Shown here: piece by piece, positions 1 through 64,000 of the stretch | Layout of the letters: every line of letters begins with the position of its first letter | Position numbering within the stretch: the stretch's first letter is position 1 | IMG/VR virus record: IMGVR_UViG_3300042348_001111 | Coordinates: 43,453 to 107,452 of that record | From: a virus | Lineage: Duplodnaviria > Heunggongvirae > Uroviricota > Caudoviricetes | DNA: 64,000 bases | Strand: one strand, 5' to 3' | Notes under the pieces: model-generated | The model's input: only the letters and a program-made list of their open reading frames with translations | Databases searched by the model: none | What the model was told of the DNA's origin: nothing | Program-made: the position numbers and the translations under genes

Positions 1-1
1 A

Positions 2-403
2 GTACTCATCCAGTGGTTTTTCATCATCAAAAGGAACCAGGACACCATCTTCAAAAAGTTTAGAAAATGTTTCTACCAGTCCGCTTTTGTCAATCTTTTT
101 TCGACCAGGTTTCTGTTTTGAACCAGGAACCTCATCGTCATCTTCTAGATCTGCATCTAACTCTGCAATAGCCGCTTGAGTTGTTGCTGCACTAGGTGTT
201 TTTTCTTTACCATCTTCGTTTCCATCACCTTCTTCTTCAAGAAAATTAAGATCTGCTGGAATATCTTTGGTAAAGAATCTTGGTTTTAAACTTTCGTCAT
301 TATCTGCTGTCACAACGCTTTCAGCCCCAGGCATTGGTAAAAAATCATCAAGGCTTTCAAGACTTACGCTGGATACAGATGTTTGTTGGTTGTTACTGTC
401 CAT
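2..403 (-). CDS. Partial CDS (N-terminal 134 aa, runs off the window start); acidic hypothetical protein, possibly a head scaffold or morphogenesis protein
   Basis: ATG at 403-401 on the minus strand with an open frame to position 2. The product is strongly acidic (D/E-rich). It sits immediately downstream of the portal gene on the same strand. Confidence 0.45.
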   Translation of the reverse strand, partial: MDSNNQQTSVSSVSLESLDDFLPMPGAESVVTADNDESLKPRFFTKDIPADLNFLEEEGDGNEDGKEKTPSAATTQAAIAELDADLEDDDEVPGSKQKPGRKKIDKSGLVETFSKLFEDGVLVPFDDEKPLDEY

Positions 404-522
404 AAATAGGTTTAAGTTGGTTGTTTTTGTTCTTCATATATAATCTACCGAATAAACCTCTAAGATTTACACCTAGTAGATGTATGATAAAAAATATTTT
501 ACACTATAATGCTATAGTACTT

Positions 523-3249
523 TTATTTTTTGTCATATTTGTTTTTGTTGGTTTGCGCAACTTGTAATTGTTTATCAGCAATGCGCTCTTTAGAAAGCAA
601 TTCTTGACGTTTGAGTTCTATCTTTTTCTGTTCTGTAATAGTCCGATTTAACTCACGATCTCTTGCAATAGACTGATCAGCTTCTTTTGCATTTTTCTTG
701 TCAAGATACTCTAAAGTGTCAATGTAGTCATTTTGCTGATTCATGTCACGATCGTTCATTGCTGTGTAACCGGCAGCTCTGATCTCAGCAACGCGCTCTT
801 GACTTTCACGATTCAATGCATTTTGCTCTGCTTCAAAACGCAACTTAGCTTCAAGACGCTCTGTTTCAGCTTGTTGACGCATTTGTTCTGTTTGCTGCAA
901 GGCTTCAGTTTCCTGGGTCTTAGCTTTGGTAGTTTTTTCTTCAATGCCTTTCATGACATGCGTAATCTCTGCCATTGAGTCTGCTTTGACAATGTTACCA
1001 AGATCATAAATAGAAGCACCGGATGTGTTGTTGTTAATTGCCAAAGAACGAATCTGTTCCATAATTTGGCGTTGATTAACCTTTGTAGAAATAAAGATAT
1101 TCAGATCACGCGCCAATAATTCAGTACCATTCATCTCAAAGTTTACTTTTTCATCCATAGATGTTACGTATTGCAAACGTAAAGAGGGACGATTAGAATG
1201 GTAGTATTGAGAAAGATCTGTACGCATCTGATGCACACGCGGCATCAAATACTCTGAATGTTGAGTAAAGTAAGTTTCTGTTTGAGAGTAACTCATATTG
1301 ATAGCCTGCTCAATACCCTGTGCAGTTTCTTGAGCATTTACAGCACCTAAACGCTGTGGTGATATACCAATAGACTCAAAACACTGATTCTTAAAATAGT
1401 TGGCAAGTTGAATGCGACTCAAAAGACGATTTGTTTGCTCAAGATTCAATACTTGATAATGCTGAAAGTTTAATGCATTTTCTGTATTGGTAATAGATGT
1501 ATCCAAGGGCAACATCTGAAAGTTCTTCATAGCCACATACGCCTTACCGTAGTTGTTTTTGCCCCAATCCTCCCCCATTGAGTGACGTGGCAGAGCATTC
1601 TGATCCAGCATGATTACTGTACCCAACTCGTCAATCAGAATGTCAGCAATCTGGTTATTAACCAGGTTGTAACCAATCTGATATGGTTTCGTCTTGTCTA
1701 CCAAAGACATGGACTTTGTATTGCGTTCTGTAAATACAGCACCTTCTACCGGCAACTTACAACCATACAAGGTAAAATCACCCTTAAACTGAAAACGTAA
1801 AGGCTTTACATTCAGATAAAGTGGTTGAAATCCAAAAGTGTCATTATTGCCAAAGAATGCAGGTCTATTGGGACCAATCTTAGTACCTCCCCAAACCTCA
1901 TTAATCCATATCCATTCAATATGTTCGCCATATACAAGATTTTCTTTACTTTTTCTTTTAAGTACTGAAGTATCATGAAGAGGTTTGTTTGTGATTTTAT
2001 AATTTTCATCTACAATCATTTCAATCATCTCCCCATCCTCCTTAATTTTTGTCAGATAACCGACCATGCGTTGGCTCTTCCAGTAGCAAGTAGTAACCCT
2101 GAGAAGACTGATATCTTGAAAATCCTGAATACTTTCAGATTCGTTGACAATCTTCATGATGATATCATCACCTGTATTCATAAATACATCACGTGCACTT
2201 AAAAACTGACGCATACCCAAAGAAGGACCCTGGGTATTCCATTCGTGTGAACGCGTAGCATCATAGAAAGAACCGTCATTCTGCAATCCTGGTATCAGAT
2301 AACCTGCTGAATGCACTGGATAAATAGCTTCCAATGAAGCAAGTTGATCATCTGTCATCATGTATCCGTACTTGTCAATGACATCTGAAATCGTCATAAG
2401 ATCCACGCGACCTACCCAGTTAGACTGAGAAATATATCTTGCTTCAGGAGATTTATGATAAAAGGTTAGTACAGGATTCCAAAGCTCTACATCATAATCG
2501 TCCTCATTCATCTTAAAGTGCCAAAATTCCCTGTCAGAAATGAGCATGTCACGAAATGCAATATTTTCCAACTCTTTAATTGCAAAACGCTCCTCATCAA
2601 CATGATGCTGGTGATTAGCCCACTCTTCAACCATAGATCGGTAGTTCTTGCGAAAGAACCCTTCAATTTCTGGCAAACTCTTAAGACTTTCAGGTGCCAT
2701 CATTTCTTGAGCTTGAGCAGCTTGCTCTTCATCCTCAAGATTCAGACCCATTGACTCAATGGTGGCCATCATTTTTTTCTCTGCTTCAGCGACCAATACC
2801 TGTTCTATCATTACTCTTTTTGCTTCCATCATCTCATTATAAGAGATGTCATCTACAGAACGATAGGTTATTTTGTCGTTACGCTTAGCAAACTCCCCAC
2901 ACATTACGTTAATGATGTTGGGTATAATCGGAAAAAACTTCAATTCAAAAGCTGATTCATCCTGCTTAGTCAGAACATCAATCAACTCTGCAACCTCGTT
3001 ATCCTCTTCAATAATGTAGTCTGTTTTGTCAATAATGCCATTTGCAAGCTTATAGTTCTTCAAAAGTTTGCGCGCGTTTCTGCGGATTTGCTTAAGACCC
3101 TGCATTTCCAACCAGTCTATATTCCACGCGCCCCATGCTTCGTCTTTGTCTGTTCTGTTCAAAAACTGCACAGGTTGGGTTAAGGTGCCCATTCTGGTGT
3201 TGTCCACCTTGGCTCCGTTTTTGAGTTGTAATGCGTTAACTATTTTCAT
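523..3249 (-). CDS. Putative portal protein (908 aa) with a charged coiled-coil C-terminus
   Basis: Very large ORF immediately downstream of the terminase-like gene on the same strand. The C-terminal 150 aa are E/K/Q/R-rich coiled coil. Size and position fit the large portals of crAss-like and flavobacterial phages. Confidence 0.5.
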   Translation of the reverse strand: MKIVNALQLKNGAKVDNTRMGTLTQPVQFLNRTDKDEAWGAWNIDWLEMQGLKQIRRNARKLLKNYKLANGIIDKTDYIIEEDNEVAELIDVLTKQDESAFELKFFPIIPNIINVMCGEFAKRNDKITYRSVDDISYNEMMEAKRVMIEQVLVAEAEKKMMATIESMGLNLEDEEQAAQAQEMMAPESLKSLPEIEGFFRKNYRSMVEEWANHQHHVDEERFAIKELENIAFRDMLISDREFWHFKMNEDDYDVELWNPVLTFYHKSPEARYISQSNWVGRVDLMTISDVIDKYGYMMTDDQLASLEAIYPVHSAGYLIPGLQNDGSFYDATRSHEWNTQGPSLGMRQFLSARDVFMNTGDDIIMKIVNESESIQDFQDISLLRVTTCYWKSQRMVGYLTKIKEDGEMIEMIVDENYKITNKPLHDTSVLKRKSKENLVYGEHIEWIWINEVWGGTKIGPNRPAFFGNNDTFGFQPLYLNVKPLRFQFKGDFTLYGCKLPVEGAVFTERNTKSMSLVDKTKPYQIGYNLVNNQIADILIDELGTVIMLDQNALPRHSMGEDWGKNNYGKAYVAMKNFQMLPLDTSITNTENALNFQHYQVLNLEQTNRLLSRIQLANYFKNQCFESIGISPQRLGAVNAQETAQGIEQAINMSYSQTETYFTQHSEYLMPRVHQMRTDLSQYYHSNRPSLRLQYVTSMDEKVNFEMNGTELLARDLNIFISTKVNQRQIMEQIRSLAINNNTSGASIYDLGNIVKADSMAEITHVMKGIEEKTTKAKTQETEALQQTEQMRQQAETERLEAKLRFEAEQNALNRESQERVAEIRAAGYTAMNDRDMNQQNDYIDTLEYLDKKNAKEADQSIARDRELNRTITEQKKIELKRQELLSKERIADKQLQVAQTNKNKYDKK

Positions 3250-3314
3250 TTGTGTTTTTTGTCAAGGCGTATATGTCTGTACACGTAAGGCATCGTTAGT
3301 TCTTAGTGTTAGTG

Positions 3315-5513
3315 TTACCTCATGTTCTTGAAAGGGTTTCTGGGAACTTTGACCATGGTGGAGGAGCTGTTTGCGTTTCCCATGTGCCGGAAAGGGGTCA
3401 CTCTTAATTTACTGATTTTTTTAGAGTTCTCCAAATTGCTGTCTTCATGTTCTACACGCTTGGAATAGCCCCTGTTAGACTCCTGCACCTTGGCAAAAGC
3501 TACCAGGGCACAGAACGCTACCAGTCTGTCCACGTTCAGTCCATCTCTGTAAGCAGCCATTTCCTTTAGGAGCATGATGTCAGGGATGCGCTCAATGCCA
3601 TAAGTTGTCCTGACTATTTCTCCATCAGGTTTCGTTTCAACATCCAACTGTTCTTCCAGGAACTGAATGGCGTAGGAAATAAGGTTGGTTTTAAAAATCG
3701 TTCCCACATTGCGCCAGCCATATTCCTGGAAGACATTGGTGTTACTTTGAAGCTCTTTGAGAAAGAGAATCTGATTCTTTGGCACTAAATAACGTTGTTT
3801 ACGCTTAGAAATCATATACTGAATAAACAAACTAACGTTGTTTTCTACAACCGTCCACGCGTTGTAATACTCAATAAGCATTTCTAAACGCTCATGGGTT
3901 TTATTAAGGTCATCAAAACGACCGCACCAAGTAGCAACTATTCCGTCACGTTCAATGTGCTGTTCAATGGTACTATCCATCTTGTGCTTGGTGATTTCTT
4001 GTGCAGTCTTATAGACATAGATAGAACATAATGACTCAGAAGTTGTGGTTTTACCTTCTGATACAGGGTCAATAGACGCATAATACATGCCAAATGTTGG
4101 ATCCTTCACAGGACGCTCGTACACTATAATGACACCTTCTTTATCAACTGTTTTTGGAGATATAGGAAATTCTGAAATAGGTAACTTGCGAGATTCTTTT
4201 GTGTTGATTTTCCCGTTGTCATCTCTATACAACTCTACAAACTCCCTGTGGTAATCACCATCTTCAATGCGTCTAATCTGTTTACTGACAAGTGCCAATG
4301 GAAACTTGGATACTTTGCGATATGCAAAAGCCTCCTCAATGTTAATTGGTTTCTGAGAAATTCTTAATTGATAATCCTCAGGTTTGAGTTTCTTTTTCCA
4401 ATCCAGTCTTTCAGCAAGAATCATCTCCAAAGCTTTTTCTACCTGGGAGTTTCCATACTCATCAATGCAAGGCTGCATGCTCCACTGCTCAGGGATAAAC
4501 AACCCACACTTGGCGATTTCACCGGATTCATTAACCAGGTTAGTATCTACTGCCAATACATCTTTAGAGTCTGGGTTTAAGATCAATTCTTTTAGAGGTT
4601 CACACTGCTCTAAGTCACCCACGGAACCTGCTGCAACAAACATACCTGTATAGATCATACCTGATTTCATCGCAGGTAGCAAATACTCTAAAGTCTCATT
4701 CATGCGTGGAGCAATACCTGCCTCTTCATGAAAGAATAAAGTACAGGGACCACCAACACCATTATTGGGATCTTTCTCTAAAGCAAGACCAAAGATTACT
4801 GATTTCAGACCCACATCACGCTTTTTACCCCCTTGGTTCACCTCAATTTTTTGTTCCCAGTTAAGTATCTTATCAGGGTTAGAAGGACGATACCAACCGG
4901 TGTGGCTGTTCAAGAAGTTGCGGTACTCTTCCAAAAACCTCCAGGTTCCTTTCTCGTTAATATAGTCTTTTAGAGAACCTGCCATCTTGCTAACAGCACC
5001 TTCTTCAAACCAGTACAGATTGATGATCTTGGCAGCATGAAAGTAAGAAGAGGCGATCTGTCTTTTCTTTAAGATTCCACAATGTTTGTAACTGTGCTTG
5101 GCAATGTCTTCATATAGGGCCATGTGGTACTGCGCGTCACGCACGTCAGCAAATGTGAACTTGCCCACCTCTTTGTTGTAGATAGGCAGAAAGTTCAGCC
5201 ACATGTAGTAATCCCTGGTTAGATACCAGGTACTACGAAGTCCTTGGATAATTACCCCATTGCGGCAGCGTTCCTTCTGGGTATCCCAGTAGTAGATGAA
5301 GTCTTTGCTGCGATTAGGCGCTGTGCAGTATACTTTATACTTGTTAAACAGCGTTGCCTGCTCGTTAAACTTTTCACAACTCTTGTCAAAGTTGTACTGA
5401 CCGGGTTCTTTTAACATGCTCCACAAAAACTCTACAAACGCTTCCCTGGACGCAAACTCAGTATGCGACCAGGTGTCTGTAGCAGTAGTGTATGTAGGAA
5501 CCTTAATGTACAT
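3315..5513 (-). CDS. Putative terminase large subunit (732 aa)
   Basis: Large ORF directly upstream of the portal candidate. It has Walker-B-like CTLFFHEEAG and an RNaseH-like nuclease motif (GMYYASIDPVSEG...CSIYVY). No canonical Walker A was found. Confidence 0.5.
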   Translation of the reverse strand: MYIKVPTYTTATDTWSHTEFASREAFVEFLWSMLKEPGQYNFDKSCEKFNEQATLFNKYKVYCTAPNRSKDFIYYWDTQKERCRNGVIIQGLRSTWYLTRDYYMWLNFLPIYNKEVGKFTFADVRDAQYHMALYEDIAKHSYKHCGILKKRQIASSYFHAAKIINLYWFEEGAVSKMAGSLKDYINEKGTWRFLEEYRNFLNSHTGWYRPSNPDKILNWEQKIEVNQGGKKRDVGLKSVIFGLALEKDPNNGVGGPCTLFFHEEAGIAPRMNETLEYLLPAMKSGMIYTGMFVAAGSVGDLEQCEPLKELILNPDSKDVLAVDTNLVNESGEIAKCGLFIPEQWSMQPCIDEYGNSQVEKALEMILAERLDWKKKLKPEDYQLRISQKPINIEEAFAYRKVSKFPLALVSKQIRRIEDGDYHREFVELYRDDNGKINTKESRKLPISEFPISPKTVDKEGVIIVYERPVKDPTFGMYYASIDPVSEGKTTTSESLCSIYVYKTAQEITKHKMDSTIEQHIERDGIVATWCGRFDDLNKTHERLEMLIEYYNAWTVVENNVSLFIQYMISKRKQRYLVPKNQILFLKELQSNTNVFQEYGWRNVGTIFKTNLISYAIQFLEEQLDVETKPDGEIVRTTYGIERIPDIMLLKEMAAYRDGLNVDRLVAFCALVAFAKVQESNRGYSKRVEHEDSNLENSKKISKLRVTPFRHMGNANSSSTMVKVPRNPFKNMR

Positions 5514-5767
5514 TATTTGTCAGGAGAAAAACTCATAAGTAATGTAGGATTACCATTGCTTTTAACAAGATGTTTTATGAGAACTTTTATGTTTTTATGT
5601 TTAAAGACAGGATGTGCTGATTTTTCAGCATTAAAATACGCTTTATGATCATCGCGATGATAAGCTGCCCATTGATTAGTAAAATGGTTGTAATGAAACA
5701 CCCATTCATAAAGAGTTTCTTTACTCATAATTGTTTGATTTTTTAGTTTAACTCTGATCGTAAGCAA
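5513..5767 (-). CDS. Hypothetical small protein
   Basis: 84-aa ORF packed between flanking genes on the same strand. Confidence 0.35.
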   Translation of the reverse strand: MLTIRVKLKNQTIMSKETLYEWVFHYNHFTNQWAAYHRDDHKAYFNAEKSAHPVFKHKNIKVLIKHLVKSNGNPTLLMSFSPDK

Positions 5768-6263
5768 TATGTTGCCCCCCTCTTACCTGAGACTTTTGTT
5801 CTTCCATCAAATCCTTGTACGCGCCTTTAAAGGAAATGCGTATCTGTTCAAACTTTGCGGCAGCGTTTACTAAAGAGTTTATGTTACCATCACGCCCATG
5901 TTCAATAGGGGTATTTTCCATGTAGCGTGCTAACCGGTCAAGCATGTGCTTGATTCCCATAAATGCTCTATAGGTAGGAGTTTCATAAAGTTTTTTACAA
6001 AACTCAAGAGCGGCAACAATCAAGTCATCTTCTGTAGAAAACTCAGCACTCAACTGTGAAAATATAAGTTCTTCTTTTTCGTTTTCTGGAACATCAAAAA
6101 AAGGATTAATATCAGGATTTGGACAGGTCATGTAAAACAAGTAAGCGTACACATCCATGTATTCTTCAGGGTAATCTTTCATAATCTGCTTAAGCACATT
6201 AAGTGTAAAACAGTGCTCAGTAGGAACTATCCTGCCGTTTTCAACATCAAACAGTTTTATCAT
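5748..6263 (-). CDS. Hypothetical protein, possible terminase small subunit by position
   Basis: 171-aa ORF upstream of TerL on the same strand. No motif was recognised. Confidence 0.4.
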   Translation of the reverse strand: MIKLFDVENGRIVPTEHCFTLNVLKQIMKDYPEEYMDVYAYLFYMTCPNPDINPFFDVPENEKEELIFSQLSAEFSTEDDLIVAALEFCKKLYETPTYRAFMGIKHMLDRLARYMENTPIEHGRDGNINSLVNAAAKFEQIRISFKGAYKDLMEEQKSQVRGGQHIAYDQS

Positions 6264-6266
6264 GTC

Positions 6267-7109
6267 TTATTTCTTTTTTTGAATTGCTCCAGGGTTTTCT
6301 TTATACCAGGTAAGAATAGCAATCACTTCATCTTTCAAATATGGCAGCTCATACGGAATAATCTCTTTAATAATAAAGTTTCCATCTGCATCCTGTTTTA
6401 AAATAGGATAACCATACTCATCTTTGCTTTCTTCTTCTTCAAACAAAATGTGATGTATAATTAGTTTTCCTGGCTTAAGTTTAGGGTTATGCTTAAGAAT
6501 AATATACATGTAAATAGAAAGCTGCAAATTGTAGTGATTTAAGTTGCAGTCATCAAGATGACTTACTGGTGGAAACATCTTTTGAGAAATTCCTTCCCAG
6601 TTTTTAAAACTTTCTGTTTTGATTTCTTTATTAGTCTTGTAGTCTGTGATGTGAACTTCTCCATTAGCTACTTCTGCTAAATCTATTTGACCACAGATTC
6701 CCGCTGATCTCATATACACCATGTGCTCAGGATAAATTCCTTCTATAAGTTTTTGAGAAGGAGCAACCTTTAAACCATGCTCGTCTTTCATAGATTTAAT
6801 GACCGGCAGTTCTGCATTATACCTGACTATCGTGTTACAACCAAGTATGTCTTTCTCGCGTTGATCATGGTACCAATTACCAAGATTGCAAGCGCGTTCT
6901 GACTCTTTTTTCCAAATTGCTTGGATTTGTTCAGGAGTAAGTCCAAACCATTTGCTTTTCTTGTTTGCAGCACTTTTTTTAGCAATACCCTTACCATCAA
7001 AGGGTTGCTTTAAAATACTAAGCAAAGTGGTTACTGAAATCCATTTGGTTTTATCCTCAGGATCCACAGAGGTGTAAGTGTGAGTAGAAGGTTCAAAATA
7101 TATGCCCAT
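6267..7109 (-). CDS. PD-(D/E)XK (RecB/Cas4/YqaJ-like) nuclease
   Basis: Motifs GQIDL ... EVHITDYKT (D ... D-x-K) are typical of the PD-(D/E)XK fold. Confidence 0.55.
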   Translation of the reverse strand: MGIYFEPSTHTYTSVDPEDKTKWISVTTLLSILKQPFDGKGIAKKSAANKKSKWFGLTPEQIQAIWKKESERACNLGNWYHDQREKDILGCNTIVRYNAELPVIKSMKDEHGLKVAPSQKLIEGIYPEHMVYMRSAGICGQIDLAEVANGEVHITDYKTNKEIKTESFKNWEGISQKMFPPVSHLDDCNLNHYNLQLSIYMYIILKHNPKLKPGKLIIHHILFEEEESKDEYGYPILKQDADGNFIIKEIIPYELPYLKDEVIAILTWYKENPGAIQKKK

Positions 7110-7114
7110 AAGTT

Positions 7115-7423
7115 TTATTGGTTTTCAATGCTTTTCTTTACAGCATCCTCTTCATCTTGACTAAGAATCGCGTCCCAATAACCCTCAGGGCAGGAAGACG
7201 CAAGAGAACGCAGCTTAAACTTTAAAGAACAACCGCACTGAGGGCAACACGGATGAGTGCCTGGAACAATGCAGTTTTTATCTCCTTTTGATTGCATGAA
7301 CGGACAACTTTCACATATCGCCATCCGATGATCATGAATCTCCTCAACGTGTTCTTTTTTAAAAACACTATTAGTGACTCCTTCAAGAATCTTATTACGC
7401 TCCTTCCACAGTTTGATTAGCAT
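7115..7423 (-). CDS. Cys-rich zinc-finger-like small protein
   Basis: CxxC, CCPQCGC and CP pairs within 102 aa. Confidence 0.45.
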   Translation of the reverse strand: MLIKLWKERNKILEGVTNSVFKKEHVEEIHDHRMAICESCPFMQSKGDKNCIVPGTHPCCPQCGCSLKFKLRSLASSCPEGYWDAILSQDEEDAVKKSIENQ

Positions 7424-7790
7424 GGTGTTTTTCTTTTAAGGTTTGTACTTTAAGTTTTCTTTCTTCTTCTTGATTCATCCTTTCTAAAACAGCTTCATAC
7501 TTTTCAATCTCTCTCTTGACATCTTGCTTAATCTCAAAAGCTTTAATAGAAGAAGTCTCATCAAGACCCTCCATAAAGTTTCTGTGACGGTCAATTTTCT
7601 TTTGAACCCTTTTCTTCTTAAGCATAAAAGTCCCTAAATTAGGGACATTTACAGCAATGTTTTCAACACTGCTTAAACGTTTTTGTACATATCTGTAAAA
7701 AAACGCAACAATATCGTCAACCTCCTGGAACTCTCTGCCAAGTTTCTTGGCTGTAAGAAGAGATAACTCTTTACGCTTTATTGGATTCAA
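7395..7790 (-). CDS. Hypothetical protein
   Basis: 131-aa ORF in the operon with its neighbours. Confidence 0.4.
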   Translation of the reverse strand: MNPIKRKELSLLTAKKLGREFQEVDDIVAFFYRYVQKRLSSVENIAVNVPNLGTFMLKKKRVQKKIDRHRNFMEGLDETSSIKAFEIKQDVKREIEKYEAVLERMNQEEERKLKVQTLKEKHHANQTVEGA

Positions 7791-8205
7791 TGGATAAAAA
7801 ATTATAGTCTAAAAGAATGTTTCCTTTGCGATAAATATCAATGGTAGGTGTAATCTGTATCAGCTTCTTGTTGTCTTTGCTCTTTACCACAATCTTACGC
7901 TTTTCAAGTTTGGAAATGCGATTGCGTATGTTTTGTGCACGAACAGAAAACTCCTCAAGCTCTACTGCTCCATAAAGCTTTCTTGCAGCAGCATTACAAA
8001 ACTTACTTAACTCAACCGGTCCCCAAAGAGCAAGCATTGTCAGAATCTCTATGTCTGACGGAATAAGGTGCTCTTTCTTAAAAAAGATCAAATTTGTAAT
8101 GACCTGATATTTAACAAGGTCGTAAGGTGTGACCCTGATTTTTTTTTGAACTTTGTTTACTTCCATGGTTTTTAAAATTAGATACCATACACCCAGGATT
8201 TTCAC
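7771..8205 (-). CDS. Hypothetical protein
   Basis: 144-aa ORF. Confidence 0.4.
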   Translation of the reverse strand: MKILGVWYLILKTMEVNKVQKKIRVTPYDLVKYQVITNLIFFKKEHLIPSDIEILTMLALWGPVELSKFCNAAARKLYGAVELEEFSVRAQNIRNRISKLEKRKIVVKSKDNKKLIQITPTIDIYRKGNILLDYNFLSIESNKA

Positions 8206-8362
8206 CTGAACACTCCTTAGCTTAGCAACACCCTTGCGAGAGTGTGAGCTGCAGTTCCACCATACTGCTAGGATATGCTTTTTTACGCTTACATCAGTGT
8301 CAGGTACAAGTATTTATGTTTTAAGATGTCCAGTTTATTAGTAAAAAAACTGGACATTAGTT

Positions 8363-8434
8363 GCGGGCGCAGGGGTCGAACCTGCCACACATCTATGGTT
8401 ATGAGCCAAGACTGCCACCAAGGCTGCCCGCATG
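8363..8434 (-). tRNA. Degenerate tRNA-like element: good acceptor stem and T-arm, poor D and anticodon arms
   Basis: The reverse complement reads TGCGGGC...GCAGG-TTCGACC-CCTGC-GCCCGCA-A. That gives a 7-bp acceptor stem and a canonical T stem-loop (GGTTCGA). Total length is about 72 nt. No clean anticodon stem could be drawn by eye. Confidence 0.4.
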
Positions 8435-8438
8435 TATA

Positions 8439-8696
8439 TCAAGACTCTCCGATAATCTTTGAGATCTGAACAACAGTTTTTTCTGTACTAAGGGCCATCT
8501 TCTCTACTTCACGTTTTTCGTTTTCTAGTTCAGCAAGTTTTAGTTGCAGATTTTCAATAGCGATAACCTGCTCTTTATGCAGTGCGGTTAGCTCTATGGA
8601 CATCTTGTAAAAAGTGCTTAAGATGTCATGTTTTTTGCGTTCAAGGGTGGCCAAAGCGGAACTGCGTTTGAACAGGTTGATTAAAAATGTAAGCAT
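8439..8696 (-). CDS. Hypothetical coiled-coil protein
   Basis: 85-aa ORF. Confidence 0.35.
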   Translation of the reverse strand: MLTFLINLFKRSSALATLERKKHDILSTFYKMSIELTALHKEQVIAIENLQLKLAELENEKREVEKMALSTEKTVVQISKIIGES

Positions 8697-8730
8697 TGGT
8701 TTTTGGAGGTTTGAGGGTTAAACAAAAAAA

Positions 8731-9021
8731 TTACCATATAATGGCAATGTCGCGCTCTGCAATCATAAGTTTGATGCTGTATTCTAACTGAACTACATCT
8801 GCATGCTGCAAGTATTGGGTAGGAACAAAGACTTTGTCGCCAGGAACTACATGCGTGACCTCATCACCTGTAGCAAAAACTTCCAGCATAGTCCACTTTT
8901 GCATCATTTCACGTTCTAGTTGAGCTTCTGCTTCCGGTGAAAGCTGAATGACAGACTCTGGTTTGTCAGGTTTGTTTAACAAGATCCTGGTTCCAAGTAG
9001 TGTTTTAAAGGGTTTTGACAT
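8731..9021 (-). CDS. GroES/Cpn10-like co-chaperonin (putative)
   Basis: 96 aa. The pattern LGTRILL.K..K.ES.I.L...VPGDKVFVP...Y..........Y.LM.E.DI.AI parallels the GroES/T4 gp31 layout. Confidence 0.4.
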   Translation of the reverse strand: MSKPFKTLLGTRILLNKPDKPESVIQLSPEAEAQLEREMMQKWTMLEVFATGDEVTHVVPGDKVFVPTQYLQHADVVQLEYSIKLMIAERDIAIIW

Positions 9022-9096
9022 TAGATTAAAATTGGTTTAATAAAGATAAAATTTAAAAGATTTAACGCAGTAAAGTTAAACGTCTGCTGTTTGATT

Positions 9097-9339
9097 TTAA
9101 GACACTTCTTCTGAAGGTTGTTTATCCTCCGGCTTGGTCAAAGGAGCTTTAAACTGAGCAATCACAGCCATAGCTTGCAGACGCTTTGCCTCTTGTATTA
9201 CTGTGTTGCTTTGCAGCTTAGTTAGTCTATAGCGAAGCTTTGCCACCGCTATTTGCTCATTGTACCAAGCAGTTAGATCTTCCAATGATGGTTCAGCTTG
9301 CTTTGATGGTTCAACTGGTGTTTGATTTTCGTTTGTCAT
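9097..9339 (-). CDS. Hypothetical protein
   Basis: 80-aa ORF, the first gene of the leftward unit after the divergent promoter. Confidence 0.4.
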   Translation of the reverse strand: MTNENQTPVEPSKQAEPSLEDLTAWYNEQIAVAKLRYRLTKLQSNTVIQEAKRLQAMAVIAQFKAPLTKPEDKQPSEEVS

Positions 9340-9368
9340 AAGGATTGGTTTACATTTAAAAGAGTTTT

Positions 9369-9430
9369 CTCTCTACAAATATACTCCAAAAGTTTAACTT
9401 CTGCAAATTTGTCTTTATATTTGTAGAGAA
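9369..9430. promoter_or_regulatory. Divergent promoter region: perfect 15-bp inverted repeat (TTCTCTACAAATATA / TATATTTGTAGAGAA), each arm carrying a TAnnTTTG -7 box
   Basis: Arms at 9368-9382 and 9416-9430. TATATTTG lies 20 nt upstream of the 9444 ATG. Its reverse complement lies about 37 nt upstream of the 9339 start. Confidence 0.5.
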
Positions 9431-9443
9431 GATATTTTACACA

Positions 9444-9818
9444 ATGCAGTACCAAGACTTTAAAAAAATATTGCTCACATATAAAAAAGGCACTCAAAAC
9501 ATCACTGCACTGGATAAAATAGGTGTTGACCTCTTTGAAAGTCCTTATGAACTAAACAGCGTTCTTGAACACATGCTGATGTTTTCCATGGGTTGTCACT
9601 ACACAGAAGAGGGCTTGGAGTGGATCAGCTGGTTCATCTATGAGAACGAGTGGGGAAAGAAAAAGTGGAAAGGGCCCTTGTATGAGCGCAACAGTGAAGG
9701 AAAGCTGGTTGCTTCTGGAAACTCTGATGGATACGGGGCGCATGACCGCAAAGGAAAACCTATATGCTATTCTATGCGCTCTTTGCATCAGCATTTACAA
9801 AAAGACCATCTTAAATAA
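9444..9818 (+). CDS. Hypothetical protein
   Basis: 124-aa ORF, the first gene of the rightward block. Confidence 0.45.
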   Translation: MQYQDFKKILLTYKKGTQNITALDKIGVDLFESPYELNSVLEHMLMFSMGCHYTEEGLEWISWFIYENEWGKKKWKGPLYERNSEGKLVASGNSDGYGAHDRKGKPICYSMRSLHQHLQKDHLK

Positions 9819-9827
9819 GCTTTAGCC

Positions 9828-10313
9828 ATGTACGTCACCAGAGAAAAAGAGTGGGAGGCCTTGGTCAAGGTCTGCCAGGTCCTTGAGAAAAACCTAAGCC
9901 TGGTGCCAGGCAAAGCGGCAGTAGCCATGGTCAGTCCTGACTACAGTGCCACGGCAGCCATGCACATCGCCCATCACTTAAGCCACGGTGGTGAGATGCT
10001 GGACATTGTGCCTGTAGAGGTGCCTTACCCTGATGAGGATCCTGAGCGTTACCGCAAGCTCTTTGCCAACCGCACCTGCTTTGAGTTTTTTCCCTTTGAG
10101 ACAGTGATCCTGGTAGAGGCAGGGGTGATCACCGGTGGCAACTACAACTTTTTTGCCAATCATCTTATAGAGATGGGCTTCAGAGTAGTCACTGTAGCCT
10201 TGTTTGAGAACGTCCACAGCAGGTTTCAAAGCGATGTGGTAGGTTTTTACTATGACCACCAGGCTGAACAGCTGGAGTTTTACTATGAAAGAGACAACAA
10301 CCACTGGAAATGA
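9828..10313 (+). CDS. Phosphoribosyltransferase-like protein (putative PRPP-binding fold)
   Basis: Motif TVILVEAGVITGGN resembles the type-I PRTase PRPP-binding loop (hhhhDD..TGGT), but it lacks the acidic pair. Local GC is about 50%, against about 38% for the genome. Confidence 0.35.
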   Translation: MYVTREKEWEALVKVCQVLEKNLSLVPGKAAVAMVSPDYSATAAMHIAHHLSHGGEMLDIVPVEVPYPDEDPERYRKLFANRTCFEFFPFETVILVEAGVITGGNYNFFANHLIEMGFRVVTVALFENVHSRFQSDVVGFYYDHQAEQLEFYYERDNNHWK

Positions 10314-10756
10314 AAAAAGCCATCTTTAAGTTCAATCGTGGAAGAATGGCGCTGCTGTGCTCCAAATGCAGAAGAATTGTCAAAACAGGTCCTGAGTTTT
10401 CTTTAGATGAGCTGGCAGCATCCCAAGGGGAAGGTGCCATAGGACCACAATACTGTGAACAGTGCAAACCTGGTATAGAAGAACCTGACTACATGCTGGT
10501 TCGCGCAGAAGATGGTCTGACACTCACTGCAAAAGAAATTAAGTTTATTGAATGGAAAGAAGACGGTTCCTTTGAAAAAGGTCATGATCAAGCAGCTGAA
10601 GGGCGGTCTTTGATTCTAGATCCTCAGTACGGCAGGTTCTTCACCTGGATGACCACCCAAATTGTCAAAATCACTGAACAGAACCCCAACTCCATAAAAT
10701 TCTCTACCAAAAACTCTAACTACCTGCTGCAATGGAAACAGAAACCAAGCGACTAA
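10310..10756 (+). CDS. Zn-ribbon protein
   Basis: CSKC...CEQC pairs. Lies in the GC-rich island. Confidence 0.4.
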   Translation: MKKAIFKFNRGRMALLCSKCRRIVKTGPEFSLDELAASQGEGAIGPQYCEQCKPGIEEPDYMLVRAEDGLTLTAKEIKFIEWKEDGSFEKGHDQAAEGRSLILDPQYGRFFTWMTTQIVKITEQNPNSIKFSTKNSNYLLQWKQKPSD

Positions 10757-11196
10757 CCGCTGAGATCATCAAGATTTACCCTGAAATGTTCCAAGGTACA
10801 GACCCCAACTACACCCCCTGGAGAGCAGGTTTAGGTGTAGACCTGGGTTGGTACCCTATCATAAAGCGCCTGGTCACTACCATAAAGGAAAACGATGACC
10901 AGTACAACCTGGAAAATGGTACTGAGGTGGTGACAAAGGTTTTTGACATCAAAGAAAAGTATGGCAGCTTAAGATTCCATCCTGTTGGTGGAACCAGTGA
11001 CAAAAACTGGGATGCCATAGAAGCTGCAGAAAATGAATCTGAAAACACCTGTGAGACCTGCGGGTCAACAGAGGATGTAGGCACCTGGACCAAAGGATGG
11101 ATTGTGACCTGCTGCAAGAGCTGCGCTCAAAAGCGTACTGAATTTCAAACCCCTAAACAAGAGCTTGACGCAGTCTGGCTACCAAGAAAAAAATGA
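10732..11196 (+). CDS. Zn-ribbon protein
   Basis: CETCGS...CCKSC pairs. ATG start. Confidence 0.4.
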   Translation: METETKRLTAEIIKIYPEMFQGTDPNYTPWRAGLGVDLGWYPIIKRLVTTIKENDDQYNLENGTEVVTKVFDIKEKYGSLRFHPVGGTSDKNWDAIEAAENESENTCETCGSTEDVGTWTKGWIVTCCKSCAQKRTEFQTPKQELDAVWLPRKK

Positions 11197-11456
11197 AAAC
11201 CTGGATGAAACTATTTTTGACCGGTGTGGTGCAGGTCTACTTTGTTGCTATTAACACCGTCTTTTTAAGCAAAGAACTCTATGTTGGTGTCTTCTTTGCA
11301 GCCTTTATGATATCCATGGTTTGGTCTTACAATATCAAGAAGATTGTTTTTGGTACAATGATAGACAGAGTGCTATACTCTCTAGGTGCTACTGTAGGCA
11401 GTCTGCTTGGGTTATTCACAAGTGGTTTACTTGCAGATTTTATCACTAACTTATAG
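11193..11456 (+). CDS. Small membrane protein (2-3 TM)
   Basis: Hydrophobic 87-aa ORF. Confidence 0.4.
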   Translation: MKTWMKLFLTGVVQVYFVAINTVFLSKELYVGVFFAAFMISMVWSYNIKKIVFGTMIDRVLYSLGATVGSLLGLFTSGLLADFITNL

Positions 11457-11470
11457 TGAACCCCACATTA

Positions 11471-12117
11471 TGAAAGACCCTAATAGATCGCGTAAGACTG
11501 AAATTAAGTATTTAGTTGAGTTAAATGAAGAGCAGAAAGACGCCAAGCGTCTGATAAGAGATAACCAGATAGTGATCGTTACAGGACGCGCAGGTTCAGG
11601 AAAGTCATTGGTATCAGCTCAAACAGCACTAGACTTCTTATTCAAGAAAGAGTGCGAGAACATCTATGTAACGCGTGCCACCATTGAGGTGGGTGCTACC
11701 ATGGGGTTGTTGCCTGGATCACTGGACGAAAAGTTTAACCCTTACCTGGAAGCTTTTGTGGAGAATCTGGAAAAGTGCTATGATAAAACTAAAATCCAGG
11801 AGATGGTCAAAAACAAACAGATCGTGGCATATCCTGTGCAGTTCATTAGGGGTAAGACTATAGATGATGTCTTAGTAGTAGAAGAAGCACAAAACCTGAC
11901 TAAATCTCAGATGCTGGCTATTCTCACACGCTTGGGTAAAACAGGTAAGATCATCGTCAATGGAGACAACGAGCAAAAAGATATCAGAGATGAGTACAAC
12001 GGACTATCCTACGCTATTGAACTCAGCAAGAAAATCTCTGAAATCAAATGGATCAAGCTTAAAGAGAACCACCGCTCTGATCTAGTAGGAAAGATCCTTG
12101 ACTTTGAATACAACTAA
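11471..12117 (+). CDS. phoH: PhoH-like ATPase
   Basis: Walker A GRAGSGKS, then YVTRATIEVG...LPG and VVEEAQNLT. These are classic PhoH-family motifs. The start is set at the first ATG after the upstream gene (MKDPNRSRK). Confidence 0.8.
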
Positions 12118-12130
12118 CTAACCTGACACC

Positions 12131-12343
12131 ATGATACGTTTACACAACAACTTTGACTTTGGTCAAATTGTCTACCTAAAGTCTGACACCATGCAACTCC
12201 CAAGACTTATTAACGCGATGCAACTGGCCGGTGACAGCACAGCACCCATCATGTATAGACTCTGTCAAGAGACAGATGAGACCTGGCACTATGAGGTAGA
12301 AATCTCAGCAGAGAAAGACATCATGATGACAACTAACAACTAA
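12131..12343 (+). CDS. Hypothetical protein
   Basis: 70-aa ORF followed by a CCCCCC/GGGGG hairpin plus T-run. Confidence 0.4.
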   Translation: MIRLHNNFDFGQIVYLKSDTMQLPRLINAMQLAGDSTAPIMYRLCQETDETWHYEVEISAEKDIMMTTNN

Positions 12344-12377
12344 AAACACTCCCCCCTCCTTTAAACAACCCTCAGGT

Positions 12378-12398
12378 ACCCCCCTGGGGGTTTTGTCA
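12378..12398 (+). terminator. Rho-independent terminator-like hairpin (CCCCCC-TG-GGGGG + TTTTG)
   Basis: Seen in the sequence immediately after the 12343 stop. Confidence 0.45.
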
Positions 12399-12528
12399 TT
12401 TTGGGGCGCACTACACAAAATCGGGGCGCTCTCATGATTTCCCTATAGAGAGAGAACAAACACTAAGGAGAGAAATGACACACTAACTCACGCACTGACA
12501 TGAGGTGTGAACTGATGGGTGTAAAAAT

Positions 12529-12732
12529 GTGATGTGGGTGAGAGTGGTGGGAGTCCCTATGACAACGATCCCCCCAAGAAACACAACAACCCTCAACCCC
12601 CCTGTGTATGCAGGTCAAATCCTTTACGCTATGTACCACACATGGAACATTGCAGGACACGACATCATTGCTAAGAGTCTGAGGGAAGCCTTTGCTTACT
12701 TTAAGAACTACTGCATGAATGTCAATGGGTGA
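12529..12732 (+). CDS. Hypothetical protein
   Basis: 67-aa ORF. An antisense ORF overlaps it, and the coding call is weak. Confidence 0.25.
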   Translation: MMWVRVVGVPMTTIPPRNTTTLNPPVYAGQILYAMYHTWNIAGHDIIAKSLREAFAYFKNYCMNVNG

Positions 12733-12855
12733 AAGTCATCCAACCTGCACACGCAGACACAAGAGAGATGCTCTGTCACAAGGGCGTCTCTCTTGGTCTT
12801 TAAGGCGTTTGATTAACCTTCAACCCACCTTGTTGTTCAACTAAACCCAATTCTC

Positions 12856-13095
12856 GTGCACAAAATCAAATCTTTCGTCATGCCTGCCCAGGTGCTTGCA
12901 TGGCTACTCATCTCAGGTACCATGACAGTTATCTGGCATGTATTTGTTGCAGGCGCTATCAGCATGCTAACACGCAGTCAGACATTCATGGATGTTAGCG
13001 ACTCATATACCACATGGAATATGAGCTTCATGATGTTCGTTTTCTCACTAATTATTGTTGGCGTATGGTTGTGGGCGGGAGAGTCAAAGCGTTGA
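12856..13095 (+). CDS. Small membrane protein
   Basis: 79 aa with 2 TM. Preceded by copy 1 of the CAACCTTCAAC...TTCAACTAAACCC motif. Confidence 0.45.
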   Translation: MHKIKSFVMPAQVLAWLLISGTMTVIWHVFVAGAISMLTRSQTFMDVSDSYTTWNMSFMMFVFSLIIVGVWLWAGESKR

Positions 13096-13211
13096 CCACT
13101 GGCTGTCTGGTATCTGTTGGCACATGGTTGTGGGAGGATTAGTCCTCTCACAGCCTTTGTGTCTCATATCAACCTTCAACTCCCCTTTTGGTTCAACTAA
13201 ACCCTAAACTC

Positions 13212-13436
13212 ATGTTAAAATCTTTGATTATCCAACAATCACGCCCCACAGACCGCATTGCTGTTGCCGACGAGTACATAAATGTCGACAAAGAAACTCA
13301 TTTGTTTGTACACGGCATGGTAATAGATGCTAAAAAGAGTCCTTTTGTAAAGCGCGTCACCGCATTCAATAAGACTGTCTACTTGGTCAACATAGACCTC
13401 ATGATGAGAATTGAGGCGTCTAACCTTTTAACATAA
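13212..13436 (+). CDS. Hypothetical protein
   Basis: First ATG (MLKSLIIQQ). The track's start at 13188 is a TTG that lies inside the promoter-like motif. Confidence 0.4.
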   Translation: MLKSLIIQQSRPTDRIAVADEYINVDKETHLFVHGMVIDAKKSPFVKRVTAFNKTVYLVNIDLMMRIEASNLLT

Positions 13437-13444
13437 ACCACTGA

Positions 13445-13480
13445 CCCTCCTGCGATAGCATCAAAGGAGGGTCTTTTGTT
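13445..13480 (+). terminator. Rho-independent terminator (GACCCTCC...GGAGGGTC + TTTTGTTT)
   Basis: Perfect 8-bp stem followed by a T-run directly after the stop. Confidence 0.6.
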
Positions 13481-13551
13481 TCTCACTGCAACCTTCAACC
13501 CCCCTTTTCATTCAGTTCATTTTGTTTCACTAAACCCTAATTTAAACTACC

Positions 13552-14052
13552 ATGAACAAAGTTTTCATCACCCCCAATGCTCAGACCGGTGCTCTTGTCA
13601 CTCCGTTTAGTAGCAACCCAGACTACGGTTACCTCCAACTGCAGTCTGTCGAAATGACCCAACGCGATGGCGGTTGGTTGGAGGAAAAACGCCGCAGTGC
13701 ATTGCTACGCGCTAAGACAGAGGTCTTAGAAAGCTTCATTGCACAGCAAGGCAAAACGCTCATGCTGCCCGGTCGCATTGTTGTTCGCGAGTTTGTTGAA
13801 AGCAACCTCCCTGAAAACTATGCTTCGCGTCTGAACAAAAAGCTCTCCTACGAGCAAGCTGTTCAACCGTTCCTGAAGCGTGCAGGTAAAGACGGTGTTG
13901 CGCTTACCTGCGGTGGTGAGCGCATCCTGCGTTTCTCAGACTACGACGCATCCGGCACGCAGTCTGACGTCTCTGTAGCTCACGACAATGTCAGTGAGGT
14001 CGCAGAGTTCCGCGCAGCTGTCAACGCACACAGCGCCACACTGCCTGCGTAA
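13552..14052 (+). CDS. Hypothetical protein, paralog A of a tandem pair
   Basis: 166 aa. About 45% identical to the product of 14305-14796 (shared ITPF..N.DYGYLQL, LLRAK.-VL, LPG.IVV.E.VES..PEN, KRAG.DGV.L...GERI.RFS.YDA.G). Confidence 0.55.
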   Translation: MNKVFITPNAQTGALVTPFSSNPDYGYLQLQSVEMTQRDGGWLEEKRRSALLRAKTEVLESFIAQQGKTLMLPGRIVVREFVESNLPENYASRLNKKLSYEQAVQPFLKRAGKDGVALTCGGERILRFSDYDASGTQSDVSVAHDNVSEVAEFRAAVNAHSATLPA

Positions 14053-14067
14053 CGCTGAACTTGACAC

Positions 14068-14125
14068 ACCAGGTTGGGAGATTCGTCTCCCAGCCTTGGT
14101 GCAAGTCAGGTCAGTTTTTTCTCAA
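14068..14125 (+). terminator. Terminator-like hairpin (GGTTGGGAGA/TCTCCCAGCC) followed by a T-run
   Basis: Seen in the sequence after the 14052 stop. Confidence 0.4.
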
Positions 14126-14304
14126 CCACAAGTCAAGAACGTGCTCTTGTGCATGCATGCAAATCACGAGGGTGTCAGTTTTTTCCTAAGTAACCTCTCA
14201 GAACAACCCTCAAACCCCCTTTGAGTAAAACTCTGAGAACAGACTTAGTACAGACAACCTTCAACCCCCCCATCAATTCACACTTAAAACCAAATTTTTT
14301 TATT

Positions 14305-14796
14305 ATGTCTCAAGTCCAAATCATCCCCAACTCCACCACAGGTAGCCTCATTACTCCGTTCAAAAACAATGCTGAGTACGGTTACCTACAATTGTCTCAG
14401 TCCTCTATGATCCCCGAAGGAAGTTGGATCAGAGAACGCAAGCGTAGCACCCTGTTGCGCGCTAAGTGCGACGTGTTGCAGCGTTTTGTGCAGTCTAACA
14501 AGACACTGTCACTCCCTGGACACATCGTTGTCAAAGAGTACGTTGAAAGCGAAGTTCCTGAGAATCTCTTTGAACAGTTCGCTAACAAGAATCTACCCGC
14601 TTCTCAAGCACTTGACAGTTTTGTCAAACGCGCAGGTCAAGACGGCGTAGAACTCTGTGTAGACGGTGAACGCATCATCAGATTCTCTGTGTATGACGCA
14701 ACCGGTCAAGACCAGGATGTTTATGTACAGCACAACAACACCGATGCTGTACGTGAATTCAACGCTGTACGCAATTCTCAGAACGCAAAACTCTAA
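14305..14796 (+). CDS. Hypothetical protein, paralog B of the tandem pair
   Basis: ATG at 14305. Homologous to the 13552 gene along its full length. Confidence 0.55.
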   Translation: MSQVQIIPNSTTGSLITPFKNNAEYGYLQLSQSSMIPEGSWIRERKRSTLLRAKCDVLQRFVQSNKTLSLPGHIVVKEYVESEVPENLFEQFANKNLPASQALDSFVKRAGQDGVELCVDGERIIRFSVYDATGQDQDVYVQHNNTDAVREFNAVRNSQNAKL

Positions 14797-14825
14797 GAAT
14801 TGTAAAGCACTACAACTAATTTCTG

Positions 14826-14878
14826 AGAGAGTTGCTGAAGATTTAATAAGTCTTTAGCACTCTCTTAGATTTTTTTTG
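14826..14878 (+). terminator. Terminator-like hairpin (AGAGAGT...ACTCTCT) followed by T8
   Basis: Seen in the sequence after the 14796 stop. Confidence 0.4.
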
Positions 14879-15487
14879 TAAACGTAATGATTCCACAAGT
14901 AATTGATATACAAGAACTTATGTGAGTGGTAAGACACCCTCACTCAATACTTGAATGATCAAGAACACCTGTAGAAATCAAAAAATTTGACACTAAATGG
15001 CTATAAACCACTTGTTTTTGCCAGACAGTGTCATTCTCATGCACCAGTTGTAGTAGTAAGATTAGACTTATCTTACTAGTAAGTCCTTACATTAAGTCTC
15101 TGTAAAACCTCCCTATGTCTATACATGAAAAGACTTGAGGTTGAATGCTAGGCAGCAGAGTGTGTTTTGAAGGCAAGGTATTAAGAGCAAGAGCGCTACT
15201 GATATACTACTACAACTAAGTGCTATGAGAGAGATATCTTCTTATCTTCTCTCTTCATGTAGAATCATAAGAGTCACCCGCGCCAGGCAGATCTGTGAGA
15301 AAAACAATACCGCTCCTCTCCTCTGGTTTATGCAGACCTGTTAACAAAGATGATATCACCATCATCTTGTCTGTGTAGACTACAATCAAACGATAAAAGC
15401 AGACCAACGAGCGGCGTTGGTGTGTCTGGCGTTGGTACTCTAATGTTCTATTTATATCATATTGTCCACTAAAACCTTCTAATTAAC

Positions 15488-15757
15488 ATGAACCTTAAAA
15501 AACTATTTGTATTTCTCACACTTTTGGTTAGTGTGATAAGCTTGTCTTCTTTTGGTATTAAAGCCTATGTTGATTATGAGGTTCTCAACACTCTTGAGGA
15601 TATGAAAGAGTGGGTTGAGTATGACATGGCTGAATGCACCGATTCATGCATGACCAGCAAGTTGGATACTTACAAGCTCAATCTAGATTTTTGCATTAAA
15701 AGACTGCGTAATCAAAATTCACACACTAAACGTGCATCTCATGACAATGACTATTGA
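15488..15757 (+). CDS. Small secreted or membrane protein
   Basis: N-terminal hydrophobic segment. Cys-rich. Confidence 0.4.
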   Translation: MNLKKLFVFLTLLVSVISLSSFGIKAYVDYEVLNTLEDMKEWVEYDMAECTDSCMTSKLDTYKLNLDFCIKRLRNQNSHTKRASHDNDY

Positions 15758-15992
15758 CGAATTCTTTAAACAACACAGTTCTCAGCTTGTAAAACTGCAT
15801 GAAGACGACTCTGAAACAGGCAACTTCAGGCTCTTTTGTCCTGAAGAATGCTCTACTGCTACCCATTACAAAGACAATGGTTATGTTTTAGCGTCTATTT
15901 TTGAAGATCTTGACGGTGATGAGTATGTTGTCCTGGACAACGACTCAGATGATGCATTAGACAAAGTTGGTTTCTTTATCCTGCAACCTTAA
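15741..15992 (+). CDS. Hypothetical acidic protein
   Basis: The first ATG gives MTMTIDEFF. The track's start is a GTG. Confidence 0.35.
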   Translation: MTMTIDEFFKQHSSQLVKLHEDDSETGNFRLFCPEECSTATHYKDNGYVLASIFEDLDGDEYVVLDNDSDDALDKVGFFILQP

Positions 15993-16089
15993 AATTTACA
16001 AAACCAATGAAATTAAAAGTTACTGGTCAAGATAGAGCATACTATCTTATCGTAGTTCTTGGAGTTGTAACCATACTTTTCAGAATTGT

Positions 16090-16485
16090 TTGTCTTATCC
16101 TTTATCCTTTAAACCCATAAATCCTGTGAATAATTTAACCGGCTCAAAGTTTTTGCACCCTCGTTTCTGGACACAATCAGAAGAAGCTATTGTCACTCTT
16201 ATTGTAAACAACCGTAAGAAAAACAAGACCCTTCACCATGCGTTTACTAAAGCAGCACGCGCTACAAACCGCAGCGTTTCAGCTGTTGCTGTTCGCTATT
16301 ACACAAATTTGAAACCCACAAGTGTTATTGCCGGCAATGTACACAAAAAGATTACAGTGGGTAATGTCAGTAAAAGACAAACATTAGGTGTTGAAATGAA
16401 CACACAGCTTGTCTGTTTTGTCAAAACGCTGTTCACAAGACTTACACCTGCTGAGAAAGCAGAAGTATTGAAAAACCTAGGTTAG
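16090..16485 (+). CDS. Hypothetical basic protein
   Basis: 131-aa ORF with a TTG start in the track. The true start is uncertain. Followed by a terminator hairpin. Confidence 0.35.
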   Translation: MSYPLSFKPINPVNNLTGSKFLHPRFWTQSEEAIVTLIVNNRKKNKTLHHAFTKAARATNRSVSAVAVRYYTNLKPTSVIAGNVHKKITVGNVSKRQTLGVEMNTQLVCFVKTLFTRLTPAEKAEVLKNLG

Positions 16486-16505
16486 GTTTGACCCACCACT
16501 GGCAT

Positions 16506-16540
16506 ACTGGTTAAAGTATGCTTTTAGCATGAAAACTTAC
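16506..16540 (+). terminator. Terminator-like hairpin (GCATACT...AGTATGC + TTTT)
   Basis: Seen in the sequence after the 16485 stop. Confidence 0.4.
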
Positions 16541-16893
16541 TAGTTCTCTGTTTTTACTATAACAATCTGACCGCACAGCTGAGTGCAAATGGTATTAATA
16601 GAGGTAAGCAGTTGTAATCTCCTTTGCTGGAGTTAAATAGGGGATTTATGACGCAGAACCAGTTACAACTTAGTGCTATACTTTGTCTAAAACAACTGCA
16701 GTGCATGAAGGGTGTTTACAAGGGTTGATCACCTTATTGCACCTACGAAGGCTTAACAAGCCACTTGAAACGTAGCACTGTGGTTGTTTTTAGACATTGT
16801 GTTGTTCCCTTGAGAAAGGAATATGGAAGCATAATAAATGGAAGGAAATTACGAACATTTTCCACAACACAGAGGACTTCTCATCCTCAACAC

Positions 16894-16989
16894 AGTCAGG
16901 TGGCGGAATGGTAAACGCTCGCTTCAAGGTGCGGTCAGTCAACGAAATGTAAAACTGACTTGCAGGTTCGAATCCTGTCCTGACTACCA
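16894..16989 (+). tRNA. tRNA-Leu (type II, long variable arm), probable anticodon CAA; 3' CCA is encoded
   Basis: 7-bp acceptor stem AGTCAGG/CCTGACT. D-arm GTGGCGGAATGGTAAACGC is typical of tRNA-Leu. T-arm GCAGG-TTCGAAT-CCTGT, discriminator A, then CCA. The anticodon region reads TTCAAGG, but the anticodon stem is irregular. Confidence 0.7.
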
Positions 16990-17411
16990 AGTTAACCACA
17001 CTAAGACTAGAAACGTGGTGACAGCGTGGAAAGACACGCGTTTAATGTACCATTCTCACGTGGATATAAAGACTTCTTAGTAGTAACCATAGGTTTACAG
17101 TAACAATACTGGATGAAATTCTCCTATGCAATATTGTTTATGCTCAAGAGATACTAAGATGTAAAACCACACTGATTAATTACAGGTTATCTAGATAACT
17201 TCTTCACAATATATATGTTTTAAACGCAACAAGAATGGTGAAGGTAAATCAGTCTCCCAAGGGTGAGCAGTTGTAATAGAGTAATGAAACATATAGAGTT
17301 GAGAAGTTAGCAAATAAATCTTCTTAATGTCCTAGCGGGCATTCCTATGTGTTAGTAATTACTAGTTTAAACCTATTACAACTAAGTGCAGAGGGAACGC
17401 GGCAAGTGCAA

Positions 17412-17456
17412 GGTGTCTGGTTTCTCATACCCAGGCACCTCACTTGTTGTTTTTTA
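17412..17456 (+). terminator. Terminator-like hairpin (GGTGTCTGG...CCAGGCACC) followed by a T-run
   Basis: Seen in the sequence. Confidence 0.35.
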
Positions 17457-17496
17457 AAACTTATTTGATATTAACTTTACAACTTAAATTTTAATT

Positions 17497-17703
17497 ATGA
17501 AAAAACTTTTTGTTTTTATCACAATCATCTTGACAATTGGTTGTGAAAATAATCGTCCGTATAAAGTTGTAAATGTAAACAGCTTGAACGACAGTACTTG
17601 TAAGTATGTATTGTCACGATCTAATGGATTTGGTCCACAAGTCAAAACTATGACAGCACCATGCGGGAAGTACACACTTTTCCAAACCATAAACGAAAAA
17701 TGA
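17497..17703 (+). CDS. Small lipoprotein
   Basis: MKKLFVFITIILTIGC: signal peptide with a lipobox Cys. 68 aa. Confidence 0.5.
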   Translation: MKKLFVFITIILTIGCENNRPYKVVNVNSLNDSTCKYVLSRSNGFGPQVKTMTAPCGKYTLFQTINEK

Positions 17704-17984
17704 CAAGAGAAAAATTTATAAAAAAGTGGCTTGGTAATAAAGACTACCAATACACAGAAGAAAACCGAGATTTAATGCGAGATGATTTAGACAAAGTGAT
17801 AAACCGAGCATTGCAACAACCACTTGTTGGCGGTTCGTTGCCGATGTACGATGTTGAAGAATTGAATGAAATTGTAAAAGAACTGAATAGTGGGAAACTC
17901 TCTCTGTTTGATTTTGTAGGTAAAGTTTGGAACAAAGCTTATATACTCGGATGTATTGATGGGTTGAAAGGCAATGACCACTAA
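17700..17984 (+). CDS. Hypothetical protein
   Basis: ATG at 17700 overlaps the upstream stop (ATGA). Confidence 0.4.
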   Translation: MTREKFIKKWLGNKDYQYTEENRDLMRDDLDKVINRALQQPLVGGSLPMYDVEELNEIVKELNSGKLSLFDFVGKVWNKAYILGCIDGLKGNDH

Positions 17985-18050
17985 CGGTTTGCGTATTGCT
18001 GACGTTGCCAATTTGAAAAACAAATGTTGAATACTTAAATAAAAGTTGAT

Positions 18051-18248
18051 ATGAAAATTGAAGTTAAAATTACCGATGAAGCTGGCAATGTTCAGCAATA
18101 CGATGTTAGCGGTTCGTTGCTATTGGATGATAGCAAATTGAAACAACTAATATGGGAAGATTGGGAAGGTGAAATTAAAGAGGAAGACCCAAGACAAATG
18201 GTTTTTAAGTATATGAAAATGATGCGTAGTGAGTTTGTTAAGAATTGA
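18051..18248 (+). CDS. Hypothetical protein
   Basis: 65-aa ORF. Confidence 0.35.
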   Translation: MKIEVKITDEAGNVQQYDVSGSLLLDDSKLKQLIWEDWEGEIKEEDPRQMVFKYMKMMRSEFVKN

Positions 18249-18294
18249 CCGCTAACTCGTTTATTTGTTCTATTAAAACCTAACCTTTAAATCT

Positions 18295-18981
18295 ATGAAC
18301 AAACTCCCCCAAAATTGGCTCATTGAAGTAACCGAAGGAAACCGCGAAGAACTCAACCGTTGGAGGAAAAAGGTCGCTACCGAGTATCGTGACCACTTTG
18401 TTAGAGTAGGGTACACCTTGCTCTCAAAGCATAAAGACGATGGAAGTTATTACTACTCCAATAACGCTCAAGAACTTAGGAATGACGAAGACTACAACGA
18501 CTACCAAGAAATCACACTCGAACAATTCCGTCAAATTACAAACCCAAACCAAAAACTTATGATAAAATCAATTAAAATTTCCCGCGAACTGCTCAACAAT
18601 TATTACAATGCCGCTACCGCCGCACAACAGGAGTACCTTACGGAACACTTCAAGTTGGATGGGACAACTACCAATGAAGCGATTCGTGGGTTATATCAGT
18701 TGGCTTGTGACACTTGGAAGCCACGCATTAAAGACAACCACCCTGATTGCTTTGAAAATGAGAAACATTTTGATTTCAGCGCAATTTCTGAAGAATCGAT
18801 CGTAGCGCCCAAAGTTGCTAAAGCACTTGGACTAAACGAAGATTTTATTCAGGTTAGAAACGGCTCAAATCCTAAACTACGCCATCGTTCGTTCTACCTG
18901 TCAACAGATTACAATTGGGAATTGGTAAACGATAATGATGGAGTAACTCCCATAATGGTACTACTTCCAACGAAGAAGTAG
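18295..18981 (+). CDS. Hypothetical protein whose N-terminal domain (about 85 aa) also occurs twice in the MoxR ATPase gene
   Basis: Residues 1-85 (NWLIEVTEGNREELNRWRKKVATEY...GYTLLSKH.DDGSYYY...DY.EITLEQFRQITNPN) align with both N-terminal repeats of the 27478 gene. Confidence 0.55.
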   Translation: MNKLPQNWLIEVTEGNREELNRWRKKVATEYRDHFVRVGYTLLSKHKDDGSYYYSNNAQELRNDEDYNDYQEITLEQFRQITNPNQKLMIKSIKISRELLNNYYNAATAAQQEYLTEHFKLDGTTTNEAIRGLYQLACDTWKPRIKDNHPDCFENEKHFDFSAISEESIVAPKVAKALGLNEDFIQVRNGSNPKLRHRSFYLSTDYNWELVNDNDGVTPIMVLLPTKK

Positions 18982-18997
18982 AGTAAAGTAATAAAAA

Positions 18998-19128
18998 AGT
19001 CAGGTGGCGGAATTGAGCAGACGCTCCCACGGATAGTGGGGGGTTTAGGGAATAAGTAAAAAAATAGGTTAAACACTGATGTTTTTTGAATACCTAACAA
19101 ATACAGGTTCAAATCCTGTCCTGACTAC
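18998..19128 (+). tRNA. tRNA-Leu-like element interrupted by about 60 nt (pseudogene, or intron or insertion-bearing tRNA)
   Basis: Same 5' end (AGTCAGGTGGCGGAAT) and 3' end (CAGGTTCAAATCCTGTCCTGACTA) as the tRNA at 16894. It has a 5-bp stem with a 5-nt loop where the anticodon arm should be. About 60 nt then separate it from the T-arm. No CCA. Confidence 0.45.
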
Positions 19129-19169
19129 TAAAAGAACACATTGAATCAATTTCTAAACTTAAATTAATT

Positions 19170-19397
19170 ATGAAAAAAATAGCATATGTAGTAAAAATTT
19201 ATTTAGACGATGGGAGAATATTTAAGTATTTTGTTGATTCTGCAGAAAAAGTTCGTGAACACGCATCTGCTATTGTAAAAGACGGATACAGGCACAATGA
19301 TGGAGAAGTATTTGAACACTATCCACCGCATAGAATTTTGAAGGTAAAAAGTGAAAACATACCAACCAATTATCCTGATATAGTAGAAGGTACTTAA
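19170..19397 (+). CDS. Hypothetical protein
   Basis: 75 aa. Its upstream context is almost identical to that of the 17497 gene. Confidence 0.4.
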   Translation: MKKIAYVVKIYLDDGRIFKYFVDSAEKVREHASAIVKDGYRHNDGEVFEHYPPHRILKVKSENIPTNYPDIVEGT

Positions 19398-19441
19398 TAT
19401 GTTAATTACCTAACCCCTAAACAATTTAATTTGAAACACAA

Positions 19442-19942
19442 ATGTTAGTAAACTTAACTCCAAATTGGAAAGAAATAGAAAGAAGAAGTGCCATATCAAA
19501 AGAGCACAATTTTGAATACATCCCGCAGTGTGATGAATCATGGATGCAGTTCGGTATTGGTGTTTACCAATGTAACATTGATTTTAATTTTTCTCACGAA
19601 GAGTTTTTAGAATTTGATGATATGGGTAGTATCCCATTTGACCAAAGTTATGAAGTTTTTGCTCCAAGTTATCTTAAAGCACAATATGGTGTTGGTGATA
19701 GTATTGAACAAATAAAAGAGTATTTTAAGAAAGAAATTGAAGACCCCAACAGGAAATACTTTATTACAGTAACACCTGTATTTCAAGATAAAGAAAATAA
19801 AGGCAAAGGTGGGGGATGGCGTTGGCACAAATGGGGTGAATACATTGGTAAGTTAGAACCTAAATGTGAATATTTAGATGATGAAAATTTTGGTGATGAC
19901 TTTGAATATGTAATTTGCTTTCACTTGTACGAGGTCAAATAA
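19442..19942 (+). CDS. Hypothetical protein
   Basis: 166-aa ORF in the AT-rich block. Confidence 0.4.
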   Translation: MLVNLTPNWKEIERRSAISKEHNFEYIPQCDESWMQFGIGVYQCNIDFNFSHEEFLEFDDMGSIPFDQSYEVFAPSYLKAQYGVGDSIEQIKEYFKKEIEDPNRKYFITVTPVFQDKENKGKGGGWRWHKWGEYIGKLEPKCEYLDDENFGDDFEYVICFHLYEVK

Positions 19943-19994
19943 CCCAACCCCCAACCTTTAAATTTAAAGTAATTGAAATTGTAAAAGAAAAGAA

Positions 19995-20408
19995 ATGAAT
20001 ACACAAGTAAGTTTTGAAATAGCAAAGTTGCTAAAAGAAAAAGAATTTAATGAAAATTGTTCTGATTACTATACTCAAACAGGCAATCTTAATTCTGATG
20101 GTTGGGGTGATATTATTTATGAACAAGGATTTGGTTCAGGAGAACCTGATAGAATGTTAAGATTTAATTACTCTGACTTTAATAAAAATCAAAAAGAAAC
20201 TTGTTTTTTATGTCCAACCATTGCAGAAGTGGTGATGTGGTTGTATGAGAAGCATGAGATTTGGATTGGTGTAGAAGCATCAGATGATTTTACAATGTTC
20301 TATTTCAGAGTTAGAAAAAAAGAAGTTTCAAGACTCAGTTTTGATTATAACTCACCAACAGAAGCATACGAAGCAGCTATTGAATACACTTTAAATAACT
20401 TAATCTAA
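19995..20408 (+). CDS. Hypothetical protein
   Basis: 137 aa. Confidence 0.4.
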   Translation: MNTQVSFEIAKLLKEKEFNENCSDYYTQTGNLNSDGWGDIIYEQGFGSGEPDRMLRFNYSDFNKNQKETCFLCPTIAEVVMWLYEKHEIWIGVEASDDFTMFYFRVRKKEVSRLSFDYNSPTEAYEAAIEYTLNNLI

Positions 20409-20824
20409 TGTTAAAAAAAGAATTTGTACCCTACGAACAAGCCTTAGCACTCAAAGAACTTGGATTTGATGAACCTTGTTTTGCAACTTATCAAAAAGGA
20501 TTAAAAGGCCCTATAATGTGGGATTATTGGTCTATTGAACTAATGAATTCCACCAATGAAGAAGATGAAGTTGAATGTACAGCCCCAACATTCTCACAAG
20601 CATTCAGATGGTTTAGAGAGACGTATAATATTGATGCATGGGTTCAACCATTCGTTGCACAAAGTAAAAAGAACATACCTTATTTACCTGACGAGTCCTA
20701 TGGTTATTTTATTTTCAAGGATGGGGTATTTGTATGTGATAAAGTTGATTTACTTGGGCCAGAAGAAGCAGAACTTGCTTGTCTTATCGAACTAATTAAA
20801 ATAGCAAAGGAGAACAAACAATGA
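20408..20824 (+). CDS. Hypothetical protein
   Basis: 138 aa. Start/stop overlap with neighbours (ATGA-style). Confidence 0.4.
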   Translation: MLKKEFVPYEQALALKELGFDEPCFATYQKGLKGPIMWDYWSIELMNSTNEEDEVECTAPTFSQAFRWFRETYNIDAWVQPFVAQSKKNIPYLPDESYGYFIFKDGVFVCDKVDLLGPEEAELACLIELIKIAKENKQ

Positions 20825-21084
20825 GTACAGTACCAACAGCAAAAGAATTTTATGATGCACATTACTCAGATGATGCGGTAGTTATAATGAGAGACTTTGC
20901 TAAACTACATGTTGAAGCAGCTTTAAAAGAGGCTAGTGAGAAATCTAAAGTTAGAAAAGATACCTATATAATGGGAAGTGGAACAACTGAAGTTGAACAA
21001 ATGTTCAATTATGGTAATGGAACTTCTCATTATGTTGACCAAAATTCAATCTTAAACGCTTATCCATTAACTAACATAATATAA
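20821..21084 (+). CDS. Hypothetical protein
   Basis: 87 aa. Confidence 0.35.
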   Translation: MSTVPTAKEFYDAHYSDDAVVIMRDFAKLHVEAALKEASEKSKVRKDTYIMGSGTTEVEQMFNYGNGTSHYVDQNSILNAYPLTNII

Positions 21085-21085
21085 T

Positions 21086-21946
21086 ATGAAAAACATACGC
21101 GTATTACCAACAAACAAACCAAGTAAATTATATTTTTGGGAAGACAAATTAGTATTTGGTAGATTAGCAACTACACCAATGAACAGAAACATCTACATTA
21201 CTTCCGATGAAGAAATTAAAGAAGGGGATTATGTGGGTTATCCTACACTTAATAATTGGGTTCCTGTTAAATATTTAGGAGGTGACTTAACAGGTGGTGA
21301 GAAAAAAATCATTCTAACAACAGACCCCGACTTAATAAAAGATGGTGTACAAGCTATTGATGATGAGTTTTTAGAATGGTTTATTAATAATCCAAGTTGT
21401 GAGTGGGTTGAGGTTAATCATTTTGGTATGTGTTGTAGTAATCAATTAATTGCTCAATGTATTAATTGTAATCAATATAATCCTATTTACAAAATAATCA
21501 TTCCAAAAGAACCTAAACAAGAATGGACTCCAACACAAGGAGAACAAGTTTGGATTAAAGTCTTTTCAAATTGGTCGAGTGGGACATATATTGGTTATGA
21601 TACAACTAAACATATTCATTTAGTAAGGGAAAATGAAGAAGGTGGGGGCAATTTACTTTCAAGCAGTAAAATATTACCTTATAAGTCAATGCCAAATGAA
21701 CCTAAACAAGAAACACTTGAAGAAGCTGTTGAAAGATTATTTCCTTTCACAAAAGATGATTCTGAAAATAGAATTATAACCATTAAACGCCTTTTTTGGA
21801 TTGAAGGTATTAAATGGCAACAAGAAAGAATGTATAGTGAGGAAGAAGTATTCAATCTATGTCGTGAGTTTGCAATATTTGTACAGCGTAACGGGCCGAG
21901 TTATAAGAAACAACAAGAGTGGTTTGAGCAATTTAAAAAGAAATAA
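21086..21946 (+). CDS. Hypothetical protein sharing a C-terminal module with the next gene
   Basis: C-terminus WQQERMYSEEEVFNLCREF...QQEWFEQFKKK. Confidence 0.45.
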   Translation: MKNIRVLPTNKPSKLYFWEDKLVFGRLATTPMNRNIYITSDEEIKEGDYVGYPTLNNWVPVKYLGGDLTGGEKKIILTTDPDLIKDGVQAIDDEFLEWFINNPSCEWVEVNHFGMCCSNQLIAQCINCNQYNPIYKIIIPKEPKQEWTPTQGEQVWIKVFSNWSSGTYIGYDTTKHIHLVRENEEGGGNLLSSSKILPYKSMPNEPKQETLEEAVERLFPFTKDDSENRIITIKRLFWIEGIKWQQERMYSEEEVFNLCREFAIFVQRNGPSYKKQQEWFEQFKKK

Positions 21947-21949
21947 GAT

Positions 21950-22285
21950 ATGAATAACAATTTAGAATTTGAAAATGAAGACCCATCTCCTGATAGTATA
22001 GAAGACAATCATCCAAGAACTAATTATGGAGAAGGTTATGGCGGTAAAGAAACACTTGAAGAAGTTGCCCATGAAATGCTTGTTGATTATGGAATTAAGT
22101 CAATAGGTCAAAGTATAGGAGTTCCAACAGTTAAAAAACTTATGGTGAATATGGCTAAATGGCAAGCTGAAAGAATGTATAGTGAGGAAGAAGTGTTAAA
22201 CATTTTACAAGAGTTTAAAAGGTATTTATCTTTTGGAGATGAAATTTCACAAGCAGAATGGTTTGAACAATTTATAAAGAAATAA
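21950..22285 (+). CDS. Hypothetical protein carrying the same C-terminal module
   Basis: C-terminus WQAERMYSEEEVLNILQEF...QAEWFEQFIKK. Confidence 0.45.
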   Translation: MNNNLEFENEDPSPDSIEDNHPRTNYGEGYGGKETLEEVAHEMLVDYGIKSIGQSIGVPTVKKLMVNMAKWQAERMYSEEEVLNILQEFKRYLSFGDEISQAEWFEQFIKK

Positions 22286-22503
22286 GATGACACACAAACT
22301 AATTCACACACCCAATGGGTAGGCAAATACATTTACTAAAAGCTCACTAAACTAAGACAAATGACAAAAGACACACCAACTTGGCAACAAGGTTTGTCTA
22401 TAAGACACATAGCACAAATTATACGACGCAAGATGATCACGCGTAGTAAACCTTCTGCTAAAGTGTATGACAGATCTAAGTCTAAATCTCAAAACACTGA
22501 CAC

Positions 22504-22953
22504 ATGACACAGTATCCACTTACTATAGAGTTAGTACCCAAAACTGCGTGGTATACCAATGTAAGGTCTAATGTTTCTAAAGAAGAATGGGACCGGATAC
22601 GCAAAAAGTGCTATCAGAACGCCGGTTATGTTTGTGAAATCTGTGGTGACACAGGTCTTAACCAACACCACAAGCATCCTGTTGAATGTCATGAAATATG
22701 GCAGTATGATGATCACAATCATGTACAAAAACTCACAGGACTGATTTCACTTTGCCCCAACTGTCACACAGTTAAACATCCAGGATTAGCACAGATAAAA
22801 GGTAAACTTGATATAGTTATCAGGCAACTTCAAAAGGTTAACTCAATGACATTTGAAGAAGCAGCAGAGTATTTACAAGAAAGTTTTTTGATATGGGGTG
22901 TTCGTTCACAACATCAGTGGACACTTGACATTGAGTATCTAAGAACTTATTAG
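22504..22953 (+). CDS. HNH endonuclease (free-standing homing-endonuclease-like)
   Basis: C.IC...LNQHHKHP...H...N..LCPNCH..KH is an HNH/ββα-Me motif with zinc ligands. Confidence 0.6.
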   Translation: MTQYPLTIELVPKTAWYTNVRSNVSKEEWDRIRKKCYQNAGYVCEICGDTGLNQHHKHPVECHEIWQYDDHNHVQKLTGLISLCPNCHTVKHPGLAQIKGKLDIVIRQLQKVNSMTFEEAAEYLQESFLIWGVRSQHQWTLDIEYLRTY

Positions 22954-23187
22954 CAAACGCTGCTTTTGTGAAGTTAAGCTATGCAGTTTACGACGGGTCG
23001 ATACTAGTCAGAACCATAAGAAACTACACGGTTTCTAGTAACATAAGCAGCCCAAACAAGTTTGATATCCCTGAAGTTTCATCTTTAAAACTGGGGCCAA
23101 GTCCTGTGTGTAGGAAACTGCACATCAGGCATGACATGAGTATAAGCAGGTCTGTCATCGTATAACACACACATATATACTGCTAAG

Positions 23188-23706
23188 GTGAAAAATACAG
23201 AGACAAGTTTAAGCATCAGCAGTTTCAGTCTTTCCTGCTACACCCGCAGTATCCATCATTCTGATCCTAATTTCTGTTCCACTTTTTACAACCAAACCGT
23301 GAAAACCAAAAACATCACACCCACACTTGCGAAAATCTTAGCACAACGCGTGCGTGAAAAGCTATCTGAAACATCAACGTTACTTGCTGAAAAGCAAAAA
23401 GAAAAAGTGCTTGCGTCTAAAGAATACGCAGAGTTTGAAAAACTACGCGAACAAGAGCGTCAGCTTCGTAAAAAGATTGATATACTTAAAAATAAAATTT
23501 CTGAAAAGTACAGCACTTCACTGATGAAAGTAAAATTAAATACTGTATATAGTGATAAACCAGCTGCAGTAAATATTTCAGAAAATGACAAGGTCAGTGT
23601 AGAGTCTATTCGTGACAGCATTTTGCTTGATGATCATTTTGCTACATCACCTGTTACTGTTGATGAAATGGTAGACAAAATGGTCAAAAAGTTTATGTCA
23701 CGGTAA
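23188..23706 (+). CDS. Hypothetical coiled-coil protein
   Basis: GTG start in the track. Central K/E-rich heptads. Confidence 0.3.
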   Translation: MKNTETSLSISSFSLSCYTRSIHHSDPNFCSTFYNQTVKTKNITPTLAKILAQRVREKLSETSTLLAEKQKEKVLASKEYAEFEKLREQERQLRKKIDILKNKISEKYSTSLMKVKLNTVYSDKPAAVNISENDKVSVESIRDSILLDDHFATSPVTVDEMVDKMVKKFMSR

Positions 23707-23989
23707 CAAAAACGAACAACAAAAAAAAGAACACGCATACCCTCAACTTACTGGTAGGACAATTTGCTTTCTGAATGGGTTTGTCAGAAGGTCTGTTCTT
23801 TAAAATTGCAACACATTGCTGTTAGACGTAAGAGCATGATGCAGCGCCAGTGTAGTTCAGGTAAAGACTTTACATTAGATCTCAATAGAACTCTTGGGTG
23901 TAAAGCAAACTTAATCTCAAGTTTTCATAGTGTATAAAACGACATTATGAAAATTGAGTCAATATATATCTGTTTTAAAATAATAAGTT

Positions 23990-24553
23990 ATGGTCTATAA
24001 ATACTGTAATAAAACTCTCAGATATGTTTCAGCTTTGCAATATTTTATTAAAGCAATGATGTTGCTTTTGCTATTCTGTGCATCAGTTTTTTATTATATA
24101 GGTTACACTAAAGGCCATTACAATGGTTCAAATAGTTTAACTGATGCTGAAAAAGCATTTATTATTAAAGAACAAGATGTATTTTCAGAAGAAAAGTTGA
24201 AAAACTATCTTGTAGAGCTTAATGTAAAATTTCCTCACATTGTTCATGCTCAAGCAATTATTGAATCTGGTCATTTTAAGTCACAGATATTCAAAAACAA
24301 CCATAATCTCTTTGGTATGAAACAAGCACGCAGTCGTGCAACTACCAATTTAGGTTCTGAATTAGGTCATGCTGTGTACTATCATTGGCGTGAAAGTGTT
24401 CTTGATTATGCTTTGTATCAATGTGCTTTTTTAAGTAAAATAAACACTGAAGAAACTTACTATCAATATTTAAAAGAAAATTATGCAGAATCTCCAACAT
24501 ATGCAGTACAAGTTGAAAACATGGCTAAAAATCTTAAAACAAGATTTTATTGA
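23990..24553 (+). CDS. Peptidoglycan hydrolase (FlgJ-type glucosaminidase/muramidase domain) with an N-terminal TM anchor
   Basis: AQAIIESGHFKS...NNLFGMK matches the mannosyl-glycoprotein endo-beta-N-acetylglucosaminidase domain signature. The N-terminal MMLLLLFCASVFYYIGY is a TM or SAR segment. Confidence 0.6.
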   Translation: MVYKYCNKTLRYVSALQYFIKAMMLLLLFCASVFYYIGYTKGHYNGSNSLTDAEKAFIIKEQDVFSEEKLKNYLVELNVKFPHIVHAQAIIESGHFKSQIFKNNHNLFGMKQARSRATTNLGSELGHAVYYHWRESVLDYALYQCAFLSKINTEETYYQYLKENYAESPTYAVQVENMAKNLKTRFY

Positions 24554-24776
24554 TTTTTTGTATGGCAGGACTGAAATTTATAATCCAACATTATACAGTC
24601 CTTGTTATGAACTAATGATCATCAACATTAAAAATAGGTATGCAAGTTTTAAGCGTTACTATAGTATAAAAGATGCTATAGAGTCTGTTTCACAAGATAT
24701 GATGTTTGACAAAGAAAATGATTATTTCCTTTTCAACAAACTATCAAACAAAAATCATTTTATAAAACTTAACTAA
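24483..24776 (+). CDS. Hypothetical protein
   Basis: 97-aa ORF. It overlaps the 3' end of the previous gene in another frame, so the start is uncertain. Confidence 0.3.
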   Translation: MQNLQHMQYKLKTWLKILKQDFIDFLYGRTEIYNPTLYSPCYELMIINIKNRYASFKRYYSIKDAIESVSQDMMFDKENDYFLFNKLSNKNHFIKLN

Positions 24777-24783
24777 TCTAATT

Positions 24784-25125
24784 ATGAAAGCAATTCTAAA
24801 TTCAAACTCTTATCGCACAGGTCAAAACATAAAAAAGTTTTATGATTTTAGTGAACCTGTTTTTTGCTCTGAAATTCCTGAAAAATTTGAAACACTTGAA
24901 TTGCACTACAATGTTGATGATAAATCATGTACTGTAAGTCCTTTAAATTTTACAGATCCTGTAAAGGATGAACCAAGTACTTTTGTTGTTTATAATTATG
25001 ATTCAGAAACTCAAAATCCTTTATCAGCTGCTACAGACAAGCATATGATTAAACTATTTTTAGGACGCAGCGATCATAAAAAATTGCAAATAGAATCTGA
25101 TTCAAACATTTTTGAAGACTATTAA
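24784..25125 (+). CDS. Hypothetical protein
   Basis: 113 aa. Confidence 0.4.
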   Translation: MKAILNSNSYRTGQNIKKFYDFSEPVFCSEIPEKFETLELHYNVDDKSCTVSPLNFTDPVKDEPSTFVVYNYDSETQNPLSAATDKHMIKLFLGRSDHKKLQIESDSNIFEDY

Positions 25126-25140
25126 AATATAATTTACCTA

Positions 25141-25407
25141 ATGGGAAAAATGAAAGAGTTGTTTATGCAACTGCGTGAACAAGAAGCTAATACTGAAGGT
25201 TTTGATAATATTGACGACGAGTATCAATATCAATTGTACATCCAAGATAAATACAAGTCACCACCTCATGTTTGTTTTATGATGGACAATGATGGACAAC
25301 TTGTCATGCTTCAAGGTAACACTCCAGAAGAAATTATGCACATAGCCAAAAAGCATAAACTTGAAGGAGAATTTACAATAATGTCTCCACTTAAACATTT
25401 ATTTTAG
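25141..25407 (+). CDS. Hypothetical protein
   Basis: 88 aa. Confidence 0.4.
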   Translation: MGKMKELFMQLREQEANTEGFDNIDDEYQYQLYIQDKYKSPPHVCFMMDNDGQLVMLQGNTPEEIMHIAKKHKLEGEFTIMSPLKHLF

Positions 25408-25409
25408 CA

Positions 25410-25622
25410 ATGATGTATTATTTATTTTTATCGTATTTTTTCGTAGCATTAGTAAAAACTATCATTTACATGCTTAGTGATGAAGACGAAGTTACTGTCA
25501 TAGACATTATAATTTTTATACTGTCACCTTTTGCAATGATTCCAATCATTGTTATAGGAGTGTTAAGTCGTTTAGTTGACCTTAACAAACCTATTTTAAA
25601 AAAAAACAGTAATACATTTTAA
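25410..25622 (+). CDS. Small membrane protein (2 TM)
   Basis: Hydrophobic 70 aa. Confidence 0.4.
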   Translation: MMYYLFLSYFFVALVKTIIYMLSDEDEVTVIDIIIFILSPFAMIPIIVIGVLSRLVDLNKPILKKNSNTF

Positions 25623-25707
25623 AAAGCTTTTTTTGACAAATATTGTGAATCATTCACATTTTTTAAAAACCCAAAAACTAAACCTGACAAATTTTAAAAG
25701 CCACTTT

Positions 25708-26241
25708 ATGAAAAAGTATCCCTCAATTACTGCAACTGCACAAGGCATTATCAGTTATGACAAAGATGGTAACCAAGTCATACAACGTTATGACAAAACT
25801 TATCAAAAGAAATCTGATTTTAAACCAAAACACATTCTTCAAACTTCGCAAGACTTAGAAAAAATTCATTTGAATATGATTCAACGTCAGATGTTTAGAA
25901 GGCTAATGTATGGTTTGAAAGAATACACCCCAGAACAAATGGCAGCTATGTCTCCTTCTGTAATTACAAATATTGTAGAAGATTACAAAAAAGCTAAAAG
26001 AGCGCTGCATGTTCTAAAAGCCAAACGCTATTATCACGCTGAAACAAAGCTGTTAAACGCAATATTTCCTAACATGGAAATTGGCACTAAAGACTTTGAT
26101 TGGTACCTTGATGTACCTAAAAATGTTACACTTCGTAGTTTAGGTATATCTACAAAAGAGGTCATTGATGAATTTATCAATCGCCGGTTACTACCTAAAA
26201 ACTTTTACGCTGTTACTCCTGAAAATGTTTCTATGCCATGA
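25708..26241 (+). CDS. Hypothetical protein
   Basis: First ATG gives MKKYPSITATAQ. The track's start is a TTG. Confidence 0.4.
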   Translation: MKKYPSITATAQGIISYDKDGNQVIQRYDKTYQKKSDFKPKHILQTSQDLEKIHLNMIQRQMFRRLMYGLKEYTPEQMAAMSPSVITNIVEDYKKAKRALHVLKAKRYYHAETKLLNAIFPNMEIGTKDFDWYLDVPKNVTLRSLGISTKEVIDEFINRRLLPKNFYAVTPENVSMP

Positions 26242-26564
26242 GTGAATCTACTGCAAACAGTGAGGCCATCGTCAAGTACGGTGGTCTCACCAATGCTGAA
26301 CTATTACTGGTCTACTTTCGTTTTAAAAAGTACCTGGAAAATTTGGACAGCAATCTGAATGAACAAAAAATTTCTAAATCAATTGATACACCCTTAGGTA
26401 AAGGTGTTGTCATTCAAAAAGTTCCCGTAGAACATGTAGAGCGATTCAAAAAGACTGAATACTATAAGCTTACTAAGCTTGTGGTTGAAAAACTGCAACC
26501 TATTGCTGAGGTGATTCTAGAATGCGATGACTCTTTGCAATCTTTAGTTGATGAGTTACGGTAG
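26238..26564 (+). CDS. Hypothetical protein
   Basis: 108 aa with ATGA-style start overlap. Confidence 0.4.
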   Translation: MSESTANSEAIVKYGGLTNAELLLVYFRFKKYLENLDSNLNEQKISKSIDTPLGKGVVIQKVPVEHVERFKKTEYYKLTKLVVEKLQPIAEVILECDDSLQSLVDELR

Positions 26565-26871
26565 ACTTAGCAATCAAGTTGCCATGTCTGAGTATCTATC
26601 TTTAGAAGCAAAAGGTCTCTATGGAATTATTTGTTGCATGTGCGGTAGCAAAGATTATTGCTATCCATCTTTATTAAAACTGGCAAAGCTTTCAGGAAAA
26701 AGCAAATCTACAGTTCAACGCATTCTCAGAGAACTTTCTGACAAAGGCGTTATAACGCGTGGATTTAATACTACTCTGAACAAAACAATTACCGTTAATC
26801 TTTTAGACCCTAAAAAATCCAAATTAACCTATGAACAAGCCCACATCAATGTCATTAGTGGAGATTATTGA
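26551..26871 (+). CDS. Winged-HTH DNA-binding protein (putative transcription or replication regulator)
   Basis: SLLKLAKLSGKSKSTVQRILRELSDKGVI is a helix-turn-helix. The start could instead be the ATG at 26584. Confidence 0.45.
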   Translation: MSYGRLSNQVAMSEYLSLEAKGLYGIICCMCGSKDYCYPSLLKLAKLSGKSKSTVQRILRELSDKGVITRGFNTTLNKTITVNLLDPKKSKLTYEQAHINVISGDY

Positions 26872-27319
26872 AAACAACGCAGAAAAAATCAATAACCCAT
26901 TAATTCACGATCATGTCATGATTATTCTTGAAAGTGATCAAAATGGTTTACCAAATGGTAAAGTTATAAAAGTCAAAGGGAATCCTTTTGGCCTACTTGG
27001 CATGATTGACCTGATAGTTGAACAACTTGGTACTATCAGAGAAGGCATTGTAAAAAAGTTCAATCAAGCTGATAAGATGACTGAAAAGCTCAACACAGCA
27101 TCTTCTTCGCATCGTGAACGTCTAAGAAAACTAGAAGCAGCCGCTCGTAAAGCTTCAGAACAAGGAGATGCTGAGGCTTTAGACCAAATCAAATTAGAGC
27201 TTATTAATCTGCTTAAAGATATGAGAAACAGCTCTAGTGATGAACAAAATGATGATGATGACAACGAAGCCTCTGGCTCTGATGAATTCAGAATTGATGA
27301 CTTTAAAGGAGGTTTTTAA
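26831..27319 (+). CDS. Hypothetical protein with an acidic C-terminal tail
   Basis: 162 aa. The C-terminus reads SSSDEQNDDDDNEASGSDEF. Confidence 0.4.
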   Translation: MNKPTSMSLVEIIENNAEKINNPLIHDHVMIILESDQNGLPNGKVIKVKGNPFGLLGMIDLIVEQLGTIREGIVKKFNQADKMTEKLNTASSSHRERLRKLEAAARKASEQGDAEALDQIKLELINLLKDMRNSSSDEQNDDDDNEASGSDEFRIDDFKGGF

Positions 27320-27329
27320 GCATAGGGGG

Positions 27330-27470
27330 TAGTCACCTATGACCACCCCTCAAATGCGCGCCTTTTTCTTTTTCATTCTTCTTATTCCTTACTAGTCACC
27401 CATGACTAGGGGGTGTGGTCACCTATGACTACCCCCCTGGTCACTGGTGACCATCCCCTTGTAAAAATTT
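27330..27470. promoter_or_regulatory. Cluster of GC-rich palindromes built on GTCAC and GTGAC half-sites, upstream of the MoxR ATPase gene
   Basis: The cluster contains GGGGGTAGTCACCTATGACCACCCC, TAGTCACCCATGACTAGGGGG, GGTCACCTATGACTACCCCCC and GGTCACTGGTGACC within 140 bp. Confidence 0.45.
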
Positions 27471-27477
27471 ACTGTTT

Positions 27478-29298
27478 ATGTCAAACATTCATCCGGAAAA
27501 ATGGCTCATTGAAATTACTCAAGAGAACCAAGAAGAACTCGACCGTTGGAGACAACAAGTCGCCACCACGAATCTTTCAGCCACTCTTGCTGTCGGCTTC
27601 ACCTTGCTCTCAAGTCATCATCACGACGGCAGTCATTATTACTGCGCTAACGCAAGAAAAGTTAAGGGACTCGACTCTTACGCCGACTACCAAGAAATCA
27701 CACTCGTACAATTCCGTCAAATCACAAACCCAAAACCTATGAACACACTACCCACAAATTGGTACATTGAAGTAACTGAAGAGAACCAAGAAGAACTCGA
27801 CCGTTGGAGACAACAAGTCGCCACCGAGAATCTTTCAAACACTCTTGCTGTCGGCTACACCTTGCTCTCAAGTCATCATCACGACGGCAGTCATTATTAC
27901 TGCGCTAACGCAAGAAAAGTTAAGGGACTCGACTATTACGCCGACTACCAACCAATCACCATCGAACAATTCCGTCAAATCACTAACCCAAAACCTAACG
28001 AAAAAACAAAAATGATCCTACTACAAAGCTTTATCCAAGGTACCAGCTACCAGATTAAGACATTGCCTAAACAGGCATTTGAGAAAACTCTCACACGCAG
28101 CATTGAAGATCTGAAGATTACGACTTCTATTGCTGATTTTGCCAAATTTCCTCTGGAGACCATCTTCGTCAGTGACGGTTATGACTTTCCAGAAGAAGAC
28201 CACTTGCATGTTCGTAAAGAGAACATCATTGCGCTTTCTTTTGAAGGCAACCTTTTTCCTTTGTCCTCACTTGACAAAGAGCGCCTACAGAAAGTCTGTG
28301 ATTTTGCTATTGATTATTTTCTAGACAACCCTGACTATACAGTAGAATACGCCAAGAAGATGGCTGAACAAATGGCTTCTTATGGTTATGAGTATAACTG
28401 GGACGACAAAATTGCTCCCAAGCCTTCTGAAGCAGGAGCTGCACCTGGTGGTCCCAACATTCGCAGGACCATTGCTGCTAATTATCCTGTACCTAAAACA
28501 GAAGATGTGGGATTTCACATTGATCCAGACATCTGGTTTTTAATGTGTCGCAACGCACTGCGTGGTGAAAACACCTTACTTGTAGGGCCTACTGGTAGTG
28601 GTAAAACAGAAATTCTTTACCACCTGGCAACTGTTATGGCAAAAGAGCTGCACATCCAGGATATGGGTACTGTACAAGACGCACAAAGCGCTCTGTTAGG
28701 TGTACACCGTCTGAACAAAGAAGGTCACTCTATTTTTGAACAAGCTCCTTTTGTTTCTCACATCAAAAGCGGTGGTATTGTGCTGCTTGATGAGCTTAAC
28801 CGCTCTCCACTTGCAGCTAATAATATCTTATTTCCATGCTTGGACAAGCGACGCTACTTACCCGTAGACATCGCCTGTGAAGACGGTGAGCGCAGGATTG
28901 CGGTGCATGAAAACACTGTGTTCTTTGCTACTGCAAACCTGGGTTCAGAGTATTCTGGTACCCATAGCATTGACCGCGCCTTGCTTGATAGGTTCTTTCC
29001 TATAGAGCTGGGCTACCCCTCAGAGAAAGATGAGGTGAATGTACTAAAGCTACGCACCGGCGTAGATGAAAAGGCTGCCACTGCCATTGTGAAAGTCTCT
29101 AACGAGATCCGCAAGCAGTACAAAGAACAGGAACTATCTACTCCTGTGTCAGTTCGTCACACCTTGCAAGCTGCATCACTCATCTCTGATGGTTTTGAAG
29201 TAGACAAAGCACTGCTAGCTACGATTATGCCGCTGTTTGAAGACAGCATTGGTGTGAGTGAGCGCAGCAAGGTCTTGTCTATTGTTTCTGCGTTTTAA
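27478..29298 (+). CDS. MoxR-family AAA+ ATPase (CobS-like) with two tandem N-terminal repeats of an unknown 85-aa domain
   Basis: Walker A LLVGPTGSGKTE, Walker B IVLLDELNR, sensor FFATANLG, and an Arg in DRALLDRF. Two nearly identical N-terminal repeats (residues 6-92 and 96-180), each with W.IEVTEENQEELDRWRQQVAT and HHHDGSHYYCANARKVKGLD. Confidence 0.8.
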   Translation: MSNIHPEKWLIEITQENQEELDRWRQQVATTNLSATLAVGFTLLSSHHHDGSHYYCANARKVKGLDSYADYQEITLVQFRQITNPKPMNTLPTNWYIEVTEENQEELDRWRQQVATENLSNTLAVGYTLLSSHHHDGSHYYCANARKVKGLDYYADYQPITIEQFRQITNPKPNEKTKMILLQSFIQGTSYQIKTLPKQAFEKTLTRSIEDLKITTSIADFAKFPLETIFVSDGYDFPEEDHLHVRKENIIALSFEGNLFPLSSLDKERLQKVCDFAIDYFLDNPDYTVEYAKKMAEQMASYGYEYNWDDKIAPKPSEAGAAPGGPNIRRTIAANYPVPKTEDVGFHIDPDIWFLMCRNALRGENTLLVGPTGSGKTEILYHLATVMAKELHIQDMGTVQDAQSALLGVHRLNKEGHSIFEQAPFVSHIKSGGIVLLDELNRSPLAANNILFPCLDKRRYLPVDIACEDGERRIAVHENTVFFATANLGSEYSGTHSIDRALLDRFFPIELGYPSEKDEVNVLKLRTGVDEKAATAIVKVSNEIRKQYKEQELSTPVSVRHTLQAASLISDGFEVDKALLATIMPLFEDSIGVSERSKVLSIVSAF

Positions 29299-29412
29299 GC
29301 TGTAGGATCAGCGAGTTTGTGACAAAAGGGTTGTGGGTGACATTAGTGTCGCTCACACCCTGATGTCGCAAATGTTTATTATTTGTGAGACCAAACTTAA
29401 AACTAAAACACC

Positions 29413-31320
29413 ATGAGTAAACTGTCAAGAGACTGGTTTAACCGCAGGGCAGAAGATGCCTACACATTTGCTGATGACTCTAAAAGATTCTTCAGCTGGG
29501 ACAGAGGCAGAGATTCTTACTCTTCATTCTTTGTCCGCAATAACGATTCTTTACAAGTAGCTGCTAAGATGATTGGCTCCATGTTTAGGGTTATTGGTGT
29601 ACCTAAAAATTTTAAATACACCAACAATATAGAAAAATCTTCAGGAAGACATACAGTGCAAATACCACTGAGTATGTTGCGCGACGAAAAAGGAAACTAT
29701 CTGGACAAAGACACAGAGCTGTTAGATGCTTTTTACGGTGCTGCCATTCAAAACGCAGCTCTGGCAACAATGCAGACAACTTCTGAGTATAGTTATACAA
29801 TAAACTCAAGAGACACCTCAAAAAAATTAAATGTTAAGGATCTTTTGTTTAGTGTACTAAACACTGAGCGTATTGACAAAAAGCTTGCTGATCGTCTGCC
29901 AGGTTATCTCAAGTTTGTTCAAAAGTTTAAGAATCATCGTTACGCAAATGCACCGGTTATAGGTGAAGATGAACCTGCTCAAAAGCGTTTGATGGATCTT
30001 ATAGTAAAAATGTTACGCTATCCTGCTAATATTTCTGAAAGTGATCTTGAAAAATTTGAAAAGCCAGTAACAGCTATTGAACGTCTTTTGAAAAAGTATG
30101 GCGGCATACCTAACACAAGTTTAGGCTGCTCAGATATGGCTACTTCTTTGGCCAACATCATTATTAAATACGTTGAAGATGAAGAGCCACCTCCACCTGA
30201 AAAGAGTGGTGGAGAAGGAGAAGGTGAAGAAGAAAAAAGCGAAGAATCATCTTCTGGTGAAGAATCATCTTCTGGTGAAGAATCATCTTCTGATAAAAAG
30301 TCATCTTCTAAAAAGTCAAAACCAAAGCTGAGCAAATCAGAACTAGATGAAATAGCCAAAGAGATGATGAAGTCTTTGGTGAACCCTGAAGAAGGAAACA
30401 GTTCTGATTCAAAATTTATTTCTGAATTTGAGGATTTTACCGAAGACATGGCATCTAACGTAAGTCAAAATCTTAAATCTGAAAAATATAATGAAGAAGG
30501 TTTTGCTTCAAACAGTGCTGTAGTGTTCTTAAAAGCTGACACTAATGCTGCTTCTTACAAACACGCGTTACATAAAGTTGATAGTACTAAAGCTGCAGTG
30601 CTTCAAAAGCTTTTTGCAAGAAAAAGTAAAGATCAGGCTTTTGTAATGAAATCAATGCGTTCTGGCAGACTTGATACCAACAAAATTGCAGAAGCTGTTC
30701 AAAACGTTCCAACTATTTATGAAAGAATGGGACGTATCACTACAGACAAAATCTGTGTGGGTGTTTTGATTGATGAATCAGGTTCTATGGGCGGCAGTAA
30801 AATTGACAAAGCAAGACAAGCTGCTATATTTATCAATGAAGTCTTTAAAAACATACCTGATGTAGATTTGTACATGTATGGTCATACTGCGGATTCACCT
30901 AAACATGATGTCACCTACTTGCGTATTTATCGTGAGAAAGGTTATGTCACAGATCCTTTTTCTTTAGGATCTATTCAAGCAAGAAGCAATAACCGTGATG
31001 GTGATGCTATACTTGCTTTTGCCCAAAGAGTACGTAACAATACGCCTAACCAAGGCTTACTATTTGTAATTTCAGATGGTCAGCCTGCAGCTTCAGGTTA
31101 CACTGGCATGCCTGCTATTGAAGACACAAGAAAAAAAGTCAAAAAAGCGCAAGCTTTAGGTTTTCAAGTGATTCAAATTGCTATTGAAGAATCAGTCCCT
31201 TCATCTCAAATGTTTGACTACTTTATCAAGATGACTGACATCAAAAATCTACCTAATGACATGATCAAATACATGTCACGCAAAGTAGACAAACTTATCA
31301 AAGAACGCGTCATTCTTTAA
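29413..31320 (+). CDS. vWA-domain protein (CobT-like) with an acidic Ser/Glu-rich linker, partner of the MoxR ATPase
   Basis: The C-terminal MIDAS motif VLIDESGSMGG sits inside a vWA fold (...LLFVISDGQPAA...). The central E/S-rich low-complexity region contains the 18-nt unit GAAGAATCATCTTCTGGT repeated 3 times. Confidence 0.75.
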   Translation: MSKLSRDWFNRRAEDAYTFADDSKRFFSWDRGRDSYSSFFVRNNDSLQVAAKMIGSMFRVIGVPKNFKYTNNIEKSSGRHTVQIPLSMLRDEKGNYLDKDTELLDAFYGAAIQNAALATMQTTSEYSYTINSRDTSKKLNVKDLLFSVLNTERIDKKLADRLPGYLKFVQKFKNHRYANAPVIGEDEPAQKRLMDLIVKMLRYPANISESDLEKFEKPVTAIERLLKKYGGIPNTSLGCSDMATSLANIIIKYVEDEEPPPPEKSGGEGEGEEEKSEESSSGEESSSGEESSSDKKSSSKKSKPKLSKSELDEIAKEMMKSLVNPEEGNSSDSKFISEFEDFTEDMASNVSQNLKSEKYNEEGFASNSAVVFLKADTNAASYKHALHKVDSTKAAVLQKLFARKSKDQAFVMKSMRSGRLDTNKIAEAVQNVPTIYERMGRITTDKICVGVLIDESGSMGGSKIDKARQAAIFINEVFKNIPDVDLYMYGHTADSPKHDVTYLRIYREKGYVTDPFSLGSIQARSNNRDGDAILAFAQRVRNNTPNQGLLFVISDGQPAASGYTGMPAIEDTRKKVKKAQALGFQVIQIAIEESVPSSQMFDYFIKMTDIKNLPNDMIKYMSRKVDKLIKERVIL

Positions 31321-31332
31321 CAAAAACGAACA

Positions 31333-31368
31333 CCAGGTGCAGAATAACTTCTGCATCTGGGTTTGTTA
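31333..31368 (+). terminator. Terminator-like hairpin (CCAGGTGCAGAA...TTCTGCATCTGG + GTTTGTT)
   Basis: Seen in the sequence after the 31320 stop. Confidence 0.4.
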
Positions 31369-31614
31369 CCAATGCTTATGAATCAATTCAATAACATTTA
31401 CATCAAAATTTTTGTCTATTTGTTTGTCTTTGCACTTATCATAGAGCTATCACGCCTTGCGTTTTGGCTGATGAATCAAGACAACAGTATTGCAGTGTAC
31501 ATGGGTTTTATCATGGCCTTATCCCTTGTCATTGCACTGTCCACGATGATTGTGACAGTATTTCAAAAGGTTATCAACAATATCAAAAAACCAAAAAACA
31601 ATGAACCAAACTAA
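31363..31614 (+). CDS. Small 2-TM membrane protein (possible NfeD-like partner of the SPFH protein)
   Basis: 83 aa with two hydrophobic helices. Overlaps the SPFH gene start. Confidence 0.4.
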   Translation: MLPMLMNQFNNIYIKIFVYLFVFALIIELSRLAFWLMNQDNSIAVYMGFIMALSLVIALSTMIVTVFQKVINNIKKPKNNEPN

Positions 31615-32449
31615 AACAATTTTATTATCATGTGTTGCGGCACTACTGATGATGTTTTCTTTGTCTTGCTGCGAGCGTATTGATGCAGGACATGTGGGTG
31701 TTAAAGTAAATCTTTATGGAGATGGTAAAGGCGTAGACGATGCCACTGAAGTTACAGGATGGGTCTTTTACAATCCGTTCAGCACAAAGATTATTGAGTT
31801 TCCTACTTTTGTACAGCATAAAGAGTATAAAAACAACGGTGAAGATGCTGTTGATGAGTCATTTATTGTCAACTCAAAAGATGGTTCAGAGTTTCACGTC
31901 TCTCCAATAGTTAACTACTCCGTCAAGCGCGATCGTGTGCCTTATATTTTTGGTAAGTATCGCTTAACTCTTGACGCTATTGAAGAAGGATTTCTCAAAA
32001 CTGCTGTGTATGACGCTTTTCGTATTGTAGCCAACTCTTATACTGCTGATGAACTTATTTCTAATCGTGAACAGTTTGAGGTTAAAGTACGTAAAGTATT
32101 AGAGTCACAATTGTATCCTGAAGGATTTGTTTTGGCACAGTTTACTTCTAACCTTGTGTATCCAGAAACCTTTAAGAAAGCTATTGAAGCTAAGAACAAC
32201 GCAGTTCAAGCAGCACTTACTGCTGAAAACCAGGTTAAATCTGCTGAAGCACAAGCTAAAATTAAAGTTGCTACAGCTGAAGGTAACGCACAAGCACTTT
32301 TGACATCTGCTAAAGCAGAAGCAGAAGCTAATGCATTAAAACAACGCACTCTTACAGAAATGTTGCTTAAACAGCAATGGATTGAGCGTTGGGATGGTAA
32401 GCTGCCTGTATATGGGCAAGCACCTATGCTTTACAAACCTGTTAATTAA
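31601..32449 (+). CDS. SPFH/band-7 (prohibitin/HflKC-like) lipoprotein
   Basis: Signal peptide with LSCC. SPFH core followed by an Ala/Glu/Gln-rich coiled coil (AEAQAKIKVATAEGNAQALLTSAKAEAEANALKQ). Confidence 0.65.
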   Translation: MNQTKTILLSCVAALLMMFSLSCCERIDAGHVGVKVNLYGDGKGVDDATEVTGWVFYNPFSTKIIEFPTFVQHKEYKNNGEDAVDESFIVNSKDGSEFHVSPIVNYSVKRDRVPYIFGKYRLTLDAIEEGFLKTAVYDAFRIVANSYTADELISNREQFEVKVRKVLESQLYPEGFVLAQFTSNLVYPETFKKAIEAKNNAVQAALTAENQVKSAEAQAKIKVATAEGNAQALLTSAKAEAEANALKQRTLTEMLLKQQWIERWDGKLPVYGQAPMLYKPVN

Positions 32450-32461
32450 TTGGTAAAGAAT

Positions 32462-32498
32462 GAGGGTCCCAGTGTTAACGCGCTGGGACCTTTACTTC
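32462..32498 (+). terminator. Terminator hairpin (GGTCCCAG...CTGGGACC + TTT)
   Basis: Seen in the sequence. Confidence 0.45.
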
Positions 32499-32514
32499 TC
32501 ATAAATCACACGCC

Positions 32515-32715
32515 ATGACTGTACTTACAGAAGGAAGCAAAGTGACGTATGTGCACAAAGGAAATGCTAAAGAGCACGGCATCATCAAGTCGTTTCCAAA
32601 AGAAGATCCACACCATGCTTTTGTTGTGTATCACTGTGCTGGTGACTGGGCTGACTATGAAAGCTACACTGGTCAACGCACCCAAATCAACCATCTAAAA
32701 CCAGGTTGGTTGTAA
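32515..32715 (+). CDS. Hypothetical protein
   Basis: 66 aa. Confidence 0.35.
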   Translation: MTVLTEGSKVTYVHKGNAKEHGIIKSFPKEDPHHAFVVYHCAGDWADYESYTGQRTQINHLKPGWL

Positions 32716-32792
32716 ACAATAAGCTCTGGTTGCGTTTGTGATTTCAAAAAGCTATTCTGTAGTCACATTTGTTACAATTTTTAACTGATCCT

Positions 32793-33218
32793 ATGAGAAA
32801 AATACACATAAAAACAACAAAACAGCTGGTGTACAATGCTGTTAAATGCAAAGCATGCTCAAAAATAATTTTCAGTCGTCATCGTCATGACTACAATACT
32901 TGTGGTTGTGCTAACAAGGCATCTGTTGATGGTGGCGTGAGCTATCAAAGCTACGGTGCTTTAGATTTTGACTTAATTGAGCCTTTGGCAGTGTATGCAG
33001 ATGAGCCTTTTGAAAGAGTCAGACAATACGCCACACGTGGGTCAAGAGGTAAGAGTGGCAAAGAACCACTTACCTGGTTAACGCTTGCTGAAATGACTGA
33101 TGAACACCTTGCAGCTGTTTTAGCGTTTGGCGGTGCTGAGTGGCACTTGAAACTTATTGCTAAAGAACTTCAATACAGACATGAAAACAACATATCCATT
33201 AAGGACCCTGAAGCCTGA
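32793..33218 (+). CDS. Hypothetical protein with a CxxC...C.C zinc motif
   Basis: CKACSK...CGC. The first ATG is at 32793. Confidence 0.4.
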   Translation: MRKIHIKTTKQLVYNAVKCKACSKIIFSRHRHDYNTCGCANKASVDGGVSYQSYGALDFDLIEPLAVYADEPFERVRQYATRGSRGKSGKEPLTWLTLAEMTDEHLAAVLAFGGAEWHLKLIAKELQYRHENNISIKDPEA

Positions 33219-33549
33219 GTTTGTAAGAATCGCTCTTGCAATGACTGAGGTTCACATTGACAATTTGACAATTGTAGCAACCATTCAAGATGTTTTTGCA
33301 AAGCTGCATGACAAAGGAATGGATTTTTCTTTAGAGGACGCTGTAGAAATTATTCACAAGAACCGCAAAGAAGAACCAAAGACTTCTGCGAATAACATAA
33401 GAATGAAAGAATTGCAATCTATTTACAGGTCTTTAAGTGAGTGCTACGTTCATGGTAGCACCAACAAGATAAACCTAAAAATTTCTGAGAAAATGGATAG
33501 GGTGCTTGCTGAAATTGAAGAACTTAAAAAACTAAACAATGGAACCTGA
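33178..33549 (+). CDS. Hypothetical protein
   Basis: ATG at 33178 (MKTTYPL). Confidence 0.4.
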   Translation, partial: DMKTTYPLRTLKPEFVRIALAMTEVHIDNLTIVATIQDVFAKLHDKGMDFSLEDAVEIIHKNRKEEPKTSANNIRMKELQSIYRSLSECYVHGSTNKINLKISEKMDRVLAEIEELKKLNNGT

Positions 33550-34213
33550 TGAAAACAAACCTGATGAGCTGTCACCAGTTGATCTGCTAAAAACATGGAG
33601 TTCTATATCAGCTGCATCTGGAAGTATTAGTGCTGCACTTTCTACAGACGGTGATTCAAGCATTACGTATGTAGATCCTGTAGAACTTAGTCAGCTTATC
33701 AAAAACCTTTCTGATTCCTATCTGTACTATACAACAGAAACTGACAAATCTTCTGAAGAATACAAAGAGCTTGAAAAAAGACTTGAACAACTCAAAGCTG
33801 GAATAGAGTGTCTTAATACTACTGTTGCACACTACAATGTAAAAATTGAAGAAATGCGCTATGAAGCTTTAGCGCTTGAAAGTGAAATGGATGTGTTGCC
33901 TATGGAAGTAAAAAAAAACTACATAAAATTTTTTTCTGAAGAAACTGTCAAAAAATTCTCAGAAGACTCTTTAGTTATCAAACTTGAAAAAGCACTTCTA
34001 AATTATTTACACGGAAAGTCTAAACCTCTTAAAGATATTTCTATCATTATGAATCCTGATACTTGTTATAAACTTTCGCTTGAATTAAAACATTTTTCTC
34101 CTGAATTGCTTAGTGTAAGCTTTAATGCAACTGGTATACGTAACTTTTCTTTTAAAGGTGTACCTATCATTAGATCAGACGACGTTAATAAAGACATATT
34201 TATTATAAAGTAA
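33539..34213 (+). CDS. Hypothetical coiled-coil protein
   Basis: 224 aa. Confidence 0.4.
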   Translation: MEPDENKPDELSPVDLLKTWSSISAASGSISAALSTDGDSSITYVDPVELSQLIKNLSDSYLYYTTETDKSSEEYKELEKRLEQLKAGIECLNTTVAHYNVKIEEMRYEALALESEMDVLPMEVKKNYIKFFSEETVKKFSEDSLVIKLEKALLNYLHGKSKPLKDISIIMNPDTCYKLSLELKHFSPELLSVSFNATGIRNFSFKGVPIIRSDDVNKDIFIIK

Positions 34214-34233
34214 AACCTAAAAAAAAAAACAAC

Positions 34234-34695
34234 ATGAAAAGAGTACAAATTGGAGTAGTAGGAGTTGACTCAGGTCAGCTTGTTTTATGTGATCCTTGCT
34301 ATATTGACTCTGAGTGGGAAAAAGAAGAGTTCCAAGATATAAGAAAGTACCAGCATAAAACTACAGGTGACATTCTGCAATATCGTGTAGACTTTCCTAA
34401 TTATGAGACACCAATTCCAAAATATGGTGGTCAAACCATGAACCAGTTGAATAGAACTGGCGAATGGCAATATTTAGAGGATTTTTCAAAAGAACATAAT
34501 TTTAGTTATAATGCTTGTGCTGAAGCAAGCTTGTCTAAAAAAGGATATGGTCAACTAAATTACAAACACGGTCATGAAGGTGTTGCTGTTGCGTTTAGTA
34601 CAGCATTTGGAGATGGTGTGTTTCCTGTGTTTGCTCATTACAACAACGCCGGTGACTTGACACATGTCTCAGTACATTTTGACTTGGAAGATTAA
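34234..34695 (+). CDS. Hypothetical protein
   Basis: 153 aa. Confidence 0.4.
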   Translation: MKRVQIGVVGVDSGQLVLCDPCYIDSEWEKEEFQDIRKYQHKTTGDILQYRVDFPNYETPIPKYGGQTMNQLNRTGEWQYLEDFSKEHNFSYNACAEASLSKKGYGQLNYKHGHEGVAVAFSTAFGDGVFPVFAHYNNAGDLTHVSVHFDLED

Positions 34696-34712
34696 TAAAA
34701 CTTAAAAACATT

Positions 34713-34961
34713 ATGTCAAAAATTCAGATTAGCGCATCACCTTTCAACCTTACTGCCTACTATGATGGCAAATACACTTGTGACTGTTCACAATGGGAAG
34801 ACGAGTACCAGGAGGATATTTATGAGTTTACACTGGTTTTTGACACAGCAACATCCACTGTGATGGAGATTATCTGGCAAGACCGTACACCTAAAAACGC
34901 TGAAGAAATTCAGTCCAGAATTACTCGTGAGTTCTACACCAAAAATAACACGCCTGAATAG
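34713..34961 (+). CDS. Hypothetical protein
   Basis: 82 aa. Confidence 0.35.
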   Translation: MSKIQISASPFNLTAYYDGKYTCDCSQWEDEYQEDIYEFTLVFDTATSTVMEIIWQDRTPKNAEEIQSRITREFYTKNNTPE

Positions 34962-34963
34962 TC

Positions 34964-35200
34964 ATGTCAGAAAAAATTAATCGCAGAAATCTTAGTGGAG
35001 TATACATCTTCCACAAATTTGATGACGAAGAACGCAGGGAACCTACATGCTTTGAAGACTGCCCAGAAGAAAAACAAACTGAGTGGTTAAACACGCTTGA
35101 TCCTGATGCTCTAAAAAGTTTGGCAAAACATCTTGCTAAAGCATTAAAAAACATTGGTGACCAACTTGACATTATTGTAAAGCAAGTTGATGATGAATAA
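34964..35200 (+). CDS. Hypothetical protein
   Basis: 78 aa. Confidence 0.35.
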   Translation: MSEKINRRNLSGVYIFHKFDDEERREPTCFEDCPEEKQTEWLNTLDPDALKSLAKHLAKALKNIGDQLDIIVKQVDDE

Positions 35201-35627
35201 TTTAGGTGATCATCAAGAATGGTGGGGTTACCAGCATGTTTCTGGTACTTATCATGTAAAACCATATCGCGAAGCGCTTGACATTATTGAAGCAAATGAA
35301 TCTCCATTTTGCAAACATGTTGTAGGGCCTTTTATGGCAAAAAACAGAGACGACGCTTTGTATATAGCAGAGTCACTTGTTAATTATTTGAATGACAAAG
35401 AACCGTCTGAAGCAGAGCAGCAGTTTTACTTTTTCATACACAACACAACAGGCAGTTTTATGACAAACTTGTTCAATTGTATTATGAGTGCTGACATTCA
35501 CAACCAGGCAAAACTTGCCAAAGGATTTCCAGAACATGTTGAAGTTGCTTACAAGCATATGAACTCTCCAGGTTACTGGGAGAATCTTGAGCAAAGAATG
35601 CAAAAATCATTTAAAGAAAAAACATGA
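35187..35627 (+). CDS. Hypothetical protein
   Basis: 146 aa. Confidence 0.4.
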   Translation: MMMNNLGDHQEWWGYQHVSGTYHVKPYREALDIIEANESPFCKHVVGPFMAKNRDDALYIAESLVNYLNDKEPSEAEQQFYFFIHNTTGSFMTNLFNCIMSADIHNQAKLAKGFPEHVEVAYKHMNSPGYWENLEQRMQKSFKEKT

Positions 35628-36022
35628 GCCATCCATTGCATCATGCTATTTCAAGCCATAAACAGTGGGGCGGTCAGGTAGATGACTATCTGCCGCTTCA
35701 CAACTGGTTTGATGAAACCAAAGCGCACTACCCTGACATGCGTCACCGGGCACTGCGCCATCACTCAGAAGGTATCTTCTGGTGTGAAAAACAATTTGGC
35801 ACTTATATCACCAACTCTGATGGACGTATGGTCCCTGTAAGAGCTATTGGTGAACAACACATTAAAGAAGACTTAGGATGGATACCAACCATCAAAGACT
35901 ACCTTGACAACATGACTATTGTAGGCTGGATGTACAAGCCAGGAGACGGTAGAAAAATGCTTAAGCAAATAACAGAAGAAAAGTCTGATTTTTTTACACA
36001 TAAACAACTTGAATTACCATGA
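35624..36022 (+). CDS. Hypothetical protein
   Basis: 132 aa. Confidence 0.4.
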   Translation: MSHPLHHAISSHKQWGGQVDDYLPLHNWFDETKAHYPDMRHRALRHHSEGIFWCEKQFGTYITNSDGRMVPVRAIGEQHIKEDLGWIPTIKDYLDNMTIVGWMYKPGDGRKMLKQITEEKSDFFTHKQLELP

Positions 36023-36708
36023 GTAAAACACACGATTATACATTAAAAGACCTGATGAATTGGTGCGATGCACAAGTAGCAGAAGGCAAATTACTTGAAA
36101 TTAAATGGGAAGGTGGAGGAGATAGTGGCTGGGTTTACTTTGAAATTGATGGCGAACAAACATCAGAACCTGAAGCAGAAGCTTTAGTGGACATGATGAT
36201 TGATCAGTTAGATTATGGGTCCTGGGCTGGTGAATTCAGTGCAGAAGGCAGTGCAACTTATAATCCTACTGAAAAGTCGTTTCAGGGTGAAGACAGTTAT
36301 TCTGAAGAAGAATATAAAAACTTTGACTGTCACATCACATTTAAAATTCCAAAGGACATTCCTTTTGATGAAGTGTGGATTGAAGCAGAAGAAGGACATC
36401 ATTGTAGTGTTAACTTTACACTTGTTAATGGTTTTAGACATCCTAAAACGCATAATGTAGAAGCTAGTTTACAGTTATTACTTTCAAAAGAGTTTCTGAG
36501 AGTTAAAGAAGAAGTTGAAGGATCTACAGACGAAGAAATTGTAAGTTCTTATCAAAGCCATCGCTTTGACAGAGAAAATCTTAAAGAAGAAGGAGAATAT
36601 ATGGTAGGTGTAATTGAAGAGTATTCTTACGGTATTAATGTCTATGATTCAAAAGATGTTGATATATGTCTTGAAGAAATGCTTGAAGAAACTAACGAGG
36701 AGAACTAA
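36019..36708 (+). CDS. Hypothetical acidic protein
   Basis: 229 aa. Confidence 0.4.
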   Translation: MSKTHDYTLKDLMNWCDAQVAEGKLLEIKWEGGGDSGWVYFEIDGEQTSEPEAEALVDMMIDQLDYGSWAGEFSAEGSATYNPTEKSFQGEDSYSEEEYKNFDCHITFKIPKDIPFDEVWIEAEEGHHCSVNFTLVNGFRHPKTHNVEASLQLLLSKEFLRVKEEVEGSTDEEIVSSYQSHRFDRENLKEEGEYMVGVIEEYSYGINVYDSKDVDICLEEMLEETNEEN

Positions 36709-36710
36709 TT

Positions 36711-37406
36711 ATGGACTTTACAAAACTAACTTACCATGTTGAAAGACAACCTGGTATTTCATATGACAACGCGTTGATGTATTGGAAAACATTATATCCA
36801 AGCTTTAGTGACTTTGAAAAAAATGTGATTACACAAGAAGGACTTAAGTCTTTTGGTGAGCATTGCGCTGAAAAGTGGGACAGCATTTTGCCTGCAACAG
36901 TGGCAATAGCAATGTCTGAAAAAAATCTTGAGATGCGCAGGCTTTTCTTTAAAGCAATGGGTATTGAAAAAGTTTTTAAAGAACTTGAGCCAATACTTAT
37001 AAGTGAGCAAATAATTGAATTTCAAAATCATCTTGTAGACATCAACGGCAATGCGTATGTTAAAACTATCCTAGATAAGTATCAGCTTTACAAAATTTTA
37101 GGTGATAAGCTTTTTCCTGAAGAAAAAGATAACTGGCGTCGTTCTAACGCAGATGCTTATGCTGTACGTTGCTGGTGTACCACAACAGGTCGCGAATACT
37201 GGATCTATGTACCAAGATGGATAGGTGAGAGTTGCGATGCTATCAAAGCTATTGCTTGGACATTTAGAATTAATATTACAGATCCTGAATACATTGTAAG
37301 GCAAGGTGATATTATTATTGCAAAAGCTTCTGATAAATCTGAAGAAATCAATTTGCGCCATCTTGAAAAAGAAGAGTACCTCAGACTGTTAAAATCACAA
37401 AGCTAA
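36711..37406 (+). CDS. Hypothetical protein
   Basis: 231 aa. Confidence 0.4.
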   Translation: MDFTKLTYHVERQPGISYDNALMYWKTLYPSFSDFEKNVITQEGLKSFGEHCAEKWDSILPATVAIAMSEKNLEMRRLFFKAMGIEKVFKELEPILISEQIIEFQNHLVDINGNAYVKTILDKYQLYKILGDKLFPEEKDNWRRSNADAYAVRCWCTTTGREYWIYVPRWIGESCDAIKAIAWTFRINITDPEYIVRQGDIIIAKASDKSEEINLRHLEKEEYLRLLKSQS

Positions 37407-37407
37407 G

Positions 37408-37659
37408 ATGAGCAACACACAAAACCGGCTTGTCCTCGCCACTGGTGAGGGTGCCAACACACACGCAGTAAATGCTGCGTCTAAAATCAGTTTCTCAGAC
37501 ATGCCTGAAGAAACAATCAAGTTTGAGATAAAAGATGAGTTTGCCCGTGTTACTCATGAGGAACATGGCACTATTCATTTGTCAACAGGTGTTTATTACA
37601 AAACCAACCAGGTGGAGTTTAATCCTTTTGACAATTCTGTATCAAGGATTTTTGACTAA
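37408..37659 (+). CDS. Hypothetical protein
   Basis: 83 aa. Confidence 0.35.
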   Translation: MSNTQNRLVLATGEGANTHAVNAASKISFSDMPEETIKFEIKDEFARVTHEEHGTIHLSTGVYYKTNQVEFNPFDNSVSRIFD

Positions 37660-37743
37660 AAACACGCAAATAAGCACTGAAAGGAGGGGTAACTCTCTTT
37701 TCAGTTTGCTTATTTTGCAAAACTTTATTAAATTTGCAACATT

Positions 37744-37977
37744 ATGATGTACAATTCAAAAACACCACTCCCTACCAAATTAGCAATTACTCATCATGAT
37801 ATTTCTATTACAATAGAAATTCCATGGGACTCAGATTTTGACACATTTATGACCGCTATTGAAGGTATGTTTGTAAGTATTGGTTATTCAAAAAATACTT
37901 TTAACGAGTGGGTCAAAAATTATCAAATAGAAACGAATAATTCAACTACAGATAATGACCAAAACAACGATTATTAA
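37744..37977 (+). CDS. Hypothetical protein
   Basis: 77 aa. Confidence 0.35.
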   Translation: MMYNSKTPLPTKLAITHHDISITIEIPWDSDFDTFMTAIEGMFVSIGYSKNTFNEWVKNYQIETNNSTTDNDQNNDY

Positions 37978-38146
37978 CCCTTTTTATAATGAATGGGTTA
38001 AAAAATTAAGTATTACACAGTTGCATCAAGAACTTGATAATATGCTGTGGTGTTCAGAATTTGGAATAGAAAGTAAAAATGTTTCTATTCAGAAAAAAAA
38101 AATTGTAAAACTTGAACTTGACAAAAGAAATGATAGTAAAAATTAA
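37955..38146 (+). CDS. Hypothetical protein
   Basis: 63 aa. Confidence 0.3.
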   Translation: MTKTTIINPFYNEWVKKLSITQLHQELDNMLWCSEFGIESKNVSIQKKKIVKLELDKRNDSKN

Positions 38147-38549
38147 AAAACTACACCCTGATGCTGTAATACCAAGCTATGCAAAACCAGGTGACGCCGG
38201 CATGGATCTGCAAGCTGTTGATGTTAACATACAGCAAGAGCAGGTACACTACAAAACTGGCCTTGCTATTGAAATCCCTGAAGGGTATGTAGGACTGATT
38301 TTTCCACGAAGCTCTGTACGTAACAAGAATCTTTCATTAAGTAACTCAGTAGGAGTCATTGATTCAGGATACCGTGGTGAGATCATGGCTACTTTTAATT
38401 GGAGAGGTATGGATAAAAGTCATTACAAAGTTGGTGATAGAATTATGCAACTAATGATTATTCCGTATCCTCATGTAGAATTTGAAGAAACAGATACTCT
38501 TTCAGATACAGAAAGATCTGCAGGTGGATTTGGTTCTACCGGAACCTAA
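38130..38549 (+). CDS. dut: dUTP diphosphatase (trimeric dUTPase)
   Basis: Motifs AGMDL, FPRSSV, GVIDSGYRGEI and the C-terminal RSAGGFGSTG. The start is set at the ATG (MIVKIKKL). Confidence 0.8.
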   Translation: MIVKIKKLHPDAVIPSYAKPGDAGMDLQAVDVNIQQEQVHYKTGLAIEIPEGYVGLIFPRSSVRNKNLSLSNSVGVIDSGYRGEIMATFNWRGMDKSHYKVGDRIMQLMIIPYPHVEFEETDTLSDTERSAGGFGSTGT

Positions 38550-38566
38550 AACAAATATTTTTAAAA

Positions 38567-38935
38567 ATGAATATTAATATTAGTAGTGGTCAAGTAGAAA
38601 TTGTAGGACCTTATGGACGAGTTTATTTGTATACTTACAATGATGCTGCTTTTTTAGTTAATATTGTTCATGATGTATTGTCTATGCAAAAACGTTGGGA
38701 TGATCCTGATTATCTTGCTAAAATGATTTTTTGCAAAATGGTACCTCCTGAACATTGGAATGATGATATTGGTTTTGGTATTGGCACACAACTATATGCA
38801 GATGTAAATTTGCTTATTACAGTTGACACAGTAACTCAAGAAATATCATTGCAAACTGCGATTGATAAACACTATAAGATTAAAAATTCTTTTAAAGACT
38901 TTGTTACAAACTTTTTATCAAGAGCTGATATTTAA
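38567..38935 (+). CDS. Hypothetical protein
   Basis: 122 aa. Confidence 0.4.
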   Translation: MNINISSGQVEIVGPYGRVYLYTYNDAAFLVNIVHDVLSMQKRWDDPDYLAKMIFCKMVPPEHWNDDIGFGIGTQLYADVNLLITVDTVTQEISLQTAIDKHYKIKNSFKDFVTNFLSRADI

Positions 38936-39035
38936 AATCATAGCAATATAGTGCAAAATACTTTTGCGTTATGTATATTTACGCTAGTGATTCTTTATAT
39001 GATGTACTATTTTAGAGGCAACTACTTGCCTACAA

Positions 39036-39332
39036 ATGCTATATCAACTACCCAATGGGAAGTGCATAGAGATTTCACTTGAGCAGTACCTTAGCATGAG
39101 CGATGATGAACTTAACATGTATATGGCATACAATATTGGTGAAGAGGTCAACGACCCTTTTGCCTTGAGTGTTTTAAGACATGGTTCAAGTTCTGAAAGA
39201 CCTGACCTTGATGATTTTGATTTGCTTGAAGAATCAAGCATTGAAGATGAACTTGGAATAAAGGAACTAACAGACATCCCTTCTGAGGAAAAGCTTGATG
39301 ATATTGACTATACAGGACCTGATGACATTTAA
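39036..39332 (+). CDS. Highly acidic small protein (possible DNA mimic or anti-restriction candidate)
   Basis: 98 aa, about 30% D/E (ERPDLDDFDLLEESSIEDELG...DDIDYTGPDDI). Confidence 0.4.
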   Translation: MLYQLPNGKCIEISLEQYLSMSDDELNMYMAYNIGEEVNDPFALSVLRHGSSSERPDLDDFDLLEESSIEDELGIKELTDIPSEEKLDDIDYTGPDDI

Positions 39333-39359
39333 AAAAACGTCTACATAGACGTACATAGT

Positions 39360-39776
39360 ATGATTAAAGCAAAACTCAAGCCTTGCGCAGGCTGTGGGGA
39401 GGATAGAGTCATATGGAAAAACTTTGAAGGACAAAAGTTTTGCAAAGACTGCTGGACAAAAAAAACTCCTGCTGCAAAGCCAGTTACATCTAAACTAATT
39501 AAACCTGTTTCTGATAAGCGCAAGCCATTAGATCAACTGTATTCTAAACTTAGAAAGCAGTTTTTGAATCAACCAGAGAACAGCACCTGTAGAGCTAAGT
39601 TGCATGTATGCACATATCATACAGGACAAGACCTGACAATACATCATACGCGTGGTCGCGGCAAGTACTATCTTGATAGTGCTACATGGATCCCTTTATG
39701 TTTAAGCTGTCACCGGTGGGTAGAGGAACACCCCGCTGACGCTAAAGAAATGTTTCTCACAGAATCAAGAATTTAA
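39360..39776 (+). CDS. HNH endonuclease-like protein with an N-terminal Zn ribbon
   Basis: CAGCG...CKDCW, then IHHTRG...PLCLSCHRWVEEH. Confidence 0.5.
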   Translation: MIKAKLKPCAGCGEDRVIWKNFEGQKFCKDCWTKKTPAAKPVTSKLIKPVSDKRKPLDQLYSKLRKQFLNQPENSTCRAKLHVCTYHTGQDLTIHHTRGRGKYYLDSATWIPLCLSCHRWVEEHPADAKEMFLTESRI

Positions 39777-39790
39777 CTTAAAAACCTATT

Positions 39791-40123
39791 ATGGAACAAT
39801 CAGAATCACCAGGACCTTTTGGTCTATTGCACATTGGCAGAGGCACATTTGGTGGAGCACTTGAAGCACTCAAGCAAGGTCACCGTGTTGCACGCAGTGG
39901 CTGGAACGGCAAGAACATGTTTTTGTTTTTGCTACCTGGAGGAATTATCCCCACAAAGGTTATTCATGACCCAGCGCTTCGCCAAGTTGTTGAAGAGCAG
40001 GTAGGCGGAGAAACTTTTGAAGCTCTTGGAAGCATTAGAATGTTTACTGCTGACAAAAAAATTCTTACCGGTTGGTTGGCATCTCAAACAGACATGCTAG
40101 CTGAAGACTGGAGTATACTTTAA
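39791..40123 (+). CDS. Hypothetical protein (SGWNGK motif, as in a small phage-associated domain family)
   Basis: 110 aa with LEALKQGHRVARSGWNGK. Confidence 0.4.
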   Translation: MEQSESPGPFGLLHIGRGTFGGALEALKQGHRVARSGWNGKNMFLFLLPGGIIPTKVIHDPALRQVVEEQVGGETFEALGSIRMFTADKKILTGWLASQTDMLAEDWSIL

Positions 40124-40148
40124 CTTAAAAAAACATCTCATATTCTTT

Positions 40149-40466
40149 ATGAAAAAATTTATTGGCTATTACATCATCGGTGCAACTACTAAACGAGATG
40201 CTCAAGATGAAAAAGGTCTGTTACTATGGACTGATAAAAAACCTTCTGCTTTGCGCAGGTTTCTTTGTTCAACCCTGTTAGGTATCTACTGGATTGATAA
40301 AGACAGAGTATTGGAAGAACGCGGTAAGACTGCACAAAGTCAAACAGCAGCTTCTGACAAACCTGTAACAGAAATGCAAAAGCTTTCTCCAGTAAAAACA
40401 GAAGAAACCTCTGGTGTCCGCAGAACACCTGCGCCACAAAAACAGCGCAGAACAAAAAACAATTAA
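40149..40466 (+). CDS. Hypothetical protein
   Basis: 105 aa. Confidence 0.35.
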   Translation: MKKFIGYYIIGATTKRDAQDEKGLLLWTDKKPSALRRFLCSTLLGIYWIDKDRVLEERGKTAQSQTAASDKPVTEMQKLSPVKTEETSGVRRTPAPQKQRRTKNN

Positions 40467-40476
40467 CAAAAATATT

Positions 40477-41583
40477 ATGACTGAATTGACCAAACGTGAG
40501 TTAATTCAGCAAGAAGCCCTCAGAGCGGTGAATAATAAACACCGCTCTGGTTTGGGTATTTCCATGGGTGTAGGAAAAACTCTCATAGGACTGCGTCACA
40601 TGGAACAAGAGCATGCTAATGGTTGCAAAAAGTTTCTTGTTGTAGCTCCTAAAGTTAGTATTTTTCAATCGTGGAAAGATGATGCTGAAAAATTTGGACT
40701 TGCTTATCTGCTAGAGTATGTAGACTTTACTACATATTTGTCTTTAAGTAAAAAGACAAGAGAATACGACGTGTTGTATTTAGACGAGTGTCACAGTTTA
40801 TTGAACACTCATGACTTTTATCTGGCAACTTTTAGTGGCAAAATACTTGGTCTCACCGGAACTCCTCCACGTTTTAAAAATTCTGAAAAAGGTGAAATGG
40901 TAAGTAAGTACTGCCCGATCGTATATACTTACATTACTGACGATGCTGTTGAAGATAAAATATTGAACGATTATCAAATAATTGTTCACAATATTTCCCT
41001 TGATACTACAAAAACTCATAAAGTAAAAACAAAAAAGGGAGGTTACTTTATGACATCAGAGCAAGCTAATTATGACTATTGGTCAGAAAGAATATTGAAT
41101 GCTCAAAATAGTACCCAACAAAAGATTTTTCGCATCATGCGTATGCAGGCACTCATGCAGTTTGCCTCTAAAGAACGCTACGCTAAAAAACTCTTACACA
41201 TGATGCATGAAAAATGCCTGGTATTTTGCAATACTACAGATCAGGCAGATCGTATCTGCACACTTTCTTATCACAGCAAAAACCCTAATAGCGAAACTAA
41301 TCTTGACATGTTCAAGACAGGTCGCGTACTGCAACTTTCTTGTGTGCAGCAGTTAAACGAAGGTGTAAATATTCCAGAACTTGGCGCAGGAATTATTCTT
41401 CACGCTTACAGCAATGAGCGTAAAAGTTCTCAAAGACTTGGTAGACTTCTGCGTTTAAGCCCTGACAAAAAATCTACTGTGCACATTCTAATGTATCAAA
41501 ACACAATAGATGTAGATTGGGTAAGTGAAGCACTGAGAGATTTAGATTTTGAGAAAATAATCTATATGGATCCTATGTTTTAA
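40477..41583 (+). CDS. Superfamily-2 DEAD/DEAH-type helicase
   Basis: Walker A MGVGKT, DECH, LTGTPPR, then C-terminal QQLNEGVNIP and QRLGRLLR (motifs V and VI). Confidence 0.7.
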   Translation: MTELTKRELIQQEALRAVNNKHRSGLGISMGVGKTLIGLRHMEQEHANGCKKFLVVAPKVSIFQSWKDDAEKFGLAYLLEYVDFTTYLSLSKKTREYDVLYLDECHSLLNTHDFYLATFSGKILGLTGTPPRFKNSEKGEMVSKYCPIVYTYITDDAVEDKILNDYQIIVHNISLDTTKTHKVKTKKGGYFMTSEQANYDYWSERILNAQNSTQQKIFRIMRMQALMQFASKERYAKKLLHMMHEKCLVFCNTTDQADRICTLSYHSKNPNSETNLDMFKTGRVLQLSCVQQLNEGVNIPELGAGIILHAYSNERKSSQRLGRLLRLSPDKKSTVHILMYQNTIDVDWVSEALRDLDFEKIIYMDPMF

Positions 41584-41597
41584 ATTAACACCAACAT

Positions 41598-41990
41598 ATG
41601 CATAGTACTACTCTGACCTTTGTGAAAAAAAATGGTCAGCTTATTCCAAGCTCAGAAAGAGAAATAGGTAAACTGAAACAGTTTAACATGGCGTTAAAAG
41701 AAGGAAGCACTGTTGAAGTGTACATGTCTTTAGCCACAGAAAATGACAAAACCTTACCTCAATTGGCAAGAATCCACGCGATGATCAGAGAACTCTCTAA
41801 CTATACTGGTCACACGTTTGATGAAGTCAAAGATGAAGTAAAAAGAAAAGCGGGTCTCCATGTTGTTACAGGAACCCGCTCAGAAGATTTAGAACTTAAA
41901 AGTTTTACAGATTGTAGTAAAGAAGAGCTGTCAAAAGCAATTGACACGTGTGTTGAGATAGGTCACATGCTTGGATATCACATTTCTTAA
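41598..41990 (+). CDS. Hypothetical protein
   Basis: 130 aa. Confidence 0.4.
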   Translation: MHSTTLTFVKKNGQLIPSSEREIGKLKQFNMALKEGSTVEVYMSLATENDKTLPQLARIHAMIRELSNYTGHTFDEVKDEVKRKAGLHVVTGTRSEDLELKSFTDCSKEELSKAIDTCVEIGHMLGYHIS

Positions 41991-42349
41991 AGTGAATCTT
42001 TAAGCATTTCTGCTGCCTCTTCTTGTGTAACCTGGATAATAAATCCTTCTTTTCTTGCAATATCTTCAAATTCTTTTGCAAGAATTAACAGTGTTTCATA
42101 GTGGCTCACCCATTCTTCTGTAATTTCTTGAGAAGATATTTGTTTGTGAGCGTTATTAAGTTCTTCTGAAGATTTACCAGAAATCAAGAAGCCTAGAGCG
42201 CTTTGAATTTTCCTATAATAGCCAGAACTCATTGAGATACTAACTAAAGTTTCTGGTTTAATGATGTCAATCATTTCAGAAGAACCTTTGCCGGTTGAAT
42301 TATTTTGATTTTCCATAGGAATTTGATTATAGAGTCTACAAAAATACAA
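41987..42349 (-). CDS. Hypothetical protein, a lone leftward gene embedded in the rightward block
   Basis: 120-aa ORF. An internal Met (MENQNN) is an alternative start. Confidence 0.35.
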   Translation of the reverse strand: MYFCRLYNQIPMENQNNSTGKGSSEMIDIIKPETLVSISMSSGYYRKIQSALGFLISGKSSEELNNAHKQISSQEITEEWVSHYETLLILAKEFEDIARKEGFIIQVTQEEAAEMLKDSL

Positions 42350-42374
42350 TTAAAAAAGATAAGTTCTACACATT

Positions 42375-43133
42375 ATGCAAAATAAAGTTGCAACTCCTGC
42401 AGTTGAGCCTGGACAAGTACTTGACCAAGGACAAATAATTGACAAACTTCAAGAAATGCTGCGACCATCTGGTTGGCATAACTTGCTTAAAGGTTTTCTG
42501 GTATCAGAAGATTTTGAAAATATAATTGAAACTTTAAAAAAGCATGTTGCTGACAATAAACGCTTCACCCCTCCTTTAAAGCAGGTGTTTAGAGCGTTTC
42601 AAGAGTGCCCGCTTGAAGAACTTAAAGTTATATTTGTAGGACAGGATCCATATCCACAAATGGGTGTAGCAGATGGTATTGCTTTTAGTTGTGGCAATAC
42701 ATTAAAGCCTGAAGCTTCTTTACGCTACATTCAAAGAGCACTTATTGATACTGTTTACCAGGGCAAAATAACTGTCAATGACCTCAATCCAGATTTGACA
42801 AACTGGTCCAGACAGGGTATTTTAATGCTAAACACCTCTCTGACAACAGAGATTGGTAAAATTGGTAAGCACTTAGACTTGTGGAAAGGTTTGATATCTT
42901 ATCTATTTGACATGCTAAATACGCAAAAACAAGACATAATATGGGTCTTTTTGGGTAAAAAAGCACAAGAGTACAGTGATCTTATTGGTGATCATCATAT
43001 TAAACTTTATGCTTCTCACCCTGCGTCAGCTGCTTATCAAAGAGAGCAACACTGGAATTGTGAAGATGTGTTCAATAAAGTGAACAGTAATCTGCGCGCT
43101 TTAGGCAAGCCAGAAATAATCTGGCATCAATAG
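42375..43133 (+). CDS. Uracil-DNA glycosylase (family-1 UNG-like)
   Basis: VIFVGQDPYPQ...GIAFS matches the UNG catalytic water-activating loop GQDPYH. MLNTSLT matches the LLNxxLT motif. Confidence 0.65.
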   Translation: MQNKVATPAVEPGQVLDQGQIIDKLQEMLRPSGWHNLLKGFLVSEDFENIIETLKKHVADNKRFTPPLKQVFRAFQECPLEELKVIFVGQDPYPQMGVADGIAFSCGNTLKPEASLRYIQRALIDTVYQGKITVNDLNPDLTNWSRQGILMLNTSLTTEIGKIGKHLDLWKGLISYLFDMLNTQKQDIIWVFLGKKAQEYSDLIGDHHIKLYASHPASAAYQREQHWNCEDVFNKVNSNLRALGKPEIIWHQ

Positions 43134-43224
43134 TAAAATTACAATTTGACAATTTTTGTAGAATTTGACTTGATTATGCTCTACATTTTTTGTATATTTG
43201 AATTCTTATCCCAGTACCTCATTT

Positions 43225-44274
43225 ATGTTCAAGTCTTTTAATGCAAATGAAGTGCATGCACCTTCAAAACCGCCATTAAATATGACACATTCAGCATCGC
43301 ATGGTGATGCTATTACTTCCAAAAAACCTTGGAAACGCTATGGAGATATCATGACTGAAAGTCTTGACTATCTTAGAAAGCGTTCTAATGGTTCATTAAA
43401 GTCACTCAAAACACAATGGCCAACCTTTAACAAGATAGGTCTCAATGGTATTGAGTGGCAATCTTTATATGTAATTGCTGCAAGACCGGGTGTGGGTAAA
43501 ACACTTATAGCAGCATCCTTAACTAGAGAATTGCAGGTGCTTAATCATGAACAAGATTTTGCTGTTTTGCATTTTCAATTTGAAATGTTAGGTCGGAATA
43601 TGGCAATGCGCGAACTATCAAGCGCCACCAATCTGAACATACGCTACATGCAAAGCGCTCAAGATGATGGTCTTCCTCCTCTCAAAGTTGAAGACTTAAG
43701 AAAACTTGAAAGCTATGCGTTAACCCAAAGAGAAAGACAAGAATATATTATTGACAAAGCTTTGACTGTCAATGAAATGCAAAATTCTATCATAAGTTTT
43801 TACAATGACGTAAAAAAACCTGTAGTAGTAACTCTTGACCATACTTTGCTTGTAAAGCAAGGAGCATCTGAAACCAGCAGACAGCAAACCTTGCAAAATC
43901 TAGCAACCATGCTGACAGAAATGAAGAACAGACTTCCTGTTACATTTTTGATTTTGACACAGCTCAATCGTGACATTGATGACGCAGAAAGGCAAAAACC
44001 TGGGATGCTTAGCAACTATCCCACAGAAGCTGACGTTTTTGGTAGTGATTATCTTTTGCAATGTGCAGATGTAATGATTGCGTATAATCGTCCTGCAAAA
44101 TACAACCTGGCTCTATATGGACCCCAGCGTTTTGAAATTACTGACAAATACTTATTGGCAATGCATGTACTTAAAAATCGTTTTGGTGAGCCTGCAATAT
44201 ACTGGTACAAAGCGCAATATGAAACTATGACAATAACTGAATCACCAATACCTAGAATGATACCTAAAAAATAA
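43225..44274 (+). CDS. DnaB-like replicative helicase (RecA-fold C-terminal domain, short N-terminus)
   Basis: LYVIAARPGVGKT (Walker A H1), FQFEMLGRN and ILTQLNRD (H4-like). The first ATG is at 43225. Confidence 0.7.
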   Translation: MFKSFNANEVHAPSKPPLNMTHSASHGDAITSKKPWKRYGDIMTESLDYLRKRSNGSLKSLKTQWPTFNKIGLNGIEWQSLYVIAARPGVGKTLIAASLTRELQVLNHEQDFAVLHFQFEMLGRNMAMRELSSATNLNIRYMQSAQDDGLPPLKVEDLRKLESYALTQRERQEYIIDKALTVNEMQNSIISFYNDVKKPVVVTLDHTLLVKQGASETSRQQTLQNLATMLTEMKNRLPVTFLILTQLNRDIDDAERQKPGMLSNYPTEADVFGSDYLLQCADVMIAYNRPAKYNLALYGPQRFEITDKYLLAMHVLKNRFGEPAIYWYKAQYETMTITESPIPRMIPKK

Positions 44275-44297
44275 TTTAACTAAAACAACAATTCATT

Positions 44298-45005
44298 ATG
44301 ACAACAAACCTTGAAAAACCCAAAAAACAAATATCCGTTATTAGTGCAGAGTATCGTGTTTTTTGGCAACCACTATTTGATGCATTGGGTTTAAACAATG
44401 CTAAGTTTGGCGCCAAATTATGTTACATGGGTTTAGAATTTAGTAATGATGGCAGTCGTGTTCCTTGTATTCGTTTTTTCCCTAGTGAGTTAAACTGTGG
44501 AGTAGACTACTATTTAGAACTATTTGATTGGAATCAAAACTATTATGACCCAGAAAATCGCAAACTTTACAAGTTAGCATACAATCCTAACTGGCATTTG
44601 GAACCCAAAAAATATGTTGAGATTCCTGCTGATAAACTTCCAACTGCTACTTTTGCTGTAAAACTATCTGATTTAGAACTTGTTAACAGTACTGATGCTA
44701 GATCTTTGTGCCTAAATTTTCATAGGCCTAATATTAATCTAACCGCAAATTCTGTTGATACATCTTTATTAGATGCTACAAATCTTTTTTCAGAAGATGT
44801 TCCTGGCAATAATGATACTGATACATCAGATCTTTTCAAGATGGAAGAAGAATTGTCAGAAGTTTTTGCTGACAAAGATGACAATCATTACTCTTCAATG
44901 ACCATTCGCGACCTATATTGCATGTTGCAAAATGTTCCAATGAGTAACAAAAAATGGCTTAACCAACTTATATCAAAAGGTAAACAATGGCAACAACAGA
45001 AGTAA
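44298..45005 (+). CDS. Hypothetical protein
   Basis: 235 aa. Confidence 0.4.
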   Translation: MTTNLEKPKKQISVISAEYRVFWQPLFDALGLNNAKFGAKLCYMGLEFSNDGSRVPCIRFFPSELNCGVDYYLELFDWNQNYYDPENRKLYKLAYNPNWHLEPKKYVEIPADKLPTATFAVKLSDLELVNSTDARSLCLNFHRPNINLTANSVDTSLLDATNLFSEDVPGNNDTDTSDLFKMEEELSEVFADKDDNHYSSMTIRDLYCMLQNVPMSNKKWLNQLISKGKQWQQQK

Positions 45006-45760
45006 ATCCCCAGGGCATTGTACTGCCCACCAGCGTAGTAAAATCTATTGTAAAAAGTCCTAAAAACTTAATCATCTTTTCAAAACCTAAAGTAGGTAAA
45101 ACTACTTTACTTTCCAAACTTGAAAATTGTTTGATTATAGATCTTGAAAATGGCACTGACTATGTAGATGCTATGAAAATCAAAGCTTCAAATGTGACAG
45201 AACTCAGTAACATTGCTCGTGCAATTTTAGAAGCAGGTAAACCTTACAAGTATGTTGCAATTGATACTATCACTGCATTAGAAGAAATGTGTATTCCTTT
45301 GGCAGAATACAATTATTCTAAAAGCTCTATGGGTACCAACTGGTTCAAAGCTGGTGGAGGTAAAGAAAAGTATGGTTCTATTCTGAACATGGCCAATGGA
45401 GCTGGTTACCCATGGCTACGTCAAGCATTTGAAACTATGCTTAACATGCTCAAAGGACTTGCTCCACATGTGATTTTGGTAGGTCACATTAAGGACACAC
45501 TTCTGGAAAAGAATGGTTCAGAATTCAATTCACTGGACCTTGATCTTACCGGTAAACTAAAACGCATCACTACATCTAATGCTGATGCAATTGGCTATTT
45601 GTACCGCAAAGGCAACAAAAACATCTTAAGTTTTAAAACTGCAGATGATATTGCTTGTGGTGCTCGTCCAGAACATTTACGTAACGCAGAAATAGTTGTT
45701 TCTGAAGTAAACGAAGATGGCTCTGTGACAATTAACTGGAACCAAATTTTTATTGATTAA
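44987..45760 (+). CDS. RecA-fold ATPase, Sak4-like (AAA_24-type phage recombination or replication ATPase)
   Basis: Walker A IIFSKPKVGKTTL and Walker B YVAIDTITALEE. Confidence 0.55.
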   Translation: MATTEVNPQGIVLPTSVVKSIVKSPKNLIIFSKPKVGKTTLLSKLENCLIIDLENGTDYVDAMKIKASNVTELSNIARAILEAGKPYKYVAIDTITALEEMCIPLAEYNYSKSSMGTNWFKAGGGKEKYGSILNMANGAGYPWLRQAFETMLNMLKGLAPHVILVGHIKDTLLEKNGSEFNSLDLDLTGKLKRITTSNADAIGYLYRKGNKNILSFKTADDIACGARPEHLRNAEIVVSEVNEDGSVTINWNQIFID

Positions 45761-45790
45761 CCACTTAAACCCTAAAAAAACAAAAAAGCT

Positions 45791-46564
45791 ATGTTCAATT
45801 CAAAAAATTTCAACCCTAACGCAGGAAGTAACTATCCTAAAATCATGGGTCCTGGCACTAACTATTGTCGCATTATTGACATGAAACTTGACAGGCCACC
45901 ATACAGTCCAGAAAAAGAACCTTACTTTGTAGTATTAACTCTAGAGGGTGTTGATTTAGGTGACAGTTTTGAAGGTATCGCCATTGACAAAATGAATCCT
46001 TCACGTGGCAACTATCGTGGACAAATTGCTAATGTTCGTTCAGGACGTTATCCTTTTACCAGTTACACTTACAATGGAAAGACTATTCAACGCGACGATC
46101 AAATTTTTCGTTGGGTGAACAATCTAGCTAAGCAACTTGGTGTATTGGAAAAAATGAACGCTGATGGTCTTGAAGCCAATACTATTGAGGAGTATGTTGA
46201 TTCTGTAAAAAAGTATGTTGTAAACCCTGATTTATGGGCTCATCATACAATTGGTGGTCAAGAGTATTTCAGTGAAGGTTATGACAAACCTAACTATCGT
46301 ATGTTTTACCCTAAAGCTGAAGGAAAACTACTTCCTTTTGCCGCAATGGAAGATGAAAATGGTCAGCCATTGAACCTTCTTGCTTTTGATCGTACTAAGC
46401 ACATCATTGTCAAAGCAGAAGACACAGCTGAAACCGTGAGCAGTTTTCCAGGTCAAGGTATGCTACAAGGAAACCCTATGGATATGCTGAACATTCCTGC
46501 CAATGGTACTAATCATCCATCACCAATGCAAACACCGGGCATTGCAGATCTGAGACTTCCCTAA
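45791..46564 (+). CDS. Hypothetical protein
   Basis: 257 aa. Confidence 0.4.
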   Translation: MFNSKNFNPNAGSNYPKIMGPGTNYCRIIDMKLDRPPYSPEKEPYFVVLTLEGVDLGDSFEGIAIDKMNPSRGNYRGQIANVRSGRYPFTSYTYNGKTIQRDDQIFRWVNNLAKQLGVLEKMNADGLEANTIEEYVDSVKKYVVNPDLWAHHTIGGQEYFSEGYDKPNYRMFYPKAEGKLLPFAAMEDENGQPLNLLAFDRTKHIIVKAEDTAETVSSFPGQGMLQGNPMDMLNIPANGTNHPSPMQTPGIADLRLP

Positions 46565-46640
46565 TCTTTAACCCAGCAACAGAACTAAAGGGGTGGGAAA
46601 CTTTTCTCATCCCTTTTTTTCTGTGCTCATCCCAGCAGTT

Positions 46641-47657
46641 ATGTTTTCAAGTAAGTATTTCATTGAAGATGTCAATCATGTTCCAGCTACCTGGATCTTT
46701 GAAAACTACCTGGGTCTCCCAGAACCTCTGACAGGCCAGCGCATGCGCATCAACTCTTTGTTTAACCCCAACGACAAGACACCGTCCATGTACTTGTACT
46801 TTAACAAAGAGGCAGAATCATACCGCTACAAGTGCTTCTCCACCGGCAAAGGAGGCAGCGCAGTGGACCTGATGATGCACCTGTGGAATGTAGGCTTTGC
46901 AGAAGCTTCTAAAAAGATAATCACTGACTATGTGGCCTATCAACGTTCTGGTAAAACCTGTAACGTCAAGATCATTGAACACGCTCGTTGGCAAGTAGCT
47001 GACTATAAAGTACGTCAATGGAATAAAGACGATGCCAATTTCTGGGGTGCGTACAACATTTCCAGTGAGCTCTTGGAAAAGTACAATGTGGTGCCCATAG
47101 GACGCTACATTATGCAGAAAAAGAGTTCTGATAATCATGTAGAACAAGAGTTTGAAGTGGTCAGCAAGTTCATTTATGGTTACTTCAGCCAGGAAGGACA
47201 GCTCTATAAGATTTATCAGCCTAAAAACCGTGAGCGCAAGTTTATCAAGCTATGTAACCACACCCAAGGCTACGATCAGTTAGAAGATAAACCCTATCTG
47301 GTAATAGCGTCTTCTCTGAAAGACTGTTTGGCTATCAAGAGCATGAATCTTCAGTGCGATGTAGTAGCACCTGATAGTGAAAACACGCTGCTTAGCGATG
47401 AGTTAATGACAGAGTTTAAACAGGTCTATCGCGCTATTGTGACTGTATTTGACAGTGACCAGGCAGGTATACAGGCTATGAAAAACTACGAACAACGCCA
47501 TGGTCTGCCTTTTATCTATGTTCCTTTGGAAAAAGACATTGCAGATGTGGTCAAACAACATGGTGTCAAACGTGCCATGATGGAGTTTGTTCCGCGACTT
47601 AACAACGCTATAGATGCTTACTTGCAACCAGAGCCTGCAGGTTTTGGTTTGTTGTAG
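46641..47657 (+). CDS. DnaG-like DNA primase (Zn-binding plus TOPRIM)
   Basis: The segment YKCFSTGKGGSAVDLMM resembles the DnaG zinc-finger region. TOPRIM IVTVFDSDQAGIQA. The start is set at ATG 46641. Confidence 0.6.
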   Translation: MFSSKYFIEDVNHVPATWIFENYLGLPEPLTGQRMRINSLFNPNDKTPSMYLYFNKEAESYRYKCFSTGKGGSAVDLMMHLWNVGFAEASKKIITDYVAYQRSGKTCNVKIIEHARWQVADYKVRQWNKDDANFWGAYNISSELLEKYNVVPIGRYIMQKKSSDNHVEQEFEVVSKFIYGYFSQEGQLYKIYQPKNRERKFIKLCNHTQGYDQLEDKPYLVIASSLKDCLAIKSMNLQCDVVAPDSENTLLSDELMTEFKQVYRAIVTVFDSDQAGIQAMKNYEQRHGLPFIYVPLEKDIADVVKQHGVKRAMMEFVPRLNNAIDAYLQPEPAGFGLL

Positions 47658-47700
47658 AGTTTTGGCTACTTTTGTAGAGCTTACATATAACCAAAACTTT

Positions 47701-48156
47701 ATGAATAACTGGATACACACAGACACCGGCAAGACCGTTCTGCAACTGGAAGACCTGCCCAACCACGAAGAAGTGGTAGGCTTTGTCTACAAGATCACCA
47801 ACTTAAAGACTGGCAAGTTTTACATTGGCAAAAAAAGTCTTCACTCATCAAGAAAGACAAGATTATCTAAAAGAGAAAAGACAACCACAGGTACCAGAAA
47901 AATCTTCAAAAAGGTTGTCAAAGAGTCTGACTGGCTCAAATATCATGGTTCTTCAGCTGACCTGAAGCATGATGTAGAAAGACTGGGACCTGAGAATTTT
48001 AAACGAGAGATCCTTGAGCTCTGTTGCACCAAAAAATATCTTTCCTTTTGTGAGTTGTCCTGGCAGATCAAGCACGACGTGCTGAAGTCTAACAGCTACA
48101 ACGGTAACATCCTGGGCAGATACTATGGCAGAGACATGGAAAACTGCAAATGTTAA
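47701..48156 (+). CDS. GIY-YIG homing endonuclease
   Basis: GFVYKITNLKTGKFYIGKK is a GIY-YIG motif near the N-terminus. ATG at 47701. Confidence 0.6.
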   Translation: MNNWIHTDTGKTVLQLEDLPNHEEVVGFVYKITNLKTGKFYIGKKSLHSSRKTRLSKREKTTTGTRKIFKKVVKESDWLKYHGSSADLKHDVERLGPENFKREILELCCTKKYLSFCELSWQIKHDVLKSNSYNGNILGRYYGRDMENCKC

Positions 48157-48160
48157 CACT

Positions 48161-48352
48161 ATGCCACAAATTAAACACCACCCGGAATCTCCACTTCTCA
48201 AAGCTGTGGTAGAACAGATCAAAAAAGATTTGCAAGAAAAAGATGAAACAGCTATTTATGAGCTGCTCAGTTTTATTTCTCCTGTCAGTTTGATTCAGTA
48301 TCTACCTGAAAAAAGATGGAAAGAGTTTCCTCCACACAAAGAAATAAAGTAA
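48161..48352 (+). CDS. Hypothetical small protein
   Basis: An ATG follows the GIY-YIG stop directly (MPQIKHH). Confidence 0.3.
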   Translation: MPQIKHHPESPLLKAVVEQIKKDLQEKDETAIYELLSFISPVSLIQYLPEKRWKEFPPHKEIK

Positions 48353-49408
48353 ATGGCAACATCTAAGTTTATCGCACCCAACATCTCTTTTTCAGATCGT
48401 CTGCAAAAGGAGGAGGAGTTTTTCTCCAAACCATTTTTATTGTCGTATTCAGGACTCAACAGACTATTGTACAGTCCTGCACTTTTCTACAACCATTATG
48501 TGCTGGGTCAGCGCGATGATGTAGAAGACCGCAACATGATTGAAGGCAAGCTTATTCATTGTTTGCTGCTTAACCCAGAGAACTTTGACAAAGAGTTTGT
48601 GCTTAGTGCACAGGACATTCCTTCTGACAATCCACGTCAGCTTTTGCAGACGTTATTTAATCACTACAAAGAATTAAAACAACATAATCCAGAAGACGTG
48701 CGTGAGGACCTGCATGAGTTTTCAGGCGCTATCGTTGATATTCTTTCAGACATGAACCTGTACCAGTCGCTTAAGACTGATGCACAGCGTCTAGATAAGA
48801 TCATTACTGAAAAGCATGTATCTTATTGGGAATATCTCAAAGCTTCACAGAACCGCACGATCATAGACCATGACACGTACAACTTTGCAAAGAGTGTGGT
48901 GGAAAACATCAAAAACACACCTGCTGTTATTGACGTTATGGGTTTCTTTGAAGACCCACTACGAGGTATCATTAAGCAAAACGAGGTAGAACTGGTAAAG
49001 TTTTCTGATGATCATCCCTTTGGTCTGAGAGGTTTTATTGACAACTTAGTGATTGATCCTTCTACAAAGACAATTAAGGTCAATGACTTAAAAAAGTCAA
49101 GCAAAAACATCTCTTCTTTTAAAGATTCTATTGAATACTACCGGTACTACTTGCAGGCAGCTATGTATTACAAGCTTGTAGAGCACGTGTACTTGAGTCG
49201 TCCTGAGTACAAAAACTTCAAGATTGTATTTCGCTTTGTGGTAGTAGATCCTTATATGCAAATAGCACCTATTCGCGTGTCTGATGAAAAAATGCAAGAG
49301 TGGCTTAATATCTTAGATGAAATGCTTGCACAAGCAGTGCATCACTTTCAAACAAAAGACTTTGAGTTACCCTATGAATTTTTAATCAACAGCGAAGTAG
49401 TACTATGA
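48353..49408 (+). CDS. RecB-family PD-(D/E)XK exonuclease
   Basis: GFIDNLVID...IKVNDLKKS (D...D-x-K) and the QAAMYY QxxxY motif. Confidence 0.55.
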   Translation: MATSKFIAPNISFSDRLQKEEEFFSKPFLLSYSGLNRLLYSPALFYNHYVLGQRDDVEDRNMIEGKLIHCLLLNPENFDKEFVLSAQDIPSDNPRQLLQTLFNHYKELKQHNPEDVREDLHEFSGAIVDILSDMNLYQSLKTDAQRLDKIITEKHVSYWEYLKASQNRTIIDHDTYNFAKSVVENIKNTPAVIDVMGFFEDPLRGIIKQNEVELVKFSDDHPFGLRGFIDNLVIDPSTKTIKVNDLKKSSKNISSFKDSIEYYRYYLQAAMYYKLVEHVYLSRPEYKNFKIVFRFVVVDPYMQIAPIRVSDEKMQEWLNILDEMLAQAVHHFQTKDFELPYEFLINSEVVL

Positions 49409-49974
49409 TATCGCAAATCTATCACAAGTATTTTCAAAAGTCTTTTACGTTCTTATATCCACTGTTAGGTTTTAAAAGGACCAAGCATCCCAGACCAGTT
49501 CAAACATTTTTGATTTGGAAAGATACTGTTCTTGATGATCCTCAAAAACGAAAACTTGTGTGTGTATACGAAAAAAAAGACACTGAAGAATGGCGTAGTT
49601 TTGAAAGCAATTATCTTATTACACATAAACAATTAGAAACATGTGTGCCAATAAGTGATAAAACTATTGTTTATGTTTTTGATTTTAACTGCTTTAGTGC
49701 AGACTATGACTATTTCCTAAAAGGTAAGTATTCACAAATGTCTTCTGCTGCCAAGAAGATGTTAACTGACTTTTATGGCACTCATACACCTGAATGGGTG
49801 TATATAGAATCTTTTCTTTTTCCAGCTAAATATTTTAAAATGTACGCTCAAATACTTGACATGGAGGAATCACTCCTCAAAAGTGTTGGAGAATTATGTG
49901 ATCGTTTTAATCTTGAAAAAGAAACTTGTTTGGTAACTTTACCAGATGATATTGAACTGTTCATTAACCCTTAA
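49405..49974 (+). CDS. Hypothetical protein
   Basis: 189 aa. Confidence 0.4.
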   Translation: MISQIYHKYFQKSFTFLYPLLGFKRTKHPRPVQTFLIWKDTVLDDPQKRKLVCVYEKKDTEEWRSFESNYLITHKQLETCVPISDKTIVYVFDFNCFSADYDYFLKGKYSQMSSAAKKMLTDFYGTHTPEWVYIESFLFPAKYFKMYAQILDMEESLLKSVGELCDRFNLEKETCLVTLPDDIELFINP

Positions 49975-49993
49975 ACCAATTTAACAATCCTTT

Positions 49994-50383
49994 ATGACAA
50001 CAGGAAACAAAACCATGCTGATATACAATACAGACTGGTATGGACGCAATTCTTTTCGCATGATGCCAATTACAAATGACTGTCCTTTTAATGAGGTTAT
50101 TTATGACCCCAACACCGGCGTCTTGGCAGTCATAAGTCGCGATCACAAGGAGAAACCTCAAATGCTGCCCAAGCTTAATGACAAAGGTATGCCTATTCCT
50201 TTAAAACTTGGCAGTGATGCTGCGCAGTCACGTTTTGTTGAGGAACGGCGTATGATGGATACTTATTACGAGTACTATCTTGACAACAAAAATGATATTA
50301 GGAACTTTGTTTTGCATTTTGCTATTAATCCAGAACATGTTGCGTTGAGTATTTTAAATGAAGAATCTGAAAAAGAATCTTGA
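49994..50383 (+). CDS. Hypothetical protein
   Basis: 129 aa. Confidence 0.4.
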   Translation: MTTGNKTMLIYNTDWYGRNSFRMMPITNDCPFNEVIYDPNTGVLAVISRDHKEKPQMLPKLNDKGMPIPLKLGSDAAQSRFVEERRMMDTYYEYYLDNKNDIRNFVLHFAINPEHVALSILNEESEKES

Positions 50384-52365
50384 TGACTAGACAGCGCAAG
50401 TTTTGGATAATGGACTACGAAACCATTGTCAATTGCTTTGTTGCGGTGTTTAGTGCTTATGACTCTGAAGAACAACATGTATTTGTTGTCAATCGTGACA
50501 CAAATGATATGCCTGCTTTTTTGGAGTTTCTTAAGCATAATCAAGCAAATAAAGATTGGCACTTTGGTTACAATAATCTGTCCTTTGATGCTCAGATTAC
50601 TGAGTACATTACACAAAACGCTGGCTATTTTGCTAACCGGTCTGCAGAAGAAATTACCTCAACAATTTATCAGTATGCTCAGCATATTATTGAAAAAACT
50701 GATCGTAAGGAGTTTCTTGACTATCCAGAATATAAGTTAAGCATACCTTGTGTAGACATCTACAAACTCAACCACTGGGACAGTAATGCTAAACGCACTT
50801 CTCTGAAATGGGTTCAGTTCTCTATGGACTGGAACAATGTTGAAGAGATGCCGCATCATCACTATGAACCTGTGAGTGACGATCACACTTTGCAAAAAGT
50901 GGTGTCGTATTGCATCAATGACGTGGCGTCAACCAAGCAAATCTTTCTGCTTAAAAACGCTAAAGGTGAACAGATCATGGCTTCGCAAATTAACCTGCGT
51001 GCTGAACTTAGTGCCACTTACAATCTTACTCTGTACAGTGCATCAGAACCAAGAATTAGCAAAGAGATGTTTTTGCACTTCTTGAGTGAAAAGTTAAACA
51101 GAGATAAGCGCGACATCAAGAACATGCGCACAACACGTTCACATGTTACTGTCAGAGATATCATACTACCTTATGTAAGCTTTTCTACGCCGGAGTTTAC
51201 CAGTGTTTACAACTGGTTTAAATCTCTTGTAGTAGATACAAAGATTTTAGACGAAACAGAAGAGTCTCAAAAAAGCAAAGGTCCTAAACATCGTGTACTC
51301 TTTAAAGGGGTTCCCACAGACTATGGTTTGGGAGGATTGCATGGTTGTGCTGCTTCAGGTATCTACACTGCAGGTGCCGGTAAGAAGATCTTGTCAGCTG
51401 ATGTGACCTCGTTTTATCCTAACCTGGCTATCAAGAACCGCTGGTCTCCTGCACACATTCCCCAGAATGATTTCTGTCAGCTATACGAATGGTTCTTTGA
51501 AGAGCGCAAGAAGTATCCAAAGTCTTCTCCACTCAACTATCTGTTCAAGATTATTCTGAACTCTACCTACGGTTTGAGCAAAAACAAGTATTCGTTTCTC
51601 TATGACCCTGAGTTTACGTTCAAGATTACTATTAACGGTCAGCTATTGCTTACGATGCTCTATGAGATGATCGCTACACGCATCCCTGGCGCACAGCCAC
51701 TGATGCAGAACACAGATGGTTTGGAGTTTATGATTGATGAACAATATGAAGAATTGTTCTACCAAATCTGTAAAGAATGGGAAGCTATGACACAGCTGCA
51801 GTTGGAAACGGTAGAATATCAAAAGATGATCATCGGTGATGTAAACAACTACATTGCCATAGATACTTCTGGTAAGACTAAGTGCAAGGGACGTTTTGAA
51901 TTTGAAGAACTCCCGCTACATAAAAACAAGTCTATGCTGATCATACCAAAAGCTTGGTACGCCTACTTTGTACATGGTACAGATCCTGCTGAGTTTTTAC
52001 AAGCTAACCGCAATGTTTATGACTACTGCGTTGGAGCCAAACTCAGAGGTGACTGGTATTTTACCAAGCGCAGTCTAGAAGAAGGTTCTTTTATAGAAGA
52101 AAGACTTCAAAAACTTGTACGCTACTACATATCCAATACTGGATGTAAGATTATTAAGTGCAACCCTGATGGCAGGGAAATACAACTTGAAAGTGGTAGA
52201 TCTCTTCAAACCATTTTTAATAAACATGAAAATAAATCTTGGTCTGAATACAATATCAATGAACAGTTTTATTTAGACAAAATCTATGACGAGATTAAGA
52301 AGATAGAAAAGTCTTCTTCTGTATTACCACATAAAGAACAACAAGTTCAACTAACTTTATTTTAA
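50383..52365 (+). CDS. DNA polymerase, family-B-like, with a 3'-5' exonuclease domain
   Basis: Exo I IMDYETI, Exo II YNNLSFDAQI, Exo III YCINDVAS. Pol motif A DVTSFYPNLA, motif B KIILNSTYG, motif C QNTDGLEF. Confidence 0.7.
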   Translation: MTRQRKFWIMDYETIVNCFVAVFSAYDSEEQHVFVVNRDTNDMPAFLEFLKHNQANKDWHFGYNNLSFDAQITEYITQNAGYFANRSAEEITSTIYQYAQHIIEKTDRKEFLDYPEYKLSIPCVDIYKLNHWDSNAKRTSLKWVQFSMDWNNVEEMPHHHYEPVSDDHTLQKVVSYCINDVASTKQIFLLKNAKGEQIMASQINLRAELSATYNLTLYSASEPRISKEMFLHFLSEKLNRDKRDIKNMRTTRSHVTVRDIILPYVSFSTPEFTSVYNWFKSLVVDTKILDETEESQKSKGPKHRVLFKGVPTDYGLGGLHGCAASGIYTAGAGKKILSADVTSFYPNLAIKNRWSPAHIPQNDFCQLYEWFFEERKKYPKSSPLNYLFKIILNSTYGLSKNKYSFLYDPEFTFKITINGQLLLTMLYEMIATRIPGAQPLMQNTDGLEFMIDEQYEELFYQICKEWEAMTQLQLETVEYQKMIIGDVNNYIAIDTSGKTKCKGRFEFEELPLHKNKSMLIIPKAWYAYFVHGTDPAEFLQANRNVYDYCVGAKLRGDWYFTKRSLEEGSFIEERLQKLVRYYISNTGCKIIKCNPDGREIQLESGRSLQTIFNKHENKSWSEYNINEQFYLDKIYDEIKKIEKSSSVLPHKEQQVQLTLF

Positions 52366-52368
52366 AAA

Positions 52369-53199
52369 ATGAAAAGAACAATTAATGGTGTAGCAGCATA
52401 TTCCAAAATACTTGGAACTGCGCTCCCTGAAAAAACAGCAACATACACACCTATTTCTCACATATCCGTAATAAATCGTATTCGTTCTGAAATTACTAGA
52501 GCAGGTTACATTATTACAGGTGAAGAATATCGTTGTACAAATGACGGTCAAATTGCAATTGGTACATTACGTCTTAACTACAAAGTTGATCCGGACATTG
52601 AGTTAAGTGCAAATTTTCTAAATTCTTACAACAAGATGTATGCATTTCGCTTTAGTCTTGGTGGCCTTGTCAAAGTATGTAACAATGGAATGATGCTTTC
52701 AGATAGTAAGTTTGGGTCATACAAACGTGTACATAAGGGTTCTGCAGACATACTTGCTGAAGGTAAGATTAGCAATTTTATTAGCAACTCTGAAGAATAC
52801 TGGAACCATTTAGTGAAACACAAGAATAACATGAAAGGCATACTGTTGTCAAGTACTGCTATACATGACATTTTGGGAGAACTATTTTTCAATAAAAAAG
52901 TTCTTAACACTATGCAACTGAATACAATACGCTCTGAAATGGAGCGTCCATGTTTTGACTATAAGGTTGATAATGACTCTGCATGGGCTCTTTATAATCA
53001 TATTAGTCTTGCACTAAAAGATTCACATCCATCTGACTGGATGAGTGATCAGCTTATGGTTCATGATCTTTTTGAGAAGATGCTTGATCTAGGTGAGGAC
53101 GACGATTTATCTACTGAAACTGAAACTGAAGTAGAAACGCCGTATGAAGAAGAAAGAGAATCAGAAGTAGTAGAAGATGTGTTAACATTTCCCTTTTAA
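52369..53199 (+). CDS. Hypothetical protein with an SSB-like acidic C-terminal tail ending in Phe
   Basis: C-terminus DDDLSTETETEVETPYEEERESEVVEDVLTFPF. Lies directly downstream of the polymerase. Confidence 0.35.
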   Translation: MKRTINGVAAYSKILGTALPEKTATYTPISHISVINRIRSEITRAGYIITGEEYRCTNDGQIAIGTLRLNYKVDPDIELSANFLNSYNKMYAFRFSLGGLVKVCNNGMMLSDSKFGSYKRVHKGSADILAEGKISNFISNSEEYWNHLVKHKNNMKGILLSSTAIHDILGELFFNKKVLNTMQLNTIRSEMERPCFDYKVDNDSAWALYNHISLALKDSHPSDWMSDQLMVHDLFEKMLDLGEDDDLSTETETEVETPYEEERESEVVEDVLTFPF

Positions 53200-53430
53200 T
53201 CTGTAAACCAAAAAGAAAAGAGAGAGGCATTGTCCTCTCTCTATCTTTTTTTAACCACTGACTACTATGCAAACCCCTGATATCATTGAAGATGCTTTTA
53301 AAAAGCTTCATAAAAAGCAAACACGTTTCAGTAAATTTTACATTCTGAAACGCTACCTGCGTCTTAAGTACAGGTTGGATATCTCCAGAGCCTGTTTGTT
53401 CAACCGCATAAAAATGTACAACAAAACAAA

Positions 53431-54126
53431 ATGAGAACAACTCCCCCAAATATTATCGGTATCTCTGGTAAGATAGGTTCTGGTAAAGACACTGTTGGAA
53501 AGATTATCCAGCTTGTCACTCACAAGCACAATTTTTCAGATGAACTTATACTGCATTTTCTTACTCACAAAACAGAAGCTATTGACCTGAGTCATTGGGC
53601 GATCAAAAAATTTGCAGGAAAACTTAAAGAGGTAGCATCTATGCTTACCGGAATTCCTATCTATAAGTTTGAAGACCAAGAGTTTAAAAAGCAAACGCTA
53701 TCTGCAATGTGGGACTATCCTATTGAAGTAGCTCCTGGAGAAATTCATATGGCACCCATGACAGTGCGTGAACTCTTGCAAAGGTTGGGCACTGAAGCAA
53801 TGCGTAACGGATTGCATTCTGACACATGGGTCAATGCGCTTATGTCTGAGTTTATTCCCTATTCATCAAGAGGTAGTCAGTATGAAGAAATGGTCTCTAA
53901 ATGGATTATTACTGACACGCGCTTTCCCAATGAAGCACAAGCTATTAAAGCACGAGACGGCGTAGTAATACGTATTAATCGTGGTGTAGACAATGGAAAT
54001 CATCCTAGTGAGACAGCGCTTGACAATTATGCTTTTGACTATATCATTGACAATAATGGTACTATGGAAGAACTAATTGCCAGTGTCAGATACGTGTGTC
54101 GTGTTCTAAATCTCAGTAACCTTTAA
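53431..54126 (+). CDS. P-loop kinase, deoxynucleoside monophosphate kinase-like (T4 gp1-like)
   Basis: N-terminus IIGISGKIGSGKDT matches the dNMP kinase P-loop. Confidence 0.55.
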   Translation: MRTTPPNIIGISGKIGSGKDTVGKIIQLVTHKHNFSDELILHFLTHKTEAIDLSHWAIKKFAGKLKEVASMLTGIPIYKFEDQEFKKQTLSAMWDYPIEVAPGEIHMAPMTVRELLQRLGTEAMRNGLHSDTWVNALMSEFIPYSSRGSQYEEMVSKWIITDTRFPNEAQAIKARDGVVIRINRGVDNGNHPSETALDNYAFDYIIDNNGTMEELIASVRYVCRVLNLSNL

Positions 54127-54137
54127 ACCAATTCTGT

Positions 54138-54455
54138 ATGAAATCAGATAAATATCTTGTCATCAACAACCATTACTTGGAAGTAGAGTACTACATAGAA
54201 AGTGATGATAACTGGTACACACTTAGAAGATCTAACTCAAAAATATGGTCTGAAGACGTCCACTATGAAAAAATCCTTTCCATTAAAGACACCGGTGAAG
54301 GTTACAAAATTGAATGGGAAGAAAAACCTTCAAAAGTAATGGACTACAGTTCAGCTGCAGAACTTACACTGCTACTTAATTTTATTACAAAGAAAGACAA
54401 AAACCCTTCACAATATCACATGGTCAATGTCTTAAATATGCATCAACTGCTGTAA
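54138..54455 (+). CDS. Hypothetical protein
   Basis: 105 aa. Confidence 0.4.
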   Translation: MKSDKYLVINNHYLEVEYYIESDDNWYTLRRSNSKIWSEDVHYEKILSIKDTGEGYKIEWEEKPSKVMDYSSAAELTLLLNFITKKDKNPSQYHMVNVLNMHQLL

Positions 54456-54524
54456 AATGAAAAGCCCCCTGAATAAGGGGGCCTTTCTGAAGAAAAAAAA
54501 CCAACTACCCCTAGTAGTATATCA

Positions 54525-55058
54525 TCATGCTTCATTGACAGATAGACTGCCATTTGAAGCTAAGTGTATTTTTCTGACATTAGCAGGAATATTATTATAC
54601 TCCGGACGTCTTACTTGTGACAATCTTGCTTTATCTATGCGCACTACAGATACTTTATTACCCTGATTTCCACCCAGTACATGATACGCGTTGGTATCCT
54701 CACCAATATAAATACCAACATGCCCGCCACCTTTGCGGGTAAATGTGAGAACATCAGCAAGCATGGCGTTTTGAGGATCCACCTGAATACCAAAACTATT
54801 CCATGCAAGTGCTCTGAGAGGAATAGGGGGAACCGGTCTACCAGCTCTGTGCATTACTACCGCCATGAATAAACCACACCACGCAATTTCATCACTTGTA
54901 TATGTACCCTGCAGACCTGTTTCTTTCGCCCAACCCATGATCACAGGATTATGTTTAGGACCTACAGTTTCTTCAGTACCATATAGTTCTACAGCTTTTA
55001 GTAGATGTCTAGGTGCAAGTTCTTGACCCAACCACATGAGATTTTTAGGAAGCTTCAT
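54525..55058 (-). CDS. Cell-wall hydrolase of the TIGR02594-like (NlpC/P60/CHAP-type Cys-His peptidase) family, a putative endolysin
   Basis: HNPVIMGWAKETGL...DEIAWCGLFMAVVMHRAG...HVGIYIG is the family signature. Lies downstream of the holin-like gene. Confidence 0.6.
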   Translation of the reverse strand: MKLPKNLMWLGQELAPRHLLKAVELYGTEETVGPKHNPVIMGWAKETGLQGTYTSDEIAWCGLFMAVVMHRAGRPVPPIPLRALAWNSFGIQVDPQNAMLADVLTFTRKGGGHVGIYIGEDTNAYHVLGGNQGNKVSVVRIDKARLSQVRRPEYNNIPANVRKIHLASNGSLSVNEA

Positions 55059-55061
55059 GAA

Positions 55062-55673
55062 TTATTTTTTGAAAGAAATTTTCCAATAACTTGATACACC
55101 AATCTGTGCTGGTCTCTTACCGTCTGTGAGAATATACAAACCATAAATTTGTTCTCTTTTATTTTTGTATAGAAGACCACCTTGCAGACTGAGGTCGTTT
55201 AGTGCTGTATTTACAGACAAACCGCCGCCGGCATAAACTTGTTTTTTAGGAGGAAGTGTGACTGTTTTTGTAATTGTTGGAATTACATAAGACAACATGT
55301 ATGTATGTTGTTTTAGTCTATTATACTGTATTGTGTCATAGACTATAACATGTCCAAATGAATCAAGGAGTAAAGTATCCCTGTAAATATTTCTTGCAAC
55401 ATAGTTTTTAGCAAGCGATTCAAATTGCAACTTTAAAGAATCATAGCAGCTATCTGGAAGAAATACTGTGTCCCCTGGTAGAGGAATTGTGTCTCTTTTA
55501 ATCTGAGTCACATACTTGATTATTACAGTGTCTTTGAGAAGATACTGTGTATCAATAACCACTTCTTTCTGTGGTTCTGAATCTGGGCAAGGTGTTTGTT
55601 TTGGCGTACAGCCGCGTTGCAATAAGATGATTAGCACCAAAAACATTATGATGCTGTAGGTAAATCTGTTCAT
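55062..55673 (-). CDS. Secreted or lipid-anchored protein (possible outer-membrane spanin-like component)
   Basis: N-terminal signal peptide with a Cys after LLQRG. 203 aa. Confidence 0.4.
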   Translation of the reverse strand: MNRFTYSIIMFLVLIILLQRGCTPKQTPCPDSEPQKEVVIDTQYLLKDTVIIKYVTQIKRDTIPLPGDTVFLPDSCYDSLKLQFESLAKNYVARNIYRDTLLLDSFGHVIVYDTIQYNRLKQHTYMLSYVIPTITKTVTLPPKKQVYAGGGLSVNTALNDLSLQGGLLYKNKREQIYGLYILTDGKRPAQIGVSSYWKISFKK

Positions 55674-55966
55674 TCTTGAGAGGTTGTTGGTTTAGATGTT
55701 TTTGTTGATGCTGCTTTTCCTTTAAAGGAAAACTTGTCAATAGAATCAGCACCCATTCCTATAGCAGTAATGATGACGATCGCGTCAACAAGTATATCTG
55801 CAGGTTTAATAGAAGGATCAATAGTACAGTTTATTGCCATTACAACACATAGAAAAACTGCACCCATAATAGCAATTACAGGTTTGACAGAGACGCTACC
55901 TCGCTCGTCTTTTGTCAAATCATGCAACCAATTGACAAACTTATTCATTTTGACAAACTTATTCAT
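55670..55966 (-). CDS. Holin-like 2-TM protein with a dual-start motif (MNKFVKMNKFV)
   Basis: Two TM helices. A tandem direct repeat of an 18-nt unit at the 5' end creates two in-frame Met starts 6 codons apart. Confidence 0.55.
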   Translation of the reverse strand: MNKFVKMNKFVNWLHDLTKDERGSVSVKPVIAIMGAVFLCVVMAINCTIDPSIKPADILVDAIVIITAIGMGADSIDKFSFKGKAASTKTSKPTTSQE

Positions 55967-56370
55967 TTTTTATTTTTGTATTTATTACTCAGATAGAACT
56001 CCTCATCTCTTTGATAAAACGCAGGTTGGCGTTCTGACAAGGGTTGTTCTTGAAAAGGTTGCCTTGATGTACCATCAGTGCGAGCTTTTGTAAAGTAAAG
56101 TTCTTTGAGTAGCTTAACGTCATCCTCTAACTGTTCAATCTTGACTCTATCAGCACTTTGCTGAGTTAGCAGGAGCTTGATATCTGCTCTCATTTCTGTT
56201 ACATCCCGCCACAAAAGCATACCTACAATGGCAATTAGAATAGGACTTGCCCATTCTTTAAGAGCAGAAATAACTTGCTCTTTAGGGTGATTTTCTAAAT
56301 TTTGCATAAGTTGAAAATATGAAAAGAATATATTGTCAATACCTCTACCACCCTCACTTATAATATACAT
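55963..56370 (-). CDS. i-spanin-like protein (N-terminal TM plus periplasmic coiled coil)
   Basis: One TM (ILIAIVGMLLW) followed by a charged coiled coil. First gene of the leftward lysis cassette. Confidence 0.4.
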   Translation of the reverse strand: MYIISEGGRGIDNIFFSYFQLMQNLENHPKEQVISALKEWASPILIAIVGMLLWRDVTEMRADIKLLLTQQSADRVKIEQLEDDVKLLKELYFTKARTDGTSRQPFQEQPLSERQPAFYQRDEEFYLSNKYKNKK

Positions 56371-56543
56371 TATTTTGAGTATCCCTGACCAAAAATTCTA
56401 CATTTTATTTTGAAGGTTTGCATATTGTAGCGATATTTGTAACCCTGGTCAGATGATGCTGTTTTTAACTCTAAATTTTTTGGCAATTACTAAAGTTTTT
56501 AGTAACTTGATAAGGTAGGTAATTCTTTCATCCTGCTTTTTGA

Positions 56544-56579
56544 AAACCTGGAAAGTGAAAACTTTACCAGGTTTTTTTA
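56544..56579. terminator. Hairpin AAACCTGG...CCAGGTTT flanked by A- and T-runs (bidirectional terminator-like) inside a divergent intergenic region
   Basis: Seen in the sequence. It is unusually placed between two divergent start codons. Confidence 0.35.
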
Positions 56580-56652
56580 CCATTAGTGTTTTTAAAAAAA
56601 CAACCACCTGAAAAGTAAGAGTTTATGTATTCAATTAAAATTTAACAAACCT

Positions 56653-57627
56653 ATGGGTATTTTTGACAAACGCGTGGCTTTTAAACCTTATGAGTATCCT
56701 GAAATTATAAAGTTCAGGGAAGCCATCAAACACAGTCGCTGGGACGTAGAAGAGTTCAACTTTGACTCTGACGCCTTTGACTTTAAACACAAACTTGAAC
56801 CTCGTGAAAAAGAGGCAATCAAAAGAACCTTATTGGCTATATCACAGATAGAAGTATCTGTAAAAACATTCTGGGCTAAACTAGGGGAACACATCCCTAA
56901 ACCAGAATTTAACTCTGTAGGGATCACCTTTGCAGAAAACGAGGTTGTCCACTCTGAAGCATATAGCAAGTTGCTAGAAGTACTAGGGTTAAACGACGAA
57001 TTTGACATGCTCCTTCAAAACCCTGTTATTGGAGGACGTGTAGAGTATTTGACTAAATACTTAAAAAACTCAGGGGAAAATGCAAAGCAAGTTTACACTC
57101 TAAACCTGGCTTTGTTTTCAATGTTTATTGAGAATGTATCACTATTCTCGCAATTTGCTATTGTCAAGTCTTTTATTGAGAAAAAGAATCTGCTCAAAGA
57201 AGTTGATACTGTCATTGAAGCAACCATGAAGGAAGAGATTATTCACGCGCAGCTTGGCATGCATGTGATTAACTTAATCAAGAAAGAATATCCTGAATGG
57301 TTTGATGAAGACTTTTATCAAAAAATCTATCGTGCTTGTCACAAAGCATTTGATGCTGAAGTACGCATTATTGATTGGATCTTTGAAAACGGAGAGATAG
57401 ACTCTATTTCAAAAGCTTCTGTAATTGAGTTTATTAAGTCACGCTTTAATAGCTCTCTTACTGCTATAGGTGGCATAGAGCTTTTTGATATCAATGAGGA
57501 GTTGCTTAGCGATCTCTATTGGATGGTAGAAGCCATTTATGGATATGTGCGTAATGATTTTTTCAACACACAAGGAACCAACTATACAAAGTTTCAAAAG
57601 GCAATAACCAGTAAAGACCTATTTTAA
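56653..57627 (+). CDS. nrdB: Ribonucleotide reductase class I small subunit
   Basis: Ferritin-like diiron ligand motifs (EVVHSEAYS, EEIIHAQ). 324 aa. Confidence 0.8.
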   Translation: MGIFDKRVAFKPYEYPEIIKFREAIKHSRWDVEEFNFDSDAFDFKHKLEPREKEAIKRTLLAISQIEVSVKTFWAKLGEHIPKPEFNSVGITFAENEVVHSEAYSKLLEVLGLNDEFDMLLQNPVIGGRVEYLTKYLKNSGENAKQVYTLNLALFSMFIENVSLFSQFAIVKSFIEKKNLLKEVDTVIEATMKEEIIHAQLGMHVINLIKKEYPEWFDEDFYQKIYRACHKAFDAEVRIIDWIFENGEIDSISKASVIEFIKSRFNSSLTAIGGIELFDINEELLSDLYWMVEAIYGYVRNDFFNTQGTNYTKFQKAITSKDLF

Positions 57628-57628
57628 A

Positions 57629-59287
57629 ATGACAACTACAACACTACACATGGACTGGTATACGCCCCTCAGTCAAGAATTTATGGGACGTGGATATTTT
57701 CACAACAACGAGACTATTGATGACAGGATAGAATCCATAGGTAACATGGTGGGTGAAACATTCAATGATGAAACACTCAAAGGTAAGGTCAAAGATTACA
57801 TTAGACGTGGTTACTATGTATTGCCGTCACCAGTTTGGTCTAACGCCGGCACTAATCGCGGTTCTGGTATCTCCTGCTTTAACACGCATGTTTCTGATAC
57901 CATTGAGTCTATTGTAAAAGCAAATGCTGAAGTAGGCATGCTTTGCAAGATTGGCGGAGGTACCTCTGGCTACTTTGGTGAGTTGCGTCCTGCAGGTACT
58001 ACTATTTCAACTGGCGGAGAAACACACGGGGCTGTGCACTTCATGCAAATGTTTGACACCACCAAGAATGTCATCTCACAAGGCAACGTTAGACGAGGAG
58101 AGTTTGCTGCTTATCTTGACATCACCCATGGTGACATTAAAGATTTCTTAAGGATCAATGGTGAGGGACACAAGCTGCAGCGTTTTCCCTTTGGCGTTTG
58201 TGTTCCTGACAAGTGGATTGAAGAGATGAAAGCTGGTGACATGGACAAGCGTGAGCTCTGGGCCATGGTGCTTGACTCTCGCAACAGAACCGGTTTCCCA
58301 TACATCTTCTTTACAGACAACGTAAACAATAATACTGTAGACGTTTACAAAGACAAAAAGATGAGGATCAACTCTTCTAACATGTGCACGGAGATCCTGC
58401 TGCCCTCCACAGAACAGGAGACTTTTGTGTGTGACCTGGTAGGCATGAACCTTGTAAAATATGATGAGTGGAAAGAAACAGACGCCGTAGGTGTAGCAGT
58501 TTATATTGCTGATGCTGTACTTCAAGAATTTATTAACAAGTACAAAAACACACCGTTTATTGAACGTGCGATAAATTTTGCGCATAACCATCGCGCTATA
58601 GGTATTGGAGCGTCAGGTTATCATTCTTACCTACAGAGTAAAATGATACCGTTTGAGTCAATGGAAGCTAAGATGATCAATGTTCAAATTTTCAAAACCA
58701 TTCAGACTCAAGCATGGTCCGCATCTAAAGAAATGGCTGAGCGTTTTGGTGAACCAAAAGTACTGGCAGGCTGTGGAAGACGACACACAACACTTACAGC
58801 TGTTGCACCCAACACATCTTCGTCTTTCATTATGGGTCAGCAATCACAGTCTATTGAACCATACACATCTAATTATTACATCAAAAAGACTGCTAAAGTC
58901 AAACATGCTGTTAAAAATCCATATTTAAAACAGTTGCTTGAGCAAAAAGGCAAGGACACTTTTGAAGTGTGGGAGTCAATTTTGCAACGCGCCGGATCTG
59001 TACAACATCTTGACTTTTTAAGCAGTCACGAGAAGCTTGTCTTTAGAACTTTTGTAGAGATTTCTCAGATGGAGATTATCATTCAAGCGGCAGCTCGTCA
59101 AAAGTATATTGATCAAGGACAGAGTCTTAATCTAATGATACATCCTCAAACAGCAACCAGGGATGTGAACACACTTCTCTTAAAAGCTCATGAACTAGGT
59201 GTAAAGACCTTATATTATCAACTTGGTCAAAACGCCGCACAAGAGTTTGCTAGAGACATATTATCTTGCGAAAGTTGCGCAGGGTAA
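57629..59287 (+). CDS. nrdA: Ribonucleotide reductase class I large subunit (no ATP-cone)
   Basis: SNMCTEILLPS active-site region and a C-terminal Cys pair. 552 aa. Confidence 0.8.
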   Translation: MTTTTLHMDWYTPLSQEFMGRGYFHNNETIDDRIESIGNMVGETFNDETLKGKVKDYIRRGYYVLPSPVWSNAGTNRGSGISCFNTHVSDTIESIVKANAEVGMLCKIGGGTSGYFGELRPAGTTISTGGETHGAVHFMQMFDTTKNVISQGNVRRGEFAAYLDITHGDIKDFLRINGEGHKLQRFPFGVCVPDKWIEEMKAGDMDKRELWAMVLDSRNRTGFPYIFFTDNVNNNTVDVYKDKKMRINSSNMCTEILLPSTEQETFVCDLVGMNLVKYDEWKETDAVGVAVYIADAVLQEFINKYKNTPFIERAINFAHNHRAIGIGASGYHSYLQSKMIPFESMEAKMINVQIFKTIQTQAWSASKEMAERFGEPKVLAGCGRRHTTLTAVAPNTSSSFIMGQQSQSIEPYTSNYYIKKTAKVKHAVKNPYLKQLLEQKGKDTFEVWESILQRAGSVQHLDFLSSHEKLVFRTFVEISQMEIIIQAAARQKYIDQGQSLNLMIHPQTATRDVNTLLLKAHELGVKTLYYQLGQNAAQEFARDILSCESCAG

Positions 59288-59308
59288 CTTGAGATTTAAA
59301 CCAACATT

Positions 59309-59926
59309 ATGAAAGACTTATATGATTTTTTAGTACTGAACAAAGTCAGTCCTAACGGATTGTTTGTTCTGCACTGTACACACAATTTATACATGTACCC
59401 TAATTATGTCAATTTTAACCATGAGCAGTACAGGTTAGAAATAACCGGTCATCTACGTAAAGAAAACGCAGGTGTTGGTTCTGTTTACAAAATTACAGAA
59501 AAGGGTCTGCACCTGCTTAGAGAAGCAGAGCATATTTTGACAAAAATGAAGCGTGCCAAGAAGTCTGTAAACATTGAAAACTGGGAAGAGCATGTAACCA
59601 AGTACAATGAAATGTTTCCTAAAGGCAAAAAAGAAGGTTCTTCTGTTAGCTTTCGCACTAACCCGCGTGAGTTAATGGATCGCTTCATGTGGTTTTTCAA
59701 AGAGTATCCTGAGTACACTTGGGATCATGTATTTCAAGCCACAGAAAAATACCTTAACACGTTTGATGAGTCTACAGGTTTTACTTACATGCAAACCTCT
59801 AAGTACTTTATCAAAAAAGATGACAAGAGTAAAACAACAACATCAACCTTGGCCACAATGTGCTACAACATTGTTGAAGGTAATGACACTGAAGTCTCTT
59901 CAGGATATCATTACTTTGGGCCTTAA
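59309..59926 (+). CDS. Hypothetical protein
   Basis: 205 aa. Confidence 0.4.
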   Translation: MKDLYDFLVLNKVSPNGLFVLHCTHNLYMYPNYVNFNHEQYRLEITGHLRKENAGVGSVYKITEKGLHLLREAEHILTKMKRAKKSVNIENWEEHVTKYNEMFPKGKKEGSSVSFRTNPRELMDRFMWFFKEYPEYTWDHVFQATEKYLNTFDESTGFTYMQTSKYFIKKDDKSKTTTSTLATMCYNIVEGNDTEVSSGYHYFGP

Positions 59927-59943
59927 ACAAAACACAAAAATTT

Positions 59944-60342
59944 ATGAAAGCAATTTTTATTAATGCGCGTGACAAGCGTGTTGAGCAAGTAGATATTGAT
60001 CCCGGTCTTGAGGAGCTATACAAAAAACTAGATGTCAGAGTTATCACTGTAGCATATTCACAAGATCCTGCTATTGCAGACGATCTAATTGTGGACGATG
60101 AGGCGCTGCTAAAAAATGTTTCTGACTTACCAGGAGGTTTCTGGGCAGATTTCTACCCTTCACAACCACTAATGGGCAACGCTCTAATGATGGGTGTTGA
60201 CCCAGAAACCGGTGAAAGCACAGACTGCACAGTGACTCTAGAAGAAATTACCAAGCGTGTCAGGTTTCTGACAGATGACGAGCTCAAGTATTTTTACAAT
60301 CTTCTTAAAGACATCCCTGCTGTTGTCATTCCACTGCCATGA
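59944..60342 (+). CDS. Hypothetical protein
   Basis: 132 aa. Confidence 0.4.
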   Translation: MKAIFINARDKRVEQVDIDPGLEELYKKLDVRVITVAYSQDPAIADDLIVDDEALLKNVSDLPGGFWADFYPSQPLMGNALMMGVDPETGESTDCTVTLEEITKRVRFLTDDELKYFYNLLKDIPAVVIPLP

Positions 60343-61019
60343 AAAACACAGTAGAACTTTTAGGATACTATGGGACAGACCTGGTTCACGCACAGTCAGC
60401 GTGGACCAGTACGTCCAGGGACTTGTCTGAAGAAAAACTGGAGCGGGTTGATAAGCTACTTCACATGCTGGCCAGTGAAGGTCATCACACACCTTTTGAG
60501 AAATCTAGTTTACACTTCCTGGTTACTGTAGACCAAGCAACGCATATACACCTTCTCAAGCACCGTATTGGTGTAAGTATCAACGGTGAGAGCGCACGTT
60601 ACAAGGAGCTCACAGAAGACAAGAATTATCTTCCTGATGACTGGAACAGTATTCCTTCAAGACTCAGTATGGTAAAACGTCAAGTTGGTTATCAAAAAGA
60701 AGACCTGCCAACATGGTTAAACATTCTGGAAGAATACGTCACTGCAGGTAACTGGTTGTATCACGAGGCACTTAAAGATCTAACACCTGTACTGGGACGC
60801 AAGCGTGCCAAAGAATCAGCCAGGTTCTTTAAGACCATGAATTCTCAGATCACCATGGACGTGATGTTTAACTGGCGTTCCTTTGTACATTTTCTGAAAC
60901 TACGCAACTCTGAGCATGCTCAGAAAGAAATACGCGAACTAGCACAACAGATGCTAAAACTTGTAAAGGAGATACCTGGAGCTCCTTTTGCAAAAACTAT
61001 CCAAGCGTTTGAACTTTGA
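60339..61019 (+). CDS. thyX: Flavin-dependent thymidylate synthase
   Basis: ThyX signature KHRIGVSINGESARY (RHRxxSxxxxSxRY). Confidence 0.8.
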   Translation: MKNTVELLGYYGTDLVHAQSAWTSTSRDLSEEKLERVDKLLHMLASEGHHTPFEKSSLHFLVTVDQATHIHLLKHRIGVSINGESARYKELTEDKNYLPDDWNSIPSRLSMVKRQVGYQKEDLPTWLNILEEYVTAGNWLYHEALKDLTPVLGRKRAKESARFFKTMNSQITMDVMFNWRSFVHFLKLRNSEHAQKEIRELAQQMLKLVKEIPGAPFAKTIQAFEL

Positions 61020-61043
61020 GACAGTTCAATTAAGTGGAAAAGA

Positions 61044-61088
61044 AAAAGGGCCTTGAGTAGAAACTCTTGGCCCTTTTCTTTTTTTAAC
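61044..61088. terminator. Bidirectional terminator hairpin (AAAGGGCC...GGCCCTTT) between convergent genes
   Basis: Stem flanked by A-run and T-run. Confidence 0.55.
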
Positions 61089-61097
61089 AGGTATGTT

Positions 61098-61547
61098 TTA
61101 ACCCAAGTTCAACAATCCAAAGAACGCAGGATAGTTTGCGTCTGTTTCTAAACCTTCAAATTCTTCAATAGTAAACGCGTGATGTTCAACTTCTTTTTCA
61201 ACTTGTACTACATCATTCCATTCTTTGACAAACTTATTATAATTAGGGTTAACAACTTGCTTGTCTGATTCACCTTTTTTACCTTTCTCAATGATTGTAG
61301 GTTCTACATTAATGTAACCGGACGCATTGAGTTTGCCATATTGATTTACAAGTTCAATACGCATTTCTTCTGTTGTGGTATAAACTTCTGAAGCAACTTT
61401 AGCAACAGTAGTAATGTGGAATTTAAGTACAAAAGGAAGCTTTTCTTGAAGCAATCCTTTTACACCCGACGTGGGATTACCGTTCAACTCTACATGAATA
61501 TCACGTAATTGTTGAACTGTGAGTTTGGTTTTTTTATTTTTGGCCAT
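61098..61547 (-). CDS. Hypothetical (possibly structural) protein
   Basis: 149 aa. Confidence 0.4.
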   Translation of the reverse strand: MAKNKKTKLTVQQLRDIHVELNGNPTSGVKGLLQEKLPFVLKFHITTVAKVASEVYTTTEEMRIELVNQYGKLNASGYINVEPTIIEKGKKGESDKQVVNPNYNKFVKEWNDVVQVEKEVEHHAFTIEEFEGLETDANYPAFFGLLNLG

Positions 61548-61602
61548 AAGTGTGTGTGTTTAAACTGTACAAAGATACATGTCTTTTACAGATAATGCAA
61601 CT

Positions 61603-61749
61603 ACTTACCTTGACCTCTGTAAGGTTTTTTATAGTTTCTGCTGCTTTTTGCACGACTTTGTTTTGTCTTTGCATGAACACCTGGGCGCTTTATTTTAGGA
61701 CCTACATTAAATGTCACTGTAGAAGTAACCTTAGTTTTGGCTGCCATAA
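61603..61749 (-). CDS. Small, very basic protein (48 aa), not in the ORF track
   Basis: Minus-strand ATG at 61749. Product MAAKTKVTSTVTFNVGPKIKRPGVHAKTKQSRAKSSRNYKKPYRGQGK. Lies between two minus-strand genes. Confidence 0.3.
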
Positions 61750-61805
61750 TTAAATTGTTTTATCAGAGTTAGTTTTTGTAAAGTTTTTTGTTAATCTAAA
61801 AAAGA

Positions 61806-62579
61806 TTATGGAACATACGGTGTATAGCAAGGAACTAAAACAATAACTCCATCAAGTTTAATTTCCATCCAATAATCAGGTGTACCTAATACATTACTAT
61901 CTTGAGTAATTCCAATTACTTTATTTATAGTATTACCCCCACTTGAAGTGTATTCAAGTGGTGAGTTACTACTTTGTGTAGAATCAATATTAAGATATTT
62001 ACTACTTCCTGGATCTGTTGATAAATGTATCCAGTGTGCAGGATCAACATGAAAACCTACTCCGTTAGCATCTGCGCGCAGTCTTCTTGTACCGCCGCTT
62101 GCAAGTGCAATAGCATCTGTGGCAGGAAAGTAAATGCCTGTGTTGGTATCATTACCATTTAAACCTGCATTAATTATAGGTGTACTAACGCTTCCTGCGC
62201 CAAGACTTATTGTTCCAGTTCCTGTTATTCTTAATACTTCTGTGGTCCCACCATAAAAACTAAACTTATCAGTGCTAACATTACCTGGAATACTTAACCA
62301 AAATGTTGATGTATCTATACCCAATGCATAGTCCATTGCTGAACCACTTAGCGAAGGATATAATACAAGTTTGGTGCCAACACTCCTGGTTGTAAACGTA
62401 GGAGCAGCAACACCGTTAGTGTTAAAGTCTATTCTATTACCAGTAGCACCATTAAGATAAATCTGACCACCTCCAGTAGCAACATCATTTGCTTTTGTAG
62501 AAAGAATTTGATCATTTGGGTCAATGACATTTATAAGATCAAACTTTCCAGATATTGGATTAAATACAACTGTGGTCAT
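61806..62579 (-). CDS. Gly/Thr/Ser-rich tail fibre-like structural protein
   Basis: Composition and repetitive G-x-T-G motifs. Sits in the leftward structural block. Confidence 0.4.
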   Translation of the reverse strand: MTTVVFNPISGKFDLINVIDPNDQILSTKANDVATGGGQIYLNGATGNRIDFNTNGVAAPTFTTRSVGTKLVLYPSLSGSAMDYALGIDTSTFWLSIPGNVSTDKFSFYGGTTEVLRITGTGTISLGAGSVSTPIINAGLNGNDTNTGIYFPATDAIALASGGTRRLRADANGVGFHVDPAHWIHLSTDPGSSKYLNIDSTQSSNSPLEYTSSGGNTINKVIGITQDSNVLGTPDYWMEIKLDGVIVLVPCYTPYVP

Positions 62580-62773
62580 GCTGTCTGAGTAATATTTGAC
62601 AATTTACCACTGATGTATGTTAAAGTCAAAACTCTTACAACAACACCTGCTTTTTTATAGGTTACAGTTGCAATATGATCGCCACTGTAGGTAAGATCAA
62701 TACTGTCATGTTCTGGAATTTTAAATCCTAAAACGCTATCAACCCAAGGATAATTTTGATTACCTATCTGCAT
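62576..62773 (-). CDS. Hypothetical small protein
   Basis: 65 aa, overlapping its neighbours. Confidence 0.3.
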   Translation of the reverse strand: MQIGNQNYPWVDSVLGFKIPEHDSIDLTYSGDHIATVTYKKAGVVVRVLTLTYISGKLSNITQTA

Positions 62774-62941
62774 TTTCTACATCTTTTAAAAGCGACTCAC
62801 GTTCAGTTTCAAGTTGTTGAATTTCTGTGCGATAACGTGTAATTTCTGAAATATCGCCTACCAACAGTGATCCCGCAAGACACGTGTTTAGAAACAATAA
62901 CTTTTTTTGTATAAGTTCAATTTTTTCTAAAGTATCCATAA

Positions 62942-64000
62942 TTAATATATCATGATTCTTCTGAGAATGTTTGTGGTATTACCCAAACAGTATAACCATT
63001 TAATGTCTTGTCCGGTTCCATCAGAATATGCAACTGTAAAACTTTTGTCACCTAATACTGCAGTAGATTGAGGATAAAAGTCAGTACTAAAACCTGTAAT
63101 TTCATTTTCTACTACGTCTACATAAAAAATTCTACCAGTAGCTTCTTTGTTGGCATATATTCTTGAACCATCTGCATCAAAAGAACTACCTGTTGTAAAA
63201 GTCTCTTGTAAACGAATGTAATTCACATCTGTCCAAGTAAGTAAAGCAATATCATAACGATGCAACGTTCCCGTAGCTGCACCTCTGAAAGAATAAATAA
63301 ACCTTCCGTCAAGAATATTATTTTCATCTTGCCATGCGGTTTTACCAGTTTTGGAAATCCAATTTGCACTCATTCCAGTACCAGGTGCACTACTTCTAGC
63401 ACCTCCATTGACAGTGGCTGTAGCAACAGTACCTGAAGATATAGTTAATCTGTACATTGTAACGACTCCATTGCCTAAAATATAAATAAAATCGTCATTA
63501 CCCTCAATTGCATACACAGAAGTTGAGTCGGGAGTTACTGTCCATGCCACAGATACAGTAAGTGATGTAGCAGTATTGCTAGATATTGTTCGTACTTGTC
63601 CTGCACCTGTACCTGAAACTATTCTAACTTGGTAGTTTGACCATTGGTTAAGTGTCCAGTTTTTTGAACTATTTACCAAAGTACTTGAACCTGAAGCATT
63701 AGCTGTTCCAGAAGCAAAAACACCTGTATTTGAGGGTGTTGAGACCATTCTACCGTCAGTACCCCAAGATGCTGGCAAGGTTCCTTGGGCTAGTTGTGTG
63801 ACAGTTCCTGTAGCAACATCATATGATTTAAATACGCCAGCTGCCCATGCAGTATACGCATTTAAAACATAGTACACACCAGAATCAATTTTGAATGTGT
63901 GTGCGCTTGTTACAGCATTTGGCACAGCTGTTTTTAAAAATATGGTATGTGTTCCTCCAGGTACAATCGTCACTCTATCAATTACAGCTCTTACATTTAT
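62942..64000 (-). CDS. Gly/Thr/Ser-rich tail fibre-like protein, 5' end probably beyond the window
   Basis: The frame stays open to the window edge (the track's start is a GTG). Beta-rich Thr/Ser/Gly composition. Confidence 0.4.
   Translation of the reverse strand: MNVRAVIDRVTIVPGGTHTIFLKTAVPNAVTSAHTFKIDSGVYYVLNAYTAWAAGVFKSYDVATGTVTQLAQGTLPASWGTDGRMVSTPSNTGVFASGTANASGSSTLVNSSKNWTLNQWSNYQVRIVSGTGAGQVRTISSNTATSLTVSVAWTVTPDSTSVYAIEGNDDFIYILGNGVVTMYRLTISSGTVATATVNGGARSSAPGTGMSANWISKTGKTAWQDENNILDGRFIYSFRGAATGTLHRYDIALLTWTDVNYIRLQETFTTGSSFDADGSRIYANKEATGRIFYVDVVENEITGFSTDFYPQSTAVLGDKSFTVAYSDGTGQDIKWLYCLGNTTNILRRIMIY

Follow-up and report, generated by a model that had tools for sequence, protein, structure and literature searches.

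A leucine tRNA frame with a private insert: a candidate non-decoding RNA gene and its family in uncultivated phages

The nearest precedents for the gene described here are the species 1 RNA of phage T4 and the engineered tRNA scaffold. The former is annotated as a small stable RNA and has no known function. Its gene, rnaC, is 139 nt long (NC_000866, 70908–71046) and adjoins a GIY-YIG endonuclease gene at the end of the T4 tRNA cluster; in its predicted fold, the ends pair beside a canonical T arm (CCGGGUUCGAAUCCCGG), and two large hairpins make up the middle. In the tRNA scaffold (Ponchon and Dardel; PMC3753655), the acceptor, T and D arms are retained while an insert takes over from the anticodon stem-loop, and the product in E. 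coli is a processed, nuclease-resistant RNA. The chimera is processed by the cellular tRNA enzymes, and the insert is shielded from nucleases (PMC3753655).

Three other systems are pertinent. In tmRNA (SsrA), a tRNA-like top half (acceptor and T arm) is joined to a large structured middle, and the RNA is processed by RNase P, charged and bound by EF-Tu (PMC3985003). The B. cereus tRNA-Other (PMC3399842) and the tRNA-like domain of Y RNAs (PMC4201824) illustrate that a tRNA-derived RNA can function outside decoding. Finally, leucine identity in bacteria resides in A73 and the tertiary core, and aminoacylation does not require the anticodon arm (PMC2377443).

The gene in question spans 130 bases (18998–19127, as all features below on the + strand) of a 64,000-nt window, that is, the whole stretch of viral DNA that was analysed; of a leucine tRNA it retains the upper half but not the anticodon arm. 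An initial annotation had noted that its ends match those of a tRNA at 16894, and this was borne out over the first 16 and the last 24 bases. The window contains exactly two copies of the 16-mer AGTCAGGTGGCGGAAT, at 16894 and 18998, and exactly two of the 24-mer CAGGTTCRAATCCTGTCCTGACTA, at 16963 and 19104 (0 in 100 shuffles); in the latter, a G/A at one T-loop position is the sole difference between the two genes.

With the tRNA helices imposed on the fold, the 130-mer forms a cloverleaf of −34.1 kcal/mol, in which the acceptor, D and T arms are all present, as initially annotated. The 7-bp acceptor stem pairs 18998–19004 (AGTCAGG, a 7-mer also found at 16894 and in 283 distinct family elements) with 19120–19126; this 3' strand, CCTGACT, and the discriminator A73 at 19127 are identified by both the fold and the 24-mer match, and the mature 5' end (the RNase P site) is predicted before 18998. 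U8-G9 and the D arm occupy 19005–19024. The D arm is of the tRNA-Leu type, with a 3-bp stem GCG/CGC (19007–19009 with 19022–19024), and its loop, GAATTGAGCAGA, is without the usual G18G19. The T arm, with a 5-bp stem (ACAGG-TTCAAAT-CCTGT), spans 19103–19119, with U48 just before it, at 19102. The unconstrained minimum-energy fold, at −39.5 kcal/mol (z = −3.1), retains the acceptor stem, but the T-arm bases are paired otherwise and the T arm is disrupted; the cloverleaf is therefore a possible fold, not the computed optimum.

The middle of the gene had been described as replaced, which is accurate wording, since no canonical anticodon stem-loop is recoverable. At the place of the anticodon arm (19025–19041), both folds contain a hairpin, UCCCAC-GGAUA-GUGGGG; the 5-bp stem and 5-nt loop reported there are confirmed, and a U.G pair extends the stem to 6 bp. 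This hairpin possesses neither U33 nor a 7-nt loop. The stretch of about 60 nt with its own hairpin, also reported, is a private insert of 61 nt at the variable-arm place (19042–19102), which in the constrained fold is an irregular hairpin with a UUAGG/CCUAA closing helix and an A7/U6 helix inside. The full 78-nt middle has an energy z of about −2.0 relative to shuffles. In summary, the acceptor stem, A73, U8, A14/A15, U48, the D stem and the T arm are retained, and the anticodon and variable arms are replaced by a private 78-nt insert.

No tRNA finder recognizes this gene. The intron-permissive search suggested alongside the initial annotation gave no normal tRNA at 18998: ARAGORN made no call there in its intron (0–3000 nt), pseudogene and tmRNA modes, and of the two loci in the window called only 16894, as 'tRNA-???' with an 8-nt loop. 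The Rfam tRNA model (RF00005) scores 16.4 bits (E = 7.4) at 18998, on the 3' fragment 19043–19127 only, below the Rfam gathering threshold of 29 bits. No Rfam intron family gives a match.

In the proposed comparison with orthologous loci, the neighbouring proteins led only to identical copies of the element. The identical copies, located by an exact-protein look-up of a neighbour gene, lie in seven metagenome contigs, and include genome variants whose upstream gene content differs. The phage is carried, for example, by the JGI lake samples 3300042444, 3300043772 and 3300057158. An exact scan of viral contigs for GACGCTCCCACGGATAGTGGGG, taken from the insert, gave 0 matches, with none in the collected loci either, and BLAST of the middle against 283 family middles found no relative. 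The D-loop variant of this gene (AATWGAGCAGA) is present in 9 viral stretches, none of which carries its insert, and a metagenome scan for relatives of the insert, with the loop left free, returned only 38 chance matches in GC-rich unrelated DNA. As there are only identical copies and no diverged relatives, the fold of this particular insert is without comparative backing. Relatives of the upstream ORF (18295–18981) were sought in viral contigs, and none was found; ORF 19442–19942 led to locus L144, which has that one gene alone in common with the window. Within the 64 kb, the longest antisense complementarity is 11 nt, no better than in shuffles.

The sibling element (16894–16989) has the same frame and an encoded CCA; it is labelled 'tRNA-??? 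(caag)' by ARAGORN, and scores 41 bits with the Rfam tRNA model. Where an anticodon arm would be expected it possesses a 3-bp stem and an 8-nt loop, TTCAAGGT, and its variable arm is a hairpin of 26 nt. Its relatives are in loci L009, L266 and L257. In L266 the loop is TAGAAGGT, and this difference means that neither the 'U33' nor the 'anticodon' is conserved in this type; the variable-arm stem, by contrast, shows a compensatory change. Seemingly a normal tRNA, 16894 thus belongs to the same non-canonical family as 18998. Directly 5' of it is a conserved structured leader (16796–16893), which is absent upstream of 18998 and has no Rfam match. There are 35 copies of this leader in 28 of 254 family loci, always 5' of a family element or of a canonical tRNA. 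In the consensus fold, a TGTGTTGT/ACAACACA helix surrounds a GAGA-loop hairpin and a variable hairpin, and a covarying GAGGA/TCCTC hairpin lies further 3'.

The frame AGTCAGGTGGCGGAAT...ACAGGTTCRAATCCTGTCCTGACTA was identified in well over 200 uncultivated viral contigs, with up to 6 copies per stretch; its 3' motif is present in at least 120 viral stretches, and the TTCAAAT form alone in at least 119. Exact 3' matching gathered 360 copies, 283 of them distinct. These are 54–279 nt long (median 105), with inserts of about 16–230 nt (median 55) that form 227 mutually unrelated clusters, and some elements have further inserts in the D loop, which recur as modules. The 18998 gene matches the family 5' frame, AGTCAGG-TG-GCGG-AAT..., at 16 of 16 consensus bases, and the 3' frame, U48-ACAGG-TTCRAAT-CCTGT-CCTGACT-A73 followed by C, exactly (19102–19128). 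It has a non-canonical insert of 78 nt between D arm and U48, as do the other members, and lacks G18G19, which is a frequent, not a defining, feature of the family.

Among 50,697 records of isolate phages, none matches the frame. All 23 matches in genomes are MAG contigs, mostly of Bacteroidota, with no isolate among them, so the frame is unlikely to be that of a host tRNA; the family belongs to uncultivated phages, probably of freshwater Bacteroidota. No description of it was found in Rfam or in the literature searched (full text, including a query with the frame sequence), and this large family of phage RNAs, with one tRNA frame and hundreds of different inserts, is apparently undescribed. 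On its members Rfam reports only 'tRNA', at 31–50 bits versus 55–70 bits for real tRNAs.

The flanking signatures of the family elements are those of real tRNA genes. Position −1 is occupied by T in 231 of the 283 elements and in 492 of 714 canonical tRNAs from these loci. In about 95% of the family A73 is followed by C, and CCA is encoded in 7 of 283 elements, compared to 63 of 714 canonical tRNAs. At 18998, A73 is followed by CTA, hence CCA is not encoded. A canonical tRNA lies within 1 kb of 43% of the elements. When the D arm alone was used in a control scan, the ordinary phage tRNA-Leu genes recovered were 81–86 nt long and 59 of 85 were called Leu, while the AGTCAGG copies were 100–139 nt long and 0 of 5 were called. 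No protein partner co-occurs consistently across the family loci, where the commonest neighbour family is found in 28 of 254. GIY-YIG endonuclease, terminase and helicase were considered as obligate partners and rejected, as these are merely common phage genes.

How, then, does the family compare with the systems described above? The T4 species 1 RNA is likewise phage-encoded and was compared by architecture; no sequence relation is evident, no such family is among the Rfam hits, the predicted fold has no recognizable D arm, and rnaC is a single gene of T-even phages of enterobacterial hosts, without interchangeable inserts. The tRNA scaffold has the same architecture, an arbitrary structured insert replacing the anticodon stem-loop, but is man-made on human tRNA-Lys3 or E. 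coli tRNA-Met frames, whereas the family appears to use a tRNA-Leu frame, and in the family the variable-arm position, too, is taken by the insert, as is the D loop in some cases. Canonical type II tRNA-Leu of phages has a D arm, GGCGGAATTGGTAGACGC, identical to that of the family, and A73, the T arm, the U8/A14/A15–U48 core and the gene flanks are common to both; it differs in its length of 81–86 nt, 7-nt loop and Leu anticodons, the family having no anticodon loop and a special acceptor. In tmRNA there are a G3.U70 alanine identity pair, pseudoknots and a tag ORF, and no D stem, whereas 18998 has U3–A70 and a full D stem; on these two features, and with no hit from ARAGORN in tmRNA mode or from Rfam tmRNA, I rejected a tmRNA identity for it. 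Genuine tmRNAs are also encoded on related phage contigs. The tRNA-Other is a near-normal cloverleaf, the bacterial Y RNAs carry their tRNA-like module within the Ro-binding stem (a Y RNA identity was rejected for 18998), and neither is a modular family with swapped inserts.

I then considered whether frame and inserts are under selection. The first 16 nt of the frame are 92% identical to the consensus, whereas protein homologues between loci have a median identity of 44%; gathering the copies by exact 3' match inflates this apparent conservation of the frame. Among the tertiary-core bases, U8 is conserved in 97% of the family, A14A15 in 84% and U48 in 88%, and the D-loop GG in 91%, 18998 being among the roughly 8% without it. 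With the middles excised, compensatory changes were found at 10 of 15 frame pairs, and broken pairs at none, across the acceptor lineages AGTCAGG, AAGACAG, TACTACG, GGTATCG, GCTTTGG and GGAGAAG, in a set that was hand-picked and whose acceptor partners, like those of the D-arm control scan, had to pair at no fewer than 6 of the 7 positions. Because they covary, the frame helices are RNA helices. A73 is present in all six lineages.

The inserts are also constrained. In pairs of elements of the same insert type with both flanks less than 70% identical (n = 73), identity is 85% in the middle, 88% in the 5' frame and about 50% in the flanks, and each insert type is conserved as a unit with its frame. 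Compensatory changes are also found inside inserts, whose folding energies have a mean z of −1.05, with 16% below −2. No motif is common to the inserts, apart from mis-parsed D-arm remnants. Family-wide, the first hairpin past the D arm has a loop of 3–21 nt, most often 4 nt and without a peak at 7, and the 36 of 160 elements that ARAGORN calls have scattered 'anticodons' and poor stems; the family elements possess nothing able to serve as an anticodon loop.

On balance, I consider it probable, if not by much, that 18998–19127 encodes a non-decoding small RNA with a tRNA-Leu frame, of which the insert is the working part. A tRNA-like structured RNA with another role was one of three origins initially suggested for this gene, and it is the one supported by the large family, the invariant tRNA-Leu-type frame and the unrelated middles. 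The RNA would be transcribed together with the co-oriented neighbouring genes; RNase P would free its 5' end, RNase Z or exonucleases would cut after A73, and CCA would then be added. As in the engineered scaffold, the tRNA shape would provide correct processing and stability, and the insert would act as an aptamer-like or decoy domain for a host or phage factor. Such an RNA would be unable to read codons. It may in addition be charged with leucine, because the retained features are those used by bacterial LeuRS. The absence of G18G19 at 18998 counts against efficient charging, however, and should also weaken the tRNA elbow.

Alternatively, the top half may itself be the working part, as a tRNA-Leu mimic. 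It might be a sponge or decoy, with LeuRS, EF-Tu, the CCA-adding enzyme or a defence nuclease directed at tRNAs as its target, or else a non-translational donor of leucine; the middle would need only to be compact and non-decoding. The frame is invariant in sequence, beyond what structure demands, over hundreds of copies, and the invariance of the AGTCAGG acceptor exceeds the needs of a processing handle, which hints at a specific reader of the top half. In agreement with this, the frame keeps the bacterial leucine identity set of A73, U8–A14, A15–U48, G18G19 and T loop (PMC2377443), A73 persists in every acceptor lineage, and the inserts share no motif; phage tRNAs are also known to counter tRNA-cleaving defences (PMC11555353). 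I nevertheless regard this explanation as unlikely. Insert types that are about 85% conserved in unrelated flanks, with compensatory changes, do not resemble filler, several copies with different inserts in one genome would be redundant for a pure decoy, and 18998 lacks the G18G19 that is critical for leucylation (PMC2377443).

It is less likely still that the element is RNA punctuation, i.e. that a tRNA-like fold serves only to attract RNase P and RNase Z cuts between the genes of polycistronic phage transcripts or to protect the 3' end of an upstream mRNA, the excised RNA having no role. The position of 18998 would suit this: it lies between co-oriented ORFs, 16 nt past the stop of ORF 18295–18981 and 42 nt ahead of the ATG at 19170, and 77% of family elements are co-oriented with the flanking ORFs. 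A T at −1 is as expected for tRNA precursors. Many copies lie in tRNA arrays instead of between protein genes, however, and long, diverse inserts that are conserved by type and compensated, as well as the recurrent D-loop modules, are left unexplained.

A role at the level of DNA, in which neighbouring genes are shuffled by recombination or homing at the conserved ends (as a portable homology region or MITE-like cassette), seems very improbable to me, despite several suggestive observations. L248 has an inserted ORF of 83 aa flanked by a direct repeat, which consists of a partial 5' copy and a full element; in L046 and L065 there are 'solo' forms that have lost their interior by deletion at short homologies; and D-loop and middle modules recombine, as in L067, L289 and L022. 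GIY-YIG endonuclease genes are found in 21 of 254 loci, and the tRNA T-arm motif is recognized by T4 SegB (PMC2330249). Against this, compensatory changes preserve three helices over the six acceptor lineages, and the unpaired bases of the tRNA tertiary core (U8, A14, GG, U48, T loop) are conserved. The mosaic breakpoints near 18998 fall away from the element, at 19421 and 19943 (L144) and upstream of ORF 18295 in L187 and L189. That the ends recombine is probably a by-product of their being conserved.

The initial annotation also suggested a decaying tRNA duplicate, and a pseudogene derived from 16894 or from a phage tRNA-Leu could account for a gene that no tRNA finder calls, that has lost the D-loop GG, and whose insert has no relatives. 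Decay would strike the frame too, but the frame is far better conserved than the proteins, the tertiary-core bases are kept, and related middles stay similar in unrelated flanks, leaving this reading unsupported. In addition, the ends of 18998 are intact to the base while its middle is wholly different and longer, the gene is identical in 7 independent metagenome assemblies, and the same pattern of conserved frames is repeated hundreds of times. I therefore consider decay highly improbable.

A decoding tRNA, whether with a removable unconventional intron or insertion (the third origin first suggested) or as a reader of unusual, e.g. quadruplet, codons, is scarcely credible: the frame is tRNA-Leu-like and ARAGORN reads the 8-nt loop of 16894 as a 4-base anticodon, CAAG, but that loop is not kept in L266, family loop sizes are scattered with no peak at 7, 18998 has no 7- or 8-nt loop and no recoverable anticodon stem-loop even for the intron-permissive search, and the inserts (61–78 nt at 18998) are too short for self-splicing introns of group I or II, consistent with the lack of Rfam intron matches.

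If the preferred reading of 18998, a non-decoding RNA with a working insert, is extended to the whole family, the phages of freshwater Bacteroidota might hold a natural, evolving library of tRNA-framed, aptamer-like RNAs, whose cargoes bind different factors and are exchanged at the invariant ends. I put this forward tentatively, as a possibility rather than an expectation. The tRNA-Leu top half would be a universal handle for processing, stability and perhaps leucylation; the anticodon/variable position and the D loop would carry hundreds of interchangeable structured cargoes, each binding a different host or phage factor; and modules would be swapped among phages by recombination at the invariant ends. 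If true, this would add a new, modular class to the non-coding RNAs of viruses, a natural counterpart of the engineered tRNA scaffold. For synthetic biology, it would point to naturally optimized insertion points in such scaffolds, namely the anticodon/variable region and D-loop positions 16/17.

The family also bears on how phage genomes are annotated. Its genes are present in hundreds of viral contigs, several copies to a genome, but are missed by tRNA finders and Rfam or given the wrong label of odd tRNAs whose anticodons are random, and the class is consequently invisible in current phage annotation; genes mislabelled in this way may distort analyses of tRNA content and codon usage. The family would further allow the small stable tRNA-like RNAs of T4 to be approached by comparison. 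If its members are expressed, the tRNA top half would be a general chassis on which phages carry diverse structured RNAs, and the family would offer a pool of natural RNA domains.

The + strand carries, on a reading of positions 16700–19500 of the window, two elements that share their ends: the tRNA-Leu-like element at 18998–19127 (the 18998 element) and a sibling at 16894–16989 (the 16894 element). The match between their ends, proposed in the initial annotation, is borne out, as the 5′ 16-mer AGTCAGGTGGCGGAAT and the 3′ motif CAGGTTCRAATCCTGTCCTGACTA each occur exactly twice in the window (none of the latter in 100 shuffles). The sole difference between the aligned ends is a G/A in the T loop; the middles are of unequal length and show no relationship. 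With the tRNA helices imposed, 18998–19127 (+ strand) forms a cloverleaf at −34.1 kcal/mol, with a 7-bp acceptor stem, a 3-bp D stem, a hairpin at the anticodon-arm position (19025–19041), a 61-nt irregular hairpin at the variable-arm position (19042–19102), a 5-bp T stem with loop UUCAAAU, and a discriminator A at 19127. The three arms and the hairpin-bearing stretch of about 60 nt are therefore as first described, as is the 5-nt loop (GGAUA) at the anticodon position, while its stem is 6 bp long and not 5. Left unconstrained, the minimum-energy structure (−39.5 kcal/mol, z = −3.1) still contains the acceptor stem and the small hairpin, with the T-arm bases finding other partners, so the cloverleaf is feasible without being the computed optimum. 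The insert, that is, the private sequence within the conserved acceptor, D-arm and T-arm frame, was found as identical copies only, in seven assemblies, and its fold is a prediction from that one sequence. The element starts 16 nt past the stop codon of the ORF at 18295–18981, and ends 42 nt ahead of an ATG at 19170, all on the + strand.

ARAGORN made a single call, at 16894 (“tRNA-???”, with an 8-nt loop and the four-base anticodon CAAG), and none at 18998 in default, intron (0–3000 nt), pseudogene or tmRNA mode; the intron-permissive search thus yielded no standard tRNA. The Rfam tRNA model (threshold 29 bits) scores 41 bits at 16894, and 16.4 bits at 18998, there over the 3′ fragment 19043–19127 alone. 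The 16894 gene, initially taken as a normal reference tRNA, is itself non-canonical, with a 3-bp stem below the 8-nt loop that ARAGORN reads as a quadruplet anticodon.

Among IMG/VR viral contigs, the 3′ motif GGTTCRAATCCTGTCCTGACTA was matched in at least 120 stretches, frequently with two to six copies each, and its TTCAAAT form alone in at least 119. Nearly all the matches listed have AGTCAGG together with a D arm of tRNA-Leu type (consensus AGTCAGGTGGCGGAATTGGTAGACGC) ahead of them, at variable spacing. From these matches, 360 copies (283 distinct; 54–279 nt, median 105) were collected; because an exact 3′ match was required, the frame looks more invariant than it is. Grouped on their middles, the copies form 227 clusters. 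The 18998 element near-certainly belongs to this large phage RNA family, in which a tRNA-Leu frame carries swapped middles; a tRNA-like structured RNA with another role is the only one of the three original readings to survive. No relative of its insert was found among the 283 distinct elements collected from the matches listed. Relatives of the 16894 type are present at L009, L266 and L257 (L numbers denote other viral or metagenome loci, 254 in the family). L022, L289, L244, L106, L266 and L070 have a second insert within the D loop; in these and in L054, it spans 30–70 nt between A15/U16 and G18, and some such inserts contain T-arm-like hairpins (e.g. GGTTCGAATCC in L244). D-loop and middle modules combine variously (L067, L289, L022): one D-loop insert is paired with different middles in L289 and L022, and one middle occurs with and without a D-loop insert in L067 and L289.

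Unpaired bases that serve only tertiary structure are kept across the family (U8 in 97%, A14A15 in 84%, the D-loop GG in 91%, U48 in 88%). The first 16 nt, which lie outside the search pattern, are 92% identical to the consensus, against a median of 44% for protein homologues across the same loci. Acceptor-free scans recovered the same architecture with five other acceptors (AAGACAG/CTGTCTT, TACTACG/CGTAGTA, GGTATCG/CGRTACC, GCTTTGG/CCAAAGC and GGAGAAG/CTTCTCC), each followed by A73. In the loci concerned (L386, L396, L404, L378, L393, L409, L398, L431, L307 and L311) the D and T arms are the same, the acceptor is changed on both sides and still pairs, and the middles are long and non-canonical, that of L409 apparently holding a whole additional tRNA-like unit. 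Once the middles are removed, compensatory double changes are seen at 10 of the 15 base pairs of the frame and no pair is disrupted, which is supportive and not an unbiased statistic, since the sequences were hand-chosen and acceptor partners pre-filtered for pairing at 6 or more of 7 positions.

Within a type, the inserts are conserved as well. In 73 pairs of the same insert type with both flanks below 70% identity, the insert is 85% and the 5′ frame 88% identical, compared with a background-level ∼50% for the 50–60 nt flanks. Compensatory changes also occur within inserts, and their folding energies against shuffles average z = −1.05, with 16% below −2. Of 160 copies given to ARAGORN, 36 were called, their amino-acid assignments being scattered and their anticodon stems containing mismatches, and the first hairpin past the D arm has loops of 3–21 nt (mode 4) with no peak at 7 nt. 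The 8-nt loop of the 16894 type is TTCAAGGT in two members and TAGAAGGT in L266, where the variable-arm stem carries a compensatory change. As a control, a scan with the D arm only recovered ordinary phage tRNA-Leu genes of 81–86 nt (ARAGORN assigns 59 of 85 to Leu), while the AGTCAGG copies in that sample measure 100–139 nt and none of the five is called. Judged from sequence, the family elements are RNA genes under selection, and not decoders.

In bacteria, RNase P, RNase Z and the CCA-adding enzyme recognise their substrates by a U at −1, an intact minihelix of acceptor and T arm, and the elbow between the D and T arms. A T immediately precedes 231 of the 283 elements (and 492 of 714 canonical tRNAs at the same loci), C follows A73 in ∼95%, and CCA is encoded in 7 of 283 (63 of 714 canonical tRNAs). 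Such recognition features suggest that the RNA would be excised and CCA-tailed in the manner of a tRNA. Copies are co-oriented with both adjacent ORFs in 77% of cases, 43% have a canonical tRNA within 1 kb, and at some loci family members alternate with real tRNAs in dense arrays. The same architecture was engineered in the “tRNA scaffold”, in which acceptor, T and D arms are retained and the anticodon stem-loop is the insertion site, giving a chimera that cellular factors recognise and whose insert is protected (PMC3753655). By this analogy, the frame would supply processing and stability and the insert would be the working domain, a division of labour towards which I lean slightly.

The main rival places the activity in the top half. 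In its favour, precisely those features that specify leucine in bacteria are preserved in the frame (A73, U8-A14, A15-U48, G18/G19 and the T-loop core, the anticodon arm being dispensable for charging; PMC2377443), and the frame's sequence is invariant beyond structural need. This reading is nonetheless unlikely given the conservation of inserts within types, the several different copies per genome, and the loss of G18G19 in the 18998 copy; the insert and the top half could also both be at work, as the two readings are not exclusive. Pure transcript punctuation would leave the conserved, structured inserts unexplained, and is quite unlikely. A DNA-level recombination or homing site would fit the recombination footprints at the frame, and a T-arm motif is the target of T4 SegB (PMC2330249), but covariation and the conserved tertiary bases favour an RNA, making this a very unlikely role; recombination there probably follows incidentally from the conservation of the ends. 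A pseudogene, the decaying duplicate of the initial annotation, is highly improbable, with intact ends shared around unrelated middles and selection on frame and insert across the family arguing against it. An intron-bearing or quadruplet-decoding tRNA is scarcely credible, given ARAGORN's silence at 18998 in every mode, the scattered loop sizes of the family and the loop change in L266.

The nearest natural precedent is T4 species 1 RNA (rnaC), a small stable RNA that ends the T4 tRNA cluster and adjoins segB. Its predicted fold pairs the ends beside a canonical T arm, with two long hairpins filling the middle. A D arm is missing from this structure, the sequence bears no evident relation to the family, and rnaC does not form a modular family of its own. 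tmRNA likewise joins a tRNA top half to a big middle, but its defining traits (G3·U70, the absence of a D stem, a tag ORF) are not those of the 18998 element, and related contigs have separate genes for genuine tmRNAs. Those in family-bearing contigs L011, L053, L067, L077 and L290 are 373–444 nt long (ARAGORN), with predicted tags ending ALAA, AVAA or LAA.

The window represents the early/replication part of a ∼121-kb phage genome, distantly related to Cellulophaga phage phi10:1, and encodes CobS/CobT-like proteins, helicases, a primase and ribonucleotide reductase. The ORF at 19442–19942 (19421–19943) is 98% identical in DNA to part of the 219-kb viral contig L144, which has nothing else in common with the region, the mosaic boundaries being sharp; a match in phi10:1 is 66% identical. 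Variants of this phage in metagenomes (L187, L189) have, compared with window 18250–18295, several extra small ORFs between a 65-aa ORF and the ORF at 18295–18981, with an identical tRNA-like element, which is population-level gene-cassette variation. In L248:1903–2343 (also L301), a partial 5′ frame copy ATAGTCAGGTGGCGAAAT precedes an 83-aa ORF and a full element opening with the same 18 nt, a direct repeat flanking the inserted gene. “Solo” frames lacking the interior (L046:4568, L065:6722; e.g. AATCAGGTGGGGGAATCCTGTCCTGACTA) fuse the D-loop GGAAT to the T-loop GAATCC, suggesting deletion at short homologies. Ten further loci (L353, L363, L371, L375, L380, L384, L416, L419, L427, L459) have just the first ∼39 nt of tRNA-Leu (GCGGATGTGGCGGAATTGGTAGACGCGCTAGTTTCAGGT) before unrelated sequence, and look like partial-tRNA attachment sites unconnected to the family. 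A short protein module (...ETLEEA...KWQAERMYSEEEV...) is repeated in several small ORFs at 21086–22285, and its proteins are the commonest neighbouring cluster (28 of 254 loci).

The 16894 element is immediately preceded by a conserved structured leader, ∼100 nt long (16796–16893), which runs TGTGTTGT, TCCCTTGAGAAAGGAAT, a variable hairpin, ACAACACA and GAGGACTTCTCATCCTC. It has no Rfam match, and occurs as 35 copies in 28 of the 254 loci, always with a family element or canonical tRNA downstream; its last hairpin covaries. Possible identities are a tRNA-operon leader, a processing element and a ribozyme. The surrounding ∼1 kb (16486–17496) is ORF-free and closed by a terminator-like hairpin at ∼17405–17455. 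Non-coding modules at 17041–17088, 17247–17283 and 17373–17397 are conserved in other viral loci, and 16603–16676 and 17262–17389 form a paralogous stem-module pair (AGTTGTAAT/ATTACAACT). The region may hold one or more additional ncRNAs.

The frame was not found in 50,697 isolate phage records, and in 185,579 species genomes it appears in 23 MAG contigs only, which marks it as a phage frame and makes a host tRNA unlikely. Rfam 15 has no family for these RNAs, whose members score weakly or not at all as tRNAs, and a full-text literature search that included the frame sequence returned no account of them; the family is apparently new to description. A large survey of viral structured-RNA candidates lists a handful of tRNA-like ones, overlapping ARAGORN calls (PMC10690425), and members may be buried in such catalogues. 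The MAG contigs are mostly from Chitinophagia, Sediminibacterium, Flavobacterium, Saprospirales and other lake Bacteroidota, and the hosts of the family are probably freshwater Bacteroidota.

Follow-up and report, generated by a model that had tools for sequence, protein, structure and literature searches.

The systems closest to the locus studied here pair a MoxR-class AAA+ ATPase with a vWA partner. For NorQ/NorD our comparison set comprised Paracoccus denitrificans and Jhaorihella thermophila (PDB 9qh4-9qhg), and the NorD linker is functionally required (PMC13036017). For CobS/CobT it comprised Brucella melitensis CobSTN (PDB 9uka etc.), in which the solved CobT contains a disordered linker of ~90 residues (bioRxiv 10.64898/2026.07.21.739949). 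A "cobST" cluster is widespread in viruses, including cyanophages, Rhizobium and Gordonia phages and haloarchaeal viruses, and Liu et al. (2021) proposed a role for it in cobalamin supply (PMC8651126). Iyer et al. (2021) described a phage MoxR-vWA pair whose vWA protein bears an N-terminal metallopeptidase-like domain, and proposed a role in virion assembly, citing the precedent of Acidianus two-tailed virus (ATV; PMC7824862). Our literature searches turned up no experimental work on a phage-encoded pair of this MoxR/vWA, cobST-like kind.

Here, we analysed a 64-kb stretch (the window) of a ~121-kb phage, the host of which probably belongs to the gut Bacteroidota. Its gene pair belongs to the "cobST-like" two-gene cluster already known from tailed viruses. 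The single oddity is that a small orphan domain, present in two copies, was recently fused to the front of the ATPase.

The ATPase and its adaptor

Both open reading frames (Table 1) and their motifs (GPTGSGKT, VLLDELNR and FFATANLG in the ATPase, DESGSM in the second protein) were found as described in the original prediction, and profile and fold matches agree with its assignment of a MoxR-class AAA+ ATPase with a vWA/MIDAS partner of the CobS/CobT-NorQ/NorD kind. The ATPase falls inside the AAA_5 class (61.5 bits, curated cut-off 22) and also scores above the cut-off for CbbQ_C (39.6 bits, cut-off 20.6); the AAA_5 motif columns show at least 90% conservation across 37 family members. The normal length in the family is 428 aa. 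The family profile recovered NorQ with 95 bits (E 4e-26), CbbQ with 74 bits and CobS with 35 bits over a partial stretch, as well as midasin with 194 bits summed over its several AAA domains. No CobS model was matched in NCBIfam or Pfam, the best NCBIfam match being GvpN, and PHROG 249 ("porphyrin biosynthesis") was matched at E 2e-36. Judged by these profiles, the enzyme is a NorQ/CbbQ-type (CGN subfamily) MoxR AAA+ ATPase. Its region aa 179-365 had no Pfam match.

Table 1 Features of the locus and of its paralogous domain carrier (window positions)
Feature	Position	Strand	Basis
Paralogous N-domain carrier: one copy (aa 2-85) and unrelated 140-aa C-terminal domain	18295..18981	+	sequence comparison
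Four palindromic sites, GTCAC-N3-TGAC cores flanked by G/C runs	27325..27459	.	site count, conservation
Fusion gene, 606 aa: two orphan N-domains, then 428-aa CGN-type MoxR AAA+ ATPase (by profile)	27478..29298	+	ORF, profiles, relatives
Orphan N-domain copy 1, aa 1-86	27478..27735	+	TRF, in-register comparison
Orphan N-domain copy 2, aa 87-172, own initial Met (P-M-N-T-L-P)	27736..27993	+	in-register comparison
Junction: former A-rich 5' leader in frame as PNEKTK, then Met179	27994..28014	+	relatives' loci
ATPase family-specific N-terminal region, aa 179-365	28012..28572	+	conserved across 428-aa family
AAA_5 large subdomain, aa 366-506	28573..28995	+	profile, motifs
Walker A GPTGSGKT, aa 370-377	28585-28608	+	motif
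Walker B VLLDELNR, aa 435-442	28780-28803	+	motif
Sensor-1 region FFATANLG, aa 482-489	28921-28944	+	motif
DRALLDRF, Arg-finger region	28972-28995	+	motif
CbbQ/NirQ/NorQ C-terminal lid, aa 519-586	29032..29235	+	profile, conservation
SVRHTL, sensor-2 region inside lid	29149-29166	+	motif
CobT/NorD-type vWA adaptor gene, 635 aa	29413..31320	+	ORF, profiles, fold, conservation
Adaptor N-domain, aa 1-256	29413..30180	+	structure model, pLDDT mostly 75-93
Acidic linker, aa 257-345; 22 E, 22 S, net charge -15	30181..30447	+	alignment, model
18-nt tandem repeat (EESSSG units), 3.8 copies, inside linker	30241..30309	+	TRF
Most conserved adaptor stretch, aa 393-438, predicted finger	30589..30726	+	alignment, many invariant columns
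vWA domain, aa 445-628	30745..31296	+	profile, fold match
MIDAS D454, S456, S458 (DESGSM, aa 454-459)	30772-30789	+	motif

The second protein is a CobT/NorD-type adaptor. Its N-domain is helical and leads into a disordered acidic linker, which is followed by a conserved finger/shaft and then the vWA domain. It scored above the curated cut-offs for VWA (30.5 bits, cut-off 23.8) and CobT_C (26.7 bits, cut-off 21), and by fold it came closest to the vWA domain of NorD as seen in NorQD complexes (E 5e-8) and to the MIDAS domain of MDN1/Rea1. The family profile matched the solved CobT at E 1e-7, spanning linker, shaft and MIDAS, while the CobT equivalog TIGR01651 gave 23 bits vs a cut-off of 759, and PHROG 1576 (unknown function) was matched much better than the CobT PHROG. 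The MIDAS is complete (D454, S456, S458, T492, D555), with all five residues invariant in 37 sequences. The N-domain had no Pfam match; its model consists of helix alpha1, a small beta-sheet and eight helices, resembling CobT_N in the order of secondary-structure elements alone. The HExxH motif is absent from its sequence, making peptidolytic processing unlikely. The stretch aa 393-438 aligns with the shaft-containing CobT region (residues ~360-415) and is predicted to be the finger that enters the ATPase pore; in the monomer model pLDDT is <50 at aa 407-442.

The E/S-rich acidic linker had been put forward as a departure from known versions, which did not hold: an acidic, length-variable linker is present in 37 of 37 family members, and the acidic sequence of the CobT linker aligns with it. 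Its first part is predicted to be disordered. Only the repeat within it (GAAGAATCATCTTCTGGT) is local. This is a polymorphic slippage repeat and the linker's sole local feature; a 99.6%-identical genome (L006) has one unit fewer, giving an adaptor of 629 vs 635 aa.

An orphan domain at the front of the ATPase

The N-terminal extension consists, as predicted, of two tandem units of 258 nt or 86 aa (TRF: period 258, 1.9 copies, 93% matches), which in register from the ORF start are identical at 227 of 258 nt and 70 of 86 aa. That the domain is unrecognised and unusual was likewise confirmed: neither a Pfam family nor a structural relative was found for its confident structure model, and normal family members lack it. 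It has 218 cluster representatives among 1.84 billion proteins and is normally an N-terminal module of larger proteins, with copy numbers from 1 to 5 and promiscuous fusion partners; one such protein (P0256) is a second, independent fusion, to a distant AAA_5 ATPase. Its commonest context is the C-terminal domain of ORF 18295, shared by 38 of 150 domain-bearing proteins. This ORF had been called a separate homolog; it shares the ~85-aa N-domain at 50-62% identity, but has no homology to the ATPase.

Met179 corresponds to the codon at which the 428-aa ATPase (MILLQSF...) natively starts. In three relatives (L008, L009, L014) an unrelated 197-aa ORF fills the same slot in front of the same leader, and in L009 and L014 the junction spacer comes after the stop codon of this ORF. 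One relative (P0002/L002) has a single copy of the domain and L006 has two, the only two amino-acid differences from L006 (H48R, H53C) lying in copy 1. The 86-aa domain was acquired in frame at this variable slot, ahead of the retained Met179, and then duplicated; the 172-aa extension is a recent, lineage-specific add-on. Presumably, an orphan-domain ORF landed between the palindrome cluster and the ATPase start; loss of its stop codon would have led to in-frame read-through of the old leader into Met179, and duplication would have followed.

Genomic setting and possible functions

The pair is strictly conserved across a large family of phage contigs of 86–130 kb, and all relatives inspected, down to an ATPase identity of 53%, have its two genes side by side. 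Both belong to the conserved gene core of this phage group. The window encodes a DNA polymerase, helicases, a primase, a class I ribonucleotide reductase (NrdAB) and a dUTPase, and the pair sits in this early/replication module on the + strand; portal and terminase genes lie ~22 kb away on the opposite strand. In the closest isolate, Bacteroides phage BS162P1 (43-44% identity, both genes annotated "hypothetical protein"), the pair likewise follows the DNA polymerase gene at a distance of a few genes. A Tad2-like anti-Thoeris gene is located in the early region, ~8.5 kb downstream of the pair.

The palindrome-rich, operator-like region noted upstream is real and conserved (L002, L006, L009, L014-L016). 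Four copies of GTCACNNNTGAC lie within 27332-27451, against only a single one in the rest of the 64 kb (0.46 expected; 0 of 100 shuffles reached 6 matches), and a 45-nt pyrimidine-rich tract follows the first site. The region is not dedicated to the ATPase, however, since in the closest relatives the palindromes precede the unrelated 197-aa gene. A nearby HTH_36 protein matches replication-initiator families, and the sites may therefore be origin iterons; the cluster may be either these or an operator.

Taking family assignments, domain architecture, conservation, slot replacement and evolutionary rates as observed, we think it fairly probable that the pair is a two-component AAA+ remodelling machine with a replication-phase client and a recent N-domain add-on. 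We infer that the ATPase forms a hexameric ring, that the adaptor finger inserts into its pore and that the adaptor N-domain docks on the ATPase lid. In the way shown for NorQD and CobST, the MIDAS would grip an acidic residue of the client protein, and ATP-driven rotation would stretch the acidic linker and remodel the client. Our best guess for the client is a phage or host protein complex that the replication phase requires, which would be activated or metal-loaded; the position of the genes in the early module is weak evidence for the machine's timing and target.

The dedicated phage function suggested in the original prediction, virion maturation or host interference, is speculative. We do not think that the pair is a cobalt chelatase or a virion chaperone. 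A true CobS/CobT auxiliary metabolic pair, hijacking host CobN to raise cobalamin supply as in the proposal of Liu et al., would fit the solved CobT as best sequence match of the adaptor family profile, the CobT_C score, the PHROG 249 match and the size and three-part architecture of the adaptor. This is nevertheless very unlikely: the ATPase resembles NorQ far more than CobS, TIGR01651 scored far below its cut-off, neither the window nor any inspected locus showed a CobN-like gene, and the class I reductase is B12-independent. In addition, corrinoid-making Bacteroidota use an anaerobic CbiK-type route. HmuS, a CobN-family protein of Bacteroidota, works without ATP (PMC12583661). Virion assembly, in the manner of the ATV tail-development pair or the pair of T4-like jumbo phages, would accord with the proposal of Iyer et al. 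and with the overall layout that the adaptor shares with their vWA protein, yet the location among early, replication and nucleotide-metabolism genes, away from portal and terminase and likewise in BS162P1, and the lack of HExxH make it improbable.

Two further explanations concern the N-domain. It might be functionless in the ATPase, the working enzyme being the 428 aa from Met179 and the repeats a moron product or neutral read-through. The native start and A-rich leader are retained unchanged, so the fusion might account for little of the protein made or be of no relevance; the slot is variable, nearly all family members lack the domain, and dN/dS between the two copies is ~0.9 (31 differences), so that one copy could be drifting. 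In other proteins too, Met just after a unit is strongly enriched (68 of 113 vs 21.5% expected), which fits an origin of the units as mini-genes. We consider this explanation unlikely, because three genomes differing by ~10% in DNA keep the frame open across the junction, the domain is under net purifying selection between these genomes (dN/dS 0.47-0.48 vs 0.084 for the ATPase core, i.e., ~6x faster evolution), and it was fused independently in P0256 and is normally an N-terminal module. The elevated rate, variable copy number and promiscuous partners, together with the early-region location and the Tad2-like gene, could instead point to a host-takeover or counter-defence device in which the pair, or at least the N-domain, remodels or sequesters a host complex. 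This is rather improbable, as a PADLOC search gave no meaningful match (best 18.9 bits) and the ATPase and vWA cores are strongly conserved core genes (dN/dS 0.05-0.18), unlike typical counter-defence genes. Within the remodelling machine that we favour, the N-domains probably serve on the ring as a fast-evolving module for binding or targeting, and internal initiation at Met179 may still yield the unfused 428-aa isoform.

Comparison with known remodelling systems

ATV p618/p892 and the jumbo-phage pair resemble our pair, by description, as virus-encoded MoxR ATPases with a vWA partner, which in jumbo phages bears the metallopeptidase-like N-terminal domain (PMC7824862); they differ in that the pair here lies in a replication module and its adaptor N-domain has no HExxH motif. 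The Rubisco activase CbbQ/CbbO and midasin (Rea1/MDN1) share the AAA_5 clade and the principle of a finger or MIDAS loop in the pore, and MIDAS domains of the latter were among the top adaptor fold matches, but their clients are others (Rubisco, pre-60S factors) and midasin is a single giant polypeptide. The viral "cobST"/PHROG 249 cluster likewise places an AAA+ gene next to a vWA gene in tailed viruses (PMC8651126), and tblastn recovered cyanophage, Rhizobium-phage, Gordonia-phage and HHTV-2 homologues at 25-34% identity; the present pair is a distinct sub-family with the orphan N-domain fusion and an adaptor preferring PHROG 1576. From CobSTN the present pair differs in an ATPase unlike CobS, a score far below the CobT equivalog cut-off, the lack of any CobN seen and a window reductase that is independent of B12; CobT itself is alike in length (637 vs 635 aa), helical N-domain, disordered acidic linker of ~90 aa, shaft just before the vWA beta1 strand and DxSGSM MIDAS. 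Compared with NorQ/NorD, the phage pair has no nitric oxide reductase client, ~185 extra N-terminal ATPase residues as well as two orphan domains, and an adaptor whose sequence similarity to NorD is confined to part of the vWA domain (27 bits). Even so, of the solved single-domain proteins NorQ matches the ATPase best (AAA_5 and CbbQ_C lid), the adaptor has its closest fold counterpart in the vWA domain of NorD, and both adaptors combine an N-domain, a long unresolved linker (essential in NorD), a finger and a vWA/MIDAS domain.

A MoxR ATPase and its vWA partner

The two adjacent plus-strand ORFs of the pair, encoding an ATPase of 606 aa and a vWA protein of 635 aa (here called the adaptor), lie exactly where the original prediction had placed them, and all motifs quoted there were found. 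The assignment of the first protein to the MoxR-class AAA+ ATPases is borne out by Pfam matches to AAA_5 (PF07728; 61.5 bits vs cut-off 22) and to the CbbQ/NirQ/NorQ lid (PF08406; 39.6 bits vs cut-off 20.6). GPTGSGKT and LLDELNR are its Walker A and Walker B motifs and, by analogy, TAN, DRALLDRF and SVRHTL probably correspond to sensor-1, the Arg-finger and sensor-2, respectively; all five fall in columns conserved at 90% or more among 37 family members. When a family profile built from 37 members was scored against solved proteins, NorQ reached 95 bits (E 4e-26), CbbQ 74 bits (E about 1e-19) and CobS, in a partial alignment, 35 bits (E 9e-8). The sequence-closest solved relatives are midasin AAA domains, then NorQ, then CbbQ, the latter two being the best single-domain PDB matches. 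The top NCBIfam match is GvpN, far under its cut-off, and no CobS model was among the Pfam and NCBIfam matches. Because the AAA_5 and lid matches coincide with a NorQ score far above that of CobS and with the lack of a matching CobS model, the protein is a MoxR ATPase of the CGN (CbbQ/GvpN/NorQ) subfamily and not CobS. PHROG 249, which is labelled 'porphyrin biosynthesis' and holds the cyanophage 'CobS', matches it at 2e-36. Membership in the BchI/BchD-ChlI/ChlD or RavA/ViaA systems was rejected, since the Pfam score for Mg_chelatase (PF01078) is 14.1 bits, below the cut-off of 20.3, and no RavA-type matches were obtained in Pfam, NCBIfam or the PDB sequence comparison.

The vWA fold and MIDAS site claimed for the adaptor hold as well. 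Its matches to VWA (PF00092; 30.5 bits vs cut-off 23.8) and CobT_C (PF11775; 26.7 bits vs cut-off 21) pass, and D454, S456, S458, T492 and D555 are invariant in 37 homologues, T492 and D555 being counted as MIDAS residues by their position in the fold. We modelled the structure with AlphaFold2 from the 37-homologue alignment (mean pLDDT 71; segments in the table). In a Foldseek search of the PDB, the model returned 36 matches at E <=1e-3, essentially all of them vWA/MIDAS domains, with the NorD vWA domain of NorQD complexes ranked first (E 5e-8) and MDN1/Rea1 MIDAS domains next. The best sequence match of the family profile is the solved CobT 9uka_G (E 1e-7), whose residues 234-459 align with profile positions 259-478; this alignment spans the acidic linker, the shaft-containing segment and the DxSGSM site, and conservation within the adaptor is highest in the part aligned with the shaft-containing segment (aa 393-438). 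The predicted N-domain would fit the published description of CobT_N in the order of its secondary-structure elements only. Because this domain had no sequence match in profile searches and lacks the HExxH motif, and because the CobT equivalog TIGR01651 is widely missed (23.1 bits vs cut-off 759), we file the adaptor as CobT/NorD-type and not as CobT.

The acidic linker had been considered a departure from known versions of the system, a view that we abandon: an acidic Gly/Ser-rich linker of varying length occupies the same position in 37 of 37 family members, and that of CobT is equally acidic. In the window, adaptor residues 257-345 comprise 22 Glu and 22 Ser with a net charge of -15. The triplicated 18-nt unit described earlier is real (EESSSG, 3.8 copies by Tandem Repeats Finder) and constitutes the only local feature of the linker. 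Its copy number is polymorphic through slippage within a disordered segment, since the adaptor of the near-identical relative L006 is one unit shorter (629 vs 635 aa) at 99.55% identity overall. A minus-strand ORF in this region was rejected as a gene and is read as a by-product, because its sequence is antisense to the part of the adaptor gene that encodes the acidic linker, a region conserved in 37 homologues.

Coordinates of features in the window and in contig loci of relatives (L003, L007, L009, L014); aa, residues of the named protein
Feature	Position	Strand	Remark
Portal and large terminase genes	0.5-5.5 kb	-	
Helicases, primase, exonuclease, DNA polymerase, class I ribonucleotide reductase NrdAB		+	long block
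dUTPase gene			in window
tRNA-like gene	16894-16989	+	96 nt
ORF 18295	18295-18981	+	orphan-domain protein
HTH_36 protein	26548-26871	+	two genes upstream
Palindrome cluster	27325-27459		
Four GTCAC-N3-TGAC sites	27332-27451		
ATPase	27478-29298	+	606 aa
ATPase, AAA_5	aa 366-506		PF07728
ATPase, lid	aa 519-586		PF08406
258-nt tandem unit	27507-27997		1.9 copies
Met codons after orphan-domain units	27739, 28012		
Adaptor	29413-31320	+	635 aa
Adaptor, N-domain	aa about 46-252		helical, confident (AlphaFold2)
Adaptor, disordered segment	aa 257-301		AlphaFold2
Adaptor, helices and one strand	up to aa 404		AlphaFold2
Adaptor, low-confidence segment	aa 407-442		AlphaFold2
Adaptor, vWA fold	aa 445-628		confident (AlphaFold2)
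Antisense ORF	30018-30449	-	rejected as gene
18-nt repeat	30241-30309		3.8 copies
Membrane protein	31363-31614	+	83 aa
SPFH/Band_7 lipoprotein-like protein	31601-32449	+	PHROG 200 'lipoprotein'
DUF7695 protein	32769-33218	+	
Tad2-like protein	39791-40123	+	110 aa
Tyrosine integrase	L003 1-1014		~6 kb upstream of pair
AAA_5 ATPase P0256 and DUF7192-domain gene after it	L007 2441-4566		P0256, 450 aa; second fusion
197-aa slot ORF	L009 3213-3806		
197-aa slot ORF	L014 2395-2988		

Relatives and genomic setting of the pair

The window comes from a tailed phage. The metagenomic contig L006 (121,207 bp) is 99.55% identical across the region, and the window therefore represents about half of a ~121-kb genome. 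No near-identical DNA was found among GenBank phages; the closest isolate, Bacteroides phage BS162P1, is related at the protein level only (43-44% identity), and both of its genes for the pair are annotated 'hypothetical protein'. A host search in the genome collection matched only four short MAG contigs with inconsistent taxon labels. The search with the ATPase yielded 790 relatives, nearly all of 424-432 aa and with 50-95% identity, many of them located on contigs of 86-130 kb, and that with the adaptor yielded 330, which measure about 612-655 aa. The ATPase and adaptor genes adjoin each other in all loci inspected, down to 53% ATPase identity, usually preceded by a small HTH_36 protein and a ~160-aa protein. 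The pair belongs to the known viral MoxR-vWA kind, and its source is a large unannotated gut-type phage family.

Directly 3' of the pair follow an 83-aa membrane protein and an SPFH/Band_7 lipoprotein-like protein. Both were rejected as parts of the system because they adjoin the pair only in close relatives; in L003 they are encoded at another place, and those parts of L004 and L005 that were inspected lack them. Membership in a known anti-phage defence system was rejected too, as nothing meaningful came from PADLOC, in which the best model for the ATPase was DolB (18.9 bits, E 2e-4, no single stretch passing alone) and the adaptor had no match.

Several further genes deserve mention. The early plus-strand block that holds the pair also encodes a protein that matches the Tad2-like domain (Thoeris anti-defence 2) strongly, at 78.7 bits vs cut-off 25. 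A tyrosine integrase was seen upstream of the pair in L003 (129.8-kb contig, 54% ATPase identity), and part of the phage group may therefore be temperate. The 96-nt tRNA-like gene scores 41 bits against the Rfam tRNA model, and ARAGORN assigns it no amino acid and a four-base anticodon, 'caag'; the gene may represent a tRNA of the frameshift-suppressor type, one with an intron, or a degenerate one.

The orphan domain at the ATPase N-terminus

The two-copy N-terminal extension of the ATPase, singled out earlier as unusual, was confirmed as such. Tandem Repeats Finder reported a 258-nt unit with 93% matches, and the two 86-residue copies of the encoded domain are identical at 70 of 86 residues in register; normal family members begin with MILLQSF at the position of Met179 in the window. 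Two copies are present in the window and in L006, the ATPases of which differ by two residues only (H48R and H53C, both in copy 1), and one copy in P0002 (locus L002), a relative at 90% identity. The closest 428-aa relatives (L008, L009 and L014; 95-97% identity) possess the palindrome cluster and leader as in the window; their slot between the cluster and the ATPase start holds an unrelated 197-aa ORF, which ends in a stop codon and is separated from the ATPase ATG by an A-rich spacer. This slot ORF has no Pfam or PHROG match and no homologue in the window. In L015 and L016, the same core segment was matched and the same palindromes are present. This site seems to be a hot spot at which genes are replaced. 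Domain units without a stop codon fill the slot in the window, and a near-identical spacer is translated as PNEKTK into Met179. Because the units read through the spacer in a variable slot, the extension is a small upstream gene captured in frame and later duplicated in tandem. This is a clear, datable case of how phages build multidomain proteins, with a small upstream gene reading through into a conserved enzyme.

Between the window and L002, dN/dS was 0.47-0.48 for the N-domain, 0.084 for the ATPase core and 0.046 for the AAA module, and 0.91 between copy 1 and copy 2, all based on small counts.

The palindromes upstream had been interpreted as an operator-like region tied to a regulated function of the pair. 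Their clustering is real and conserved: GTCAC-N3-TGAC occurs four times within the cluster and once in the remaining window (0.46 expected), and the cluster is kept in L002, L006, L009 and L014-L016, with a single site left in L005. It is not specific to the ATPase, since it heads the transcription unit whichever gene fills the slot. The HTH_36 protein encoded two genes upstream matches phage replication-initiator and DnaD-like PHROG families, and a 45-nt pyrimidine-rich tract lies between the first palindrome and the other three; because of these two features, a replication origin with iterons is as plausible as an operator. The HTH_36 protein, the four palindromes and the tract could together mark the replication origin of the phage.

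A word-indexed search with the 89-aa domain returned one protein. It understated the family, as an exhaustive HMM search of 1.84 billion representatives gave 218 proteins with the orphan domain at E <=1e-3. These carry one to five tandem units, the first of which begins no more than 30 residues from the N-terminus in 70 of 150 listed proteins, and further fusion partners are MIB_HERC2, DUF7666, a PD-(D/E)XK nuclease and an AAA_5 ATPase, P0256, which is just 24% identical to that of the window. The last constitutes a second, independent fusion to a distant AAA_5 ATPase; the next gene encodes a DUF7192 domain and no recognisable vWA, with the contig end falling inside the gene. ORF 18295 of the window, which has only the orphan domain in common with the ATPase, belongs to a family (P0112, P0115, P0116, P0242-P0250) with one to five tandem domains before a conserved ~140-aa C-terminal domain that has no Pfam or PHROG match; its copy number varies among related phages. 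The DUF7695 protein shows a weak, local likeness to the His/Asp-rich core of the orphan domain (tblastn E 0.015), which is probably due to chance.

In 68 of 113 proteins a Met follows the last unit within 14 residues (21.5% expected), which fits repeated in-frame capture. Internal units are also Met-initiated in close relatives and in the window. The units may be former mini-genes fused in frame, and the Met residues at the junctions could be nested starts producing isoforms. We offer the following as a speculation that we hold to be unlikely: in the orphan domain, MoxR-type rings would have a new portable module that recruits clients or serves regulation. Two distant phage AAA_5 ATPases would have acquired it independently, and copy number (one to five) together with rapid sequence change would tune it, so that one conserved motor can be re-aimed as its host or phage targets change. 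At unit boundaries, nested starts might add isoforms with differing module numbers.

Possible clients and known MoxR-vWA systems

By analogy with NorQD and CobST, the ATPase would form a hexamer into the pore of which the conserved finger of the adaptor inserts, with the adaptor N-domain docked on the lid and the MIDAS gripping an acidic residue of the client. Stepwise ATP hydrolysis would turn the vWA domain and stretch the linker, so that the client is opened for cofactor insertion or a bound factor is released. Such a ring would bear the captured N-domains in up to twelve copies, as a binding module that evolves fast, and mixed rings would be possible if Met179 also serves as a start.

The pair is located in the replication module, and both cores are under strong purifying selection. 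We tentatively regard as its client a replication-phase phage or host (metallo)protein complex, a real possibility short of a firm expectation. Two other roles have been put forward for viral pairs. Iyer et al. (2021; PMC7824862) reported a MoxR-vWA pair from jumbo phages, for which they proposed a role in virion assembly with reference to the tail-development chaperones of ATV; for the present pair this seems unlikely to us, and we judge interference with the host to be improbable, too. Liu et al. (2021; PMC8651126) reported adjacent cobS/cobT-like genes in bacterial and archaeal tailed viruses and suggested that the host CobN is hijacked. Cobalt chelation with a host CobN appears quite improbable here: the ATPase scores 35 bits with CobS against 95 with NorQ, and neither the window nor the inspected loci of relatives showed a CobN-like gene. 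HmuS, a haem de-chelatase of the CobN family in Bacteroidota, was set aside as a client, as it is membrane-anchored and ATP-independent (PMC12583661). In the literature, we found neither a phage MoxR/vWA pair with a demonstrated client nor an experimental test of either proposal. For a replication-phase complex or any other client, the captured fast-evolving domain offers a natural handle in the search, with genomes of zero, one and two copies at hand.

What is new here is the captured orphan domain; the linker is of the ordinary sort. As an evolutionary event the fusion is neat and well documented, and it can be used as an experimental handle; it is not a new type of system, and even if the pair itself is ordinary, the analysis provides a corrected annotation for a large gut-phage gene family and one new domain family to curate.

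In solved CobT (637 aa), an M48C-peptidase-like N-domain of one helix, a three-stranded sheet and eight helices is followed by a disordered linker of ~90 residues, a shaft entering the CobS pore and the vWA domain (bioRxiv 10.64898/2026.07.21.739949). NorQD likewise works in a finger-in-pore mode, and the NorD linker is required for function (2026; PMC13036017). Viral pairs of the MoxR/vWA ('cobST-like') kind occur widely, count among the core genes of several phage groups and are routinely labelled cobalamin or porphyrin genes. This label is unsafe in the present case, because the window, the sequenced half of the phage, contains no pointers to B12 and because of the mixed make-up of the pair: its adaptor is like CobT in length, in the order of its parts and, as modelled, in the order of secondary-structure elements of its N-domain, whereas its motor differs from CobS in being NorQ-like.
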